DNA of 64,000 bases from Candidatus Sumerlaeaceae bacterium (GTDB taxonomy: Bacteria > Sumerlaeota > Sumerlaeia > Sumerlaeales > Sumerlaeaceae), in the NCBI GenBank assembly GCA_049968255.1, contig JBMFRB010000005.1, forward strand, positions 37,822 through 101,821, written 5' to 3'. The translations under genes and the position numbers were made by a program. Below are positions 1 through 64,000 of this stretch, piece after piece (position 1 is the first letter of the stretch; the number at the start of each line of letters is the position of its first letter). The notes below the pieces were generated by a model, which was given only the letters and a program-made list of their open reading frames with translations, had not been told where the DNA came from and ran no database searches.

Positions 1-2
1 TT

Positions 3-494
3 GCCGACTGTGCGGTGCTACCGGATCCAACACCCGAACAGCTTTGCGACATTGCGCTGGCTACGGCGGAAATGATGCAGAAGCTGCTGGGCTTTGAACC
101 ACGCGTGGCGATGCTTAGCTTCTCGACCAAAGGCAGTGCCCAGCACCCGATGGTGGATAAAGTGCGCCAAGCCACCGAGCTCGTGAAGAAGGCCAAGCCT
201 GATCTGCTCTGCGATGGCGAACTGCAGGCCGACGCTGCACTCATCGAGAGCATCGGCAAGCGCAAAGCTCCGGACTCGCCAATGGCGGGCCGCGCCAATG
301 TGCTCATTTTCCCAGATCTCGATGCGGGAAATATCGCTTACAAGCTTGTGCAGCGTCTGGCCAAGGCCGACGCCATCGGGCCAGTGCTGCAGGGTCTTGC
401 GAAATCGGTGAACGATCTGTCGCGCGGTTGCAGCATTCGCGACATCGTGGACGTTGTAGCCATCACCGCGGCCAAAGCCAATTTCTTAGGCTAA
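3..494 (+). CDS. pta: Phosphate acetyltransferase, C-terminal part (5' truncated by the window edge)
   Basis: Frame open from the window start (ADCAVLPDP); motifs [54 protein letters not shown]. Confidence 0.93.
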
Positions 495-524
495 AATCTT
501 CTTAAGATAATTTGTTATGATTAT

Positions 525-564
525 ACGGCTCTGCCGAGAAAAGGTGGGGCCGTTTGTTTTTCTT
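525..564 (+). terminator. Intrinsic terminator after pta
   Basis: Stem ACGGCTCTGCC / GGTGGGGCCGT (with G-U pairs) followed by TTGTTTTTCTT. Confidence 0.7.
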
Positions 565-699
565 GGGGGAGTGCGACACACCGTTTCGATCAGAAATTGG
601 GATTTCGGCTTGCTGCCAAAAGCGATTCCACTTGCTTGCGAGTGCCATCTCCTCATAGGTTCTGCTCAGAAATCGAACCTTTAAAAGAGGGAGCGAGCC

Positions 700-2028
700 A
701 TGCAGAGATTAGCGAAGCGAAAACTCGTGGGGACAAAAACATGTGCAGCAGTGCTGTGCGCCTTCCTTATGCTGAGGGGAGCTGCCTTTGCTCAGCAGAA
801 AACTGTGATCGAGTTCTGGCATTATTTCGGTGGCGACCACGTCAAGCTGATCAAAGAGTTCATTGATGAGTTTCAGGCCAAGAATCCCGACGTCGAGATC
901 AAGCAGGTTTTCCAAGGCCGCCCCAATGAGCTCTCCCAGAAGCTTCAGAGTGCTTTCGCGACAACACCTGCGAACAATCCGGTGCTCGCAACCGTCTACG
1001 AGAACTGGACGAGCGACTATGTGTCCAAGGGGCTAATGGATCCTGTGCAAAACTATATCGAAGGGCCGGACGGTTTCTCGAAAGAGGAACAAGAAGACTT
1101 CGTTAAGGGTTTCCGCGAGGCAAACACGTGGAACGGCAAATGGACGACAATGCCATTCAACAAGAGCATCTATCTCCTTTATGCCAACATGGACCGCTTG
1201 AAGAAGGCGGGCATGACGACGGCGCCGCGCACAATGAACGAACTGCGTGAGGCGATTATCAAATGCACAGAATCCGACGGCAAGCGGATCAAAACCTACG
1301 GCATCGGGGTGCAGCCCCAGAGCGAAGCTTTCAGCACACTTTACTTCGCTTCTGGGGGCGATCTGTTGGATGCGCAAGGAAATCCTGCGTTCAACAATGA
1401 GCTTGGCGTGAGCGTGCTAAAATTTTGGCAGGATTTGCAATATCCTGACAAGCACCTCTACGTTGACTCTAATTATATGGATGCGCCATTTGGCAATGAG
1501 CAGATTGCGATGTTTATTTACTCGAGCGCTAGCTTCCCTTACGTGCAGCGCTCGGTCGGAAATCGTTTCGAGTGGCTCGTGGCCCCTGTGCCAGGAATGG
1601 AAGGCAAGGAGCCACGCTACGTGATGCAGGGCACGAACCTTGGCATTTTCGCGAATCGGCCGGAAGCGGAACGCAAAGCTGCATGGCGCTTTGTCAAATT
1701 CCTTGTGCAACGCGAAAATTGCGTGCGTTGGGCTATGCGCACGGGCTACATGCCTATCCGCTACTCCATGCTTGAAGATCCAAAGATGAAAGAGTTCTTG
1801 GCGTCGAACCCACGCTATGCTGTGGCGGCGTCATTGGTGGTGCAAAACAAAGGCAAGCAGGAACCTAGCATTGCCGTGTGGGAAGGCGTGCGGCAAGACC
1901 TTGGGCGGATGGTGGACGATGTGCTCAACAGAAAGGCGGACCCGGCCAAGGTGCTGGCCGACACTGCCAAGCGAGCAGCCGAACGCATCGCGCGAGCTAA
2001 AGAGGCGGAACGGCGCAATAAAAAGTAG
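700..2028 (+). CDS. ABC transporter substrate-binding protein, carbohydrate/glycerol-3-phosphate (UgpB-like) family
   Basis: SD GAGGGAG; signal peptide ending AFA-Q; IEFWH, FQAKNPDV, MPFNKS, YANMD, AAWRFVKFL, TGYMP motifs. Confidence 0.88.
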   Translation: MQRLAKRKLVGTKTCAAVLCAFLMLRGAAFAQQKTVIEFWHYFGGDHVKLIKEFIDEFQAKNPDVEIKQVFQGRPNELSQKLQSAFATTPANNPVLATVYENWTSDYVSKGLMDPVQNYIEGPDGFSKEEQEDFVKGFREANTWNGKWTTMPFNKSIYLLYANMDRLKKAGMTTAPRTMNELREAIIKCTESDGKRIKTYGIGVQPQSEAFSTLYFASGGDLLDAQGNPAFNNELGVSVLKFWQDLQYPDKHLYVDSNYMDAPFGNEQIAMFIYSSASFPYVQRSVGNRFEWLVAPVPGMEGKEPRYVMQGTNLGIFANRPEAERKAAWRFVKFLVQRENCVRWAMRTGYMPIRYSMLEDPKMKEFLASNPRYAVAASLVVQNKGKQEPSIAVWEGVRQDLGRMVDDVLNRKADPAKVLADTAKRAAERIARAKEAERRNKK

Positions 2029-2131
2029 TCTGAAGCAGGCTCAGTCCAGATGGGCCGCGGAGGACGGTTCTTGCGAATGCAGGGGCGCACGGTTTCCCCC
2101 AAATGCCCGTGAGAAATGCGGTAAGAACGGG

Positions 2132-2163
2132 AGCCCTCGACGAAGCCACGTTTGTCGAGGGCT
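2132..2163. terminator. Hairpin between the convergent binding-protein gene and hflX; possible bidirectional terminator
   Basis: Perfect 10-bp stem AGCCCTCGAC / GTCGAGGGCT; weak U-tract. Confidence 0.45.
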
Positions 2164-2183
2164 TATTCGTCTAATCGAGACAA

Positions 2184-3566
2184 TCAGCGAGGCTCTGCTT
2201 TAGAAGAATAGCCCACACTATAGGGGCGCCATTCTTCCGTGCGGTGCGCATCGAGTTGTGCGCTTACACGGATTCCCTCTTCGGAAAAATCGGTCGCTAA
2301 GACCTTGCCTTCCTGATGAAGGCGTGCCAGGAGGTGATAGGCCGTTGGGGGAAGCAGAAGATCAAGCGTGACGGTGAGGGGCCGGGTTAGCCGCGCGACT
2401 TCCTCGAGCAAATCACGAATACCGATACGGTGACGCGCAGAAATAGCAACGGAGGGCACGTCGCTGGCTTCGAGCCGCTCGGTAGCAGCAGACACCAAGC
2501 CACGGTCGATTTTGTTGTAGACCCGTAGCAACGGTTTTTCGCTTGCGCCCAATTCCGCGAGAATTTCTTCGGTTGTTTGGATCTCTTGCTCGATGGTAGG
2601 TGAGGACGCGTCCACCACGTGGAGTAAGAGATCTGCATAGAGGACTTCTTCGAGAGTGGCCTTGAAAGCGGCAACGAGCGAAGGCGGCAAATCGCGAATG
2701 AAGCCGACCGTGTCCGTGAAGATAGCGACGCGGCTGTCGGGGAGTTGGGCACGTCGTGCTGTAGGATCCAGTGTGGCAAAAAGCTGGTCGGCCGTGGGGA
2801 CATGTGCCTTTGTGAGGACATTGAGAAGCGTGGACTTGCCCGCATTGGTGTAGCCGAGGAGAGCAACAACGGGCAGGTCCTGTCGCAGCCGTTGCTTGCG
2901 CTGCGTCTCGCGATGGCGCCGAACAGCGGTTAATTCCTTTTTTACTATGGCGATACGCTCGCCGATGCGGCGGCGGTCCATCTCGAGTTTGGTTTCACCG
3001 GGACCACGCGTGCCGATACCACCTCCTAAGCGCGACATAGCAAAGCCTTTGCCGATAAGCCGCGGTAAAACATATTGAAGCTGCGCGAGCTCGACTTGCA
3101 ACTTGCCTTCGTGCGTGCGAGCGCGACGCGCAAAGATGTCGAGGATCAGCTCCGTTCGGCCGATAATGCGCGTGCCGATTTCATCGGTGAGATTGCGCAC
3201 CTGGACTGGTGAAAAATCTCGATCAAAGACAATGCCTGTGAGCTCGAACATTTCGGCGCAGGCTTTGAGTTGCTGAACTTTGCCGCGGGTGAGGAAATAG
3301 GCAGGATCCACCGCACGCAGACGCATGACGAGCGAATCAACAACGACGCCAGATGCCGACTGCACCAGGCGCTCGAGCTCGGCCAGGGAAAGTACGGCAT
3401 GCTGGGCAGTGTCGCTAGGCAGCTGGAGTACGCAAACAAGGTAGGATTCTTCACCCGGAGAAGTGCTGCGAAAAGAAACGAATTGCGACGCAGCATTCTT
3501 TTGGCAAACGTCTAGCGCGTCTGTCGGTTCGCTCCGATTGTGTTGGCGCTGGCGCGCTGGCGTCAT
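2184..3566 (-). CDS. hflX: Ribosome-associated GTPase HflX
   Basis: LILDIFARRA, EGKLQVELAQL, GIGTRGPGETKLE, GYTNAGKSTL, LFATLDPT, DTVGFI, NKID. Confidence 0.96.
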   Translation of the reverse strand: MTPARQRQHNRSEPTDALDVCQKNAASQFVSFRSTSPGEESYLVCVLQLPSDTAQHAVLSLAELERLVQSASGVVVDSLVMRLRAVDPAYFLTRGKVQQLKACAEMFELTGIVFDRDFSPVQVRNLTDEIGTRIIGRTELILDIFARRARTHEGKLQVELAQLQYVLPRLIGKGFAMSRLGGGIGTRGPGETKLEMDRRRIGERIAIVKKELTAVRRHRETQRKQRLRQDLPVVALLGYTNAGKSTLLNVLTKAHVPTADQLFATLDPTARRAQLPDSRVAIFTDTVGFIRDLPPSLVAAFKATLEEVLYADLLLHVVDASSPTIEQEIQTTEEILAELGASEKPLLRVYNKIDRGLVSAATERLEASDVPSVAISARHRIGIRDLLEEVARLTRPLTVTLDLLLPPTAYHLLARLHQEGKVLATDFSEEGIRVSAQLDAHRTEEWRPYSVGYSSKAEPR

Positions 3567-3991
3567 GCTGACTTCTTTGGCTTTTTCTTGGCTTCTTCAG
3601 CCAGCCATTCTGCCTTCAGTTTGCCGATCGCCTTATTCATCATGATGAACATTGTATGCCAGTCAACGAGAAGCTGGTTGTACTGCGCCTCGCTCATTTC
3701 TTTGATGTACTGCAGGCTGACGGTATCCGTCAGCACTTTAAGGATGCCGTCGCCGTCCTTGAAATATTTTCCTGCCAACTCGAGAAAGCGATATTGGTTG
3801 CTGGCCAGCATATACATAATCTGGAAGAAAGCTTGTTCTTCCTGATCAGTGATCCGTCGGTCGCGCAGTTCTTCGGAAAAGAAGCGGAAGTAATCTTGCC
3901 AAAGCTTTGTGTATTGCTGGCATACGGCCAAGCGGTTCTCCAGCGATGTGAGTCGCAGATGGGGATCGTCTTTTTTGTGTCGCAGCGCCAC
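3563..3991 (-). CDS. Hypothetical all-helical cytoplasmic protein, paralogue of 7902-8468
   Basis: 142-aa ORF whose stop overlaps the hflX ATG (ATGA); aligns by eye with the 7902-8468 product (W...IT..EE..F...S.Q...E...WH..FI...KA.G.L). Confidence 0.8.
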   Translation of the reverse strand: MALRHKKDDPHLRLTSLENRLAVCQQYTKLWQDYFRFFSEELRDRRITDQEEQAFFQIMYMLASNQYRFLELAGKYFKDGDGILKVLTDTVSLQYIKEMSEAQYNQLLVDWHTMFIMMNKAIGKLKAEWLAEEAKKKPKKSA

Positions 3992-3997
3992 TCGCTA

Positions 3998-4108
3998 TTA
4001 CCCCTTTTTGAACATGTCGAGCGAATAGGCTATGTAGAGCGCATACACGAGAATACCCACGATGACGACGAGCTCGACCTTGGTGACGTAATTGAGCGTC
4101 GTAAACAC
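3998..4108 (-). CDS. Unannotated 36-aa single-TM microprotein (MFTTLNYVTKVELVVIVGILVYALYIAYSLDMFKKG)
   Basis: GTG start 7 nt after SD GGAGAAAGGA; double stop TAA TAG; fills the gap between two co-oriented genes; one hydrophobic helix with a basic tail. Confidence 0.65.
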   Translation of the reverse strand: MFTTLNYVTKVELVVIVGILVYALYIAYSLDMFKKG

Positions 4109-4133
4109 GGCTCGATCCTTTCTCCCTGGAGAC

Positions 4134-7100
4134 TCAGAAGTTCAAAATTTTTTCGGCACGAATGATCTTGGTACGCGCCTGTGGATCGATCATTTGCATC
4201 TGGACTTCGCCGCGCAACTTCTTGGCCTGGGCAATCTGATTGTAAGCAGTGTCAATAATGTCATAGGCGTCGCGTAGACTCACCTGATCGAGGATCAGGA
4301 GTTTCTGGAAATTCTCCGCCGCGACCAGAGCGTGCTTCACTGCGAGGATGACCTGCTCGTGCGTAGCTTCTTGCGATTTGGGTGGCTTGAGGTGGATAGT
4401 GCGTAGATAAATATCCCGAACAGCATCTTTGAAATCATTTGGGCTCATTTTGCCGGAGAGGCGCACAGCGCCAGCAAGGCCATTGGGCTGCTCGATGAGT
4501 TGCTTGATGAATGTCGGATCATGTGAGAGAACTACGTCGAATTTCTGGAAGCAATCGTCGAGCTGCGCCAGGAGTTCGCTGACTGCATCGAAATAGACCT
4601 GTTCTTGCAGGCGATTTTCAATTTGGTCCGTGAGTTCGATCGCTTTCTTCATATTCACATAGGACGACTGGTAATCGCCTTTTCGGAAATCGACAGCAGC
4701 GCGGTTCATGAGCGTTTTTACGTCGTCCACCTCTTGAGCCATATAGTTCTCGGCCCCGGCCTCGATTAACGCATTGAGCCGTGCCGTGTTTTCCTGCAAA
4801 TTCTGCTCGAGAACCAGCGGTGTGGTTTCAATCACGCGGGCGAGCCCAGCCTCAATGTCCTTGAGCCGCATCTCGACAGCGTCAAAGTTGCGCGTGCAGT
4901 ACTCATCGCGGGCTTGGGCGATCTCGGCAATGAGACTTTTCACCTCTTCCACGTTAAAGTAATTTGCCCCAGCGCGCAGAGCCTGGTTGAGAGCGCGATA
5001 AATGTTGTCGAGGCGCTCCTGGAATGTGTAATCGCGCGAGTGATCAAGCGCCATTTGAGCTAGCTTAACAGCTTCCTTCGCGAGTTCCTGTCCTTGCGCT
5101 GCGGTCTCCGCACTCCCTAGGAGCTCCTCTGCGACTGCTGCATTCTGTTCGGCCTCAACCAGGAGCGGATGTGCAGCTTTCCATCCCCCGTACTGCACGG
5201 ACAGGGCTGCAAGATCTTGTGCTTTGCGGACGTTGTAGAGACGCGCGTCGTCGGCAGCCGTGAGGGCTTGTTCGCTCACATCGCGCGCTTCGCGGTATTG
5301 CCCATTGGCCAAGAGTTTTTCGGCCTGTTCGTAAAGCGCAATGGCCTCAGTGAGCTGAGCCGGAGCAAACATGATGGCACCGGCTGCTTCAGCAAGGTTG
5401 ATGCGATCGGCCGCAGACTTCAGGTTAGCCTTGGCAGCGGCTCGTGCAGCATTAGTCTCGGCAGCCAAGAGGATACGTTGGGCTTCCTTGGCCGCCTCGA
5501 GTGATTTAAGGTAATCCTGGGTGATGAGGGCGTCCGACGACTCTTGCAGTTTGCGACGTGCTTCAGCAATCGCGCCTGGCTGATATTTGCGGATATCGCG
5601 CAGCCTGCGCTCGTCTTGTAACATTTGCTCTAATGCCACGCGAATCCCCTCGGCCGAATCGTTTGCAGGGGCCATTGTTGGGCTCGAAGAATTGGCTGGA
5701 TTGGAATTCGCTGCCACGAAGGGATCGCCGCGGAGTGTACCTTCGGCTTTTGGCGCAGTGCCACTGCTCACAGGGACTGGGCGTGTTCCTACGGTGGCAC
5801 CGGTGGGGGCGCCTGTCTTGCCTGCGAGATTCGAATCTACGACAGGCGTGTCGGATTTCATTATCGTGCCTGCAGGCATCCGCTCATTGGATAGTGGTAA
5901 GCTGGGGCTTGAGTCCGGACCGGCCATGATGTTCTGCTGAGCTAACTGTGCGATGACAAATGGTTTGGGAAGTAATTCCGACGCCTCTTCGTGGGCGAAT
6001 TTGTCATTTCCCTCACCCCCGCCCGGAGAGTCATTTTTCACCGTCACAACGCTAGGAACGCGTGGGGCACTCCCTTCGATGCGCCGCAGCAACTCTTCGG
6101 TGCGTTTCTGTTCTTCATGCGCGCGCTCAGCCAACAGCTGCTTGACGTTTTCCAGATACGCACGCGCTTTGGCGGTCAATTCCGCAGCCTGGCGATTCTT
6201 GTCCTGGCTGAGCAACTGCTGTGTTTCTTCGACGAGCTGTTGAACCTGACTGAGTCCCTGCGCGGCATATTCGCGCGCCCCTTTGCGTTCAAGGTCGCTC
6301 AGCTCATCCTGAACAGCGATCAGCGCGTGCTCTGCGACGATTCTGAAGGTGCGACTGACGACCTGATCAGAAATTTGCTTAGCTTCCTGGGCCAACTCAA
6401 CGGCTCGTTTGAATCGGCGCTCTGACCGGGCGCTTTTCGCATCGCGCACCTTCAAGGCGGCAGCGTCGCGTTGTGAAGCCAGGTTCTCCGCTTCCGTTTG
6501 GCGACGAACTTCAAGACGCTGGTCCACCACTGCCGACTTTGGTTGTGCCTGGAAGAATGAGTCCATTTTATCGAGCGTGCGCGAGCAGGTTTCCCAAGCT
6601 TGTTGTGCATCGAGGATGTGTTTTTCCGCGAGCTGATCAAAAGCGGCCACGATGCGATCATTCTCAATCAAGCCCTGGCTGGCCTTTTCTTTGGCTGTGT
6701 CGAAATCGTTATTGTTGAAGAGGTCACGCGCTTCCTTCAGGAGCTGCTCCATGACCTCGACGCGCCCCGGAAGGTACGTGTCCACCGCTTCATCGCGGAG
6801 AGTTTTGATGGCTTTCTCGACGGAAGCAATTTTGTCCTTTGTGGCCTCGATACGGGTGACGGTAACGAGATCTTCGATTTGCGGTTTGAGCTGCGGGATG
6901 GTGTTGAGCACCGTGTCGAACTGATTGTTGACATAGTTGACCATCAAGCTCTGAAAGGATGTTTCGGCCGCTTGCAGACGATCGGGTGCGTAGATAATAG
7001 CTTCGTCAGCGCGCGCCTCGGCAATTTTTGATTCAAGGTAGCGGAGTTCTGCCTGTGCCTTGGTTTTCTTTGTCTCGATGATGCCGTTTTCCGCATCAGT

Positions 7101-7829
7101 GATTGCTTGGCCACAAAGGATAATCGCCTGTTTGTAGTCGCGGTCTTTTTCAATTTTCTTGGTGATGTTGTCGATGTTTTCGCGGGTGCGCACGATAGCT
7201 TGCGGTTGATATTTTTCCGCTTCGGCCAATTCGAGCTCCTTGAGTTTACCCTTCAGCTCATCGAGCTTGTTGATCGCGGCGTTCTTCAAATGGGCCAGGA
7301 GTTGGTCCACTGCGACAAGTGTCTCGCGCGAAGCTTTGATAGAGTCTTCGTATTTTTGTTTTTGATATTTTTCACTTGCCGTCTGGAGGCTAGTTTCGGC
7401 CTTTTTGAATAGGTCGGGGTTTTCCTTGTCACCATCGTTGATGCGGGCAACTTCAACGGCTCGGCGCGCTTCTTGGAGAACTTGATCAGCATAGCGCGTG
7501 CGCGCATTATCGATGGCTTGCTTTGACTGGCGCACAGCTTCTTGTGCGGAGGAAAGCGCCTGAGAAAAACTCTGCCCAGTAAGGGCCTGCTGAGCTGCTT
7601 TTATGGCATTTTCGGCGGCTTCCAGAGCCCCTTTGCTCTCGTCGAATTTGTCAGCATTCCATTCGCGCGCTTGCTGCACATTGGCCGTTGCTTTCTTGAG
7701 GGAAAGCTCAGCGCGCTGTTTACTACAACCCGTTATTCCTAAAACCATTAGGATTGCGACACACCAGAGGGCCGCTTTTCGCCACCTAACGAATCCTTTC
7801 GTCACGTTGCCCGTCCTCATTTGTTTCAT
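4134..7829 (-). CDS. Very large (~1230 aa) predicted lipoprotein built from tandem DUF4398-like helical repeats with a central Pro/Ser-rich linker
   Basis: Basic N-region, hydrophobic stretch and lipobox ITG-C; recurring A..GA..Y/F-A-P..L..A units; ORF is open to 7871 but ATG 7829 follows a GAGG SD. Confidence 0.8.
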   Translation of the reverse strand: MKQMRTGNVTKGFVRWRKAALWCVAILMVLGITGCSKQRAELSLKKATANVQQAREWNADKFDESKGALEAAENAIKAAQQALTGQSFSQALSSAQEAVRQSKQAIDNARTRYADQVLQEARRAVEVARINDGDKENPDLFKKAETSLQTASEKYQKQKYEDSIKASRETLVAVDQLLAHLKNAAINKLDELKGKLKELELAEAEKYQPQAIVRTRENIDNITKKIEKDRDYKQAIILCGQAITDAENGIIETKKTKAQAELRYLESKIAEARADEAIIYAPDRLQAAETSFQSLMVNYVNNQFDTVLNTIPQLKPQIEDLVTVTRIEATKDKIASVEKAIKTLRDEAVDTYLPGRVEVMEQLLKEARDLFNNNDFDTAKEKASQGLIENDRIVAAFDQLAEKHILDAQQAWETCSRTLDKMDSFFQAQPKSAVVDQRLEVRRQTEAENLASQRDAAALKVRDAKSARSERRFKRAVELAQEAKQISDQVVSRTFRIVAEHALIAVQDELSDLERKGAREYAAQGLSQVQQLVEETQQLLSQDKNRQAAELTAKARAYLENVKQLLAERAHEEQKRTEELLRRIEGSAPRVPSVVTVKNDSPGGGEGNDKFAHEEASELLPKPFVIAQLAQQNIMAGPDSSPSLPLSNERMPAGTIMKSDTPVVDSNLAGKTGAPTGATVGTRPVPVSSGTAPKAEGTLRGDPFVAANSNPANSSSPTMAPANDSAEGIRVALEQMLQDERRLRDIRKYQPGAIAEARRKLQESSDALITQDYLKSLEAAKEAQRILLAAETNAARAAAKANLKSAADRINLAEAAGAIMFAPAQLTEAIALYEQAEKLLANGQYREARDVSEQALTAADDARLYNVRKAQDLAALSVQYGGWKAAHPLLVEAEQNAAVAEELLGSAETAAQGQELAKEAVKLAQMALDHSRDYTFQERLDNIYRALNQALRAGANYFNVEEVKSLIAEIAQARDEYCTRNFDAVEMRLKDIEAGLARVIETTPLVLEQNLQENTARLNALIEAGAENYMAQEVDDVKTLMNRAAVDFRKGDYQSSYVNMKKAIELTDQIENRLQEQVYFDAVSELLAQLDDCFQKFDVVLSHDPTFIKQLIEQPNGLAGAVRLSGKMSPNDFKDAVRDIYLRTIHLKPPKSQEATHEQVILAVKHALVAAENFQKLLILDQVSLRDAYDIIDTAYNQIAQAKKLRGEVQMQMIDPQARTKIIRAEKILNF

Positions 7830-7901
7830 CACGTCAGACCTCATTGAACATCCCTTGGTTAGGGAGGTCAAGTCCTGACTCGCCTCCCGCTCTTTTATTG
7901 C

Positions 7902-8468
7902 TCAGAACAAATTTAAACGCTTCCCCACAACCCAAATTGCTGCGCCAAGAAGAACCACAACGAGAATGTATTTGCCAACTGGTGGTTTCTCTTTTTTCTT
8001 TTTCTTTTTGTCGCCGCCACCGCCACCTTTCAGCTCGGAGATATTGGGTCCGCCGCCGGTTTTTTCCTTGGCTGTCGAAGGACGGTAACCCTCCGCAATG
8101 AACTGCAGAGCGCCCACGGCCTTTGCAAGATGGATAAACACATAATGCCAACTGTTGACGAGCAGCTGGCGATCCATCTTCGGTAGTTCCCGGAGATGCT
8201 GGATGGAGATGGATTGCCGGAGAAGATCGGCCATGCGCTGCTCGCCGAAGGTAAGTCCCGCCACCATCTTGCCTCTGAGCAAGCGCTGCAACCGCTGAAC
8301 TTCGCTTTTGAGGTCGAGAAAGGTTCGTTCGTCCTCTGGTGTAATCGGCTCGTCCGAGGCTGCTTTCACAAAATAAGCTTTGATGCGCAGCCAGATTTCC
8401 AGAAGGGCTTGTGCATCTTTTAGAGCCAATTCTGCCGGTGTAGGTGGTTTTTGTTTTTCTTTAGCCAT
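7902..8468 (-). CDS. Hypothetical tail-anchored membrane protein, paralogue of 3563-3991
   Basis: Helical N-domain, Gly/Lys linker GGGGDKKKKKKE, C-terminal TM YILVVVLLGAAIWVVG; SD GGAG. Confidence 0.8.
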   Translation of the reverse strand: MAKEKQKPPTPAELALKDAQALLEIWLRIKAYFVKAASDEPITPEDERTFLDLKSEVQRLQRLLRGKMVAGLTFGEQRMADLLRQSISIQHLRELPKMDRQLLVNSWHYVFIHLAKAVGALQFIAEGYRPSTAKEKTGGGPNISELKGGGGGDKKKKKKEKPPVGKYILVVVLLGAAIWVVGKRLNLF

Positions 8469-8542
8469 CCGTCTCCGCTAGCTCTCTTCGAGACCACAGG
8501 TGCTTTTGCGTTATTTGCTCTTTCGGGGGCAATTTCAAACCG

Positions 8543-9691
8543 CTAAACGCCGGGAACTCCCAGCACCTGGTCGCCATTGTAGATATTGGGCGTAGCCTGG
8601 GGCTGCACTTGTCCCGGCTGCTGGCCGGTGGCTCCACTCGCCCGTTTGGGCAAAGGCACGTAACCGGGGGGAAATGGATAACGGGGCAAGGCAGGTGCTT
8701 CGGGGACATAAATTTGGTAGAAGTCGCTTTGCGGGTCGTTCTTGTCAGTGCGGAAAGCCGCAAGAAATTTGTTGTTCCAGTCGCGAAGCAATTCGTCGCG
8801 CTGTTTCTCTTTCTCTAAGATGTTCGGAAACATAGGATTATCCGAGACTGGGTTCAGACTGCAGATGTGGTAGCCGAAGAAGAGCATGGTCGAAGCTTCG
8901 TCAGCGACACGTTGTGCATCAATTTCGAGCCGTTTGCGTCTGTCTGCCTCTGGCTCATAAACAAAGTAGGCTTCCTTGGCTGCTTCTCCAATTGGGGGCC
9001 GATAGAGATTCTCGGCACCGCGAATTGCCGCAATGAGTCGCTTTTTCAAATCATTGCACTCCGGGCCGATATACTTGTCTTTGATTGTCTCGACATTGCC
9101 GCGGATGTCGTCGCCAGCGACGCCGTTGTCATGGATGCCGTCATCGAAGTATTTGTCCTTATCCGTCGCCGGAACGGTGAGGTAGTAGGCATCATCGAGA
9201 AGTGTGCCACACACCGCGCAATAGACCCGACGCCCGACCAGCACTTTGATGGTCGGAATGGGAGTGGGTGTCGCTACCGCACCGGGAGCTGCGGGCGCCA
9301 CCGGTTGCGGAGCTGTGGGGCGCGACAGTCCCGGGATCACATCAGGCGGATTTTGCTCCCCACCTGTGCCCTCCACCCCAGCTGCCACTGCTCCTCCAGG
9401 AGCTGCCGCGGCCGGTGCAGCAGCTCCCAAAGGCGGCGGGGCGGAGAAACCTGCTGCGGGATTGGGCAAAGGCGCGGTCGGAGCCACCCCTGGGCGCATG
9501 TTCGCCGCTTGCACGGCTGCCTGAGCTCGGCCGGTGTAGGTGGCCGGATTCAGGCCGCCACCCGCTGCGCCGGCAGCCAACTGATCCTGCGTGGCCATAG
9601 CGGCACCAAGCTCAACCATTGTTTGGCCGATCACAATTCCACCACAGGCCATTGCACTTACAACTAGCAGGAATAGCTTTGCCTGTTTCAT
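8543..9691 (-). CDS. Secreted hypothetical protein with an Ala/Pro-rich N-region, a CxxC and an Asp/Gly loop (DDGIHDNGVAGDD)
   Basis: Signal peptide MKQAKLFLLVVSAMACGGIVIG; low-complexity linker; globular C-terminal domain. Confidence 0.75.
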   Translation of the reverse strand: MKQAKLFLLVVSAMACGGIVIGQTMVELGAAMATQDQLAAGAAGGGLNPATYTGRAQAAVQAANMRPGVAPTAPLPNPAAGFSAPPPLGAAAPAAAAPGGAVAAGVEGTGGEQNPPDVIPGLSRPTAPQPVAPAAPGAVATPTPIPTIKVLVGRRVYCAVCGTLLDDAYYLTVPATDKDKYFDDGIHDNGVAGDDIRGNVETIKDKYIGPECNDLKKRLIAAIRGAENLYRPPIGEAAKEAYFVYEPEADRRKRLEIDAQRVADEASTMLFFGYHICSLNPVSDNPMFPNILEKEKQRDELLRDWNNKFLAAFRTDKNDPQSDFYQIYVPEAPALPRYPFPPGYVPLPKRASGATGQQPGQVQPQATPNIYNGDQVLGVPGV

Positions 9692-9822
9692 TTTTTGTCG
9701 CTCACTCGCTGCGCGTTCAGTGCAGCACTATAGTATTTCGCTAGCTAGGCCTCGGCAGGAGGCGAGTCAATGCCGTTTTCCTATCTACCAATATCTATTC
9801 AACCACCCATGAATAGCCACAC

Positions 9823-10398
9823 TCAATGGAAAAACGGGTTCGCTTGTGATTCAATTCGAACACTGGTTGGTGGGCCATGCCCTGGATAAATGACCACGGT
9901 GGGGGGCAACGCCAGCACCTTTTGCCGAAGCGCTTCGAGCTGATGGTGCTTTGCGGCTTCATTCGAGGTTCCTCCCACGCTGCCGGCAAAAAGGGCATCC
10001 CCGGAGAAGAGCACTCCGGCCGACGGAACATAAAGCACCATGTGCTCGGCCGTGTGACCTGGCACATGGAATGCCACAGCTCCGACGCTGCCAATCTCTA
10101 ACGGCGTACCATCGGACACGGTCATGGTTTTGCCCGGTGCACATGCCTGGCTCCCGCCGTAGACCTTGGCACCGGGAAACAGTCGGATGTAACTGTCCAC
10201 GGCGCCGTTGTGATCGTAGTGGGCGTGGGTGATGAATATGCCTACTACTCGCAAACGGCTCTGGCGAATCCAATCGATGAGCCGATCTGACATTTCGCCA
10301 ACATCCACCAGCCACGCCACACCTGTTGCTCCATCGCAAGCAACGTAGGTGTTGGCCAATTCGCAGGTCAGCCGAAAATGCCGAACATACAGCCCCAT
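9823..10398 (-). CDS. MBL-fold metallo-hydrolase (glyoxalase II-like)
   Basis: THAHYDH, PGHT, FSGDALF, YPGHGP motifs. Confidence 0.9.
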   Translation of the reverse strand: MGLYVRHFRLTCELANTYVACDGATGVAWLVDVGEMSDRLIDWIRQSRLRVVGIFITHAHYDHNGAVDSYIRLFPGAKVYGGSQACAPGKTMTVSDGTPLEIGSVGAVAFHVPGHTAEHMVLYVPSAGVLFSGDALFAGSVGGTSNEAAKHHQLEALRQKVLALPPTVVIYPGHGPPTSVRIESQANPFFH

Positions 10399-10424
10399 CG
10401 TGGCGCCTCTCCCACTGTTTGCAT

Positions 10425-12230
10425 CTATGTGCGCTCCGCGATAATTTTTTCTACATCTGCCATGTATTGCCGGAGTTTTTCTTCGGCGGCCATGACACGC
10501 GGCAGCACGTCCTCGCGACTTGCAAAGGGAGCGCCTTCGCGATCCGCGAGCATAAAGTAGAATTTGATTTTGGGTTCGGTGCCAGACGGACGAGCCACGA
10601 TTTGACTGCCATTGGCGAGTTCGAAGATCAATACGTTGCTACGCGGCAGGCCTGGCCCGCGTCCACGCTTGCCTGTCGCAAGCTCCAAGCGGCTGTCAGA
10701 ATCAATGTCAGTCATTGCGATCACTTTCACACCAGCAACCTCCGTGGGCGGAGCAGAACGCAATGATTGCATGAGGCGATTGATCTGCTGCATTCCCGCC
10801 ATGCCGGGCATGGTTTTTGAGAGTTGCGTCTCGAGGTAAACACCGTAACGGGCGTAAATATCATGGAGCAAGTCCACAAGGGTCAAACCATTGACTTTGG
10901 CCCACAGCGCCAGCTCAGCCGTCAGGCAAGCAGCCACCACGGAATCTTTGTCCCGCGCATGCGTTCCAGCTAAGTAGCCATAGCTTTCCTCGAAGCCAAA
11001 CAGAAAACGTTTCGATGGCTGTTCCGGCGAGCCGCTTTCCTCATACTGGCGAATGAGGGCACCGATGTATTTGAATCCGGTCAGACAATTCTCGACTTCG
11101 ACGCCGAAGTCTGCGGCAATGGCTTCAACGAGTTTGGTGCTGACAATGGTTTTGATCACCACGCCGTTGGGCGCAAGCGCACCTTGTTCCTTGAGCGTCG
11201 AGCAAATGTACCAGGTCAGAAGCGACCCAAGCTGGTTGCCGGTCAGAAGACGGTACTCACCCTTGTGGCGCACGGCGATGCCCAAGCGATCGGCATCGGG
11301 ATCTGTGGCGAGCACCAGATCGCCATTGCAGCGGGTCGCCAATGCCAGGGCCAGCTCCATCGCTGCTTTTTCTTCGGGATTTGGCGATTTCGTGGTCGGG
11401 AAGTCGCCGTTGGGCTCAGCCTGCTCTTCCACCATATGCAAGTCGAAGAATCCCCACCTGCGCAGGGCATCGGGCACAAGCTTGATACCGGTGCCATGCA
11501 ATGGCGTGTAAACAATACGCAGTTCGCCGCCGCGCTCGAAGGTGAGCTCTTTGCGCAGCCGCACCGCTTCGAGAGCTTCAAGGTAGAGGCGATCAACCGT
11601 GCCACCGATGATGTGGATTTCATCCTTTTGTACGGCTTTCTCGTAATCGGCCAGCTTGACCTGCGTCATCGAGGTAACATTGCGGACTTCCTCGATAATG
11701 GCGCGATCATGAGGTGGTACGACTTGTGCACCATCGCTCCAGTAGACTTTGTAACCATTGTATTCCTTGGGATTGTGACTCGCCGTAATCACAATTCCGG
11801 CCTTGGCCTTGAAATGCCGCACTGCAAAGGAGAGTTCTGGCGTAGGTCGAACATCTTCGAACAGATAGGCTTTTAGGCCATTGCCGGCAATGACGCGGGC
11901 AGCTTCGCGGGCAAATTCGGCACTGCGATGGCGGGAATCGTAGGCGATGCAAACACCGGCTGGTAGGCCACATTGTTTAAGAATGTAATTGACGAGCCCT
12001 TGAGTGGCCCGAGCCACAATCACACGATTCATGCGGTTCGTGCCTGCGCCCATGATTCCGCGCAAACCGCCAGTCCCAAAGTCGAGCTCCTGATAGAAGG
12101 CGTCGGCGACCGCAGTAACATCACCTTTTTCTAGGGCGTCGAGGAGAAGCTCGACAGTCTCGCGCACCGTTTCGGCATCGGCACCCTTCACAAATTCTCG
12201 GACTTTTACGGAAATCTCCTTATCTAACAT
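10425..12230 (-). CDS. pgm: Phosphoglucomutase/phosphomannomutase
   Basis: FGTGGLRG, TASHNP catalytic Ser, DPDADR, FEESYG, RPSGTEPKIK; SD GGAGGGAG before ATG 12230. Confidence 0.93.
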   Translation of the reverse strand: MLDKEISVKVREFVKGADAETVRETVELLLDALEKGDVTAVADAFYQELDFGTGGLRGIMGAGTNRMNRVIVARATQGLVNYILKQCGLPAGVCIAYDSRHRSAEFAREAARVIAGNGLKAYLFEDVRPTPELSFAVRHFKAKAGIVITASHNPKEYNGYKVYWSDGAQVVPPHDRAIIEEVRNVTSMTQVKLADYEKAVQKDEIHIIGGTVDRLYLEALEAVRLRKELTFERGGELRIVYTPLHGTGIKLVPDALRRWGFFDLHMVEEQAEPNGDFPTTKSPNPEEKAAMELALALATRCNGDLVLATDPDADRLGIAVRHKGEYRLLTGNQLGSLLTWYICSTLKEQGALAPNGVVIKTIVSTKLVEAIAADFGVEVENCLTGFKYIGALIRQYEESGSPEQPSKRFLFGFEESYGYLAGTHARDKDSVVAACLTAELALWAKVNGLTLVDLLHDIYARYGVYLETQLSKTMPGMAGMQQINRLMQSLRSAPPTEVAGVKVIAMTDIDSDSRLELATGKRGRGPGLPRSNVLIFELANGSQIVARPSGTEPKIKFYFMLADREGAPFASREDVLPRVMAAEEKLRQYMADVEKIIAERT

Positions 12231-12318
12231 GCTCCCTCCTGAGGACCTGGTGTCGAACACTTGAAGTGCACTACGAATGAGCGGAGTTGTTCAAGCAGAA
12301 GTCGCCGCAGGACAGCAT

Positions 12319-13278
12319 CTAATTTTTCGGTTCAAGAAGCGCAGGGAGGGCTACCAAGGTGAATCCGCGCTCGCGCAAGCGCGCAGCAATCTCAGGCACA
12401 GCGACACGCGTGGCTTTGACGTTGACGTGCATCAAAATGATCGCGCCATCGAGCAAATCGTCCGACTGTGCTAAGGAAGCTTTTGGATTTGTGACTCGAT
12501 CGACAAGAAACTGCGGCGACTTTGGCTCACCATAAGAATCGAGCGAATCAAGGGTCCAGTAAACCGACCGGAAGCCTGCGGCTGCAGCTGCGCGCAAAAC
12601 ATGCGCGTTGCGGTCGCCATAGGGTGGACGCCAATAAGGCCGCGTTGTGCGCCCCGTCAGTGAGGCTATCAGATCATCTGTGTTTTTTAGTTCTTTCTGT
12701 ATCTGCGCGTCGGTGAGCTTGGTGAAATACGGATGAGACCATGAATGGTTGAAGATGGGATAACCGGCGGCTGCGGCACGACAGACCCAGTCGGAATTCC
12801 TTCGGGCAAAGGCGCCCGTGACAAAGAAAGTCGCGGGAATGTGCTCGGCGATAAGGACATCGAGAAGTTCGGGCGCTGATTCGAGCTCGCCCCCAGCATC
12901 AAATGTGAGTGCTAGGGCGCGTTGGCCGCGTGGGCCGCGCCAGATTTCACGAGCCATTTGAACTCGCGGCGAAAAAAACGACGGCGATGTTGTCTCCCGG
13001 GCGAAACAATTTGGGGGCAGCCGGAGCACTTGCCCTTCACGAAGAGTCTGCCAGGTGAGATGGTTTAGCGCGAGAAGCTCGTGGCTTGTCGTGCCACAGA
13101 CCCCAGCAATCGCAGCCAGGGAATCGCTCGCGCCGAAAACATAAGGTCCGGCAAACTCGTGCTGGGCGTGGGCTTGCAGGCTGAACCAGAGAACACAAGG
13201 CACAATCGCGCACACATACGCTACACTGCCTGCGGCTGCACGGGATGAGCCATGCCTCAGTCTGCGCCCTGGCTGCAT
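12319..13278 (-). CDS. Secreted LysM-domain polysaccharide/peptidoglycan deacetylase (CE4/NodB)
   Basis: ATG 13278 overlaps the upstream TGA; signal ending AHA-Q; LysM (DSLAAIA...LLALN...GQVLRLP); TFDAG, NHSWSH, RPPYG, ILMH. Confidence 0.85.
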   Translation of the reverse strand: MQPGRRLRHGSSRAAAGSVAYVCAIVPCVLWFSLQAHAQHEFAGPYVFGASDSLAAIAGVCGTTSHELLALNHLTWQTLREGQVLRLPPNCFARETTSPSFFSPRVQMAREIWRGPRGQRALALTFDAGGELESAPELLDVLIAEHIPATFFVTGAFARRNSDWVCRAAAAGYPIFNHSWSHPYFTKLTDAQIQKELKNTDDLIASLTGRTTRPYWRPPYGDRNAHVLRAAAAAGFRSVYWTLDSLDSYGEPKSPQFLVDRVTNPKASLAQSDDLLDGAIILMHVNVKATRVAVPEIAARLRERGFTLVALPALLEPKN

Positions 13279-14243
13279 CAGGTCACCTCGATTTCCTTTT
13301 CTGGTGCCAACTCTTGGGTCCGCGCTCGGTCCAGAGTGATGAGCACCACAGCCAACACAATTAAAGCTCCGCCACCAAGCACACGCAAACCTATTGGCTC
13401 GTTGCGAATGGCCCAACCAAGCGCGACAGCAACGAGCGGATTGACGAACGCGTAAGAGGTAGCAAGGGCTGGACGTGTGTGCTCCAGAAGATAGATGTAA
13501 GAGGAGAAACCGATAAGAGAGCCAAAGACGATCAAATAGGCAAGGGCGGCGAGCGACTGCCAGCTCATCTCGCCTAGGCGCAGACGCGCTAGTTCGCCGA
13601 GCAGAAGTCCCGCCAGGCACAGCTCTACACCACCGACAAGCATTTCCAGGCCTATGGTTAAGGATTTCGAGCGCGGCAATTGCGCCCGGCGCGCCTGATG
13701 AGAGCCAATGGCCCAACCCAGTGTTGCCCCTAATGCCGCGAGGGCAGAAAGCAAGTCCACATGGAGTTCTTGAGTCCCGCGCGGCATCATGAGCCAACCA
13801 AGTCCAGCCATTCCCATGACGAGCGCGACCATCGTGAGTGGGCGCGGTGGCCCGTCCGCTCCGGCAAGCCAACCGACAAGCACCATCGACAGTGGTGTGG
13901 CCCCTACAAGCAGCGCGAGCAGGCCGCTTGGCAATTTCTGCGCCGCCCAAACGACGAGGCCGTTGCCTCCGAGGAGCAAAAATGTTCCGACGATAGCAAC
14001 ACTGCGCCATTCGTTGCGCGTTGGCATGGGAGCGCCACGCAGCCATGCATAGGTTGCGAGGATTCCGCCCGCGATCAGCATGCGCACCCCTGCCATGAGC
14101 AGCGGTGGAATCGTCTCGATGGCAATACGGATCGCCAGATAGGTTGAGCCCCAAACGAGGTAGAGCACGATCAGCGCTGTGAGAACCCAAGGTGTGAGCC
14201 CGGACTGGGGGGCAGTGGCTCGTAGGGTCACTTGAGCATCCAT
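13278..14243 (-). CDS. EamA/DMT family exporter (YedA-like)
   Basis: YLVWGSTYLAIR, GGNGLV, YLIVFGSLIGFSSY, SYAFVNPLVAV; about 10 TM helices; start uncertain. Confidence 0.9.
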   Translation of the reverse strand: MDAQVTLRATAPQSGLTPWVLTALIVLYLVWGSTYLAIRIAIETIPPLLMAGVRMLIAGGILATYAWLRGAPMPTRNEWRSVAIVGTFLLLGGNGLVVWAAQKLPSGLLALLVGATPLSMVLVGWLAGADGPPRPLTMVALVMGMAGLGWLMMPRGTQELHVDLLSALAALGATLGWAIGSHQARRAQLPRSKSLTIGLEMLVGGVELCLAGLLLGELARLRLGEMSWQSLAALAYLIVFGSLIGFSSYIYLLEHTRPALATSYAFVNPLVAVALGWAIRNEPIGLRVLGGGALIVLAVVLITLDRARTQELAPEKEIEVT

Positions 14244-14419
14244 AGCGCTGCAGCCAGCGGTGTCACAAACAGCACCCACCCCCACGGCAGCATCTTGATT
14301 GACTTGCCCATCCCCGAAAGAGCTGCCGCGTGGCGAAGTGGCTCTATCCACATCGCCTTGCAAGCTGATATGCGGCGCTGAGTGATTCACCTGTTTTTAT
14401 GCAATATTTCTACCGCGCT

Positions 14420-14446
14420 AAGCGCTCTGTGATTGACAGAGCGCTT
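14420..14446. promoter_or_regulatory. Perfect 11-bp inverted repeat containing TTGACA in the divergent eamA/ileS intergenic region
   Basis: AAGCGCTCTGT-GATTG-ACAGAGCGCTT. Confidence 0.4.
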
Positions 14447-14701
14447 GAATTTTCCCTCGCAACGCCTAGCGCCCGAAGAGAAAGTGGTTTTTTCTTTCGT
14501 GCGACACGTGCGCTAGTCAGAGGAAAAAAAACATGGGCGCTCTGGCGCTAACAAGTTCTATTGCTGTTGCTGGGCAACTGGTACACATTCCGGCTCGCGC
14601 AAGCTCGTGGGACTTCCCAACCACGTTTTCACGCTGCGACTAGCTCACGCTGCACATTTTTTTGTCGCTTATGTATTATTGCGCGTAATTCTGGGACAAC
14701 C

Positions 14702-17539
14702 ATGACAACGGAAGCCGATAAACGAGATTTCAAAGCTACTTTATGTTTGCCTAAGACGGATTTCCCGATGCGTGCGAATTTGGCGCAGCGGGAGCCAGAG
14801 ATTCTGGCACGTTGGAAAAAGGAAAGGCTCTACGAGAAGCTGCAGGCGCGTCCGGCGCAAGGCGAATTTATTCTCCATGATGGGCCGCCTTACGCGAATG
14901 GGCACATTCATATCGGCCACGCCCTTAATAAAATCCTCAAGGATATCGTGGTGCGCTATCACTCGATGCTGGGCAAGCGGGCGCCGTATGTTCCGGGGTG
15001 GGATTGTCATGGTCTGCCAATCGAACAAAAAGTGTCGAGCGAGCTTGGTCCTCGCAAAGCCGAGAAAACGGCACTGGAAATTCGGCACTTGTGCGAAGAG
15101 TATGCCTTGAAGTGGGCGCGCACGCAGAGTGAGGAGTTTCAGCGCTTGGGTGTACAGGGCGACTGGGAGCATCCTTATCTCACACTTCAGCCCGAGGTGG
15201 AAGTGGGCATTGTGGGCGCACTGCGTGACCTCGTGGCCGGCGGCTATATCTACAAAGGAATGAAACCGGTTTTCTGGTGCGCGGAGTGTCAAACGGCGCT
15301 GGCCGACGCTGAAGTCGAATACGAACAGCATACGTCACATTCGATTTACGTAAAATTTCCGATTATCGCGCCAGAGCAGCGTCCTGCGGTGGCTGATCTC
15401 ACACGGCCGAGCATCGTCATCTGGACGACGACCCCGTGGACCCTCCCAGCGAACTTGGCAATCTCGCTTCATCCAGATTTCGTGTATGTGGCGTTGCGCG
15501 TAAAGGGGCCAGACGGCCAGCCAGAGGACTACATTGTGGCGAAAGATCTGGCACAGAGTTTTGCGCGCGATGCACAGATTGGCGACTACGAGATCGTGAA
15601 GGAGCTCCGCGCGAGCGATCTGGAACTGCTCGAATGTGAGCATCCGGTACAACCGGATAAAACGTCCAAGGTGATTCTTGGGACACACGTGACCGCAGAG
15701 CAGGGCACCGGAGCGGTGCATACCGCGCCTGGACATGGCATGGAGGACTTCGTCGTATGCCAAGCTTACGGCATCCCAACATTCGTGCCTGTGGACGCAA
15801 AGGGTTGCTTCACGAGCGACTTTCAGCTTATGGAAGGGATGAACGTTTGGGAAGCTAACGGTCCGATTATCCGCTATCTTGACGAACGCGATCTTCTGGT
15901 GAAAGCGGGCACGATCGAGCACAGCTATCCGCATTGTTGGCGATGTCACCAGCCTATTATTTATCGGGCCACGGAACAATGGTTTCTGCGCGTGGACCAC
16001 AACGAGCTGCGCACGAAAGCGCTAAAATTCATCGATGAAGCCATTGAATGGATCCCGAAATGGGGACATGACCGCATTTACAATATGATGGCCACGCGGC
16101 CGGACTGGTGCCTCTCGCGCCAGCGCGTGTGGGGCGTTCCGATCCCGGCCGTTATCTGCAAGCAATGCCGCCGCTCTACGTTGGACGTCCAGGTCATTGA
16201 GCGTTTTATGGAGCACGTCGCAAAGCGCGGCACGAATGTCTGGTTCGAGGCACCGGTCGAAACATTCCTGCCCGATGGCTTCCAATGCCCCGCATGCGGC
16301 GCGACGCAATTCGACAAGGAAGATAATATCCTCGACGTGTGGTTCGATTCTGGCTCAACACATCTGGCGGTACTCGAACGACGGCAAGAATTGCGCTGGC
16401 CAGCGGACCTTTACCTCGAAGGAAGCGATCAACATCGCGGGTGGTTCCAGAGCAGCCTCATCGTGGCCCTCGGCACGCGCCAGGCTCCGCCGTATCGCGC
16501 GGTGCTGACACACGGGTTCGTGCTCGACGGCAAAGGCGAAGCGATGAGCAAATCCAAGGGCAACGTGATTGCGCCTGAGCAAGTCATCGCCAAGTATGGC
16601 GCCGACGTGCTGCGGCTGTGGGTGGCTTCGCAGGATTATCGTGGGGACTGTCGCGTTTCGCAGGAAATTCTCGAGCGGGTGGGCGAAGCCTATCGCCGCA
16701 TTCGAAACACATTCCGGTTCCTGCTCGGCAATCTTTCCGACTTTGATCCCGCGCAACACACAGTGCCTTACGGAGATCTCCTGGAGATTGATCGCTGGAT
16801 CCTCCACGAGCTGTTCAAGCTCAACAAGCAGGTGCGGCAGGCTTACGCTGACTACGAGTTCCACAAGATCTATCACTGGTTGCATGAGTTCTGTGTGGTG
16901 CAGCTCAGTGCAATTTACCTGGATATCATCAAGGATCGCCTTTACTGCTCGGGGGCTAATTCGCCAGAGCGTCGCGCGGCACAGACCACGCAATACTATC
17001 TGTTCCACCATCTTGTACGGCTGGCAGCGCCGATTCTTGTTTTTACCACGGACGAGGCCTTCACGCATTTGAGCGGCACCGGCCCAAGTGTCCACCTCGA
17101 CACCTTCCTTGAACCTGATCCGCAGTGGGAACAGCCTTCGCTGAGCGAAGAATGGCAACAGTTGCTAGAAGTGCGCGGCGAGGTGCTGCGCGCGCTGGAG
17201 GATGCTCGGCAGGTGAAGCGCGCCATCGGACAATCGCTTGAAGCATGCGTGGCCCTTATGCCAAAATCGCCGCAATGGCGGGCGTTGCTCGAACGCCACA
17301 CGCACCTGCTGGCAGAAATTTTCATTACGTCCCAAGCTGAAATTGTTGACGAAGCGATTCCGGAAGAGACTATAGTCACATCTTTCGAGGGAACAACCAC
17401 ACAGGTTTTCGTGGCAAAAGCTCTCGGTAACAAATGCGAGCGATGTTGGCGGGTTCTCCCGAGTGTGGGAAAAGATGCCGACTATCCGACAATCTGCGAC
17501 AGGTGCGCAAACGTCGTGCGGAGGTACTACAATGGCTAA
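14702..17539 (+). CDS. ileS: Isoleucyl-tRNA synthetase (IleRS1 type)
   Basis: LHDGPPYANGHIHIGH (HIGH), GWDCHGLP, WTTTPWT, GTGAVHTAPGHG, AMSKSKGN (KMSKS-like), C-terminal CERCW...CDRC zinc finger. Confidence 0.97.
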   Translation: MTTEADKRDFKATLCLPKTDFPMRANLAQREPEILARWKKERLYEKLQARPAQGEFILHDGPPYANGHIHIGHALNKILKDIVVRYHSMLGKRAPYVPGWDCHGLPIEQKVSSELGPRKAEKTALEIRHLCEEYALKWARTQSEEFQRLGVQGDWEHPYLTLQPEVEVGIVGALRDLVAGGYIYKGMKPVFWCAECQTALADAEVEYEQHTSHSIYVKFPIIAPEQRPAVADLTRPSIVIWTTTPWTLPANLAISLHPDFVYVALRVKGPDGQPEDYIVAKDLAQSFARDAQIGDYEIVKELRASDLELLECEHPVQPDKTSKVILGTHVTAEQGTGAVHTAPGHGMEDFVVCQAYGIPTFVPVDAKGCFTSDFQLMEGMNVWEANGPIIRYLDERDLLVKAGTIEHSYPHCWRCHQPIIYRATEQWFLRVDHNELRTKALKFIDEAIEWIPKWGHDRIYNMMATRPDWCLSRQRVWGVPIPAVICKQCRRSTLDVQVIERFMEHVAKRGTNVWFEAPVETFLPDGFQCPACGATQFDKEDNILDVWFDSGSTHLAVLERRQELRWPADLYLEGSDQHRGWFQSSLIVALGTRQAPPYRAVLTHGFVLDGKGEAMSKSKGNVIAPEQVIAKYGADVLRLWVASQDYRGDCRVSQEILERVGEAYRRIRNTFRFLLGNLSDFDPAQHTVPYGDLLEIDRWILHELFKLNKQVRQAYADYEFHKIYHWLHEFCVVQLSAIYLDIIKDRLYCSGANSPERRAAQTTQYYLFHHLVRLAAPILVFTTDEAFTHLSGTGPSVHLDTFLEPDPQWEQPSLSEEWQQLLEVRGEVLRALEDARQVKRAIGQSLEACVALMPKSPQWRALLERHTHLLAEIFITSQAEIVDEAIPEETIVTSFEGTTTQVFVAKALGNKCERCWRVLPSVGKDADYPTICDRCANVVRRYYNG

Positions 17540-18617
17540 AACAAAAGACGAGACCAATAAGAAGAAAGCTGCAGCTAAAGCCGCCGCAGCTAAGAAGTCC
17601 GGCACCTCAAAAACAAAAGTGGCCTCCGCGAAGAAGCAGTCGGCGACGAAGAACGTGAAGGCTGGTGCGGCAAAAGCAGGGGCCAAGAAAGGCTTAGCCA
17701 AACCTGCCGCGAAGAAGGCCGAGAAGGCCACAAAGAAAACAGCAGCTCGATCCACAGCTGCGGCCAAAAAAGTGGAGAAAAAACCAAAGGCGTCCGCGAC
17801 GAAGAAAAAGGTGGCCACCAAGACCTCTAAGCCCGCTGCCGCAAAAGTCTCGGCGAAGAAAGCTGTGAAGTCCACCGTGAAGAATACCGTGGCTAAAGCG
17901 GCTAAGGGCGCCCAGCCGGTCACCGCAACCAAAAATAAGGCCGTGGGCGCACCGAAAAAGGCGACAACGAAGGCAAAAGCGGCAACATCCGCAAAGAAAA
18001 CTGCGGCCAAAACGGAAGCCAAAAGCAACTCGCCTAAGGTTACTAAGAAAGCCAGCGCCAAGCCGGTGGCAAAGAAGGTTGCTCCGCAAGGAGTTAAGCG
18101 GCCGAAAACGACAGCACCAGCTCCTGGGGCCGTGACTAAGCGGCCAGTGATCCGTCGAAAGATCAAGTCCGCTCCAGAGGCACTTGCTGCTGTTCCAACA
18201 ACGCCAGTTCAGCCTCCTCCCCCAGAGCCAGTGAAACCCGTTCTTTCGCCTGAGCAACTGGAGGAGATCCGTCAGATGTTGCTTCAGGAGCGCGAGCAAC
18301 TGCTTGCCGAAGTGCGGAGCATGGACGAAAGTGCTTACTGGGAGAATCTTGGCGATTCTTCAGATTTGCGGGGCTCGCACCATGCGGACGAAGTGGACAT
18401 TGCCTCGGACGCCACAGAGTTAGAGACGGCGCTGAATTTGCGCTCGATCGAAGGCCAACAGTTGCAAGAGATCGAGATGGCGCTTCAGGCCATTGCACGT
18501 GGCAACTATGGCATCTGCGAAGAGTGCGGCAAGCCGATTGACATTGAGCGACTTCGCGTGAAACCAATGGCGCGGTTCTGCGTGCCGTGCCTTCGCCAAA
18601 AGGAAGGTAAACGCTGA
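17532..18617 (+). CDS. DksA/TraR C4 zinc-finger protein with a ~210-aa histone-H1-like Lys/Ala-rich N-terminal extension
   Basis: SD GGAGG; AAKK-type repeats over about 17550-18170; coiled coil with HHADEVDIAS; YGICEECGKPI..ERL..P.A..CVPC. Confidence 0.88.
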   Translation: MAKTKDETNKKKAAAKAAAAKKSGTSKTKVASAKKQSATKNVKAGAAKAGAKKGLAKPAAKKAEKATKKTAARSTAAAKKVEKKPKASATKKKVATKTSKPAAAKVSAKKAVKSTVKNTVAKAAKGAQPVTATKNKAVGAPKKATTKAKAATSAKKTAAKTEAKSNSPKVTKKASAKPVAKKVAPQGVKRPKTTAPAPGAVTKRPVIRRKIKSAPEALAAVPTTPVQPPPPEPVKPVLSPEQLEEIRQMLLQEREQLLAEVRSMDESAYWENLGDSSDLRGSHHADEVDIASDATELETALNLRSIEGQQLQEIEMALQAIARGNYGICEECGKPIDIERLRVKPMARFCVPCLRQKEGKR

Positions 18618-18625
18618 GAGGCTGG

Positions 18626-19177
18626 ATGTGGTTCTACGTGCCGGCGGCGTGCGTCGTCGCCGCGGATCAGATCACCAAATGGCTTGCACTCACGTGGCTA
18701 GCTGAACAACCCGGGCGACGCGTTGCGCTTATTCCCGGATTGTTTGATCTCTACCTTCAGTTCAACACGGGCGGGGCTTTTTCGCTTTTTCATGATCGGC
18801 CCGGTCTCATTCTTGTTTTCGCACTCGTGACGGTCGCCTGGATGATCTGGTATGTGCAACGCCTACCGTCCGCGAGAATCACGGAGCGCCTGGCGTTCGG
18901 CCTCATCGTTGGCGGTGCCCTAGGAAACCTCGCCGATCGCTTACGATTGGGCTTTGTCGTGGACTTCTTTCACGTCTACTGGCGCCAGTGGTACTGGCCG
19001 ACCTTCAACGTAGCGGATTCAGCAATTTGTGTGGGCGTAGGTCTTTTTTTGTATATGACGTTCGTGACATCAGCGCGTTTGGCCCAGCAGCAATCCAAGG
19101 CATCTGAGGAGCACCGACAGAGCGTTGACGACGCGCCACAAGGCGAAATAAACGAGAAGAGCTCCGACGAACGCTGA
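18626..19177 (+). CDS. lspA: Lipoprotein signal peptidase II
   Basis: DQITK, NTGGAFS, GGALGNLADR, VVDF, FNVADSAI. Confidence 0.95.
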   Translation: MWFYVPAACVVAADQITKWLALTWLAEQPGRRVALIPGLFDLYLQFNTGGAFSLFHDRPGLILVFALVTVAWMIWYVQRLPSARITERLAFGLIVGGALGNLADRLRLGFVVDFFHVYWRQWYWPTFNVADSAICVGVGLFLYMTFVTSARLAQQQSKASEEHRQSVDDAPQGEINEKSSDER

Positions 19178-19214
19178 CGTGTTGGACTTGCCGCAGACAT
19201 TTATGGAGGTCTGC

Positions 19215-19862
19215 TCAAGCGAATTTCGAGCCTTTACACGTCGCTCGACGAACGCTGACGCTTTCGAACAATGCAAGCAACCGTGCGCCTAGTTCGCGCA
19301 ATTCCACGCGTGCACGCACGAAGAGAGGATAGCGTCGCCGATCAGCGGCAACGCCGATGGCGTCAATGCCGCAATTGGCTGCGAGCCAGAGCGCACGCGG
19401 GAGATGAAAACTTTGTGTCACAATGAAGGCTGAATGGATGCCAGCCTGCTGCGCGTGAAGCATGGTGAGCAGCGTGCGTCGTCCCGCTGGATCGCAGACA
19501 ATATCTCCCTCCGAAACTCTACGGGCACGCAACCATTCGGCCATGGTGGTGACTTCGTGATTGCTCGCCGGGGAATCATCTCCGCTGAGAAACAGAAGTT
19601 TGGCGCATCCTTGCTGATATAGATCGAGAGCTGTAGCTAGACGATCTTCGAGCATGAGCGAAGGGCGCCCCGATGGCCACACACGAGCGCCGAGAACAAT
19701 GGCCACACCTGGCACCGAACCCGACGGGATTTCCTCGATGGATATGATGCGCTTGCGCGCTCGCCATGTCATGATTGCAGTCGCAGCCACGACCGCAACG
19801 CCACACACGGCAAATGCGCCAACAGTGGCCAATGCCCAAAATGCGTCGAGCTTGTCAGGCAC
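19215..19862 (-). CDS. SanA/YdcF (DUF218) envelope protein
   Basis: N-terminal TM; [34 protein letters not shown]. Confidence 0.88.
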
Positions 19863-20628
19863 TGTGATAGAGCAGAATTTCCTCTGGGGTGTAGCGCCGA
19901 CTTAGTTCCTCAGCGCGCGCGATAGCTCGGACCATCTCTCGCACAGCACGCTCGAACCCTACCAAAACAGCGTGGGATACGATCGAATGGCCGATGTGAA
20001 GTTCGTGAAGGCCAGCAATCGCGGCAACGGGCAGAACATTGCGAAGATTGAGGCCATGCCCCGCATTGACGCGCATACCGAGCTCCTGCGCATAGCGGGC
20101 TCCTTCGACCAATTTCTTCAGTTCAGCCAGCCGAGCCTGCTCGCCACACGCATTCGCATAGGCGCCGGTGTGGAGTTCGAGAAAATCGGCACCGCACTCG
20201 CGTACCGCTTCGATCTGATGGCGCTCAGGATCAATAAAATGACTCACGAGCATGCCGGCAGCCTTCATGCGCTTGGTGGCATCACCTATGCGACGGAGGT
20301 TGCCGGCCACATCGAGACCGCCTTCGGTCGTGATTTCTTGGCGTCGCTCGGGAACGAACATCACCATGGAAGGACGAACCTTTTCCGCGATGGCGAGCAT
20401 TTCCTCCACTGCAGCCATCTCGAGATTGAGGCGCGTTTTCACCACTTCGCGCAACCGATAGACATCTGCATCCTGAATGTGGCGGCGGTCTTCACGCAGA
20501 TGGCAGGTAATACCTGCGGCACCGGCCAACTCTGCAAGCACGGCTGCAGCTACGGGATCAGGCTCGGTGATACGGCGCGCCTGACGTACCGTGGCCACGT
20601 GATCCACATTGACGCAAAGCTTTGCCAT
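19855..20628 (-). CDS. pdxJ: Pyridoxine 5'-phosphate synthase
   Basis: [60 protein letters not shown]. Confidence 0.97.
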
Positions 20629-20663
20629 GATGCCCTCCGGATGAAGCAAATTTTGCAAATAAA

Positions 20664-21743
20664 TTACTTTTTTTCAGGTGGTTGCTTTGCAACGTAGCGC
20701 ACTTGGATGGTTTTGGGTTCCACGGTGCGGATCGTCAACTTCGAGCGAATGTCTTCAGGCGTATTGGCACTGAAATGTGCTTCGAGCCCGACCTCGCGCG
20801 TGGTTCCTGGAATCTCTTCCGCGGGCCGAACGAAGGACACTTCGATCATGTCAGGTGTGACCTTGGGCAAGAGGCTTTGGGGGCCAAAAAGTGTGACGGT
20901 GCAATCTTTTCTATCATATTCTACGCTGACGCTTTCCGGCGCCACAGCACTCAGGTTGATCTTCACGCCGCGCAGTTCGCGAACGGTTTGAATTTCCTGG
21001 ATCTCAATGCTGACTTCCGCTGTGGTCGTCTTTGGATGAATAATTTCTAGGCCGGGCGGCACGCGCAAGGGAACGGTCATAAGCCCGCCTTGGGTGCGCC
21101 CCGCGATGTCTATGCGGTTGGTGAGAATTTTTATCTTGCTTGTTTCAGCGTCGCGTGGCACAGCAAAGAGGATTTCGGGACGCCCGGTGACCCATACCTC
21201 CGGCGGGTCCACGCGCACCGGTGGAACAAGCTGATAACCGGAAGGAAGTTTGTCCGTTCCCACAAGGTCGGGCACGATCACAGCGGGCTCAGCTTTCCAA
21301 CGAGCCTCGACGCGCACAGTGTTCGTAGGAGCGCCGACCTTGACCAGCGTCACTCGCCGCGCCCCGCGAATTTTGGCCACAAGGTTCTTCTCATTCATGG
21401 GCTCTGTCTTCGACAGCCAGTCGAGCCCGAGCTGGTCGCGTAGGTCTGAAATATCCACCGAAAACCGAAAATTCTCGCTCGTAATATAATTGCGCAACTC
21501 CTTCGGATAGCGGAGAATCACAGGCATCTGGCTGGGTGAGACTCGAATTTCGATCCGTGGGTCCTCCGGCGTGACGACAACGGGAATTGTGAGTCCCGCC
21601 TCTTCACTTTCGCTGAGCTTAGCAAAGAGCCATACCGCGACCGCAAGGCCGACAGAGACGGCAAGGAGATTGAAATTCTCACGCCAGCGCTGCGATCTAT
21701 GCGGGAACGTTCGCTTCTTCTGTGGTTTCTTCACTTCGGGCAT
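20664..21743 (-). CDS. cdaR: CdaR/YbbR-like regulator of diadenylate cyclase
   Basis: N-terminal [17 protein letters not shown]; repeated beta-rich YbbR-like units (V.P..V.V.G); overlaps the 3' end of cdaA. Confidence 0.75.
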
Positions 21744-22509
21744 CTGTTAGGTCCAATAGCTGTTTGCGCAGCGTATCAAGCGTGTGATTGCGCTCCAACT
21801 TTCCGCGGTAAGCGAGCGAAATAATTCCCGTTTCTTCTGACACGACTATTACGGCTGCGTCTGTTTCTTGGCTCAAGCCGATCGCGGCCAAATGGCGTGT
21901 GCCGTATTCCTTATTCAGTGTGGGATCGTTGGCCAAGGGCAGGATGCAAGCTGCGGCCAGGATGCGATCATTTCGCAGGATCACTGCACCGTCGTGCAGA
22001 GGACTGTAGGTCATGAAAATGGTGCGCAGCAGCTCGCTAGAGATAAGCCCGTCAATGCGCGTGCCTGTGTCAGCATACGTATCAAGTGGCGTGTGGCGTT
22101 CGATGCAAATGAGCGCTCCAATCTTTTGGCGAGAAAAAGCGCGCACGGCTTTTAGCACTTCATCCAGATGTTCGCCGCTATTTGGGGCGAAAATTCGTCG
22201 AAACAGCCGTAGCTGCCCGACATCGGTGAGCGCTTTGCGAAATTCGTTCTGAAACACGATAAGAAAAATGAGTACGATAACGATCCAAAATTTCTCGAAG
22301 AGCATCACTGTGGCGGTAAGGCCAAAAATGCGTGCAAACCCGTAGAGAAATATCGCGCCAACAATGACGCCGACTAGTCCTTGGAGGGCCGAGGAGGAAC
22401 GAGTTTCGCGCAGGATCGCTAACAAAATAAAAACAATGGCTGCCACAATGGCGATATCAAGCAGATCGCTCACTCGTATTGAATATATGAGGTCCCATAT
22501 TTGGGCCAT
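21697..22509 (-). CDS. cdaA: Membrane diadenylate cyclase CdaA/DacA
   Basis: 3 N-terminal TMs, IVFQNEFRKAL, GALI, SPLHDGAVI, GTRHLAAIG, VVSEETG. Confidence 0.93.
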   Translation of the reverse strand: MAQIWDLIYSIRVSDLLDIAIVAAIVFILLAILRETRSSSALQGLVGVIVGAIFLYGFARIFGLTATVMLFEKFWIVIVLIFLIVFQNEFRKALTDVGQLRLFRRIFAPNSGEHLDEVLKAVRAFSRQKIGALICIERHTPLDTYADTGTRIDGLISSELLRTIFMTYSPLHDGAVILRNDRILAAACILPLANDPTLNKEYGTRHLAAIGLSQETDAAVIVVSEETGIISLAYRGKLERNHTLDTLRKQLLDLTDARSEETTEEANVPA

Positions 22510-22696
22510 ATGTTGATCCCTTGGCCTGAAATCGATTGGCGCTGTGGTGATTTTCAAAGCGCACCGCATCGCGATGCAAGAGAAGAAACGGTGGGGCACC
22601 GCTTGCTGCTTCGAGAAATGGACTTGAAAGCAACGCTCATACAGCAATCATCGCAAGAATTGGTTATTCCCCAAAAAAATAAGGAGCCAACGAGAG

Positions 22697-23524
22697 GTGA
22701 TGACGCTGCGTGAGCAAATTCGTGAAGCAGTGGAGTTCATCCGCACAAAGTCTTGCCTTGTTCCCGAGGTGGGAATTATTTTGGGAACGGGCATGGGGGC
22801 CATGGCCAACGAGGTGCAGAGCGACGTCATCATTGATTATCGCGAAATCCCCTATTTTCCTGTTTCGACAGTGGAATCGCACGCCGGCAAACTGCATTTG
22901 GGCACCTTCGTGGGAAAGCGCGTGTTCATGATGCAAGGCCGCTTCCATTACTATGAAGGTTACACGATGCAGCAGGTGACTTTCCCTGTGCGCGTGATGC
23001 GCGCAATGGGTGCGCGCACGCTGATCGTGATGAACGCTGTGGGCTCGATGAACCCTCTCATTCCGCCCGGTTCTCTCGTGCTGGTGCAGGATCACATCAA
23101 CCTCATGGGAGACAATCCACTCATCGGCCCGAATGATGAGGAGCTGGGCCCACGCTTTCCGGACATGAGCGAGCCCTACAACCGGGAGCTCATTGCGCTG
23201 GCCGAACGGGTGGCGCTGGAGAAGCAGATCCCGAACGTCTATCGCGGCATCATGGTCGCAGTGACAGGGCCAAACCTCGAAACAGCGGCCGAGTATCGGA
23301 TGTTCCAGCGCATCGGAGCGGACATCGTCACGATGAGCACCGTACCCGAAGTGATTGTTGCAGTGCATGGCGGTATGCGCGTGTTGGCAATTTCCACGGT
23401 GACAGATGCATGTCTGCCGGACGCCCTCGAGCCAGCGTCGCTCGACAAGATTCTAAAAGTGGCCGCCGAAACCGAGCCACGGTTGGCGACGCTTGTGAAG
23501 GGGATCCTCGAAAAATTGCCATAA
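22697..23524 (+). CDS. Purine nucleoside phosphorylase (trimeric PNP-I/PunA type)
   Basis: IILGTG, STVESHAG, QGRFHYYEG, DHINLMGDNPL, GPRFPDMS, GPNLET.AE, MSTVPEV. Confidence 0.93.
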   Translation: MMTLREQIREAVEFIRTKSCLVPEVGIILGTGMGAMANEVQSDVIIDYREIPYFPVSTVESHAGKLHLGTFVGKRVFMMQGRFHYYEGYTMQQVTFPVRVMRAMGARTLIVMNAVGSMNPLIPPGSLVLVQDHINLMGDNPLIGPNDEELGPRFPDMSEPYNRELIALAERVALEKQIPNVYRGIMVAVTGPNLETAAEYRMFQRIGADIVTMSTVPEVIVAVHGGMRVLAISTVTDACLPDALEPASLDKILKVAAETEPRLATLVKGILEKLP

Positions 23525-23574
23525 GACGAAATTCATTCTTCAAGCCGCGGAGGCTAACAACAAAGGAGTCTGAT

Positions 23575-23994
23575 ATGGCCGTACAGATTGACGCCATTTA
23601 CGATGGAAATTTGATTTGCCGCGCGACTCATGGGCCGTCGCGCCAAACAGTGACAACAGATGCACCGGTGGACAACGGCGGACGTGGCTCGGCATTTTCG
23701 CCGACCGACCTTCTGGCCACCGCTTTCGCGACCTGTATGCTCACAATTATGGGGCTGGTGGCCCAGAAACGCGGTGTGGACATTGCCGGCACGCAATGTA
23801 CTGTCACCAAAGAGATGGTGGCCGACCCCGTCCGCCGAGTCGGTAAGCTCACGGCGCGCATTGTCATGCCTCAAGGAAGGCATTACGATGCGCAAACGCG
23901 CAAGGCGCTGGAAGAGGGAGCCCTATCTTGCCCGGTGAAGCAGAGTTTGCATCCGGATGTCATCCTCGACGTGGAGTTTGTTTATCCCGACTGA
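23575..23994 (+). CDS. OsmC family protein
   Basis: SD AAGGAG; TDAPVDNGG, FSPTDLLATAFATC, CPVKQSL. Confidence 0.9.
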   Translation: MAVQIDAIYDGNLICRATHGPSRQTVTTDAPVDNGGRGSAFSPTDLLATAFATCMLTIMGLVAQKRGVDIAGTQCTVTKEMVADPVRRVGKLTARIVMPQGRHYDAQTRKALEEGALSCPVKQSLHPDVILDVEFVYPD

Positions 23995-24104
23995 GGGCCG
24001 ACAGCGGAAAGAGAGCGGGGAGACCTCAGGTTCGCACAGCGCTACAGATTGCGAGGGGGCTTCAGCGTTGCCTCCAGCAGAGATCCAGAGGATGCACGAA
24101 CTCG

Positions 24105-27100
24105 TTATGAATATAGAGTTTTTCTTGTGCTGAGCTCTTTTTGAATCTCCTCAAGTTCGGCAGCTGCGGATTGCGCATCGGCCGGCCGCTCATCGGGATT
24201 TTTGGCAAGACAACGCTGCACAAATTGTGCAACGATCAGGGGCACGTCCGGCACAAGATCGCTGAGAGATGGTGGCGGGACATGGAGGTGCTGAGCAAGA
24301 ACGTTTTCACCAATGAAGGGAGGGCGCCCGGCAAGCATTTCAAAAAGAACGATACCCAACGCGTAAAGGTCGGCCCGGCCATCTGACGCATTGCCCATGA
24401 TCTGTTCGGGTGCCATGTACGAGACCGTTCCCACCACGCAACCTTCGCGCGTGACCTTGGCATCCTCTGCGAGCCGCGCGAGCCCAAAATCTACCATTTT
24501 CACTGCATCGAGGGCACTAGCGATCATAACATTTTCAGGTTTCACGTCGCGGTGGATGATGTGAGCTTGGTGCGCTGCTCCGAGCGCAGAAGCCATCTGC
24601 CACGCATAGCGCAAGGCACGATCGAGCGACAACACTTTCTCGCGCGAAAGAAGGCTGCGCAACGACGGACCATCGACGTACTCCATCGTCAGGAAACACT
24701 CGTTCGGATTCGTGACAACGTCGTAGACAGCCACGATGTGCGGATGCGCAACTTGCGCAATGGCGCAAGCCTCTTGGAGGAGACGTCGCTGAAACTCGGG
24801 GTTGCCAGCAAGATGCGCTGGCAAGACTTTCCATGCCACATAACGGCCAAGGCGCGTATCCAGCGCGAGGTAAACTACACCCATGCCCCCTTGGCCCAGT
24901 TTGCGAACGATTTTGTAGCGCAAAGATTCTTGATCGACTTTTCCGCTAATCGTTGCGGCGAAGGGATCAGCGACACTGCTGCGAGCGGCAACTGCAGCCA
25001 TCTGCGTCTCATCGCGTGACGCAGTGATACGCTCGCGTGTACGCTCCAGTTTCTGCAACACATCGCGATAGCAGTAATCTACTGCGAGAATTTTGCTGTA
25101 CAGTTCCTTGGCTTCCTCGAGGCGCCCCGCGCGTTCGTAAGCGCTGGCAAGGTCGTAAACGAGCTGCAAATTGTCACGCTGGCATTTCCATTGCGGGCCG
25201 AGCGCTTCAAGTAGGCGATCTGCTGCAACCTCGTAAAGCCCTTTTTCGATAAAGCATTCCGCCATCAGCCGCAGCACATCGCGGCGATACTCTGGCACAT
25301 CCTGTATAGACTGAAGTACCTTGATGGCTTCATTGTAGCGCGCTGTCTCGGCATAGATTTTGGCAAGGTCGAAAGCCACGCCTGAGTCGTCGGGTTGCGA
25401 CTGTCGATGCCTCTCCCAATTCTCGACAGAACGTTCGAGTTGTTCGAGTTGCCGGAAAAGATAACCCGCCTGCCGAAACTTGCCAGCTTGTTCGTAAAAC
25501 TCGGCCGCAAGAAGAGTTTCGCCGAGCTGCTCATAAAGCTCGGCTGCACGCAGCGGCTGACGAGCATTCGCATAGCATTTCGCTGCACGCGGGATTTCGC
25601 CCATCTCTTCGTAAAGGAGTGCTGCACGCTCATACTTGCCAACGATCTCATAATGGCGCGCTGCTGTTCGTGTGTCGCCGACGCGCTGGATGTTGCTCGC
25701 TGCGCGCTCGTAATCGCCGAGCTGTCGAAACAGCTCGTAGGCTTGTTCATATTTTCCAGCTTCCTCAAAGAGCTCCGCTGCCCGAACGAGTTCTTGGCCT
25801 TTGGCATACCATTCGGCAGCAAGGAGTTTGCAATCTTTAACTTGATATTTTGTTATTAGCGCCTCATCGGTCGTGATGTAGATCGCAAAATCGAGCGGAT
25901 CGACGTGCAACGTCGTGATCCGCGTGGGCGATTGAAAGACGACGGATCGCCCTTTGCCCACTTTGACAAGTTCAACGATGTGCTCGCCGCAAACGATGAA
26001 GCTATCTTGCGTGCCCGGCAGGATTCCTAAATGCCGTACGGGCTCGGCAGCGTGAGTTTCCGCAACGACATCGAGGGTCTGAGAGCAACAGAAGATAAGA
26101 CGCTGGTCCCCAACGGCAGCACCGAGGATTTTGCTATTTGGCGAGAAGACGAGTTGATGGACGCGGTCTTCGAAATGGCGCGAAGCCAGGGATCTGCCTT
26201 CCGGGGAAAGTATGTACACTGTTCCGCCAAGTGAGCTTACCGCCAGCGTTTCGCTGTCAGGAGCAAACACCGCCTCCCATGCGCTGAAATCCACTTGGAA
26301 CTCCCAGCGAAGGCGCCCGGGCGCATCACACCAAACAACCTGATTCTCACAGCAGTATACGTGCGACAGAGACTTTTCGGTAACGAACGTGATGCCACGG
26401 AACGGTTCTGGCCCTGTATAGGCATGAAGCAATTTCTTCTCTTGATCGAGCAGCACTAATTGAAACTGCCCGACGTTGATGGTTGCGCTGTCGAGAACAG
26501 CGAGAAGAGCATTGCCGTCGGCTGAGAGAGCAACTTCGCGAATGGAAAACTCGCCTTCCGGACGCCACTGCCAAAGCTGCTGAAATTGACGCGATGTGTA
26601 AAAGAGCCGGCCCGATCGCAGCGCCAAAGCTGCCGCCTCCGCCCTTGAGGCAAGCGCAATCGCCACCACGGGCGCCTCGAACTGCCATTGCTGCTTCGAT
26701 TGAAGTTCGACGAGGTCTTCGTAAAGCTGCGCAGCTCTGAGCTCGCAGCCGGCGGCCCGCGTGTACGCAGTCACGGCAAGATCCACCCGCTCGGCTTTTT
26801 CGTAGGCAGCGCCAGCTTTTTCGAACTGTTCGGCCTTTTCGTAGAGCTCGCCAGCGCGAAACCATTCGCCACAGTCTTCGAGCAATTGAGCTGCCTCGGC
26901 ATATAGACCAGTCTGCTCGAAGAGCGAGGCCGCGAGCGCAAGTTGATTGGCACGACGACATTCTTCGGCGGCAGCTTGGAGATCGCCCCGCTTCAAATAC
27001 ACAGACAGCAGCGCGCGCAGGTCGTTGAGCTTTCGCAACAGCTCGATGGCCTTTTGTTCCTGCCCAAGATCGAGATAAAGTGCGGCTGCGCGGCGCAGAT

Positions 27101-27461
27101 CGCCATGGCGCTCGGCCACTTCAGCCGCTTCACATTTTCGGTCGAGCTCGACTAATAAGGCCACCGCGTCAGTTATCGCTCCGTGGTCGAGAAGCACCCG
27201 CAGGGCAGCTTCATTGTCGCCACCGCGGCGGTAGAAGCTCGCGGCGGCTGCCGCGTCCCCTGCTTGGAGAGCGGTGCGCGCTGCATCGCGGTAGGCGCCC
27301 AGTTCGGCGTAGAGTCGCATTGCTTCGAGCAACTGCCCACCCTTCTCCAGGACACGAGCCTGGGCAGAAAGATCTTGCGCCTTCTCAAAAAAGCTAGCTG
27401 CGCGCGCATACTCCTGCCGTTTTTCATAGTAGCGACCAAGTATTTCGTGCAGCCATGTCAT
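24105..27461 (-). CDS. Cytoplasmic Hanks-type Ser/Thr kinase with an N-terminal alpha-solenoid, an inserted beta-propeller and TPRs
   Basis: About 13-aa periodic AA.LYE..G repeats; PQQ/WD-like blades (W.F...V..VA.S.DG); kinase motifs GQGGMG, VAWK, HRDVKPEN, DFG, YMAPE; no signal peptide or TM. Confidence 0.88.
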   Translation of the reverse strand: MTWLHEILGRYYEKRQEYARAASFFEKAQDLSAQARVLEKGGQLLEAMRLYAELGAYRDAARTALQAGDAAAAASFYRRGGDNEAALRVLLDHGAITDAVALLVELDRKCEAAEVAERHGDLRRAAALYLDLGQEQKAIELLRKLNDLRALLSVYLKRGDLQAAAEECRRANQLALAASLFEQTGLYAEAAQLLEDCGEWFRAGELYEKAEQFEKAGAAYEKAERVDLAVTAYTRAAGCELRAAQLYEDLVELQSKQQWQFEAPVVAIALASRAEAAALALRSGRLFYTSRQFQQLWQWRPEGEFSIREVALSADGNALLAVLDSATINVGQFQLVLLDQEKKLLHAYTGPEPFRGITFVTEKSLSHVYCCENQVVWCDAPGRLRWEFQVDFSAWEAVFAPDSETLAVSSLGGTVYILSPEGRSLASRHFEDRVHQLVFSPNSKILGAAVGDQRLIFCCSQTLDVVAETHAAEPVRHLGILPGTQDSFIVCGEHIVELVKVGKGRSVVFQSPTRITTLHVDPLDFAIYITTDEALITKYQVKDCKLLAAEWYAKGQELVRAAELFEEAGKYEQAYELFRQLGDYERAASNIQRVGDTRTAARHYEIVGKYERAALLYEEMGEIPRAAKCYANARQPLRAAELYEQLGETLLAAEFYEQAGKFRQAGYLFRQLEQLERSVENWERHRQSQPDDSGVAFDLAKIYAETARYNEAIKVLQSIQDVPEYRRDVLRLMAECFIEKGLYEVAADRLLEALGPQWKCQRDNLQLVYDLASAYERAGRLEEAKELYSKILAVDYCYRDVLQKLERTRERITASRDETQMAAVAARSSVADPFAATISGKVDQESLRYKIVRKLGQGGMGVVYLALDTRLGRYVAWKVLPAHLAGNPEFQRRLLQEACAIAQVAHPHIVAVYDVVTNPNECFLTMEYVDGPSLRSLLSREKVLSLDRALRYAWQMASALGAAHQAHIIHRDVKPENVMIASALDAVKMVDFGLARLAEDAKVTREGCVVGTVSYMAPEQIMGNASDGRADLYALGIVLFEMLAGRPPFIGENVLAQHLHVPPPSLSDLVPDVPLIVAQFVQRCLAKNPDERPADAQSAAAELEEIQKELSTRKTLYS

Positions 27462-27479
27462 TGCTCGCCCGCCTACCAG

Positions 27480-29468
27480 CTACTCCTTCTTTGCTTGAGA
27501 CTGTTCTGCTTCGAGCCAAGCCCGAAGTCTCGCTTCCGAGAGGGAGAGATTGGAGAAGGCCTGCTGTTCGCTGTAAGAAAGAATTCCAGCCACCTCTTCG
27601 AGTGTAGTTTCTCCGGTCACTGCTTTTAAGAAACCTGCCTCCCGCAGGGAGAGGTATTGCCCACTTCGCAGGGCAATACTGCGTAGTTCGGTTGCATTGA
27701 CATTCTGCAGAATTGCATTGCGAACTGTGGGGTCAAGCGCCAGAACCTCGAAAACACCAACCCGCCCCATGAAACCTACGCCGTTGCAAGCGGGACATCC
27801 TTTACCGTGAAAGAACTCCCAAGCGTCCATATCTGAATCGACAATTTTGAACAAATTAACAAGATTCCGCGACGGTTGATATGGTTGACGGCATTGCGGA
27901 CAGATCTTGCGCACAAGACGCTGCGATATCGAAGCCAGTCCCGTGCTCGAAAGCAAATAGGTGCGCAAGCCCACATCCATGAGGCGCATAATGGCGCCAA
28001 ACGCATCATCGGCATGGATTGTGGTAAAAACTTTGTGTCCGCTGAGTACAGCATGGACGGCCGCCTCGCCCGTTTCTTCATCGCTAATCTCACCGAGCAC
28101 GATCACATCTGGATCCTGGTGCATCATCGCGCGGATATGTTCACGCACGTTTCGCCCTTGCGTCCCCCGAAGCTGGCACTGCGCAATTCCCTCGATGCTA
28201 AACTCGACGGGCTCCTCGACTGTCACAATTTTCACGTCACCGCGGTTGAGATAATTGAGGCACGCATAGAGGGAGGTGGTTTTGCCCGAGCCAGTGGGAC
28301 CGGAGAACATGACGAAGCCAGCGGGCGAATCAAGGAACTTCTTAAACATTTCAAGAACTTTGGGGTTGAGGCCGAGATCGCTCAGGTCCTTGAGGCCGAT
28401 CTCGCGCGTGAGGGTGCGGATCGTAATCGAACAACCAAGCACGGTGGGGAACATCGAGACACGCAAATCAAAGTTGGTATTGTCGAGAGTCACATAAAAG
28501 TGGCCGTCGAACATGTTGCTCGTATCGCTGATGTCCATGCCAGCCAGCACCTTGATTCGCCGAACGATACGCTCGCCAAGGTGCGCCGGCAAATCGGTTT
28601 GGAAGCTGAGTTTGCCGTCAATGCGGTAGCGCACGCGAATCTTGTTGTAGAGCGACTCAATGTGAATGTCGCTGGCGCGCTGTCGGATAGCACTAGAAAT
28701 GATGTAGTCGACAATGTTCACCACCTGGCTCTCGCTGCTGGATGGTGGTTGGAGTGTTGTTTCAGCCAGCGTATAGCGGCGGAAACCGCTGGGGGAAAGC
28801 TCTTCGGTGACTGTGTCGTGCGGAGTGAAAAGATACTGCTCTTGAAGGATTTCGCGCAGGACGCGCCGAATCAGAGATTTGGGCGCAATCGCAAGATCGA
28901 ATTTACCGCCTGTGATTTGCTCGATTTTTTGGACTGCGGCCCGATCCTCAGGATTGTGGATGAGCACCGTTACTACATCGCCATCGCGAAAAAGGGGCAA
29001 AATTGTGTGTTCGCGCAAGACGGTTTCCGGAAACATTTGAAATACTGTCCGATCAACGAGGCGCCGATTGGGAATGATGTAGGGATAATCGAGTTGCCGG
29101 CTGAGCGCCTGCGCCAGTTGTTCTTCAGTAAGCCATCCTTTGGATATGAGAATTTCGCCAATAGGCTGACGACGCATCTGCTGCTCGCGTAGGGCTTCCT
29201 CAAGCTGCTCCTCGGAGACGAGCCCTGACTCGATAAGAATTTGCCCAACAGGAACACGAAGGTTGTACTTGCGCGCGATCTCACGGAGCTGGCGCTTTGT
29301 GATGTAGCCGAGGTCTACCAGGATTTCTCCAAGCCGGCGTTTCTCCAAACCTTCCTGCTGAAGCTGCAGCGCATAGCGCAGTTGGTTCTCGGTGATGAGA
29401 CCCTCCTGGAGAAGCACTTTTCCTAGCGCTTGCGCTTGTTGATCTGCTGTACGTCGGTCCAGAGCCAT
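27480..29468 (-). CDS. GspE/PilB-family secretion ATPase with tandem MshEN motifs
   Basis: RLGEILVDLGYI-type repeats; ASDIHIE; Walker A GPTGSGKTT; QDPDVIVLGEI; GH...TIH; CPQC...CPAC; GRVGVFE. Confidence 0.9.
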   Translation of the reverse strand: MALDRRTADQQAQALGKVLLQEGLITENQLRYALQLQQEGLEKRRLGEILVDLGYITKRQLREIARKYNLRVPVGQILIESGLVSEEQLEEALREQQMRRQPIGEILISKGWLTEEQLAQALSRQLDYPYIIPNRRLVDRTVFQMFPETVLREHTILPLFRDGDVVTVLIHNPEDRAAVQKIEQITGGKFDLAIAPKSLIRRVLREILQEQYLFTPHDTVTEELSPSGFRRYTLAETTLQPPSSSESQVVNIVDYIISSAIRQRASDIHIESLYNKIRVRYRIDGKLSFQTDLPAHLGERIVRRIKVLAGMDISDTSNMFDGHFYVTLDNTNFDLRVSMFPTVLGCSITIRTLTREIGLKDLSDLGLNPKVLEMFKKFLDSPAGFVMFSGPTGSGKTTSLYACLNYLNRGDVKIVTVEEPVEFSIEGIAQCQLRGTQGRNVREHIRAMMHQDPDVIVLGEISDEETGEAAVHAVLSGHKVFTTIHADDAFGAIMRLMDVGLRTYLLSSTGLASISQRLVRKICPQCRQPYQPSRNLVNLFKIVDSDMDAWEFFHGKGCPACNGVGFMGRVGVFEVLALDPTVRNAILQNVNATELRSIALRSGQYLSLREAGFLKAVTGETTLEEVAGILSYSEQQAFSNLSLSEARLRAWLEAEQSQAKKE

Positions 29469-29608
29469 CGTCTCCGTTTTCCTCAGGACGAAATTCTTTC
29501 TCCACACCGACCAAACACAGACGTCGGTGCCATTGCTTGATTTTTTATGATAGAGCTAATGACCTGGCAAGTCAGAAGGCAGGCAGGGAACATGGCTCGT
29601 CGCCACGT

Positions 29609-34107
<4,499 letters not shown>

Positions 34108-34267
34108 CGGTCTACCCCTCCCGCGCTACAAAGGTCGGCTTTGGTAGCGCTGACTATACTCTCTTTTATACCTGTCGAAATCTGTCTCTCATCCCCTGGG
34201 CAAAGTAAACAGAAAAAGAACTGATAGCAAGAAATAGTCAGCGGCATGAAAGAATCGAAGGCACCCT

Positions 34268-35251
34268 CTAATTTGCTCTCTCGGGTAGAGATTCGGCCAC
34301 CGGCGGTGCCAAACCAAGGCTCAAAAGAGCTTGCTGTGTTAAAGGCTGTGGGGGCAAGTGGAGAAATTCTTCCCGATTCAGGTCCTGTGGTGGGGAAATT
34401 TTAGTGTCCGCGGAGAGAAAAGGCTCAACCTCGCCCGGCGTCGCCCGTTCAAGTGCAAGTGTGCCAAGAATCTGTTGACGCACGAGGCGACCTGCTGCGT
34501 CGATCCACCCCAGAGAAGACACGTCGCCCCATCGTGTGGTGACGCGATAGGCTAGTTGCTTCTGCCCACGGACGACAATTTCCTCCGCATCTCCAATCTG
34601 CAAATCCACACGTCCTAGCCGAAGATTCCACAGTGGGTCCACAGCGAGCAGGGAAAACTTTTTGCCAGGCACGATCACGTCGGAACGAAGTAAGACCGAG
34701 CGGAAGGCATCGGCCAGGACGATAGGCTTGTCGAGCCGAAAGCGTCCACGCTGAACGTTGGTGCCGGTGCGAACCTCGATGAAGAAATCGGGGAACTCGA
34801 CCTTGCCAGCGAGCGAGAATTTGGCCGTCGGTAGAGTGCCAGTCACCCAGAAGCTGTCGAGGGCCAAACGCTCATCCAAGCGAGCAGCCAATGCAACCCA
34901 AAAGGCGACAACGCCAGCGGGCCCCAATCTCGCCGCAGTTATGGCCTCGAGCTGATAGGAGGGCGGTGTAGTAAGCTGGCGAGTCATTGTGGTCACGAGG
35001 GCGCCAACAGGATTGCCGCCCATGGTCAGCAGAGCGTACTCGCTCGTGTCATGCCATTTGGCGGCAATGGCCTGCAGATCGAGAAGATTCGGTTCGTCAC
35101 CGGAGGTATAGTTTCCTTCGCGTCGCCACAGCAGGAGCATCATCACGAGCCAAAAAGCTATGACGAAAACGCCGCCGAACGGCCAACTTCGGCGACTCGT
35201 TTGCGCCGCTTGAGTTTGGTGCGGTCTAATTTTTTCGTGCAATGTTGACAC
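34268..35251 (-). CDS. Hypothetical membrane-anchored exported beta-rich protein
   Basis: GTG 35251 after SD AAAGGA; N-terminal TM VFVIAFWLVMMLLLW; start uncertain. Confidence 0.65.
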   Translation of the reverse strand: MSTLHEKIRPHQTQAAQTSRRSWPFGGVFVIAFWLVMMLLLWRREGNYTSGDEPNLLDLQAIAAKWHDTSEYALLTMGGNPVGALVTTMTRQLTTPPSYQLEAITAARLGPAGVVAFWVALAARLDERLALDSFWVTGTLPTAKFSLAGKVEFPDFFIEVRTGTNVQRGRFRLDKPIVLADAFRSVLLRSDVIVPGKKFSLLAVDPLWNLRLGRVDLQIGDAEEIVVRGQKQLAYRVTTRWGDVSSLGWIDAAGRLVRQQILGTLALERATPGEVEPFLSADTKISPPQDLNREEFLHLPPQPLTQQALLSLGLAPPVAESLPERAN

Positions 35252-35309
35252 GCTCGCCAATCCTTTGCTTGCATTTTCTTTTTCGTGTTCCCCTACTGTC
35301 AGCAAGAAG

Positions 35310-35933
35310 ATGGCCGCGTCGAAACAAGAGCTGCGTCTGCGCTTTAAAGAACTTCGGGCGTCGCTGTCGCCGCAAGAATGCAAAGCGCTGAGTGCAGAAA
35401 TTCTCGATCGAATCCGCAAACTTTCCGCTCTTCAGGCAGCCAGTTGCATCTTCAGTTACATTGCTTTTGGGCGCGAAGCCGACACGCGGCCACTCTTGGC
35501 GGAGCTCCTTGCGGCGGGCAAACTTGTTGTGGCACCGGGAAAGGACCGGCGCCTCGACATCACGCGTTGTTTTCATTTTCTGCGCGAGAACGACCCACTG
35601 CTCTTGGCCGAGAAACCAGAAATAGAAACTCCGGACACATGCGATTTACTGGATTTGAGAGATGTGGACATTTTCCTCGTGCCCGGCATTGTATGGGATG
35701 AATCGGGTTATCGCATTGGCTTCGGGGGTGGATATTTTGATAAAATCTTATCGAAGAGGCGGCCTGATTCCTTGGCGATTGGCCTGGCTTACGACTTCCA
35801 AGTGCTCCCTTCTTTGCATCCTGATCCGTGGGACCAGCCAGTAGACTTGCTCATCACGGAGAAACGTGAAATTTCAACCCGCGAGCATCGGCAAAACATT
35901 AAGCAAGATGACGACGTCATCCGTCTCGATTAA
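35310..35933 (+). CDS. 5-formyltetrahydrofolate cyclo-ligase
   Basis: KQELR, EADT, FLVPGIVWD..GYRIGFGGGYFDK, GLAYDFQ, D.WDQPVD.LITE. Confidence 0.92.
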   Translation: MAASKQELRLRFKELRASLSPQECKALSAEILDRIRKLSALQAASCIFSYIAFGREADTRPLLAELLAAGKLVVAPGKDRRLDITRCFHFLRENDPLLLAEKPEIETPDTCDLLDLRDVDIFLVPGIVWDESGYRIGFGGGYFDKILSKRRPDSLAIGLAYDFQVLPSLHPDPWDQPVDLLITEKREISTREHRQNIKQDDDVIRLD

Positions 35934-36042
35934 TGATGGATGTTTTCAGCTTTTGACGAACGCAAAAAATGCCTGCAGAAGTGCTTTCTGCCAGAAGAAC
36001 AGCTTTTCATGAATTTGATGGAGAAGTCGCACGGTGAGGTCG

Positions 36043-37299
36043 ATGCGCAAAGGGGTACTTTCGTGGATTTCTTTTTGCATGGCCATACTATTTGCCAACA
36101 GCCACCTAAGCGGAGGACAGTTGGAGCAGGAAATGACCGTGGAACAAGCAAGCGCCCTTATGGAAGAACAAGTTCAAGAACTGCTGAAATTTGTGAGGGG
36201 CAAACACGTGGGACTCATCACAAATCCCACGGGTGTAGACGGACGTTTGCGTATGATTGCGGATCGGCTCCGGGAGGATCCCAATACAACTGTTGTCGCC
36301 TTTTTCGCACCAGAGCATGGTCTGCGTGGCAACGCGCAGGCAGGCCAAAAAATCGCTGATCAACTCGATCCTGCGACGAGTATCCCCGTGTTTTCGCTTT
36401 ATGGCCAACGGCCTGCACCGAGCGAAGAAGCTCTGCGCGGGATCGATGTGTTGGTTTTCGACATCCAGGACGTTGGGGCGCGATTTTACACCTTTGGCTG
36501 GACTATGACCTACATAATGGAGGCGGCGGCGCAGAAAGGGATTCCTTTCGTCGTGTTTGACCGGCCGAATCCAATAGGCGGGCATCGCGTTGAGGGCGCA
36601 CCCAACACCTTTGACTGTGGCCTCATCGGACGCCTTCTGAGCACGCAATCCCAAGGTGTTGCCACGCGCCACGGCTTGACGCTCGGCGAGCTGGCACGCT
36701 ACGTCAACGGCGAGTGGTACGCAAACAGAGTTGATTTGCGTGTGATCGAGATTCGTGGTTGGCGCCGGAGCATGTACTTTGACGAGACGGGGCGGCCGTG
36801 GGTGCCGCCGTCGCCCAATATGCCGACGCTCGACACAGCGCTCGTTTATCCGGGCATGTGCCTGTTCGAAGGAACAAACCTTAGTGAGGGACGCGGAACT
36901 ACGCGGCCTTTTGAGATAATTGGTGCTCCGTTCATCCATCCGCTGGTGTTAGTGGCAGCGCTCGAGAAGAAAAACCTGCCAGGGGTGATCTTTCGGCCGA
37001 CATACTTCACGCCAAGCTTCTCCAAATGGCAGGGGCAGGTGTGTGCTGGAATTCAGGTTCACGTCACTGACCGCGAGGCATTCCAGCCGATTCACTCCGC
37101 ACTCATTCTACTGAAAACAATCATCGAGCTATACCCGACGCAGGTGGAAGTGACGCCTTTTGCTTCAAAGCTTATGGGCATGCCCGATTTTCACAAACGT
37201 ATCCTTACGGAGAGTGTGGACTCCATCGAGGCCAGCTGGCAGGAGAATCTGGAAAAGTACAAGAAGATACGCGAGAAGTACTTGCTCTACAAGCCCTAG
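36043..37299 (+). CDS. DUF1343 / NamZ-like exo-beta-N-acetylmuramidase (exported)
   Basis: VGLITNPTG, FAPEHGLRG, SLYG, FDIQDVGARFYT, DRPNP, RHGLTLGELA, PSPNMP, SEGRGTTRPFE. Confidence 0.92.
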   Translation: MRKGVLSWISFCMAILFANSHLSGGQLEQEMTVEQASALMEEQVQELLKFVRGKHVGLITNPTGVDGRLRMIADRLREDPNTTVVAFFAPEHGLRGNAQAGQKIADQLDPATSIPVFSLYGQRPAPSEEALRGIDVLVFDIQDVGARFYTFGWTMTYIMEAAAQKGIPFVVFDRPNPIGGHRVEGAPNTFDCGLIGRLLSTQSQGVATRHGLTLGELARYVNGEWYANRVDLRVIEIRGWRRSMYFDETGRPWVPPSPNMPTLDTALVYPGMCLFEGTNLSEGRGTTRPFEIIGAPFIHPLVLVAALEKKNLPGVIFRPTYFTPSFSKWQGQVCAGIQVHVTDREAFQPIHSALILLKTIIELYPTQVEVTPFASKLMGMPDFHKRILTESVDSIEASWQENLEKYKKIREKYLLYKP

Positions 37300-38708
37300 G
37301 TTCTGTTGCCTGGAGAGGGAGGACGTGATTCGGATGTCGTTGGAGGCTTCCGCTCTGCGCGTTTTTCGAGGCGTTTCTTCCCCCACCAGGCCATACGTTT
37401 GGCAATCTCTCGCTCGAATCCAAAAGCGCCAGGCTCATAGAAACAGCGGTTTTTGACCTCGGGCGGCAGAAATTCTTGCGCCGCGAAATGCTCAGGGGTG
37501 TCGTGGTCATAGACGTAGTCGTTGCCATAGCCGAGCTCGCGCATGAGCTTGGTGGGAGCGTTGCGCAAATGCAGCGGCACCGGCAACGAACCGCTCTCCT
37601 CGATTTCCTTTTGAAGGCGCGCTTGCGCGACGTAAAGAGCATTGCTCTTGGGCGCCGTCGCCAAATAGACGACACACTGGAGCAATGCGAGCTCCCCTTC
37701 GGGAGAGCCGAGAACTTCGTAAGCTTCGCGAGCCGCCAGCGCAATGACAAGTGCCTGAGGATCGGCATTGCCGATATCCTCTGACGCAAACCGGATCATT
37801 CGGCGCGCCAAATAAAGCGGATCCTCACCGCTGGCGATCATGCGTTGCGCCCAGTACAGCGCGGCTTGTGGGTCGCTGCCACGCATCGCTTTATGGAGCG
37901 CGCTGATAAGGTTGTAGTGTTCTTCGCCTTCTTTGTCGTAGAGGAGGTGTTTTCGGCGCAATGCTTGCGCCAGTGTGTCGGCCGTAAGACTTCGTTTGCC
38001 GCTCGGATCGGCAAGCGCAATTTCCACGCAGAGTTCGAGAAGATTAAGCGCGCGGCGAGCATCACCGTCAGAGAGTTGAGCAATTTTCTCCAGCACTTCG
38101 CCGGGGACTTCGATGTTCAATTTGCCAAGTCCGCGTTCGGCATCTTTGAGTGCGCGCTGGAGAAGTGCGCCCACGTGCGCTTCTCCAAGGCGCTTGAGCA
38201 CGATGACCTCGCAGCGGCTTAGTAGCGGCGCGATCACAGAGAAGGAGGGATTCTCGGTTGTGGCACCAATGAGGATAATTGAGCCATCTTCCACAAAGGG
38301 TAGAAATGCGTCCTGCTGCGCCTTGTTAAATCGGTGGATCTCATCGATGAAAAGAAGTGTGCGCCGGCCGTAGCGGTTGCGGTTGATGCGCGCGCGTTCC
38401 ATGACCTCACGCACATCCCTGATGGAGGCCGTCACGGCGCTCAGCGAAACAAACTCGCAGTCGGTAAGTTTTGCCAGAATCAGAGCGAGTGTGGTTTTTC
38501 CGCAACCAGGCGGCCCCCAGAAGATCATCGAGCGAAGCTTGCCCTGGGTCAGCAGATGCCGCAGCGGCGAATCGGGACCGAGAATCTCTTCCTGACCGAC
38601 AAACTCGTCAAGCGTGCGCGGACGCATGCGATCTGCCAGCGGCCGAGGTGGCCGCGGCGTATCTGCTTTTTGCTGCGAATCGCCGAAGAGATCTGTCTCG
38701 TCCATCAT
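37296..38708 (-). CDS. rarA: Replication-associated recombination protein A (RarA/MgsA)
   Basis: PLADRMRP, WGPPGCGKTT, FIDEIHRFNKAQQD, GATTENPSF, HYNLISALHK, ASEDIG, APKSN. Confidence 0.96.
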   Translation of the reverse strand: MMDETDLFGDSQQKADTPRPPRPLADRMRPRTLDEFVGQEEILGPDSPLRHLLTQGKLRSMIFWGPPGCGKTTLALILAKLTDCEFVSLSAVTASIRDVREVMERARINRNRYGRRTLLFIDEIHRFNKAQQDAFLPFVEDGSIILIGATTENPSFSVIAPLLSRCEVIVLKRLGEAHVGALLQRALKDAERGLGKLNIEVPGEVLEKIAQLSDGDARRALNLLELCVEIALADPSGKRSLTADTLAQALRRKHLLYDKEGEEHYNLISALHKAMRGSDPQAALYWAQRMIASGEDPLYLARRMIRFASEDIGNADPQALVIALAAREAYEVLGSPEGELALLQCVVYLATAPKSNALYVAQARLQKEIEESGSLPVPLHLRNAPTKLMRELGYGNDYVYDHDTPEHFAAQEFLPPEVKNRCFYEPGAFGFEREIAKRMAWWGKKRLEKRAERKPPTTSESRPPSPGNRT

Positions 38709-38790
38709 CGTCCTTATCGAAACATAACTCTAGGAGAGCTTCGACCGGCGAACAAATGAATTCTGAGCTCCATTGTTTACCGTAAAGCCT

Positions 38791-39879
38791 ATGTTTGTTG
38801 ATCATGCCAAAATTTTTCTTGAGGCCGGCGACGGCGGCGATGGCTGCGTGAGCTTCCGCCGCGAAAAGTATGTGCCTTTTGGCGGACCAGATGGGGGCGA
38901 CGGAGGCCGGGGAGGCCACATTTATCTCGTGGCTGACCCCCACATGACCACGCTGCTGGACTTCAAGTATAAGCCCCATCACAAGGCTCAGCGTGGGCAA
39001 CATGGGTCAGGAAGCAACTGCTCGGGGCGCGACGGCGAAGACCTTTATTTGCGTGTGCCGCTTGGCACTGTGGTCTGCGATGAGCAGGGCAACGTGCTAA
39101 CGGAGCTGCTCGTTCCCGGCCAGACGTATCTCGCTGCACGCGGCGGCCGTGGCGGCCGTGGAAACCAGCATTTCGCCACGCCAACGAACAAGGCGCCTCG
39201 CAAATTTGAATATGGCGAAGAGGGCGAGAAACGAACTCTCATCCTCGAACTCAAAATCATCGCTGATGTGGGAATCGTTGGACTTCCAAATGCCGGTAAG
39301 TCGACGCTGCTTGCAGCCGTAACTGCTGCGAATCCGAAGATCGCACCCTACCCCTTCACGACGGTGCACCCGAATCTCGGTGTGATGGAGCTTGACGCGG
39401 CGACACGCTGCACGTTAGCCGATATCCCTGGACTCATCGAAGGAGCACATCGTGGTACCGGCTTGGGTTTGCGCTTTCTGCGCCACATCGAGCGCACGAA
39501 GATTCTCGTCCATCTCGTGGCCCCACCCGATCATGGGCAGGTGGATGACTTCGAGCATTATCACTATGCCTGGCACCTCGTGAACCAGGAACTTGCTGCT
39601 TATTCCCCAGCACTAGCGCGCAAACCGCAAATTGTGTGCATAACGAAAGTTGACCTGTTGCCGCCCGAAGTTGTTCAGAATATTGTGGAAGGATTCAGCA
39701 AGCGCGAGGGAATGGACGTGCTGCCGATCAGCGCGCAGGCGGGCGCAGGGCTCAACGCGCTACGCGAACGAATCCGAGAAAAACTGCATGAATTTGCTCA
39801 GGCCGAAGAGACTCAAACACTACCCTCGAACATCGAGAATTCGGGCGTGGGGCTGCCCGACGGATCAGGCCCCGAATAG
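38791..39879 (+). CDS. obgE: GTPase ObgE/CgtA
   Basis: GDGGDGCVSFRREKYVP, GGPDGGDGG, GLPNAGKST, YPFTT, DIPGLIEGA, TKVD. Confidence 0.96.
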   Translation: MFVDHAKIFLEAGDGGDGCVSFRREKYVPFGGPDGGDGGRGGHIYLVADPHMTTLLDFKYKPHHKAQRGQHGSGSNCSGRDGEDLYLRVPLGTVVCDEQGNVLTELLVPGQTYLAARGGRGGRGNQHFATPTNKAPRKFEYGEEGEKRTLILELKIIADVGIVGLPNAGKSTLLAAVTAANPKIAPYPFTTVHPNLGVMELDAATRCTLADIPGLIEGAHRGTGLGLRFLRHIERTKILVHLVAPPDHGQVDDFEHYHYAWHLVNQELAAYSPALARKPQIVCITKVDLLPPEVVQNIVEGFSKREGMDVLPISAQAGAGLNALRERIREKLHEFAQAEETQTLPSNIENSGVGLPDGSGPE

Positions 39880-39940
39880 TAGAACACGTTTGATCTTCGC
39901 GGTTGACGTTTTCCCATTCTGGCCATCACTAACAAAGCGC

Positions 39941-41140
39941 ATGCGTGTACCGACTGGCGGACTCACATTTTTCGCGAGCATTGGCCTATGTGCGCTCGTA
40001 ATGAGTGGAGAAGGGAAAGTGTCCGTGGATTTGCCTGAAACGCTAGAGCAGCGGCTTTCTCATGCCAAGCCCGGCGACATCGTCGATGTTGCCCCTTTTT
40101 CGCTCGATCGCGTGACAACTCAAAGCTACGAAAAGCGCGGAGGGGGACCGCCGATGGTGTTTTCCGACGATCCCGAATATTTCCGCGTGCCGGAGGGAGC
40201 TGGTGTCCGCGAGCAGGTTGGCCCCGGTGGGGTGCGACTTTATGTTTATCATGTGAATGCCACAACAGATAGTGCTAAACGCATTTCGAGCGTGATCGAA
40301 AACCTTGGTAGCGGCCCGCTGACCGTGCGTTTCCGGCGTTATGCATCCACCGGCCCAAGCACGGATTATTACAAGGTCGGCAAGCAAGGGCTTGTGGAAT
40401 ACTTTTCGGGGAAAGTTCCTTCGCAGACGTTGGTTATTCCGCCTGGCCAGGCAGCACCGCTCGATCCACGGATGGACAGCGCCGCAGTGAAATTCGACGA
40501 GCTTATTCACGGGTTTTACGACTTCGAGATAGACCAGCCGGCCCGCATCACGACCTTGCAAACGACGTTGGACACGCCAGCGGTTGAGGCAAACGCTCGT
40601 ATCAAGGAAGTTCTGCCGCCGCGAAAAGGTTCAGGGGCAGGACGCGGTCTTTATCAGACGACCGAATTTGATGTGAGCCTGCCAGGCGGGCAAATCTATG
40701 ATACGGCGGAGGGTCTCCGGCAGATAGTTTTGGCTGATGGCAAAACTGATCCTTGGATCAAAGGATGGGATAGCAGCCGGCAGACATCGGTGACCTTGGC
40801 TGGCAATTACGGCGTGCTCTATCACGTGCGGTTCGAGTATACTTCAAGTGATGGCCGTGCCCTCGTGTTGGGTTTGTGGTATCCGCCTTCTGGCAGACAA
40901 TGGTGCGAGGCCTGCGCACTGGCTGTGGTAGTCAACGACGGGCGTTTCAAGGGCGGGATTGTTCCCTTGCCGCGCACGAGCACCATATTCAAAGGGCGAT
41001 CCAGCGTGGCGGTAATCCAAGTTTACCCACCGCAACCGGCCAGCAAGAAAGGAGTGATCGAACTCACTTATTCCCCGCCTGGCGCTTCGTGTCTCCCCAC
41101 GCCATTGCTCCTAATCCCGGTACGATTGGGAGAACCCTAA
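39941..41140 (+). CDS. Exported hypothetical protein resembling DUF3370-like domains often auto-annotated as 'copper amine oxidase'
   Basis: Hydrophobic N-terminus; FSDDPE, YHVN, GRG, GNYGVLY motifs; family assignment from recall only. Confidence 0.55.
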   Translation: MRVPTGGLTFFASIGLCALVMSGEGKVSVDLPETLEQRLSHAKPGDIVDVAPFSLDRVTTQSYEKRGGGPPMVFSDDPEYFRVPEGAGVREQVGPGGVRLYVYHVNATTDSAKRISSVIENLGSGPLTVRFRRYASTGPSTDYYKVGKQGLVEYFSGKVPSQTLVIPPGQAAPLDPRMDSAAVKFDELIHGFYDFEIDQPARITTLQTTLDTPAVEANARIKEVLPPRKGSGAGRGLYQTTEFDVSLPGGQIYDTAEGLRQIVLADGKTDPWIKGWDSSRQTSVTLAGNYGVLYHVRFEYTSSDGRALVLGLWYPPSGRQWCEACALAVVVNDGRFKGGIVPLPRTSTIFKGRSSVAVIQVYPPQPASKKGVIELTYSPPGASCLPTPLLLIPVRLGEP

Positions 41141-41141
41141 G

Positions 41142-42236
41142 ATGCGTTGCGGCAAAGCTAGGCTCGGCGGGGTATGGATGACCATGCTGGTCGGCTTATC
41201 CTGCAGCCTGGCAACGGGCGCCCGCACTTATGATTGCGTCATCGCCAAACTCAATGAAGAGGTTATTCTGGCGAGCGATTTAGCCGATGTGCTGCGCGAG
41301 CGCCAAGGGCTGGCACACGTGAGCGACCCCGTGGCCGCGGCAGATATGCACGCGGTGAAAATTCTGCTGGATCGCAAACTCCTGCTCAATGTGGCTCGTC
41401 GTAGCAATGTCGAGGTGCCGGAAGCAGAGATTCAGGAGCAGGTGGAAGCGATGGTAGCTGAGGCACGAGCACGCTATCCTTCCAGCGCAGAATTTACTCG
41501 GGACGTGGCAGAAGAGTACGGCTCGCTGGAAAAATTCAAGCTAGAGCTGGCTCGCCGCGCCAAGGACGACTACCGCATCGCCCGTGCAGTGGCGAGCCGT
41601 TTCACGATCACCGACGCGGAGGTGGCTAAGTTCGAGCAAGAATGTCGCAACGACGGGATGCGGCCGGAAAGCTTTCGGTTACGACGCATTGGAGTGGCCA
41701 TTGATTCTGAAACGAGCAGGGGAGGCGAGAAAGCGCTGGCACGCGTGGCAGCTCTTCTGCGAGCGGGTACGCAAGCCCGCCTGAGTTTCGCAGAAACGGC
41801 TAAGCGCTATTCCGAAATTCCGGGCGAAGCAGCGATGGGCGGCGATCTTGGCTACATTTCCGCTGAAAAGTTGGCGCCGGAAGTTCTCAAGGCAGTCGAG
41901 AAACTTGAGCCGGGGCAGGTCACACCGCCACTCGTGACGGGACACTACGCGTGCATATTCTATGTAGAGGCGAAACGCGGTGCTCGCTCGGCACTTTACG
42001 AAAAGCGATTTTTGGAAACGCGTGACGCGCTTTTAGGCGAGTCTCGGCGCAAAGCGTCGCTAATTTTGTTCGATCAGCGCCTTGCCTCAAAAGTCCCTGC
42101 GGAGTACAAGGATAGCCTTCGGCAGAGCGTCCTTGGCTCGACAAAGAGCGCCGCTCCCCCCACATCAACCAGCGCTCCTACAACAGTGCCGGGCGAGAAG
42201 CACCGGCGGAGCCTATTTAGAATCTTTTCTCACTGA
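41142..42236 (+). CDS. SurA-like periplasmic chaperone/parvulin PPIase
   Basis: Signal peptide; VIAKLNEEVILASDL SurA N-domain; FAETAKRYSE, GGDLGYI, LEPGQVTPP; immediately upstream of pdxA. Confidence 0.82.
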   Translation: MRCGKARLGGVWMTMLVGLSCSLATGARTYDCVIAKLNEEVILASDLADVLRERQGLAHVSDPVAAADMHAVKILLDRKLLLNVARRSNVEVPEAEIQEQVEAMVAEARARYPSSAEFTRDVAEEYGSLEKFKLELARRAKDDYRIARAVASRFTITDAEVAKFEQECRNDGMRPESFRLRRIGVAIDSETSRGGEKALARVAALLRAGTQARLSFAETAKRYSEIPGEAAMGGDLGYISAEKLAPEVLKAVEKLEPGQVTPPLVTGHYACIFYVEAKRGARSALYEKRFLETRDALLGESRRKASLILFDQRLASKVPAEYKDSLRQSVLGSTKSAAPPTSTSAPTTVPGEKHRRSLFRIFSH

Positions 42237-42266
42237 AAGCTCTAGAGTCGGCGGAGATATAGGAAC

Positions 42267-43319
42267 ATGCAGTCCCACGTTTTCATTGCTGTGAGCATGG
42301 GTGATCCGGGCGGCATCGGGCCGCGGCTCATCGCCCAAGTGACTGCGTCGGGAAGATTCGCGAAGCGGGCGCGCCTGCTCGTTTTCGGCGATGCGGCAAC
42401 ATTGGCGCAAGCGGCTGCTCTGGATGGCCTCAAAATTGAATTTCCCACAATTGCCGACACTTCTGACTTGGCCGAGCGAATTGCCCGACTTTCTCACGCA
42501 CCGCTCATCGTCATTGAACCACCAGAATGTCCGTCGGGAGGTTTTGCACGCGGCGAGGTAAGCCCACTGAACGGAGCTGCAAGTGTGGCATGGATCAAGG
42601 CTGGGACTAAAGCATGCCTGGCGGGCATCGCACAAGCACTTGTTACTGCGCCGATTAGCAAGGAAGCAATCCGCGCAGCCGGAGTGTGCTTCCCCGGCCA
42701 CACCGAACTGCTCGCTTCGCTGACTGATGGATGCGAGGTGCGGATGATGCTTGTTGGGAGAAGACTGCGTGTCGTGTTAGAGACGATTCACGTTGCGCTC
42801 AGCCAGGTGCCGCGTCTCATCGAACATGATCATCTCATCCGCTCGCTTGAAATTATCCACGAGTGGAGCTTGCAGTTTTTGCGCCGTTCGCCTAACATTG
42901 CCGTCTGCGGCTTGAATCCTCATGCGGGGGAAAATGGCCAGTTCGGACGTGAAGAGATTGAGGTTATCGGGCCAGCAATTGAACAAGCTCGGAAGCGCGG
43001 CATTGGCGCTTGGGGACCTTTTCCTGCAGACACGGTGTTTCACCGGGCGTCCCACGGAGAATTTGATTTCGTTTTATCGATGTACCATGACCAAGGACTT
43101 GGGCCACTGAAGACCGTGGCGTTCGACACGGGAGTCAACGTCACGCTCGGTCTGCCTTTCGTGCGCACGTCACCGGATCATGGCACGGCGTTTGATCGCG
43201 CATGGGTTCGCGAGGCCCGATTGAGCTGCCGAAGCTTTGAGCAAGCCATCAAACTTGCACTTCGGTGGGGAACGGCTGCAGGTCGGCTGAGTTCGGCCCG
43301 CAGACACAAGAATCAATGA
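42267..43319 (+). CDS. pdxA: 4-hydroxythreonine-4-phosphate dehydrogenase
   Basis: MGDPGGIGP, LVTAPISK, GHTE, GLNPHAGE, PADT, MYHDQGL, RTSPDHGTAFD. Confidence 0.95.
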   Translation: MQSHVFIAVSMGDPGGIGPRLIAQVTASGRFAKRARLLVFGDAATLAQAAALDGLKIEFPTIADTSDLAERIARLSHAPLIVIEPPECPSGGFARGEVSPLNGAASVAWIKAGTKACLAGIAQALVTAPISKEAIRAAGVCFPGHTELLASLTDGCEVRMMLVGRRLRVVLETIHVALSQVPRLIEHDHLIRSLEIIHEWSLQFLRRSPNIAVCGLNPHAGENGQFGREEIEVIGPAIEQARKRGIGAWGPFPADTVFHRASHGEFDFVLSMYHDQGLGPLKTVAFDTGVNVTLGLPFVRTSPDHGTAFDRAWVREARLSCRSFEQAIKLALRWGTAAGRLSSARRHKNQ

Positions 43320-43418
43320 GCAAATCCGTCGCTTTTCTGGCGAATGATTTTCGCGGCTAAGTCGTATAGCTAGTGCGTCAATTTGTGAGCACCAAAAGTG
43401 TGAGGGTGCCAACGCATC

Positions 43419-43524
43419 CCGTTCGCTGGCTCATTGAGGTCGCCGAACGGCGGGCATGTGACGCGATCGGCTGCGCCCGACGTCACCTCTGCCGTATTCT
43501 AATCGAGTGAGGAGAGTCCCACTC
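43419..43524 (+). promoter_or_regulatory. Candidate structured 5' leader of rplS
   Basis: Several stems, including alternative pairings and a GAGTG/CACTC helix enclosing the SD AGGAG directly before ATG. Confidence 0.35.
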
Positions 43525-43980
43525 ATGAGCAGCACAAATCCGATCATTCGCGAATTCGTTGCGCAGCAGCTCAAAAAGGATATTCCGGATTTTGGCCCGG
43601 GCGACACCTTGCGCGTGTCAGTCCTGATCTCCGAAGGCGACAAAGAGCGCATCCAGGATTTTGTGGGTGTGTGCATTCGTCGTAAAGGGAGTGGAATCAG
43701 CGAGACTTTTACCGTGCGGCGTGTGAGCTACGGCGTGGGGATGGAGCGCATTTTTCCCCTGCATTCGCCAAAGATCGAGAAAATCGACGTGCTGCGCCGT
43801 GGACGTGTGCGGCGTGCCAAGCTTTATTATCTGCGCGATCTGCGCGGGAAGAAGGCGCGCATCGTTGAGCGCAAGGTCAAACACGCTGGACTGGAAGAAA
43901 AGCTTGTTGTTGGTGAGCCGACCCAGGAAGAGCCGGCTCAGGCCGAGATGCAGCAGGAATCGCTGAAAAAAGAAGAATAG
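43525..43980 (+). CDS. rplS: 50S ribosomal protein L19 (bL19) with an acidic C-terminal tail
   Basis: [50 protein letters not shown]. Confidence 0.97.
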
Positions 43981-44006
43981 CTCTAGCCCGTTGAGACACT
44001 CGAAAT

Positions 44007-44044
44007 AGCTCGCGACGACAAGAAGCGTTGCGGGCTGTTTCTTA
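44007..44044 (+). terminator. Intrinsic terminator after rplS
   Basis: Stem AGCTCGCGACG / CGTTGCGGGCT followed by GTTTCTT. Confidence 0.6.
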
Positions 44045-44126
44045 TGTGGAAGTGCACCGCCGCCGTGGCAGGGGGTCAAGCGGAGCGCGGCAGAGAGGCG
44101 AGTGCTTTGCCACCCATTCCGGTAGC

Positions 44127-45401
44127 TCAGAGCTTCTCGATGAAATCGAGATCCTTGCCGTAAGTCTCCTCAATAAAGCTCAACGCGGTCGCCGCTAAAA
44201 CAAATGTGCCTATTCCGACAAATCCGGCCGCATTGCGAATATCTGTGTAGGCCGCGATCAAGTTGAAAAGCCAGGTGAGAATGGCAGTAAGTCCGCGAAC
44301 GAAATTCGGAGCTGTCACAGCCACCGTGGCACGGAGGTTGGTTCCAAACTGCTCTGCGGCCACGGTGACAAATACTGCCCAATAGCCCGAGACAAACCCG
44401 AGAGCCGTGCACGTCGCATAAAAGAAAGCGAGGGAGAGTCCACCGAAAAGAAGATAGATCGCGGAGAATGCCATGGCCAATGCCATGAAGACGGCGATGA
44501 TCTTCTTGCGGGTTTGAAGGCGTTGGCTCAGGTAACCGTTGACGAGATCGCCAAAAGTGAGAGCCAAATAGTAGAACATGAGAGCCAGGGAGCTTTTTGG
44601 TGCGGGATTGAGGCCCAAGGCTTTGCCGAGCTCCGGCGAAAAAGTCACGAGGATGCCAATCGCATACCAGACGGGCATTGCGACCAGAATGAGACTTATG
44701 TAGCGGCGCAAACGCTCTTTGCTTGTAAAGAGAGCGAAAAAATTCCCGCGCGCAACGGTGGTCTGCAGGGCTCGCGCAAACATCGGCGACTCGCTTACGC
44801 CAATACGGAGCGCTAAGAGGAGAAACCCAAGCATTCCTCCGATGGCGTAGGAGTATCGCCAAGGGAAAAGATCGCCGATAAGCGAAGCTGTAACCACGCC
44901 AAGCACTCCCACCGCGGCAACAATCATCGTGCCGTAGCCGCGGTTGCGCGGTGACATTAGTTCGCTAACCAACGTCACGCCCGCCCCCAGCTCACCAGCT
45001 AGGCCCACCCCGGCTAGGAAGCGCCAAAGCGCGTAGCTTGGCACCGAATGCACAAAAGCATTCGCAAGCGTGGCGATCGAATAAAGGGTAATAGAACCAA
45101 ATAAAACTGATTTGCGTCCTCGGCGATCTCCGAGGACTCCCCAGAGAATCCCGCCGAATAACAGGCCAAGAAGTTGCGAGTTGAGTAGGTGCACTCCGAC
45201 GGTCCGGATCTGGTCATCGCTAAAGCCGAAATCTGCAAGACTGGCGCGGCGCACGATGTTGTAAAGCAGGAGGTCGTAGGCATCCACGAAGAAGCCAAGT
45301 GCAGCCGTGATAATGGCCAAAACCGTGCTTTTGCTCAAATCTTGGGAAGGAGACTCCAACGCAGAAGATGTGTATGAGTGACTCGGGGTCATGGGGACCA
45401 T
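44127..45401 (-). CDS. MFS transporter
   Basis: GFFVDAYDL, GVLGDRRGRK (motif A), RFLAGVGLAGELG, ESPMF, AEQFGTNLRAT; about 12 TM. Confidence 0.92.
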   Translation of the reverse strand: MVPMTPSHSYTSSALESPSQDLSKSTVLAIITAALGFFVDAYDLLLYNIVRRASLADFGFSDDQIRTVGVHLLNSQLLGLLFGGILWGVLGDRRGRKSVLFGSITLYSIATLANAFVHSVPSYALWRFLAGVGLAGELGAGVTLVSELMSPRNRGYGTMIVAAVGVLGVVTASLIGDLFPWRYSYAIGGMLGFLLLALRIGVSESPMFARALQTTVARGNFFALFTSKERLRRYISLILVAMPVWYAIGILVTFSPELGKALGLNPAPKSSLALMFYYLALTFGDLVNGYLSQRLQTRKKIIAVFMALAMAFSAIYLLFGGLSLAFFYATCTALGFVSGYWAVFVTVAAEQFGTNLRATVAVTAPNFVRGLTAILTWLFNLIAAYTDIRNAAGFVGIGTFVLAATALSFIEETYGKDLDFIEKL

Positions 45402-45455
45402 TCGTGTTCGCGCCCCTAAAACGCTGTCAAGTGTCGAGATCTTTATTATTTTTCA

Positions 45456-45490
45456 TCATTTTTTGTTGCCTTTCATTTTTTTGTTGCCTT
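45456..45490. repeat. Tandem direct repeat TCA(T)6-7GTTGCCTT x2 in a divergent promoter region
   Basis: Copies at 45456-45472 and 45473-45490. Confidence 0.7.
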
Positions 45491-45569
45491 CCCACCGTTA
45501 GCACATCGTATTGTATTCAAGACTGGGCCAGGCAGGGTGTGAATGGGCGTACCTCAGATATATTGGTTT

Positions 45570-46043
45570 ATGGAGTCGCAGTGGCTTCTTGTCTTAAGCG
45601 AAGGGGAATATTCTATTTTTAGTGTGCTCATGCGCCGCACTCCAGAGCCAGACAAGTTGGAGTCGATAACGCACCGATGGAACCTCACGATTTTGGGGAC
45701 AAACGGACAAGCGGAAGTGGCACTGTTTGATCGTTGGACCCCCATGGAACGGATGCGTGAGTTTCTCGTGCCCGCCAATGTGCCGCACAAGTTTTGCAAC
45801 CGCTACGAATTCCCGGCGCAGTTTACCGTCATTGCTCGACCAGGAGGATTCGAGGAATTCGTCAAGATTCACGGCATTGCCATGCCGCCTGAAGCGTACG
45901 TGCAGGTCTCTATAGATCCCGAGATTCACCGCATCGAGGATTGGTGGATTCCGCCACGGCAGTACGATGCGCCTTCAGCGACACCATTGACGAACGCCCC
46001 TCCTCAGAATGACGCACAGGATAAGCCGCCCTCCAACTTTTAG
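45570..46043 (+). CDS. Hypothetical protein with a degenerate cupin fold
   Basis: FLVPANVPHKFCN...AQFTVIARPGGFEEF matches the second cupin motif; start at 45543 or 45570. Confidence 0.6.
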   Translation: MESQWLLVLSEGEYSIFSVLMRRTPEPDKLESITHRWNLTILGTNGQAEVALFDRWTPMERMREFLVPANVPHKFCNRYEFPAQFTVIARPGGFEEFVKIHGIAMPPEAYVQVSIDPEIHRIEDWWIPPRQYDAPSATPLTNAPPQNDAQDKPPSNF

Positions 46044-46113
46044 GCAGAGGTTGCCCCAAGAGGCGCCGCTTACCTCCAAAGTGCTTCTGAGGCTACTCTT
46101 GCAGGGCAGGCTT

Positions 46114-47541
46114 TTATTGCGCAGCGCCCGATGAATCCGGGATAGTGAACCAGAACGTCGCCCCTGCGCCGGGTGCACTGTCTACCCAAATATGCCCTCC
46201 GTGTGCTACCACGAAGTCTTTCGCAATACTCAATCCAAGTCCAACAGAGCGACCAGGACCACGCAACGACGTGGTCGAAATCTGGGGGAAACGCTGAAAC
46301 ACTTTTGCCTTCTGTTCTTCACTCAAGCCGGGACCGGAGTCGCGAATGCCAACAAGGAAATCGCTTTCGCGGCGAGTCAGTGTGATAAAAACAGTAGAAC
46401 CGGCAGGAGCATACTTGATCGCATTGTTGAGCAAATTATCGAACACCCGACCAAGACGCTGGCGGTCAGCGGTGAGAAAAGGCATGCGTGGATCAGCAGT
46501 CACGTCGAATTGAAGGTGGCGCGATAGCGATCTTGAGCGCTGCCCTTCGAGACACTCGTCGACAAGCGCTGGCAGTGAAAACTCTTCTTTCTTCAGTTCA
46601 AGGCTTTGCGCCTGCGCCAGAGCGGTATCAAGAAGATCGTCGAGAAGGTCCTGGGTATGTTGGTACGCCACTTTCATTTTTTCTAAGGCCTGGTGCTGCT
46701 CGTCAGTAAGAGCGCCAAATGTACCTTCCTTTAGCATTTCAAGATAGCCCCCGATGACCGAAAGGGGGGTTCTTACGTCGTGGAAGACCATATCCGAAAT
46801 CAAGCGTATATGCGCGTTGCTCGCTTCGAGCATTTCGATAATTCTGGTTTTCTCGATGGCCATGGCAATTTTGCGGCCAATCCTGAGCAGAAGCTGCGCG
46901 TGATTATTGTCATAAGCATTGACGGATCGCGACGAGAAAAAGAGGAACCCGACGGCGCGACCAAGCGCATGGAGAGGAACCGTCAGGCTCGAACGCATGC
47001 CTTCTTCCAAGAGCAATCTCGTCGAGCCACTGGTGGGATGCTCGGCCAGATACGTCCCTAGGTCAGAGATGATCCTGGGTTGGCCCGACTGCAGCACGGC
47101 GTAGAGTGTGCTATGGCGGATGTCGACGCGATAGCCTGGCGCCAGCTTAGGCTGGCCGTCTCGAAGTCGCATGTAAACGGCTTCCGCCATAAAGGGCTTC
47201 TCCTCGTCCAGGAAAGCCAAGCCAATGCGATCGAAGGGGATGAAACTAGAAAAATTGGCGAAGATAAAATCCAGGAGTTGTTCGGTGTGCTTGCCCTCGT
47301 GCAGACGGGTCAAAAGCTCGTCTAGCATTTGGGATTTTTTCTGCTCGCTGCGAAGTGCGTGGTGATAGCCCTCGACGGCGGCGACTATTTGATTCGCATA
47401 CTCAGAATCGAACGTCGGCGGTTCGCACTCGTGGTCTTCAGCCAACATACGTACCCAGAGGCAGATTTTGTGGCAGGTAGCTGCCGGTGAGGAGGGAGTT
47501 GGCGCACCATCGTCTGATTGGCGTCGGCTCATTTTTTGCAC
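46114..47541 (-). CDS. Cytoplasmic GAF-domain sensor histidine kinase
   Basis: GAF (FDRIGLAFLD, GMRSSLTVPL); H-box FHDVRTPL; NLLNNAIKY, DSGPG, GLGLSI. Confidence 0.92.
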   Translation of the reverse strand: MQKMSRRQSDDGAPTPSSPAATCHKICLWVRMLAEDHECEPPTFDSEYANQIVAAVEGYHHALRSEQKKSQMLDELLTRLHEGKHTEQLLDFIFANFSSFIPFDRIGLAFLDEEKPFMAEAVYMRLRDGQPKLAPGYRVDIRHSTLYAVLQSGQPRIISDLGTYLAEHPTSGSTRLLLEEGMRSSLTVPLHALGRAVGFLFFSSRSVNAYDNNHAQLLLRIGRKIAMAIEKTRIIEMLEASNAHIRLISDMVFHDVRTPLSVIGGYLEMLKEGTFGALTDEQHQALEKMKVAYQHTQDLLDDLLDTALAQAQSLELKKEEFSLPALVDECLEGQRSRSLSRHLQFDVTADPRMPFLTADRQRLGRVFDNLLNNAIKYAPAGSTVFITLTRRESDFLVGIRDSGPGLSEEQKAKVFQRFPQISTTSLRGPGRSVGLGLSIAKDFVVAHGGHIWVDSAPGAGATFWFTIPDSSGAAQ

Positions 47542-47720
47542 CTCCTCTAGCTTTCTACTTCAAATCTATAACATTCGCAGCAAATCATGCACCGGAAAAT
47601 TCTTTCGGCCAAGGGCGACCCTTCTTTGTGCATAAGCTAACAATGCTCTCTTGTGGCGGATTGGGGTTCAAGGTTTTGCCTTGAATTAGGTTGATCTCTC
47701 ACTGAGAAGATGCGGCGAAC

Positions 47721-49148
47721 ATGCCAATGAGCCTAAGCGAGCAATTTTGGCGCACTCTGGAAGACAAACAAGAGGCACTCGGTCCTGCGCCTGAGGGACT
47801 GGACGTGGTGTGGCATGTTCTCAAGCCAGCGGCAGGTGACAAAAGTTTGCCAGCGCGCGAGCTGGCGCGATTGGCGCGGATTTCGCACCGCCATCACCCC
47901 CCTGCGCTTTTGGCTCAACCCAGCGCGGATATTCGCCCATTTGTGCTGGTGGTTTCGGCGCCAGATAAAGCGTTACCCACATTTGAGGAACTTTACCAAA
48001 GCTATCTCGACAAGAACGGCTTCCTGGCGGAGAGTTTGCTTTTGCTTAGGCCCCATTGCGAGGTTCCTTACGCGCTGTTTGTGGGTGGTCGGAACTATTT
48101 TTTGTACGATCTGGCTACGGAAGATATCTTGCGCTGGAGTTCGACTTTCGAAGATCTCTGCGATTTGCTGCTGGCGCCCATCGAACGGCGCGAAAACGTT
48201 CGCGCCAAATGGGACGCGCTGGCGCGTCGAACCCGTAGCCAGCGAGCCGAAGAGTTCTCTCACTGGATGGACTTGTGGCGAGTGGCGATAGGCGCACACT
48301 ACGCTGACGTCAACTCGCCGCTTTTGGTCCAAGGACTTTTGCAAAAATCAATCCTGCTTTTCCTCTACGATCTGCTTTTCGGTTTTTCGGACGAGGATCT
48401 GCGGCTTCGGAAGAATTTTTTGGCGGTTCGTCAACATCATCGCAGCGCAAGTGTTAGCGACCCCGAAGCCGATCTCACATTTGACGCTGTGGCTTGGTTG
48501 CACCAAGCTAGTGAAGAGCTTTACGCTCGCTATCAAATCGAGTTTCTTCGGTGGACCGAGGAAGAAAGCGCATTTTTCTCCCTCATGAACAATGAGGCGC
48601 GCCTGAATTTGCGCCAGTTCATTCTCGAACTTTTTCTGCAGAGTCTGTCGAAATTCGATGTCGAAGTTCAGGCTGAGGCTTTTTCTGATCCCGATGCGCG
48701 CTTGAAAATGTGGAAATTTTCTGTGACCGAGACACTCAACGTGCGCAAGCGCTTGCACGCGGACGAGATCAACGTCTATGCTCCACTTGAGGTTGACCTC
48801 GATGAGAGCGGTGTTGCCTGGACGCTCCATGTGGTAGGGGAAATCCTCGAGTACTGGCGGGAGAAATGCGAACAATTGGAGCAAGACCTGGCGCAGCGCA
48901 AGCGCATTGAGGTCCAGCTCGACATGTTCCAACACCCGGACCTGGAGAAAGCAAGTGTCCCAACGCGCGAAAACCTCTATTGCTCTACGTTGCCGCAAAG
49001 CCTGCGCATCTTTTATAGAGATCCAGCAGAGCGGCAGACACTCGAATACCTTGTGAATCTCAAAATTCTCGATTATTGCGCAAAACATGCCATCCCGCTT
49101 CATCCTCTCAAGGATCTTGAGCGTATCTTCGTGATGAAAAGCGCCTAA
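47721..49148 (+). CDS. Hypothetical protein, possibly a degenerate type IIG restriction-modification derivative
   Basis: 475-aa uninterrupted ORF; YALFVGGRNYFLYD, F..W...WR..I, VQ.LL...I.LF segments; no intact catalytic motifs. Confidence 0.65.
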   Translation: MPMSLSEQFWRTLEDKQEALGPAPEGLDVVWHVLKPAAGDKSLPARELARLARISHRHHPPALLAQPSADIRPFVLVVSAPDKALPTFEELYQSYLDKNGFLAESLLLLRPHCEVPYALFVGGRNYFLYDLATEDILRWSSTFEDLCDLLLAPIERRENVRAKWDALARRTRSQRAEEFSHWMDLWRVAIGAHYADVNSPLLVQGLLQKSILLFLYDLLFGFSDEDLRLRKNFLAVRQHHRSASVSDPEADLTFDAVAWLHQASEELYARYQIEFLRWTEEESAFFSLMNNEARLNLRQFILELFLQSLSKFDVEVQAEAFSDPDARLKMWKFSVTETLNVRKRLHADEINVYAPLEVDLDESGVAWTLHVVGEILEYWREKCEQLEQDLAQRKRIEVQLDMFQHPDLEKASVPTRENLYCSTLPQSLRIFYRDPAERQTLEYLVNLKILDYCAKHAIPLHPLKDLERIFVMKSA

Positions 49149-49216
49149 AGATCTTGCATTAAGCCTTTCTGCCGGGGTGGATGACCTGTTTACATGAGCT
49201 GGAGAGGATCACGGAT

Positions 49217-50449
49217 ATGCTTATCGCTCTGCGCTGTATCGTGTGCGGTCGGGAGTACGAACCTGTTTACAAATTAACTTGTGATGTTTGCGGTCCCTCC
49301 GAGGGAATTCTCGACGCCGTTTACGACTACGAGCACGCGCGGCGCACGCTTACAAAAGAATCGCTCGCCAGTCGCCCCATGAATCACTGGCGTTATCGGG
49401 AGGTGCTTCCTCTGCGTGGGGCCCAAGTTATCCCGCCATTACAGGTTGGTTGGACGCCAGTTTATGACGTGCCGCGGCTGGCCAAACACCTCGGCGTGGC
49501 AAAACTTTGGCTAAAAGATGATGGCCGCAATCCGACCGCATCTTTCAAAGACAGAGCAAGCAGCATGGGTGTGGCTAAAGCGTTGGAGTTTGGTTTTCGA
49601 ACCGTAGCCTGTGCTTCGACGGGAAATGCTGCGAGTTCGCTGGCGGGGTTTGCGGCGGCAACGGGACTGAAAAGCTTTATATTTGTGCCGCAACGCGCAC
49701 CTGAGCCAAAGGTGGCACAGCTTCTCCTTTTTGGGGCCACAGTGCTGCGGGTGCAGGGAACCTACGATGATGCCTACGACCTGTGCAGCGCAGCCGTGGA
49801 GCGCTTTGGGTGGTACAATCGCAACTGCGCCATCAACAGCTACCTTGTGGAAGGCAAGAAGACCGCTGGCCTCGAGATCGGGGAGCAACTTGGCGCAACC
49901 CCGCCGGATTGGGTCGTGGTGAGCGTGGGCGACGGCTGCACCATTGCGGGAGTGTGGAAAGGGCTGTGCGAGATGCATACGCTGGGAATTCTGAACCGCT
50001 TGCCGCGTCTGCTGGGTGTGCAGGCTGAGGGTTCACCAGCCGTAGCCCGGCAATTTCACCGCGGCGAGAATGCTCCCTTTGACAAACATGAAGCCACCAC
50101 GGTGGCCGACTCAATCTGCGTGGCGGTGCCACGCAACTGGCGCAAAGCTGTTCGCGCGGTGAAAGAATCGCACGGAACTTATATCACAGTGAGTGATGAG
50201 GAGATTTTGGAGGCGTTGCGCTCTACACCGCGGCTCTCAGGAGTGCTCGGCGAACCCGCAGCGGTGGCTAGCGTAGCTGGTGTGGCCAAAGCTCGGCAGC
50301 AGCAAATCATTGGTCCGAACGAATCTGTGCTGGCTGTGATTACCGGTAATGGGCTGAAAGACATCCGAACAGCAATTTCGGTGGCTGGCTCGACGCATGA
50401 TATCCCGCCTAACATTGATGCTGTCGCAGAAGTGGTAAGGAAAAGCTAG
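49217..50449 (+). CDS. thrC: Threonine synthase (PLP-dependent, fold type II)
   Basis: N-terminal CxxC..CxxC; NPTASFKDR, ASTGN, VEGKKT, VSVGDG, GEPA, ITGNGLKD. Confidence 0.88.
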   Translation: MLIALRCIVCGREYEPVYKLTCDVCGPSEGILDAVYDYEHARRTLTKESLASRPMNHWRYREVLPLRGAQVIPPLQVGWTPVYDVPRLAKHLGVAKLWLKDDGRNPTASFKDRASSMGVAKALEFGFRTVACASTGNAASSLAGFAAATGLKSFIFVPQRAPEPKVAQLLLFGATVLRVQGTYDDAYDLCSAAVERFGWYNRNCAINSYLVEGKKTAGLEIGEQLGATPPDWVVVSVGDGCTIAGVWKGLCEMHTLGILNRLPRLLGVQAEGSPAVARQFHRGENAPFDKHEATTVADSICVAVPRNWRKAVRAVKESHGTYITVSDEEILEALRSTPRLSGVLGEPAAVASVAGVAKARQQQIIGPNESVLAVITGNGLKDIRTAISVAGSTHDIPPNIDAVAEVVRKS

Positions 50450-50475
50450 CACAGTTTTGGAAAACTAACTGCCTT

Positions 50476-51207
50476 ATGACCAAACAGCGCAAACGACACA
50501 TTGTTCCGTACCGACCAATCGAGTGGGTGTTTTTAGACGCTGGAGGAACGCTGCTCGGGACGAATCCAGAAGAGGAGCACTGGTATGAACAGTTTTTCAT
50601 TGATGCGTGCCGCGAGCAAGGCGCGGCGGTTTCCTTGGCCGAGGTCCATGAAGCGCTTCACGACGCAAATGCGTCGTGCCCCGTGCATCCCCGCTGCAGC
50701 ACCCCCGAGCAAGTACGCCAGTACTGGGAACACGTGTATGGCACGGTGTTCAAACGTCTGCTGCCGGGAAAAGATTGGCTAGCAGTAGCTCAGCATTATA
50801 TCGATCGCTTCGAGCAGGGCGAGTTTGTGCAGCTTTTCCCCGACACGCTCACAACGCTGGAGGCAGTGCGCCGGATGGGGCGGCGGATCGCCGTGGTCTC
50901 GAATTTTGGCACCTACCTCGAGCATTTTCTGCGGCGATGCGGCATTGCTCATTATTTTGAATTCGCCGTAATCAGTGCAGCTGAAGGATGTGAAAAACCA
51001 CAACCAGAGATCTTCCACCGTGCACTCAAGCGTGCGGGGGCAAGGCCCGAGAGCGTGCTGTTTGTTGGCGACAATCTCGAAGAGGATTACCGGGCGGCTA
51101 ACGCCGTGGGGATACATGCTTTGTTGGTGGATCGGCACAACAAACATGCGGAGCACGAAGACGTGGCCCGCATCAGGCGCCTCGATGAGCTGGTCAATTA
51201 CTTGTGA
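50476..51207 (+). CDS. HAD-superfamily hydrolase
   Basis: FLDAGGTL, VVSNF, EKPQPEIF, FVGDNLEED. Confidence 0.9.
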   Translation: MTKQRKRHIVPYRPIEWVFLDAGGTLLGTNPEEEHWYEQFFIDACREQGAAVSLAEVHEALHDANASCPVHPRCSTPEQVRQYWEHVYGTVFKRLLPGKDWLAVAQHYIDRFEQGEFVQLFPDTLTTLEAVRRMGRRIAVVSNFGTYLEHFLRRCGIAHYFEFAVISAAEGCEKPQPEIFHRALKRAGARPESVLFVGDNLEEDYRAANAVGIHALLVDRHNKHAEHEDVARIRRLDELVNYL

Positions 51208-51522
51208 GTTCGTTGCTACCTTTGAGCCTACTCGAGGTACGCGGGTGATTTCCGATGTCGCACAAGGCGTAGGTGAAACAGGTGAAAAGATCAAGAACTT
51301 GTCTGGCATGCCGACGTCTCCACGAGCAGCCACAATCGCACAAGGGCAAACGGGCTACAGAACTCATAAAAGGCGACGCACGTCATATCGCAAGGGCGGA
51401 GCACCCGTTCTTTGCCACGACTCGCTCAGGGAAGCAATTTGATGGATACAGACGTCTGAATAGTAACTTCGTGCATGATGAGAACGTGAGCAACTGATGT
51501 TGAGCAAGGAACTTACGACCAT

Positions 51523-51960
51523 ATGAGTGAAAAACCCGAAAACTCTAAGAATTCTCCGCAAGTGGCATCTTCTAGCGAAGCAAAGGGGCCGGAGTGCTGT
51601 GTAGACACGGAGCAAGCCATGCCGCAGCAAGCTACGTCAGGCCCCGCAGCGACTCAGCCTCAGTCTTCCCCCAAGTCGACACCTGCAGCAGCCCCGAAAC
51701 CGCCCACTTCAAACAAGACGCCAGCGCCGACTCCTCCCCCCGTAGAAACAAGGCCCGGCTTCGTGCCTCTCGATCCTGAGCTACCAATTCCTCGCTTGCG
51801 CCCGGCGCGAGTAGCTCTCGCGTTGGGATTGTTTATTGGCTTTGCTGTTGCCTTTGCTGTCGGCGGCGAGTGGTTCATTCGTTCGATCTTGCTTCCAAGT
51901 ACTTTGCCGGCCATTCAGGCCGTCGGGCCATCGGCCGCTCCGTCATGGGGAAGGCGGTAG
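51523..51960 (+). CDS. Hypothetical Pro-rich single-pass membrane protein
   Basis: SD AAGGA; low-complexity N-region, then TM VALALGLFIGFAVAFAVGG. Confidence 0.55.
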   Translation: MSEKPENSKNSPQVASSSEAKGPECCVDTEQAMPQQATSGPAATQPQSSPKSTPAAAPKPPTSNKTPAPTPPPVETRPGFVPLDPELPIPRLRPARVALALGLFIGFAVAFAVGGEWFIRSILLPSTLPAIQAVGPSAAPSWGRR

Positions 51961-52084
51961 CACAGGCTCAGCAAGAGGCATGACGAAGATATTTCATGGC
52001 TGAGTCCCAGTTCCCAGTCTTTGAAATATCATTAAGGAGATGAATCAACCTGCAAACAGGCTACCCTTTGGCAGGGGCAAAGGC

Positions 52085-55000
52085 TTAGTTGTTCTCGTTA
52101 GGTGTTTGCTTTGGACTGTCGAGGGATTTCAGAACATGAAGAGCTTTGCGCACTTGGTTTGTCGTGGACCAGTCACGAAACTCAAATTCCAGGCAATCGG
52201 TGCTGACGATGTAGATTTCGGGCTGACCGTTTCGGATGCATTTGCGCAGCGCATTGGCATAATCGCGGACAAGGTCCGGGCGATGGAGTTTGAGGCCGCG
52301 ACTGGTGTGCACAATTTTCTCTATCCCATGGCGGCGGGCCAGCAGGCGCATTGCAGCCACGGCAAGCAAATTCTCGACCGTTTCGGGGAGACTTTCGACA
52401 GTGCGGCCGTCGCCTAGCTCGCGGGGTACCTCGCCGTAGCGATCGCGAATTTCTTCGGTGATTTCTTCAAGCTCCTGTAGCGTCTGTGCTTCCACGATGC
52501 GCCTGTAAAGAGCTACGCGCTGGCTTTCGACGGGCACATAATCGGCGGGGATATGGGCGGCAAGTTTCCACTGGATTTCCACCTCGCGGCGTTCCTGCTC
52601 TTGGAGTTCTCCTTTGACCTGTGCCACAGCCTCTTCGAGCATTTTGCAGTAGAGCTCGAAGCCTACATCGGCAATGGTGCCGTGCTGCTCGCGGCCCAGC
52701 AGATTGCCAGCGCCGCGGATTTCCAGGTCGCGCACCGCAATGTGGAAACCTGAGCCGAGCTCGGCAAATTCTTCGATGGCAGCAAGGCGCGCGACAGCGG
52801 CTTCTGTGATTGGTTGGCCTTGGGGCACGATGAGGTAGGCGTAGGCCTGGCGACTCTCGCGCCCGACTCGGCCACGCAATTGGTAAAGCTGTGCTAGCCC
52901 GAAAGCATCAGCCCGGTTAATGATGATCGTGTTGACGTTGGGGATATCGAGACCGTTCTCGATAATCGTGGTAGAGACGAGCACATCGTAGTCGCCAGCG
53001 ATGAACTTGAGCATGACCTCTTCGAGCTCGTCATCTGGCATTTGGCCGTGCGCCACAGCTATGCGTGCTGTTGGGACGATCTCGCGCAACCGTTCGGCCA
53101 CTTGTTCGATGGTTTGAATGCGGTTGTGCACAAAGAACACCTGGCCGCCGCGGTTGAGTTCACGCAGGATGGCTTCCTCGATCTGCGCGGGATCGAAATG
53201 GATGAGGCGCGTTTTCACGGGATGCCGATTGGCCGGCGGTGTGGTGATAAGGCTCATCGAACGCAGGCCGCTGAGCGCCATGTAAAGTGTGCGCGGGATA
53301 GGTGTGGCGCTAAGCGAGAGAAAGTCCACATTGGCACGCATTTCCTTGAAGCGCTCTTTCTGGCGAACCCCAAAGCGCTGCTCTTCATCCACAATGACAA
53401 GGCCCAAATCCTGGAATTTCACGTTCTTAGAAAGGAGCGCATGCGTGCCTATCACCATGTGCACTTCGCCACGGCGAAGCCCTTCGAGAACGGCTTTGGT
53501 TTCGGAAGGAGAACGGAACCGCGATAGCAGCTCGACCCGGATGCGATAGCCGGCGAAACGCTCGCGAAAGGTGTTGTAGTGCTGCTGCGCAAGAATGGTT
53601 GTTGGGCAGAGGAGCGCCACCTGTTTGGATTCCTGAATAGCTTTGAAAGCGGCCCGAATTGCCACCTCCGTTTTGCCGAACCCAACGTCGCCGCACAACA
53701 GGCGGTCCATTGGTTTGTCGCTGCGCATATCGGCCTTAACTTCGGCGATGGCACGCAGTTGGTCGGGCGTCTCGGGATAGAGGAACGACGCTTCGAATTC
53801 GATTTGCTCATGTGTGTCCGGGCCGTAAGCGTAGCCGCGGGCAAGCTCGCGTCGGGCATAGAGTTGCGCCAGTTCGCGCGCGAGTTTTTCCACAGCCTCT
53901 TTGCTTTTCTTGCGCCGCTGAATCCAGCGTTTGCTACCGAGTTTGTCGAGTTGGGGCTCCGCCTGGTCGGGGCCAGTGTACTTGTATACGTAGGCAATTT
54001 TCTCGACGGGAACGAGCAGGCGCCCTCCCTCGGCGTAGGCAATGTCGAGAAAATCGCAGACGCGGCCGTCCACCACCTGTGTGCGAATGCCCTCAAAGCG
54101 CCCAATTCCGTGATCTCTGTGAACGACGTACTCGCCCGGCTTAATTTCGCGGATGTCCGCAATCGCCATGCCCTTGTAGAGCTTGCGGTGGATAGGCCGA
54201 CGGCGATACCGGCCGAAAATCTCACGGTCGGTGACGACGTAGAGTCCCGCTTCGAGCGAAACGAATCCTTTGTGCAGATCCCCCACGGTGATGACGATTT
54301 CTTGCAAAGGCTGCTCCAGCGACGTGGCCACGAAACGCCGAAGGAATTCTCGCTGAGCGCGATCCGTGGCCGCATCGACATCCACGTTGGGATTGGGCAC
54401 CACAAAACCGGGCAGCCCCTGCTCAGCAAGCAGCTCGTCCATGCGTTGGGCTTGGCCGGCATTGTCGCACACCACGCACACCGTGCGTCCTTGCGCAAGT
54501 TGCTTGCGAAACTGGCTAAGGTAATACTCGAGTGAGGGGGTGACACCGTCGAAAGAATGGGTGTCGAAAACCGCGACAGCACGGTCTTCCTCGGTGACAG
54601 TGTGGTACACGGCTTTGTGGGCGTTCGCGGCGCGCTTTAGCTCGTCGAGGGAAAGATAAAGTTCGTGCGGTGCAGGCAAGCCACGCTCAGTGCCCCCGCG
54701 TTCGCGGAAACGACGTTCGACAATCTGATGAAAATGCTCAGCAAGGAGCGGATATGTTTCCGGCGTGTCAAAGATAATGAGCGCGCTTGGTGGCAATAGT
54801 TCGATGAGCGAAGTGAGCTGGGCCTGATCGCTGTCGCCTTCGCGACGAATGGCCACCTCGAAAAGGGTGTGCTCGCGAGCGGGCAGAATTGTGACTGCCT
54901 CGATTTCACCTTCGCGCTTCAGCGAACGCTGCGTGTGAACGTCGAACCAACGAAGGCTTTCTATTTCCGTGCCGAAGAGGTCCACGCGGATGCCATGCTC

Positions 55001-55660
55001 CGTGTCGAGGGGGAAAACATCCACGATTCCGCCGCGGATCGAGAATTCGCCGCGCCGTTCGACTGTGGGCACCCGCTCATAGCCCAGCGCCACAAGCCTG
55101 TGTGCGAGCTCAGCTGTGTCGAGCGTGGCACCCCACGTGAGCGTGACAAGGTGCTCACGCAACAATTCGAGCCGTGGCACTCGGCTCAGCAGCGCTTCAA
55201 TCGAGCTAACGCACACATAAGGCTGTCGCGCACTTTCGAGCGAGCACAAGGCATGGAGCACCTCGAGACGCTTGAGCTGCTCTTCGAGCGAAGGCTCTTC
55301 CTCTTCGTAGGGCAGGAGCTCGGATTTTGGGAAGTGGAGTGCTTCAATTTGGCCAAAAAAGCTTAGGTCGTCGTAAAAATCGGAGGCTTTTTCCGCATTG
55401 GACGTAACGAGCAGAATGAACGGCCAAGGCACACGGCCCTCGCCTTGGGCAAGCGCTGCAGCAAACGTTGCAAGCGCTGAGCCGCGCAAACCGGCTACGT
55501 ACACAGCTTCGCCAACACCTGCGCGCGCAAGGGAGCGAGAGACTCTTTCGAAGGCAGATGTGCGCGCAAAGCGAGTCGCTAGCTGGGATGTAAGGCTTTG
55601 GGAAAGTGCTGGTGCCCGTGTTGACATGAATTCCTTCGGATCCGTTTTTGCGAATACCAC
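52085..55660 (-). CDS. mfd: Transcription-repair coupling factor
   Basis: UvrB-like N-region (GEFSIRGGIVDVF); RID (VVHRDHGIGRF); GDVGFGKTEVA, DEEQRFG, SATPIPRT, QLRGRVGR, DLEIRGAGNLLG; TRCF C-domain; start uncertain (55660 or 55627). Confidence 0.96.
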   Translation of the reverse strand: MVFAKTDPKEFMSTRAPALSQSLTSQLATRFARTSAFERVSRSLARAGVGEAVYVAGLRGSALATFAAALAQGEGRVPWPFILLVTSNAEKASDFYDDLSFFGQIEALHFPKSELLPYEEEEPSLEEQLKRLEVLHALCSLESARQPYVCVSSIEALLSRVPRLELLREHLVTLTWGATLDTAELAHRLVALGYERVPTVERRGEFSIRGGIVDVFPLDTEHGIRVDLFGTEIESLRWFDVHTQRSLKREGEIEAVTILPAREHTLFEVAIRREGDSDQAQLTSLIELLPPSALIIFDTPETYPLLAEHFHQIVERRFRERGGTERGLPAPHELYLSLDELKRAANAHKAVYHTVTEEDRAVAVFDTHSFDGVTPSLEYYLSQFRKQLAQGRTVCVVCDNAGQAQRMDELLAEQGLPGFVVPNPNVDVDAATDRAQREFLRRFVATSLEQPLQEIVITVGDLHKGFVSLEAGLYVVTDREIFGRYRRRPIHRKLYKGMAIADIREIKPGEYVVHRDHGIGRFEGIRTQVVDGRVCDFLDIAYAEGGRLLVPVEKIAYVYKYTGPDQAEPQLDKLGSKRWIQRRKKSKEAVEKLARELAQLYARRELARGYAYGPDTHEQIEFEASFLYPETPDQLRAIAEVKADMRSDKPMDRLLCGDVGFGKTEVAIRAAFKAIQESKQVALLCPTTILAQQHYNTFRERFAGYRIRVELLSRFRSPSETKAVLEGLRRGEVHMVIGTHALLSKNVKFQDLGLVIVDEEQRFGVRQKERFKEMRANVDFLSLSATPIPRTLYMALSGLRSMSLITTPPANRHPVKTRLIHFDPAQIEEAILRELNRGGQVFFVHNRIQTIEQVAERLREIVPTARIAVAHGQMPDDELEEVMLKFIAGDYDVLVSTTIIENGLDIPNVNTIIINRADAFGLAQLYQLRGRVGRESRQAYAYLIVPQGQPITEAAVARLAAIEEFAELGSGFHIAVRDLEIRGAGNLLGREQHGTIADVGFELYCKMLEEAVAQVKGELQEQERREVEIQWKLAAHIPADYVPVESQRVALYRRIVEAQTLQELEEITEEIRDRYGEVPRELGDGRTVESLPETVENLLAVAAMRLLARRHGIEKIVHTSRGLKLHRPDLVRDYANALRKCIRNGQPEIYIVSTDCLEFEFRDWSTTNQVRKALHVLKSLDSPKQTPNENN

Positions 55661-55915
55661 TAGCGATGAGAGTTCGTTCGCGAGAGAGTTCCGGTCAGAA
55701 CTACAATTTCATCATGAGTTTACGTCTTGCTGCAAATACAGGCCACTACGTGGAACGATCGCTTTCGGCAACGGGTTGGGCAGGTGTGCTGCCGCGCCCT
55801 ACGCGTGTGACCTTCGCGCTTGATCATGTCCCGAGGAAAACAAAAATGGTCTCTCGTGTGAGACAAAATGGGTCAACACTAACGGGATGATTCCCAGGCA
55901 ACGAGGAGGAGCGCA

Positions 55916-57160
55916 TTGAGTTCGGCATTGCGCGAGAGAGCTCGGCGACTGGCCGAGTTTTATCGTCGGGCGCTCTTGGAAGATGTGATTGCGTTCTGGT
56001 GTCGACATTCGCCGGACCGCGAGTGGGGCGGTTACTTCACGTGCTTGGACCGTCGCGGGGACGTGTATGACACTGATAAGTTTACTTGGCTTCAGGCGCG
56101 CCAACTGTGGACGTTTTCGATGCTCTACAATCGCCTGGAGCGACGCGAGGAATGGTTGGAGATGGCGCGGCTCGGCGCGGATTTCCTTGCACGGCATGTT
56201 CGCGATGAGCAGGGGCATTGGTATTTTTCAATGACGCGGGACGGACGTCCCCTCGTCCGGCCTTACAATATTTTCTCCGAGTGTTTCGGGGCGATGGGGT
56301 TTGCGCAATACGCGTTGGCTACGGGCCGCGAGGAAGCGGCCGAAATCGCACGCCAGGCTTGGCAAGTGATTCAATGCCGCCGGCAAAATCCGAAGGGCCG
56401 CTGGTCGAAAGTTGTGCCCGGCACGCGCCCAATTGTGTCATGCACGCTGACCATGATTCTGTCCAATCTGGTGCTCGAAATGGAACATTTGCTGCCACAG
56501 GAGGAAGTCGAGCAGTGCCTGACGGACTGTGTGGAGACGGTGATGGGACGGTTTGTGGATAGCGAAACCGGACTCATGTTCGAGCACATTGCACCTGATC
56601 ATTCTCACCCAGACACATTTGAAGGGCGTTTGCTTATTCCTGGCCACGCGCTCGAGGCTATGTGGTTTATGATGGTCATTGGCGAAAGGCGTGGTGACAC
56701 CAAACTCATCGAGCGCGCCATCGGCACAGCCCTGCAGACAATGGAATTTGCCTGGGACAAAGAATGCGACGGGCTATTTTACTTCATGGACGCCCAAAAT
56801 AAGCCCCCATTGCAACTTGAATGGGATCAAAAGCTCTGGTGGGTGCACTGCGAAGCACTCGTGGCGCTGGCAAAGTCCGTTCGATTGGCTTCCACAAGCC
56901 AATTGCGCCGAGCAGCGTGGGACTGGTATAAGCGCGTCCATGACTACACGTGGAGCCACTTCCCTGACCCTGAATTTGGGGAATGGTTTGGATACCTGCA
57001 TCGCGAGGGGCAAAACGTCAATTTTGCCAAGGGGGGCAAATGGAAAGGCTGCTATCACATCCCGCGGGCCCTTTACGTATGTATGCGAGAATTCGAACAA
57101 ATGGCACAACAGCAAATGGGAGAAGCATCGGGAGTGGACTCAACTGTCCCCATTGACTAG
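55916..57160 (+). CDS. AGE-family N-acylglucosamine 2-epimerase
   Basis: SD GAGGAGG; [61 protein letters not shown]. Confidence 0.92.
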
Positions 57161-57184
57161 AGCGGCCTCAAAGGGAAAGACGCC

Positions 57185-58021
57185 ATGAGCATGATTCGCG
57201 AAATTTACCAAACAATCAGCCAATTGCTGCAGGAAGGCAAACGCGGCGCACTTATTACGGTCGTGGAAACGGTGGGTTCCACGCCGCGTAAAGCTGGCGC
57301 GAAAATGCTGGTGACAGAGGACGGCCAACTCATCGGCACAGTGGGCGGCGGATGCGTGGAGGCTGACCTGGTGGCCTACGCCAAGCAGGTCATAAGGCTA
57401 GGGCAGCCAGGGATGTTTGAAGTGGACCTCACAGCTAAGAATGCGGACGAAAACGACATGCTTTGCGGTGGGAAAATGAAAGCATTCATCGAACCGATCG
57501 TCCCCGAGGAACATCTCGTCATTTTTGGCGGTGGACACATTTCGCGAGCATTGCACGAATTCGCGGCGAAGGTGGGGTTCCGCGTGACAGTGACAGATGA
57601 TCGCCCTGAATTTGCTAATGCTGAGCGTTTCCCGCTGGCTGCGCACATTGTGGCCGAACCTTTTGAAAAACAGGCCGAGCTAGTATCCGTCGATCAGAAC
57701 ACTTATGTGGTTATTGCCACGCGTGGCCACAGCTATGACGAGCTGTGCATGGAGATTGCGCTGGGTACTCCGGCGCGCTATATCGCGATGGTCGGCAGCC
57801 GCACGAAGGTGGGCTTATTCAAGAAAAACCTTCGCGACAGGGGCTTCAGCGACGATGAGCTCGCGCGGGTCGTCTGTCCGGCAGGTTTAGATATTGGCGC
57901 AGAAACTCCCGAGGAGATTGCAATCTCCATTGTGGCACAGATGATTGCCATAAGGCGGCTGGGGCAGCTTCGCGCTGGCGATTTTTCAAAGAAAAAAAGC
58001 TCTGTCGAGCAACAGGCGTAA
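57185..58021 (+). CDS. XdhC/CoxI family molybdo-hydroxylase accessory protein
   Basis: GSTPRKAGAKM, GTVGGGCVE, CGG, IFGGGH, TRGHSYD, MVGSRTK, PAGLDIGAETPEEIAISI. Confidence 0.92.
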   Translation: MSMIREIYQTISQLLQEGKRGALITVVETVGSTPRKAGAKMLVTEDGQLIGTVGGGCVEADLVAYAKQVIRLGQPGMFEVDLTAKNADENDMLCGGKMKAFIEPIVPEEHLVIFGGGHISRALHEFAAKVGFRVTVTDDRPEFANAERFPLAAHIVAEPFEKQAELVSVDQNTYVVIATRGHSYDELCMEIALGTPARYIAMVGSRTKVGLFKKNLRDRGFSDDELARVVCPAGLDIGAETPEEIAISIVAQMIAIRRLGQLRAGDFSKKKSSVEQQA

Positions 58022-58351
58022 GGCCGGCAATACCGCGACGTTTGGGTGACTGGCGCGCGGCTTGGCTAGGTTAGACAAGTTGAGATTTCGCGGCAGTCGC
58101 TGGATTTGACTCCTCCTGTAAGCGCTTCATGACCTCTTTGCTTCCCATGAGTTTCCCCCGCCATTCACTTTTTCCTCCTGACGCGCAAAACTTTTTGGTC
58201 GGCGTCTCTCAGGGGCATCCCATAGAATTTGCACTTTTATGACGAAGACACGGTAAAAAATTTGTTCTGTTGCTTCATTCTGTCATTTTTCCAAAATAAG
58301 TTTCTGGTCATTGGGGTAGATTATGAGCGACTTCTTCAGAATCTTTTCAAT

Positions 58352-59650
58352 ATGCGCAGCGAGAACCCCAAATTTTCTGAATTTGCTCAAAGCGAAGGAC
58401 CAGCCGAGCGGCGCGCGCACCGCTTGGCCTTGATCCGTTTCCACGTGTGGCGCGAAGGCCCCGTTTCACGGGCGCGCATTGGGAAAATCTTGGGGCTCAA
58501 CCTACCCACGGTATCGAATTGTGTAGGCGAGCTTCTGAAAAAAGGGGAGCTCGTAGAAGAGGGCTTTGCCGAATCCACGGGCGGCCGAAAGCCTCAATTG
58601 CTCAACGTCAACCCTCAAAAAGCGAGCGTTATTGGAGTCGCTTTCTCGACCCGCGGCATAAGCAGTGCATGGGCTGACTTGCGAGGGACTCTTCAAAATA
58701 TCCACATTTACTCGTTTTCTCCAAGCGAAGGAAAAGAAAAAGCTCTTGCGACTTTGCGCGAGGCGATTGTCGACCAACTCGAGGCCGTGAGGCTTGCGCC
58801 TCAAGCCGGGCCGGTCAAACAGATTGCTATTGGCATTTCCGGGTTGGTGAACGCGCGCGAGGGCGTGTCGCTGGGTTTTCCGCGGTTTGACGAATGGGTC
58901 GACATCCCGCTGCGTTCGATTTTCGAGAACGAGTTCGGCGTGCCCGTAGTGGTCGACAATCACATCGTAGCCGTGACGCTCGCCGAAAGCATTGCAGGCC
59001 AGCTTCGCGATTTCGAGAACGCTCTTTACGTCCAGCTTGGGCCGGGTCTGGGGGTGGGAATCCTCATCAATGAACGCATTTACCGCGGCTCGAAGCTCAA
59101 TGTTGGCGAGTTTGGGCACACCACGGTCACCGAGCACGGTCCGATTTGTTACTGCGGCAACTACGGATGCTTAGAAAGTTTGGCCAGTGATTATGCGCTG
59201 GTGCAGCAGACTGAGGCTGCGCTGCGCGAGGGGGTAAAGACGGCTATACCGGAATATGCGCCGGAGCCGGGCAAAATCACCACGGGGGCAATCTTCCGTG
59301 CCGCCGCCGACGGCGACCGCTTTGCCCTGAATCTGGTGGAGAAAGCCGCGCGCCTCATCGGAACTGGCATTGCCAACTTGGTGAACCTCTTTGGCCCGCA
59401 GAAGATCATCATTGGGGGAACCATGGCGGAGGCCGGAGGGGACATGCTGATGTCCGCATTGTGCGCCACCTTGAGCACAAAGGCGCTCGATCGCATGGAG
59501 AAGGACGTGGAGATCCGCCAAAGCAGCTTTGGCAAAGAAGAGGCAATCCGTGGGGCGGTGACGCTGGCCCTCTATCACTACTTTGCTGCGCCTCTAGTGG
59601 CAGAAAGTGGCATGATTGGCGGGCTCTTGGATCTGAGAGGTTTGGCCTGA
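58352..59650 (+). CDS. ROK-family transcriptional repressor (NagC/XylR-like)
   Basis: N-terminal wHTH (SRARIG..LGL..PTVS, STGGRKP); GLGVGI, GEFGH, CYCGNYGCLE. Confidence 0.92.
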   Translation: MRSENPKFSEFAQSEGPAERRAHRLALIRFHVWREGPVSRARIGKILGLNLPTVSNCVGELLKKGELVEEGFAESTGGRKPQLLNVNPQKASVIGVAFSTRGISSAWADLRGTLQNIHIYSFSPSEGKEKALATLREAIVDQLEAVRLAPQAGPVKQIAIGISGLVNAREGVSLGFPRFDEWVDIPLRSIFENEFGVPVVVDNHIVAVTLAESIAGQLRDFENALYVQLGPGLGVGILINERIYRGSKLNVGEFGHTTVTEHGPICYCGNYGCLESLASDYALVQQTEAALREGVKTAIPEYAPEPGKITTGAIFRAAADGDRFALNLVEKAARLIGTGIANLVNLFGPQKIIIGGTMAEAGGDMLMSALCATLSTKALDRMEKDVEIRQSSFGKEEAIRGAVTLALYHYFAAPLVAESGMIGGLLDLRGLA

Positions 59651-59720
59651 TCCGAGATTCGGGCAGCGTGCAACACTGCCCGAATGTCGAGTCAGACAAA
59701 TTTACGACAGGAGTAAAGTT

Positions 59721-60533
59721 ATGGAAGTTATTATCGCCAAGGACCGCCAGGAATTGGCGGAAATTGCTGCGGGAATCATCCGCGAACAGATCCGGCGTAA
59801 GCCAAACTCGGTGCTGGGGTTGGCCACGGGTTCCACGCCGGAAGACACCTACAAGCGCCTCATCCGCTACCATAAGGAGGAGGGGCTGGATTTCTCGAAG
59901 GTCGTGACCTTCAATCTGGACGAGTACCTCGGGCTGCCGAAGGATCACGATCAAAGCTACTGGTACTTCATGCATGACCGCCTGTTCAACCACGTGAACA
60001 TCAATCCCTCGAACGTTCACGTGCCTGACGGCATGGCTCCCGATCCGGAAGCTTTTTGTGAGTGGTACGAGGAAGAGATCGAGCGCCACGGTGGCATTGA
60101 CCTGCAGTTGCTGGGCATTGGCGGCGACGGTCACATCGCGTTCAACGAGCCTGGCAGCTCGCTGGCGAGCCGCACGCGGGTGAAGGCGCTGACCGAGCAG
60201 ACCATCAAAGATAACGCCGAGCTCTTCTTCGGCAAAGACAAGCAACACCTGGTGCCGCGCTTTGCGATCACGATGGGCGTGGGCACGATTCTTGAAGCCC
60301 GAAAGCTCTTGCTCATCGCCTTTGGCAAGCGGAAAGCTGCCATCTGCAAGAAGTTCATCGAGGGGCCGGTGACCTCTATGGTGACGGCGAGCGCGCTGCA
60401 GCTTCATCCGAAGGCCATCGTCGTGCTCGATGAAGAAGCAGCAGCTGAGCTGGAGTACAAAGATTACTACAAGTGGGTCCAGAAGATGAAAAAGGAAGAG
60501 TATCAGAAGGTGCTCGACCGGTTGGCCCAGTAA
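59721..60533 (+). CDS. nagB: Glucosamine-6-phosphate deaminase
   Basis: LGLATGSTP, TFNLDEY, QSY, GGIDLQLLGIG.DGHIAFNEPG, TMGVGTI, SALQLH. Confidence 0.96.
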   Translation: MEVIIAKDRQELAEIAAGIIREQIRRKPNSVLGLATGSTPEDTYKRLIRYHKEEGLDFSKVVTFNLDEYLGLPKDHDQSYWYFMHDRLFNHVNINPSNVHVPDGMAPDPEAFCEWYEEEIERHGGIDLQLLGIGGDGHIAFNEPGSSLASRTRVKALTEQTIKDNAELFFGKDKQHLVPRFAITMGVGTILEARKLLLIAFGKRKAAICKKFIEGPVTSMVTASALQLHPKAIVVLDEEAAAELEYKDYYKWVQKMKKEEYQKVLDRLAQ

Positions 60534-60699
60534 ACAAATTGCTCAACTGCAGTGCGAGAGCTGAGAGGCCTCGCTGCAGCTTAGCTAAGGGGTCCGCAGC
60601 GGGAGCGCCGAGATTGGGTGCTCCCGCTGGCGTGAGCAGACGGCCGTTTTCTCAGTGTCGGCCGAAAACAGATGGCCATTTCGCAAAGAGGTGACACGT

Positions 60700-62598
60700 A
60701 TGGCAAAGTATTTCCCAGAACTGGAAGAAGTTGTGAAGAAGTCCGAAGTGCTCACCGCTGTCGAGCGCGTGAAGAAGCTTGCCCCGAAGGGCAAGGCGGT
60801 GAGTGAAGACCCCGAGCTTCAAAAACAGCTCGAGGCAGCTGGCTGCTGGGCTGCCGACTGGAGCAAGGTGCGCGTGGCCGATGGCTTTAGTCCGCGCCGC
60901 GTGGCGGCTGTGAAGTTTTTCGGTGAAGTCTATCTCGGGAAGTTCACGGAAAACGAAATTGAGGCGGACAAAGGCGTCAAGCTTCCCGCGGGCGTTTATC
61001 ACAGTGTGGTGTGCGACAGCGTGATCGAGGACGACGCCCTTATTCATAACGTTGGCGTGCTGTCGAACTACGTTGTCGGCCCGCGCGCGGTCGTCATGAA
61101 CTGCAAGACGGTCAGTGCCACTCCCGGCACCGCGTTTGGCAATGGTGTCGAGATGTCGATCGCCATCGAGACCGGCGGCCGCGAGGTTCTGTCCTATGCA
61201 GAGCTTTCGATCCCCGTGGCGGAAAAAGTGGCAAAGAGCCGCGATAACAAAGAACTGCTGGCTGAGTACGCGGATTTCGTGGCCAAATATGTGGATGCTG
61301 CGAAAAGCCCAAAAGGGATCATCGAAGAGGGCGCGAGGGTCACCAACACAGCCAAAGTGCTCAACACCTACGTTGGCCCTTATGCTGTGATTGATGGAGC
61401 CACCAAGGTTGCGGAGGCCACGCTGCTGTCGAACAAGGACGAAAAGACCGAAGTGCTTGACGGCGCGTGGGTGGTAAAATCCATTTTGCAATGGGGATGC
61501 GAAGCCGCCTCGATGGCCATTGTGGACAGCTCTGTGTGCACGGAGCACAGCCACGTCGAGCGCCACGGGAAGGTCACGCAGTCGATCCTGGGCCCGAACA
61601 CCGGAATTGCTGAAGGTGAGGTTACGGCCTCGCTTGTGGGACCATTCGTTGGGTTCCACCATCAATCGTTGCTCATTGCGGCGCTCTGGCCTGAGGGCAA
61701 AGGCAACGTGGGCTACGGTGCCAATGTTGGCTCGAACCATACGTCAAAAGCGCCGGATCAGGAAATTTGGCCGGGCGAAGGCACGTTCTTCGGTCTCGGC
61801 ACAAACATCAAATTCCCGAGCAATTTCACGAAGGCTCCTTACTCGATTATTGCTACGGCGGTAAATGCGTTGCCCCAAAAGGTGGAGTTCCCCTTCTCAC
61901 TCATCAACTCTCCTGCAGATCGCTACGAGGGGATTTCGCCGGCCTACAATGAAATCATGCCAGGCTGGGTGCTCAGCGACAATATCTACACTGTGAAGCG
62001 CAACGAAGGCAAGTACATCAAACGCAACAAGGCTCGTCGCAGCCAGTTTGTGTTCGAGGTGTTCCGTCCGGACATCGTGGACCTCATGATCGAAGCTCGC
62101 CGGCGCCTGCAGGAAGTGAAGGAGGTCAAGGCGGTTTACTCGGATAAGGATATCAAAGGGCTAGGCAAGAACTACATGCTCGAGTCGAGCCGCAAAAAAG
62201 GCATCGAAGCCTACAGCTTTTATATCCAGTTTTACGCGCTCAACGGCCTCAAGAAAAAGGTCGAAAAAACCATTGCAGAGAAGGGCGCGGCGGCCGTAAA
62301 AGATATCTTGACGGCTGCAAGTGACGACCCGCGTTGGGAACACGAGCGCAAAGTTCTTACGGCGGAGTTTGCGGGCAAGGACGTGAAGGAACTTCTGCAA
62401 CTGCTTGTTCAGTATCAGGAGAAAGTGGCCAAAGACGTCCAAGTCTCGAAAGAGAAAGATGATAATCGCGGGGCGCGTATCATCCCCGATTACGTCTATG
62501 CTCACGCTCCTGCTGAACAAGACGGCTTCGTGAAGGAAACGTGGGAAGCCACGAAGAAACTCAAAGCAGACGTCGAAGCACTGCTCGCTCAATTGTGA
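60700..62598 (+). CDS. DUF4954-like protein with a left-handed beta-helix region (GlmU-like fold)
   Basis: SD GAGGTG; ETGGREV, hexapeptide-like repeats, GPFVGFHHQSLLIAALWPEG, NVGYGANVGSNHT, PFSLI, RNE.KY..R. Confidence 0.8.
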   Translation: MAKYFPELEEVVKKSEVLTAVERVKKLAPKGKAVSEDPELQKQLEAAGCWAADWSKVRVADGFSPRRVAAVKFFGEVYLGKFTENEIEADKGVKLPAGVYHSVVCDSVIEDDALIHNVGVLSNYVVGPRAVVMNCKTVSATPGTAFGNGVEMSIAIETGGREVLSYAELSIPVAEKVAKSRDNKELLAEYADFVAKYVDAAKSPKGIIEEGARVTNTAKVLNTYVGPYAVIDGATKVAEATLLSNKDEKTEVLDGAWVVKSILQWGCEAASMAIVDSSVCTEHSHVERHGKVTQSILGPNTGIAEGEVTASLVGPFVGFHHQSLLIAALWPEGKGNVGYGANVGSNHTSKAPDQEIWPGEGTFFGLGTNIKFPSNFTKAPYSIIATAVNALPQKVEFPFSLINSPADRYEGISPAYNEIMPGWVLSDNIYTVKRNEGKYIKRNKARRSQFVFEVFRPDIVDLMIEARRRLQEVKEVKAVYSDKDIKGLGKNYMLESSRKKGIEAYSFYIQFYALNGLKKKVEKTIAEKGAAAVKDILTAASDDPRWEHERKVLTAEFAGKDVKELLQLLVQYQEKVAKDVQVSKEKDDNRGARIIPDYVYAHAPAEQDGFVKETWEATKKLKADVEALLAQL

Positions 62599-62737
62599 GG
62601 CGCTTCCTGCGAGTTGGCGAAGGCGGGCTCATCAGCGAGCCGGTCGCGTTGAGTCCGCCTCGCAGCAAGCGGGAAAGCTAGCAAGCTGAGGGGAGCAGAG
62701 CACAACGTGGTGTGACATCAGGAAAGGTGCGACAACC

Positions 62738-63199
62738 GTGGAGATCTACGTACGCAACAAGTGCAAGTCCAACATCATGACGACGCACCGGCTGAAGAAA
62801 ATTGCAACGAATGTCATTCGGCTGGTGCTCGAAGAGAAAGGACGCACATCGGCCGAAGTTTCGGTGGTGTTCGTCGACGAGCCCGAGATGCGGGCTCTGA
62901 ACAAAAATTACCGAGGCAAAGATAAGTCCACGGACGTCCTCGCATTTCCAATGTGCGAAGGACGTTTTGCTTCGATTAGTCCGGACTTGCTCGGCGACAT
63001 TGTGGTGTGCGTACCGGCCGCACAGCGACAGGCTGAGCAAAAGGACCACTCGCTCGAGCGCGAGCTTTCTCTGCTTCTCATTCATGGCCTTCTTCATCTT
63101 CTTGGATACGATCACGCGCACGAGAAAGAAGAGCGTCGCATGCGCGAGTTGGAGTCCGAATTCTTGGCACTTGTGGGCGAAGAGCTAAGCATTAGCTAA
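62738..63199 (+). CDS. ybeY: rRNA maturation endoribonuclease YbeY
   Basis: LNKNYRGKDKSTDVLAFP, LGDIVVC, IHGLLHLLGYDH. Confidence 0.95.
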   Translation: MEIYVRNKCKSNIMTTHRLKKIATNVIRLVLEEKGRTSAEVSVVFVDEPEMRALNKNYRGKDKSTDVLAFPMCEGRFASISPDLLGDIVVCVPAAQRQAEQKDHSLERELSLLLIHGLLHLLGYDHAHEKEERRMRELESEFLALVGEELSIS

Positions 63200-63248
63200 T
63201 AAGCTCGCTTTTCATCACAGGGACCAGAGTGCCTCGGGAGACCGACAG

Positions 63249-63290
63249 GCGGCACAAGTAGCAAGAGCTGCTTGTGCCGTTTTTTTCTTT
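63249..63290 (+). terminator. Intrinsic terminator after ybeY
   Basis: Stem GCGGCACAAGTAGC / GCTGCTTGTGCCGT followed by a TTTTTTCTTT tract. Confidence 0.8.
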
Positions 63291-63323
63291 ATGGCCTAGA
63301 GTTCTGCGGTTTGGTCACTGATT

Positions 63324-63362
63324 AAAAAGAAAAAGGCCTGCCTCGCCTGGGGCGAGACAGGC
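63324..63362 (-). terminator. Intrinsic terminator of the last minus-strand gene
   Basis: Minus-strand stem GCCTGTCTCGCC / GGCGAGGCAGGC (one G-U) followed by CTTTTTCTTTTT. Confidence 0.75.
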
Positions 63363-63419
63363 AGTCAGTTATTTGCTTTCGCGAAGAGAAAAACCTGGCC
63401 TTTTCTCCCTCAGCTTCAA

Positions 63420-64000
63420 TTATTCGTAGAGCGTCCAATCGGTGACGGCGCTGGCACCGAGCGTTTCGTACTTTATGTTATCCCATGCTGCGGCAAACGG
63501 ATAGCTCGATGCACTGCCATTGTCGTCATAGTAGCCCCACGCGGCATTTCCGCTACCATAAGTGGTATTTGTGCCAGAGACGACCGTGGTGCCGTCAACT
63601 TTACCCACGATGCTGCTTCCCGACATCTCGAGCTCAAAGAAGTGCCAACCTGTCGTCACGTCGCTCGATCCTTCCTGGATGAGAGTGTGCGACGTTCCCG
63701 ATTTTACAAACAGCACAGGTCGGAAATTGGTGGGATTGGGGGAAATTCCAGTCCAGCTCGAGTACGCCGTGACACCAAAGAAGTACGCCTGGCGGGTAGG
63801 CGAAACCTGGGGATTAGTGTTTTGCATCCGGCCGAGGATGAGATAGTCGCGCTCCAGCGGAGTGGCGTCAAGTGTGGTCCAATCCACGTACACCCATCCG
63901 GAAACGCGTGCATCCGCTTGCGGCGAGGGAGACGCTAGGTAAATCCAGTTGTAGCCGCCGCCACTAGAGCCGATATCTCCCACTCTGCACACATAGCCAT
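63420..64000 (-). CDS. C-terminal part of a probable exported beta-sandwich (ConA/LamG-like) protein ending in SAVTDWTLYE; 5' truncated by the window edge
   Basis: Frame open to the window edge; WHFFELEMSG..IVGKVDG, WDNIKY; Ser/Thr/Gly-rich composition. Confidence 0.75.
   Translation of the reverse strand, partial: GYVCRVGDIGSSGGGYNWIYLASPSPQADARVSGWVYVDWTTLDATPLERDYLILGRMQNTNPQVSPTRQAYFFGVTAYSSWTGISPNPTNFRPVLFVKSGTSHTLIQEGSSDVTTGWHFFELEMSGSSIVGKVDGTTVVSGTNTTYGSGNAAWGYYDDNGSASSYPFAAAWDNIKYETLGASAVTDWTLYE

Follow-up and report, generated by a model that had tools for sequence, protein, structure and literature searches.

A phylum-wide five-gene unit of Sumerlaeota encoding a giant repeat lipoprotein and paralogous S-domain proteins, with a possible tie to the type IV pilus platform

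In this study, we undertook a computational analysis of a cluster of hypothetical genes in a 64,000-nucleotide stretch of DNA (the window) from a Candidatus Sumerlaeaceae bacterium. The first-pass annotation had described five closely spaced, co-oriented genes that run into hflX, and all six ORFs were confirmed on the minus strand (Table 1). Gaps within the cluster are short: 74 nt between sec and S5, 72 nt between S5 and the giant gene (30 nt with the TTG at 7871 as start), 25 nt between giant and micro and 6 nt between micro and S2, which is joined to hflX by an ATGA overlap. The latter ORF is a clear HflX (451.2 bits against a cut-off of 216.75, E 2.1e-135) and carries the Pfam domains GTP-bdg_N, GTP-bdg_M and MMR_HSR1.

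Table 1. Genes of the cluster and the gene downstream of it (positions in the window).
Gene and product	Position	Strand	Basis or remark
sec, 382-aa secreted protein	8543..9691	-	translated ORF
S5, 188-aa tail-anchored S-domain protein	7902..8468	-	translated ORF
giant lipoprotein, 1231 aa	4134..7829	-	ORF open to TTG at 7871
micro, 36-aa single-pass membrane protein	3998..4108	-	translated ORF
S2, 142-aa soluble cytoplasmic S-domain protein	3563..3991	-	translated ORF
hflX, gene downstream of S2	2184..3566	-	TIGR03156

Neighbourhood comparison across Sumerlaeota loci drawn from many families revealed one and the same order and strand of the five genes in all of them (28 of 28), with median gaps over the conserved loci of 74, 74, 40 and 24 nt in gene order. 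The expectation that these genes stay together was thus borne out, in loci spanning families whose orthologues are only 23–30% identical and whose flanks change, and the conservation is far beyond chance. It does not extend to hflX: of 27 related loci, only three, each closely related to the window, have this gene behind S2, and hflX therefore had to be dropped from the unit. The best-kept flanking gene is present in just seven of the 27 related loci. The upstream flank in the window's family has a phosphoglucosamine-mutase-like gene and one for a LysM polysaccharide deacetylase; flanks elsewhere include GlmU-like genes (three loci), PBP2, LpxI/FabZ and an OmpA-family gene. A survey of 59 flanking ORFs from 20 loci of families other than the window's found a pilus or DNA-uptake flavour in just two, an MshEN-domain protein (locus L012) and a ComEA-like protein (locus L016), and no conserved pilus gene was found beside the five genes in that survey or in the 27 related loci. 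Sumerlaeota is an uncultured phylum, which makes direct tests hard.

The giant protein starts with a signal peptide and the lipobox LGITGC, ending in Cys35. A Cys follows the hydrophobic stretch in all 25 giant orthologues, and Cys35 is invariant in 25/25 aligned sequences. Tandem helical repeats of 72 aa, of the DUF4398 type, form two blocks of the chain. It also has a disordered insertion of ~150 aa (about 590–745) that is confined to the window's family, and its C-terminal part (about 1050–1231) is conserved and free of repeats. Outside the insertion, the 26 giants (that of the window and 25 orthologues) are free of gaps, with a core of 1066–1100 aa. Profile-profile comparison of the giant with itself gave internal matches of up to 97.7% probability, and eight repeats were detected in the window's protein (at 84, 156, 228, 300, 469, 770, 911 and 979). 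Across the giants, 8–11 such units are detectable in chains of ~1,070–1,260 aa whose length is nearly fixed.

Thirteen of the 25 giant orthologues matched DUF4398 (PF14346) at several positions along the chain, with a best E of 3.2e-18. Scanned singly, the orthologues L022 (49.9 bits) and L014 (40.4) exceed the gathering score of 27.9 bits, and L015, L013 and L012 fall below it. The window's own giant matched no family at E ≤ 0.01 and gave no DUF4398 match at E ≤ 0.1; its repeats align column for column with those of the DUF4398-matching orthologues. From these sequence comparisons, the giant is assigned as a putative lipoprotein of DUF4398-type repeats, which are the sole known family in the five-gene set. 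DUF4398 is found in small envelope lipoproteins of many phyla, and typical members hold a single unit. The neighbours retrieved from the Atlas are likewise of that kind, although this is a weak lead (score 0.83). DUF4398 lipoproteins share with the giant a helical unit of ~70–78 aa and an N-terminal lipoprotein signal, but the Atlas neighbours are ~200 aa long with one unit, versus its 8–11. A full-text literature search on the function of DUF4398 returned, as judged from the listing, passing mentions only.

The secreted protein sec was found in every locus with DNA upstream of S5 (in L012 by profile, E 6e-29). Its signal peptide is followed by a nearly invariant Gln, a disordered Pro/Ala/Gly-rich middle (about 65–141) and a conserved C-terminal domain (about 145–345) with Y-x-DDG and P-x-PP motifs. 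G153, R155, D183-D184-G185, D194, P330, P333 and P336 are invariant in 23 orthologues. An AF2 model of sec has a mean pLDDT of 60.9 and a folded core at 147–313; neither a fold match nor a match in Pfam, NCBIfam or PADLOC was obtained. The microprotein is a single membrane helix with the conserved end Y-x-L-x-L/A-F-K-K and occupies the same position in 28/28 loci, three first-pass misses having been recovered at E 1e-13 to 8e-7.

The two genes that bracket the lipoprotein had been called mutual paralogues, and they are. S2 and S5 are 26% identical over 115 aa in BLASTP (E 7e-10), and a profile of S5 orthologues retrieved 13 of 13 S2 proteins at E 6.5e-12 to 1.4e-19. What they have in common is a domain of ~115 aa, here termed the S domain, which is a four-helix bundle in the AF2 model and is matched by no Pfam or NCBIfam model. 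It is rare, with 556 matches at E ≤ 1e-3 among 1,835,955,588 representative proteins. Matches occur in 74 of 75 Sumerlaeota genomes, including 43/43 high-quality ones, and there are usually three per genome. In S5 the domain is N-terminal and, by prediction, cytoplasmic (11–125), and a Gly/Lys-rich linker connects it to a membrane helix at the C-terminus (164–184); the AF2 model of S5 (40 rows) has a pLDDT of 88.0 and a pTM of 0.69. The membrane helix is present in 20/27 S5 orthologues. In some lineages S2 bears a TM2 domain or an amphipathic tail, and such an S2 accompanies the helix-less S5 in three of seven loci. A Pfam scan of the 150 best S relatives found only TM2, in two of them.

The third paralogue, S3, combines an S domain with a membrane helix and a periplasmic part that has no profile similarity to sec or the giant. 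S2, S5 and S3 each form one clade (supports 100/99, 81/88 and 98/87), so the triplication of the S domain dates back to the sampled radiation or earlier. W26, E47, W107 and H108 (S5 numbering) are invariant throughout all three. Outside Sumerlaeota we identified independent tandem fusions of two to three S domains; all of them carry a basic amphipathic tail, and they count in favour of S domains acting together.

The closest folds to the S model are four-helix-bundle sensor and ligand-binding domains, including those of the 4HB_MCP, QseE and NarX types, which superpose with VIA Z scores of 10–12.6 (rmsd 2.6–4.6 Å over 104–129 residues) at 5–14% sequence identity. The best score, 12.6, is below the tool's bar of ~13 for helical bundles, and Foldseek with the S-domain model gave no match at E ≤ 1e-3. 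The modelled S domain adopts a generic four-helix-bundle fold, and these matches reflect a common helical arrangement. Such sensor domains bind ligands in the periplasm and sit between two membrane helices, whereas the S domain lacks a signal peptide and is placed N-terminally, on the cytoplasmic side of a Lys-rich linker and one membrane helix. In addition, 4HB_MCP or a related Pfam family does not appear among the matches listed for 40 S domains at E ≤ 1 (25 of 39). With its differing topology, no family-level match among those listed and a fold likeness of Z ≤ 12.6, the S domain was rejected as a chemoreceptor or kinase sensor.

Complex modelling, which had been proposed for the gene products, supports binding between S2 and S5. 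The predicted complex reached an ipSAE of 0.90 in 3/3 runs, versus 0.02 for the best of three controls; of 157 solved complexes 116 attained this mark, as did two of 215 mismatched pairs. The runs have at least 96% of their contacts in common, and the partners have pLDDT values of at least 88. The model was built from unpaired alignments, near relatives of a genuine partner pass as well according to the tool, and the model does not distinguish S2–S5 from other predicted S–S pairings.

The view that no type IV pilus system is recognisable at the locus holds in part. It is correct for the five-gene unit, which has no conserved pilus neighbours, but not for its paralogue: S3 lies directly after pilC (T2SSF, 2.6e-60) in 12 of 15 genomes (it does not adjoin pilC in the other three), and a PilB-type ATPase (MshEN and T2SSE) precedes pilC in L044, L046 and L048, the three Pfam-scanned loci possessing pilC. 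dprA follows S3 in four of five loci scanned. A second association was found in non-Sumerlaeota metagenome contigs, whose cluster members are labelled Limisphaerales and Binatia MAGs: in 3/3 contigs with upstream DNA, a REC+DUF4388 (PATAN) regulator precedes the tandem S proteins, which in one case lie near Roadblock/LC7 genes. These contigs are without giant, micro and sec genes. The PATAN domain (DUF4388, PF14332) is described as binding PilB1 along with PilC's N-terminal domain, at the membrane, in Synechocystis, and the same source proposes further, unknown membrane partners for such domains (10.1101/2021.06.11.447907). Type IV pilus genes are reported from all Sumerlaeota MAGs covered by one account of the phylum (PMC8092238).

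Our leading interpretation, held tentatively, is that the five genes are one operon-like unit, specific to Sumerlaeota and near-universal there, whose products form an assembly that extends from the inner membrane's cytoplasmic side to the periplasm and most likely docks on the type IV pilus platform. The single complex of all five proteins, their locations and the pilus link are what we infer. In its cytoplasmic foot, tail-anchored S5 and soluble S2 would bind at the inner face of the membrane, with the last helix of S5, bearing the invariant Trp-His, packing on helices 2–3 of S2. The membrane part would comprise the S5 helix and the 36-aa microprotein, and the periplasmic part the lipoprotein of ~1,100–1,250 aa, with its long array of 72-aa DUF4398-type helical repeats, together with sec. 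Docking on the platform would occur via S–S contacts; the S domain of the pilC-adjacent S3 and the tandem S proteins behind a PATAN regulator make this destination the most likely. The role would be that of a structural accessory, such as an anchor, a spacer or an adhesion or retention scaffold, and an enzyme or transporter is unlikely. The topology features predicted for the five proteins fit the earlier assignment to cytoplasm, inner membrane and periplasm. In keeping with such an assembly, Omp85, LolA and three secretins mark the genome as diderm. The earlier notion of a lineage-specific trans-envelope module is accordingly kept for a phylum-specific unit with membrane-spanning features and a modelled S2–S5 contact, and is given up for hflX.

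The view that the cluster belongs to no known system likewise needs a qualification, as the five proteins have no known functional family in Pfam, NCBIfam or PADLOC but the giant appears to consist of DUF4398-type repeats. Identity as an anti-phage defence system was discarded, PADLOC having yielded no family at E ≤ 0.01 for any of the five proteins or for S3. Comparison with GspL and PilM-PilN is instructive: S3 is made up of a domain in the cytoplasm, a single membrane helix and a domain in the periplasm and directly follows the platform gene pilC, and S5 and S2 repeat its cytoplasmic part. However, PilM and GspL have actin-like domains and the S domain is a four-helix bundle, the PilM_2, PilN, PilO and T2SSL/M models of Pfam and NCBIfam matched neither the five proteins nor S3 at E ≤ 0.1, and, unlike PilM-PilN-PilO or GspL-GspM, the five-gene unit does not adjoin pilB/pilC or pilMNOPQ, which only S3 does. 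The window's genome holds canonical PilM matches and secretins elsewhere, so its pilus machine has no gap that needs filling, which, like the lack of constant pilus neighbours beside the five genes, counts against the pilus docking. Tol-Pal with CpoB and the Myxococcus Agl-Glt gliding complex appear to follow a similar overall logic, in which genes kept together specify paralogous parts in the inner membrane or cytoplasm, a small membrane protein and large periplasmic lipoproteins with helical repeats. No part of the five-gene unit is homologous to them, though; the unit and its flanks are without a TonB-like or OmpA-like domain or a beta-barrel, and a MotA/TolQ/ExbB plus TolR/ExbD motor pair was found neither in the five proteins nor in the 59 flanking ORFs.

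The strongest competitor, which we consider somewhat less probable than the pilus-docked assembly, is an envelope-maintenance scaffold without a pilus tie, in which the giant and sec would keep periplasm, peptidoglycan and outer membrane organised or spaced, much as Tol-Pal/CpoB, LpoA/B or Lpp-type spacers do, with the cytoplasmic S2–S5 pair in control. Presence in every high-quality genome suggests a core rather than an accessory role, and the mild envelope flavour of the flanks and the occurrence of DUF4398 in small envelope lipoproteins point the same way. However, the flanks are heterogeneous, no OmpA_C, LysM or SPOR peptidoglycan-binding domain was found in the five proteins with Pfam, and the genome has a weak TolB_N match of its own (23.3 bits, cut-off 22.4). 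Such a scaffold also leaves the recurrence of S domains beside pilC and PATAN regulators unexplained.

Transmembrane signalling appears improbable. Here the giant and sec would serve as sensors for a cue from the envelope or the surface, relayed via S5 and micro to cytoplasmic four-helix bundles serving as the output or adaptor module of a regulator. The nearest folds, in chemoreceptors and histidine kinases, and the response regulator preceding tandem S proteins outside the phylum (with Roadblock/LC7 near one of them) are in its favour, but the likeness of these folds goes no further than a shared arrangement of helices, S domains have no output domain (kinase, DNA-binding, cyclase or other) fused to them, as judged from the 150 best relatives, or constantly beside them, and the unit has no conserved flanking regulator. 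That the five genes are mere neighbours with unrelated roles, an accident of synteny among genomes of one phylum whose shared ancestry inflates the counts, is very hard to credit when order and strand persist in all loci amid reshuffled surroundings and such divergent orthologues, and when the bracketing genes are paralogous with an interface supported by the model.

To return to the pilus-docked assembly, a more specific and decidedly less certain version is that S2, S5 and S3 form a cytoplasmic four-helix-bundle hub coupling the pilus platform to a phylum-specific periplasmic fibre of giant, sec and micro. If true, this would be an unseen kind of pilus-linked trans-envelope apparatus, possibly a stator, or an anchor, for the force of retraction, or else a DNA-uptake conduit partner, the latter option arising because of the dprA genes behind S3. 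The S domain would then represent a new and wider family of pilus-base adaptors, serving PATAN regulators in other phyla. A possible parallel is with the PixG/PixE/PilG circuits of Synechocystis, in which PATAN response regulators steer type IV pili, as tandem S proteins come right after PATAN regulators, but the contigs in question lack the other components of the unit. The window's genome has a single PATAN gene, which lies on a contig other than that of the five-gene unit.

The minus strand of the window holds six open reading frames in head-to-tail arrangement at 2184–9691 (see table), and the first-pass annotation, which had described co-oriented, close-packed genes running into hflX, was accurate in this respect: the gaps are 74 nt (sec/S5), 72 nt (S5/giant), 25 nt (giant/micro) and 6 nt (micro/S2), and the S2–hflX junction is an ATGA overlap. 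The final gene is unmistakably hflX, its product scoring 451 bits with TIGR03156, for which the cut-off is 216.75. No Pfam, NCBIfam or PADLOC model was passed by the sec, S5, giant, micro or S2 of the window. On the upstream side are an MBL-fold hydrolase, a phosphoglucomutase/phosphoglucosamine-mutase-like gene and a LysM polysaccharide deacetylase; farther along, the window holds ordinary housekeeping genes. A scan for promoter-like and terminator-like sites gave counts near expectation (2 versus 3.4 expected and 13 versus 11.5 expected, respectively) and placed no such site in the minus-strand intergenic gaps.

Coordinates of the six window genes and of the loci with tandem S-domain genes
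Feature	Location	Strand	Length	Description
sec	8543-9691	minus	382 aa	secreted protein
S5	7902-8468	minus	188 aa	tail-anchored S-domain protein
giant	4134-7829	minus	1231 aa	lipoprotein; reading frame open up to TTG at 7871
micro	3998-4108	minus	36 aa	single-pass membrane protein
S2	3563-3991	minus	142 aa	soluble S-domain protein
hflX	2184-3566	minus	460 aa	GTPase
tandem S locus	L058:679-3249			metagenome contig outside Sumerlaeota
tandem S locus	L059:8567-11137			metagenome contig outside Sumerlaeota
tandem S locus	L061:1279-3112			metagenome contig outside Sumerlaeota

Our comparison of loci demonstrates that five of these genes form a unit that is phylum-specific and nearly universal in Sumerlaeota. 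A pattern search of contigs from one genome per species, using a query alignment of five S2 rows, returned 18 loci, all labeled Candidatus Sumerlaeota, Sumerlaeia, Sumerlaeaceae or the older name BRC1. Removal of three duplicates left 15 further Sumerlaeota loci, which were compared with the window and 12 loci from relatives of different families. The five genes stay together in identical order and on the same strand in all 28 loci, with median gaps of 74, 74, 40 and 24 nt, as had been anticipated for a genuine module in the earlier annotation, and its description of the cluster as lineage-specific is supported by the taxonomy of the 18 loci. The S5 profile has matches in 74 of 75 phylum genomes, including all 43 of high quality, and typically three in each; the only genome lacking one is 82% complete. 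The complete set was detected outright in 23 loci; three missed micro ORFs were recovered in the giant-to-S2 gap (E 1.4e-13, 2.1e-8 and 7.7e-7), the sec of one locus (L012), missed at first, was recovered by profile at 6.1e-29, and the other absences are contig ends (L033 and L040).

The flanks of the unit are not kept. The commonest flanking gene cluster occurs in only 7 of 27 loci, HflX lies downstream of S2 in only 3 of 27, and Pfam searches of 59 ORFs in the flanks of 20 loci, none of them from the window's family, revealed mixed contents. Therefore, we regard the unit as consisting of five genes with hflX merely a local neighbor, and the suggested tie to hflX holds for the overlap in the window but not for the phylum. 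A gene of ~400–450 aa (L041:3189-4532 and its counterparts in six other loci) is present ~75 nt upstream of sec on the same strand in 7 of 27 loci. Neither this gene nor the upstream ORFs at the same position in L013, L035, L037, L039 and L042 had a Pfam match, and in some lineages of the phylum the unit may thus include it as a sixth gene.

The largest product of the unit is a poly-DUF4398 lipoprotein of fixed length. All 26 giants (the window's and 25 orthologs) have a signal peptide with Cys at its end and align without gaps over a core of ~1,070–1,100 aa. DUF4398 (PF14346) was identified by Pfam in 13 of the 25 orthologs, with a best E of 3.2e-18 and at positions that differ between proteins; the window's own giant had no Pfam DUF4398 match at E ≤ 0.01. 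The giant is thus not without a family, unlike sec, S5, micro and S2 in the Pfam, NCBIfam and PADLOC scans. Profile-profile self-comparison of the giant in 120-aa windows gave internal matches of up to 97.7%, and an iterated profile located eight repeat copies, at 84, 156, 228, 300, 469, 770, 911 and 979, the first four exactly 72 aa apart. Over the 26 giants the copies number 8–11, a lower-bound estimate from a profile trained on its own hits that is not an independent test. The repeat array is split at ~590–745 (window 5600-6070) by a ~150-aa low-complexity disordered insertion rich in Pro, Ser, Gly and Ala, which is confined to the window's family, ~75% of the aligned sequences being gapped there. 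The ESM Atlas, which has no model of the giant, provided a weak DUF4398 lead (0.83) that was later borne out by Pfam on the orthologs, and comparison with PDB sequences returned chance-level matches only (E 0.22). Among 5.8 billion proteins the giant has 38 relatives at E ≤ 1e-5; those that are named are all hypothetical, and the organism labels shown are Sumerlaeota except for one plain "bacterium". DUF4398 is not known to have a function, and a full-text search brought up three papers that apparently use the term once each; the unit is the first context to show this orphan domain as a long, fixed-length array inside a conserved gene set.

The two genes bracketing the giant had been proposed to be paralogs, and they are: S2 and S5 share 26% identity by BLASTP (E 7e-10), and an S5 profile retrieves S2 at 6.5e-12 to 1.4e-19. 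The same profile retrieves a third paralog, S3 (~335–425 aa), which is encoded elsewhere in every genome, at 1.1e-14 to 4.4e-25. Their common S domain is a new four-helix bundle, predicted to be cytoplasmic, with a W...E...WH signature; every lineage has several copies of it, always at the membrane. W26, E47, W107 and H108 (S5 numbering) are invariant in an alignment of 40 domains. AlphaFold2 with this alignment produced a confident model of S5 (pLDDT 88.0, pTM 0.69), in which a predicted up-down four-helix bundle (11–125) is followed by a flexible Gly/Lys linker and a membrane helix (164–184). Foldseek found no match to the S-domain model at E ≤ 1e-3, the S5 profile reached at best E 3.6 against PDB sequences, and a relaxed Pfam scan of the 40 domains produced no recurring family. 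The best VIA-align matches (Z 12.6, rmsd 2.6 Å over 120 residues) were chemoreceptor ligand-binding bundles, below that tool's bar for helical bundles, and the wide VIA search turned up nothing beyond generic helical bundles. With 556 matches at E ≤ 1e-3 among 1.84 billion representative proteins, the family is very small; in the best 150 of these Pfam identified only TM2, in 2. In a separate test no longer fused form of the S domain scored, which is weak evidence with this tool. In a maximum-likelihood tree S2, S5 and S3 each form one clade (100/99, 81/88 and 98/87, respectively), hence the triplication is older than the sampled radiation.

The S5 membrane helix is found in 20 of 27 loci, and the remaining seven S5 proteins end in a basic tail. 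An "anchor swap", in which S2 gains an anchor where S5 lost its helix, was dropped as an argument, being true in only three of those seven loci, where S2 has a TM2 domain (L018, 7e-18) or an amphipathic end. S2–TM2 fusions with TM2 at either end occur in some Sumerlaeota lineages (L018:10394-11152; proteins P0034 and P0037), and in L018, where both genes are visible, S2 has TM2 and S5 has no membrane helix.

Complex prediction, which the first-pass annotation had recommended for all pairs, was successful for S2 and S5: S5(1–135) with S2 gave an ipSAE of 0.90 in three of three runs versus 0.02 for the best control, with contact agreement of at least 96% and partner pLDDT of at least 88. Of 157 solved complexes 116 attain the tool's mark, and of 215 mismatched pairs 2 do so, counts that apply only roughly to our custom alignments. 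The predicted interface sets the last helix of S5 (101–130, beside the invariant WH) against S2 residues 10–15, 59–71 and 84–95, a head-to-tail contact that, in the model, could in principle be extended to more S domains. Since near relatives of a genuine partner pass this test as well, it supports S–S binding but does not single out the pairs that form in the cell. We regard as firm that S2 and S5 are paralogous cytoplasmic four-helix bundles with a mutual contact supported by the model and with membrane anchoring. Independent support for S–S binding is provided by proteins outside the phylum that carry S domains in tandem (three in P0007 and P0008, two in P0150) with a Lys-rich amphipathic tail. 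Their repeats form a clade of their own (100/98), indicating an independent multiplication and ruling out that the three repeats are counterparts of S2, S5 and S3.

The remaining products, a conserved microprotein and a secreted protein, are also firm members of the unit. Micro consists of one helix and terminates in a conserved FKK. In sec, a Gln that hardly varies comes directly after the signal peptide; the other parts are a disordered region of Pro, Ala and Gly, a conserved domain in which an invariant DDG precedes an Asp that is likewise invariant, and a Pro-rich motif. Its structure model is weak (pLDDT 60.9) and we make no claim of fold novelty from it; VIA rows fell on the N-terminal helix only (Z up to 5.5), the best Foldseek E was 1.5, and the ESM Atlas had no usable match and no model. 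All 33 sec relatives are without a name or called hypothetical, and their labels are Sumerlaeota except for one plain "bacterium" and one Candidatus Hydrogenedentota, P0221, which is 61% identical to the window's sec and lies on a 304-kb contig. Since all other phylum-level sec labels are Sumerlaeota, the latter is probably a labeling difference.

Judged from synteny alone, it is reasonably likely that the five products constitute one trans-envelope assembly. Such an assembly might be coupled to the base of the type IV pilus via S–S contacts, and because this coupling adds to what is inferred, the full statement is tentative, with slightly less than an even chance of being correct. The lead comes from S3, in which an S domain and a single membrane helix are combined with a periplasmic part of ~160 aa that is poorly conserved. 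pilC (T2SSF, 2.6e-60) directly precedes S3 in 12 of 15 genomes (exceptions L025, L047 and L054), and in three distant loci with pilC that were scanned with Pfam (L044, L046 and L048) the order is PilB-type ATPase (MshEN+T2SSE), pilC, S3, dprA. A string of pilB or pilT, pilC and S3 is seen on another contig of the window's genome (L023:2575-6180) and in L024, L044–L046, L048–L053 and L055. As dprA follows S3 in four of five loci scanned, with topA next in two, the data suggest a possible role of the pilC–S3 platform in DNA uptake. The idea that S3 carries a fused copy of sec or of a giant repeat as its periplasmic part was rejected (hhalign probability 0.1% for both). A comparative study (PMC8092238) reports type IV pilus genes in every Sumerlaeota MAG it covers; on a term search, it appears to make no mention of lipoproteins, outer membrane or hypothetical proteins.

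A second lead is the tandem S genes, which are directly preceded by a REC+DUF4388 response regulator on all three metagenome contigs with upstream DNA; none of these contigs has giant, micro or sec. DUF4388 is the PATAN domain, which in Synechocystis binds at the membrane to PilB1 and to the N-terminal domain of PilC, and for which further membrane partners have been proposed (10.1101/2021.06.11.447907). On one of them (L059) there are also two Roadblock/LC7 genes upstream and exbB-exbD-tonB downstream, and members of the tandem S protein cluster carry Limisphaerales and Binatia MAG labels. In the window, at 24108-29507 on the minus strand, an 1118-aa protein with TPR and Ser/Thr kinase parts is encoded immediately downstream of a 675-aa MshEN+T2SSE ATPase; the N-terminus of the ATPase has a short DUF4388-like match.

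Three observations count against a pilus role of the five-gene unit itself: no conserved pilus gene flanks the unit (27 loci, Pfam on the 59 flanking ORFs), PilM matches, three secretins and 16 T2SSE matches are present in the window's genome, and the single PATAN gene of that genome sits away from the unit. The main rival to the coupled assembly, an envelope scaffold independent of pili, is only somewhat less probable than it. A signaling device is a good deal less probable. Chance adjacency is very improbable for five genes that keep order and strand in every locus compared.

The gene neighborhoods provide a genomic bridge from the S domain and the DUF4398 array toward the type IV pilus platform and PATAN regulators. 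If the pilus coupling is true, a machine already studied in great depth gains a new layer of accessory parts. If it is false, the operon nonetheless offers a clear-cut way into periplasm organization in a deep-branching diderm lineage. Sumerlaeota are widespread, and we know of no described isolate. A gene set that essentially all members keep in one fixed order, and that is nearly exclusive to the phylum, qualifies as a candidate for a cell-envelope structure that defines Sumerlaeota. We found no description of the S domain, the five-gene operon or poly-DUF4398 proteins in the open-access texts searched. The composition of this unit from uncultured hosts matches no known system tested, in agreement with the first reading of the cluster.

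The genome of the window is diderm, with matches to Omp85 (4.4e-44) and LolA (1.5e-18) and a weak match to TolB_N. On its minus strand at 20667-22647 the window carries a diadenylate cyclase (DAC) gene and, after it, a gene with a YbbR domain; the two resemble a cdaA-cdaR pair. A GlmM-like mutase, often found with the cdaA-cdaR pair, is located 8 kb from these two genes, just upstream of the neighbors of the five-gene unit.
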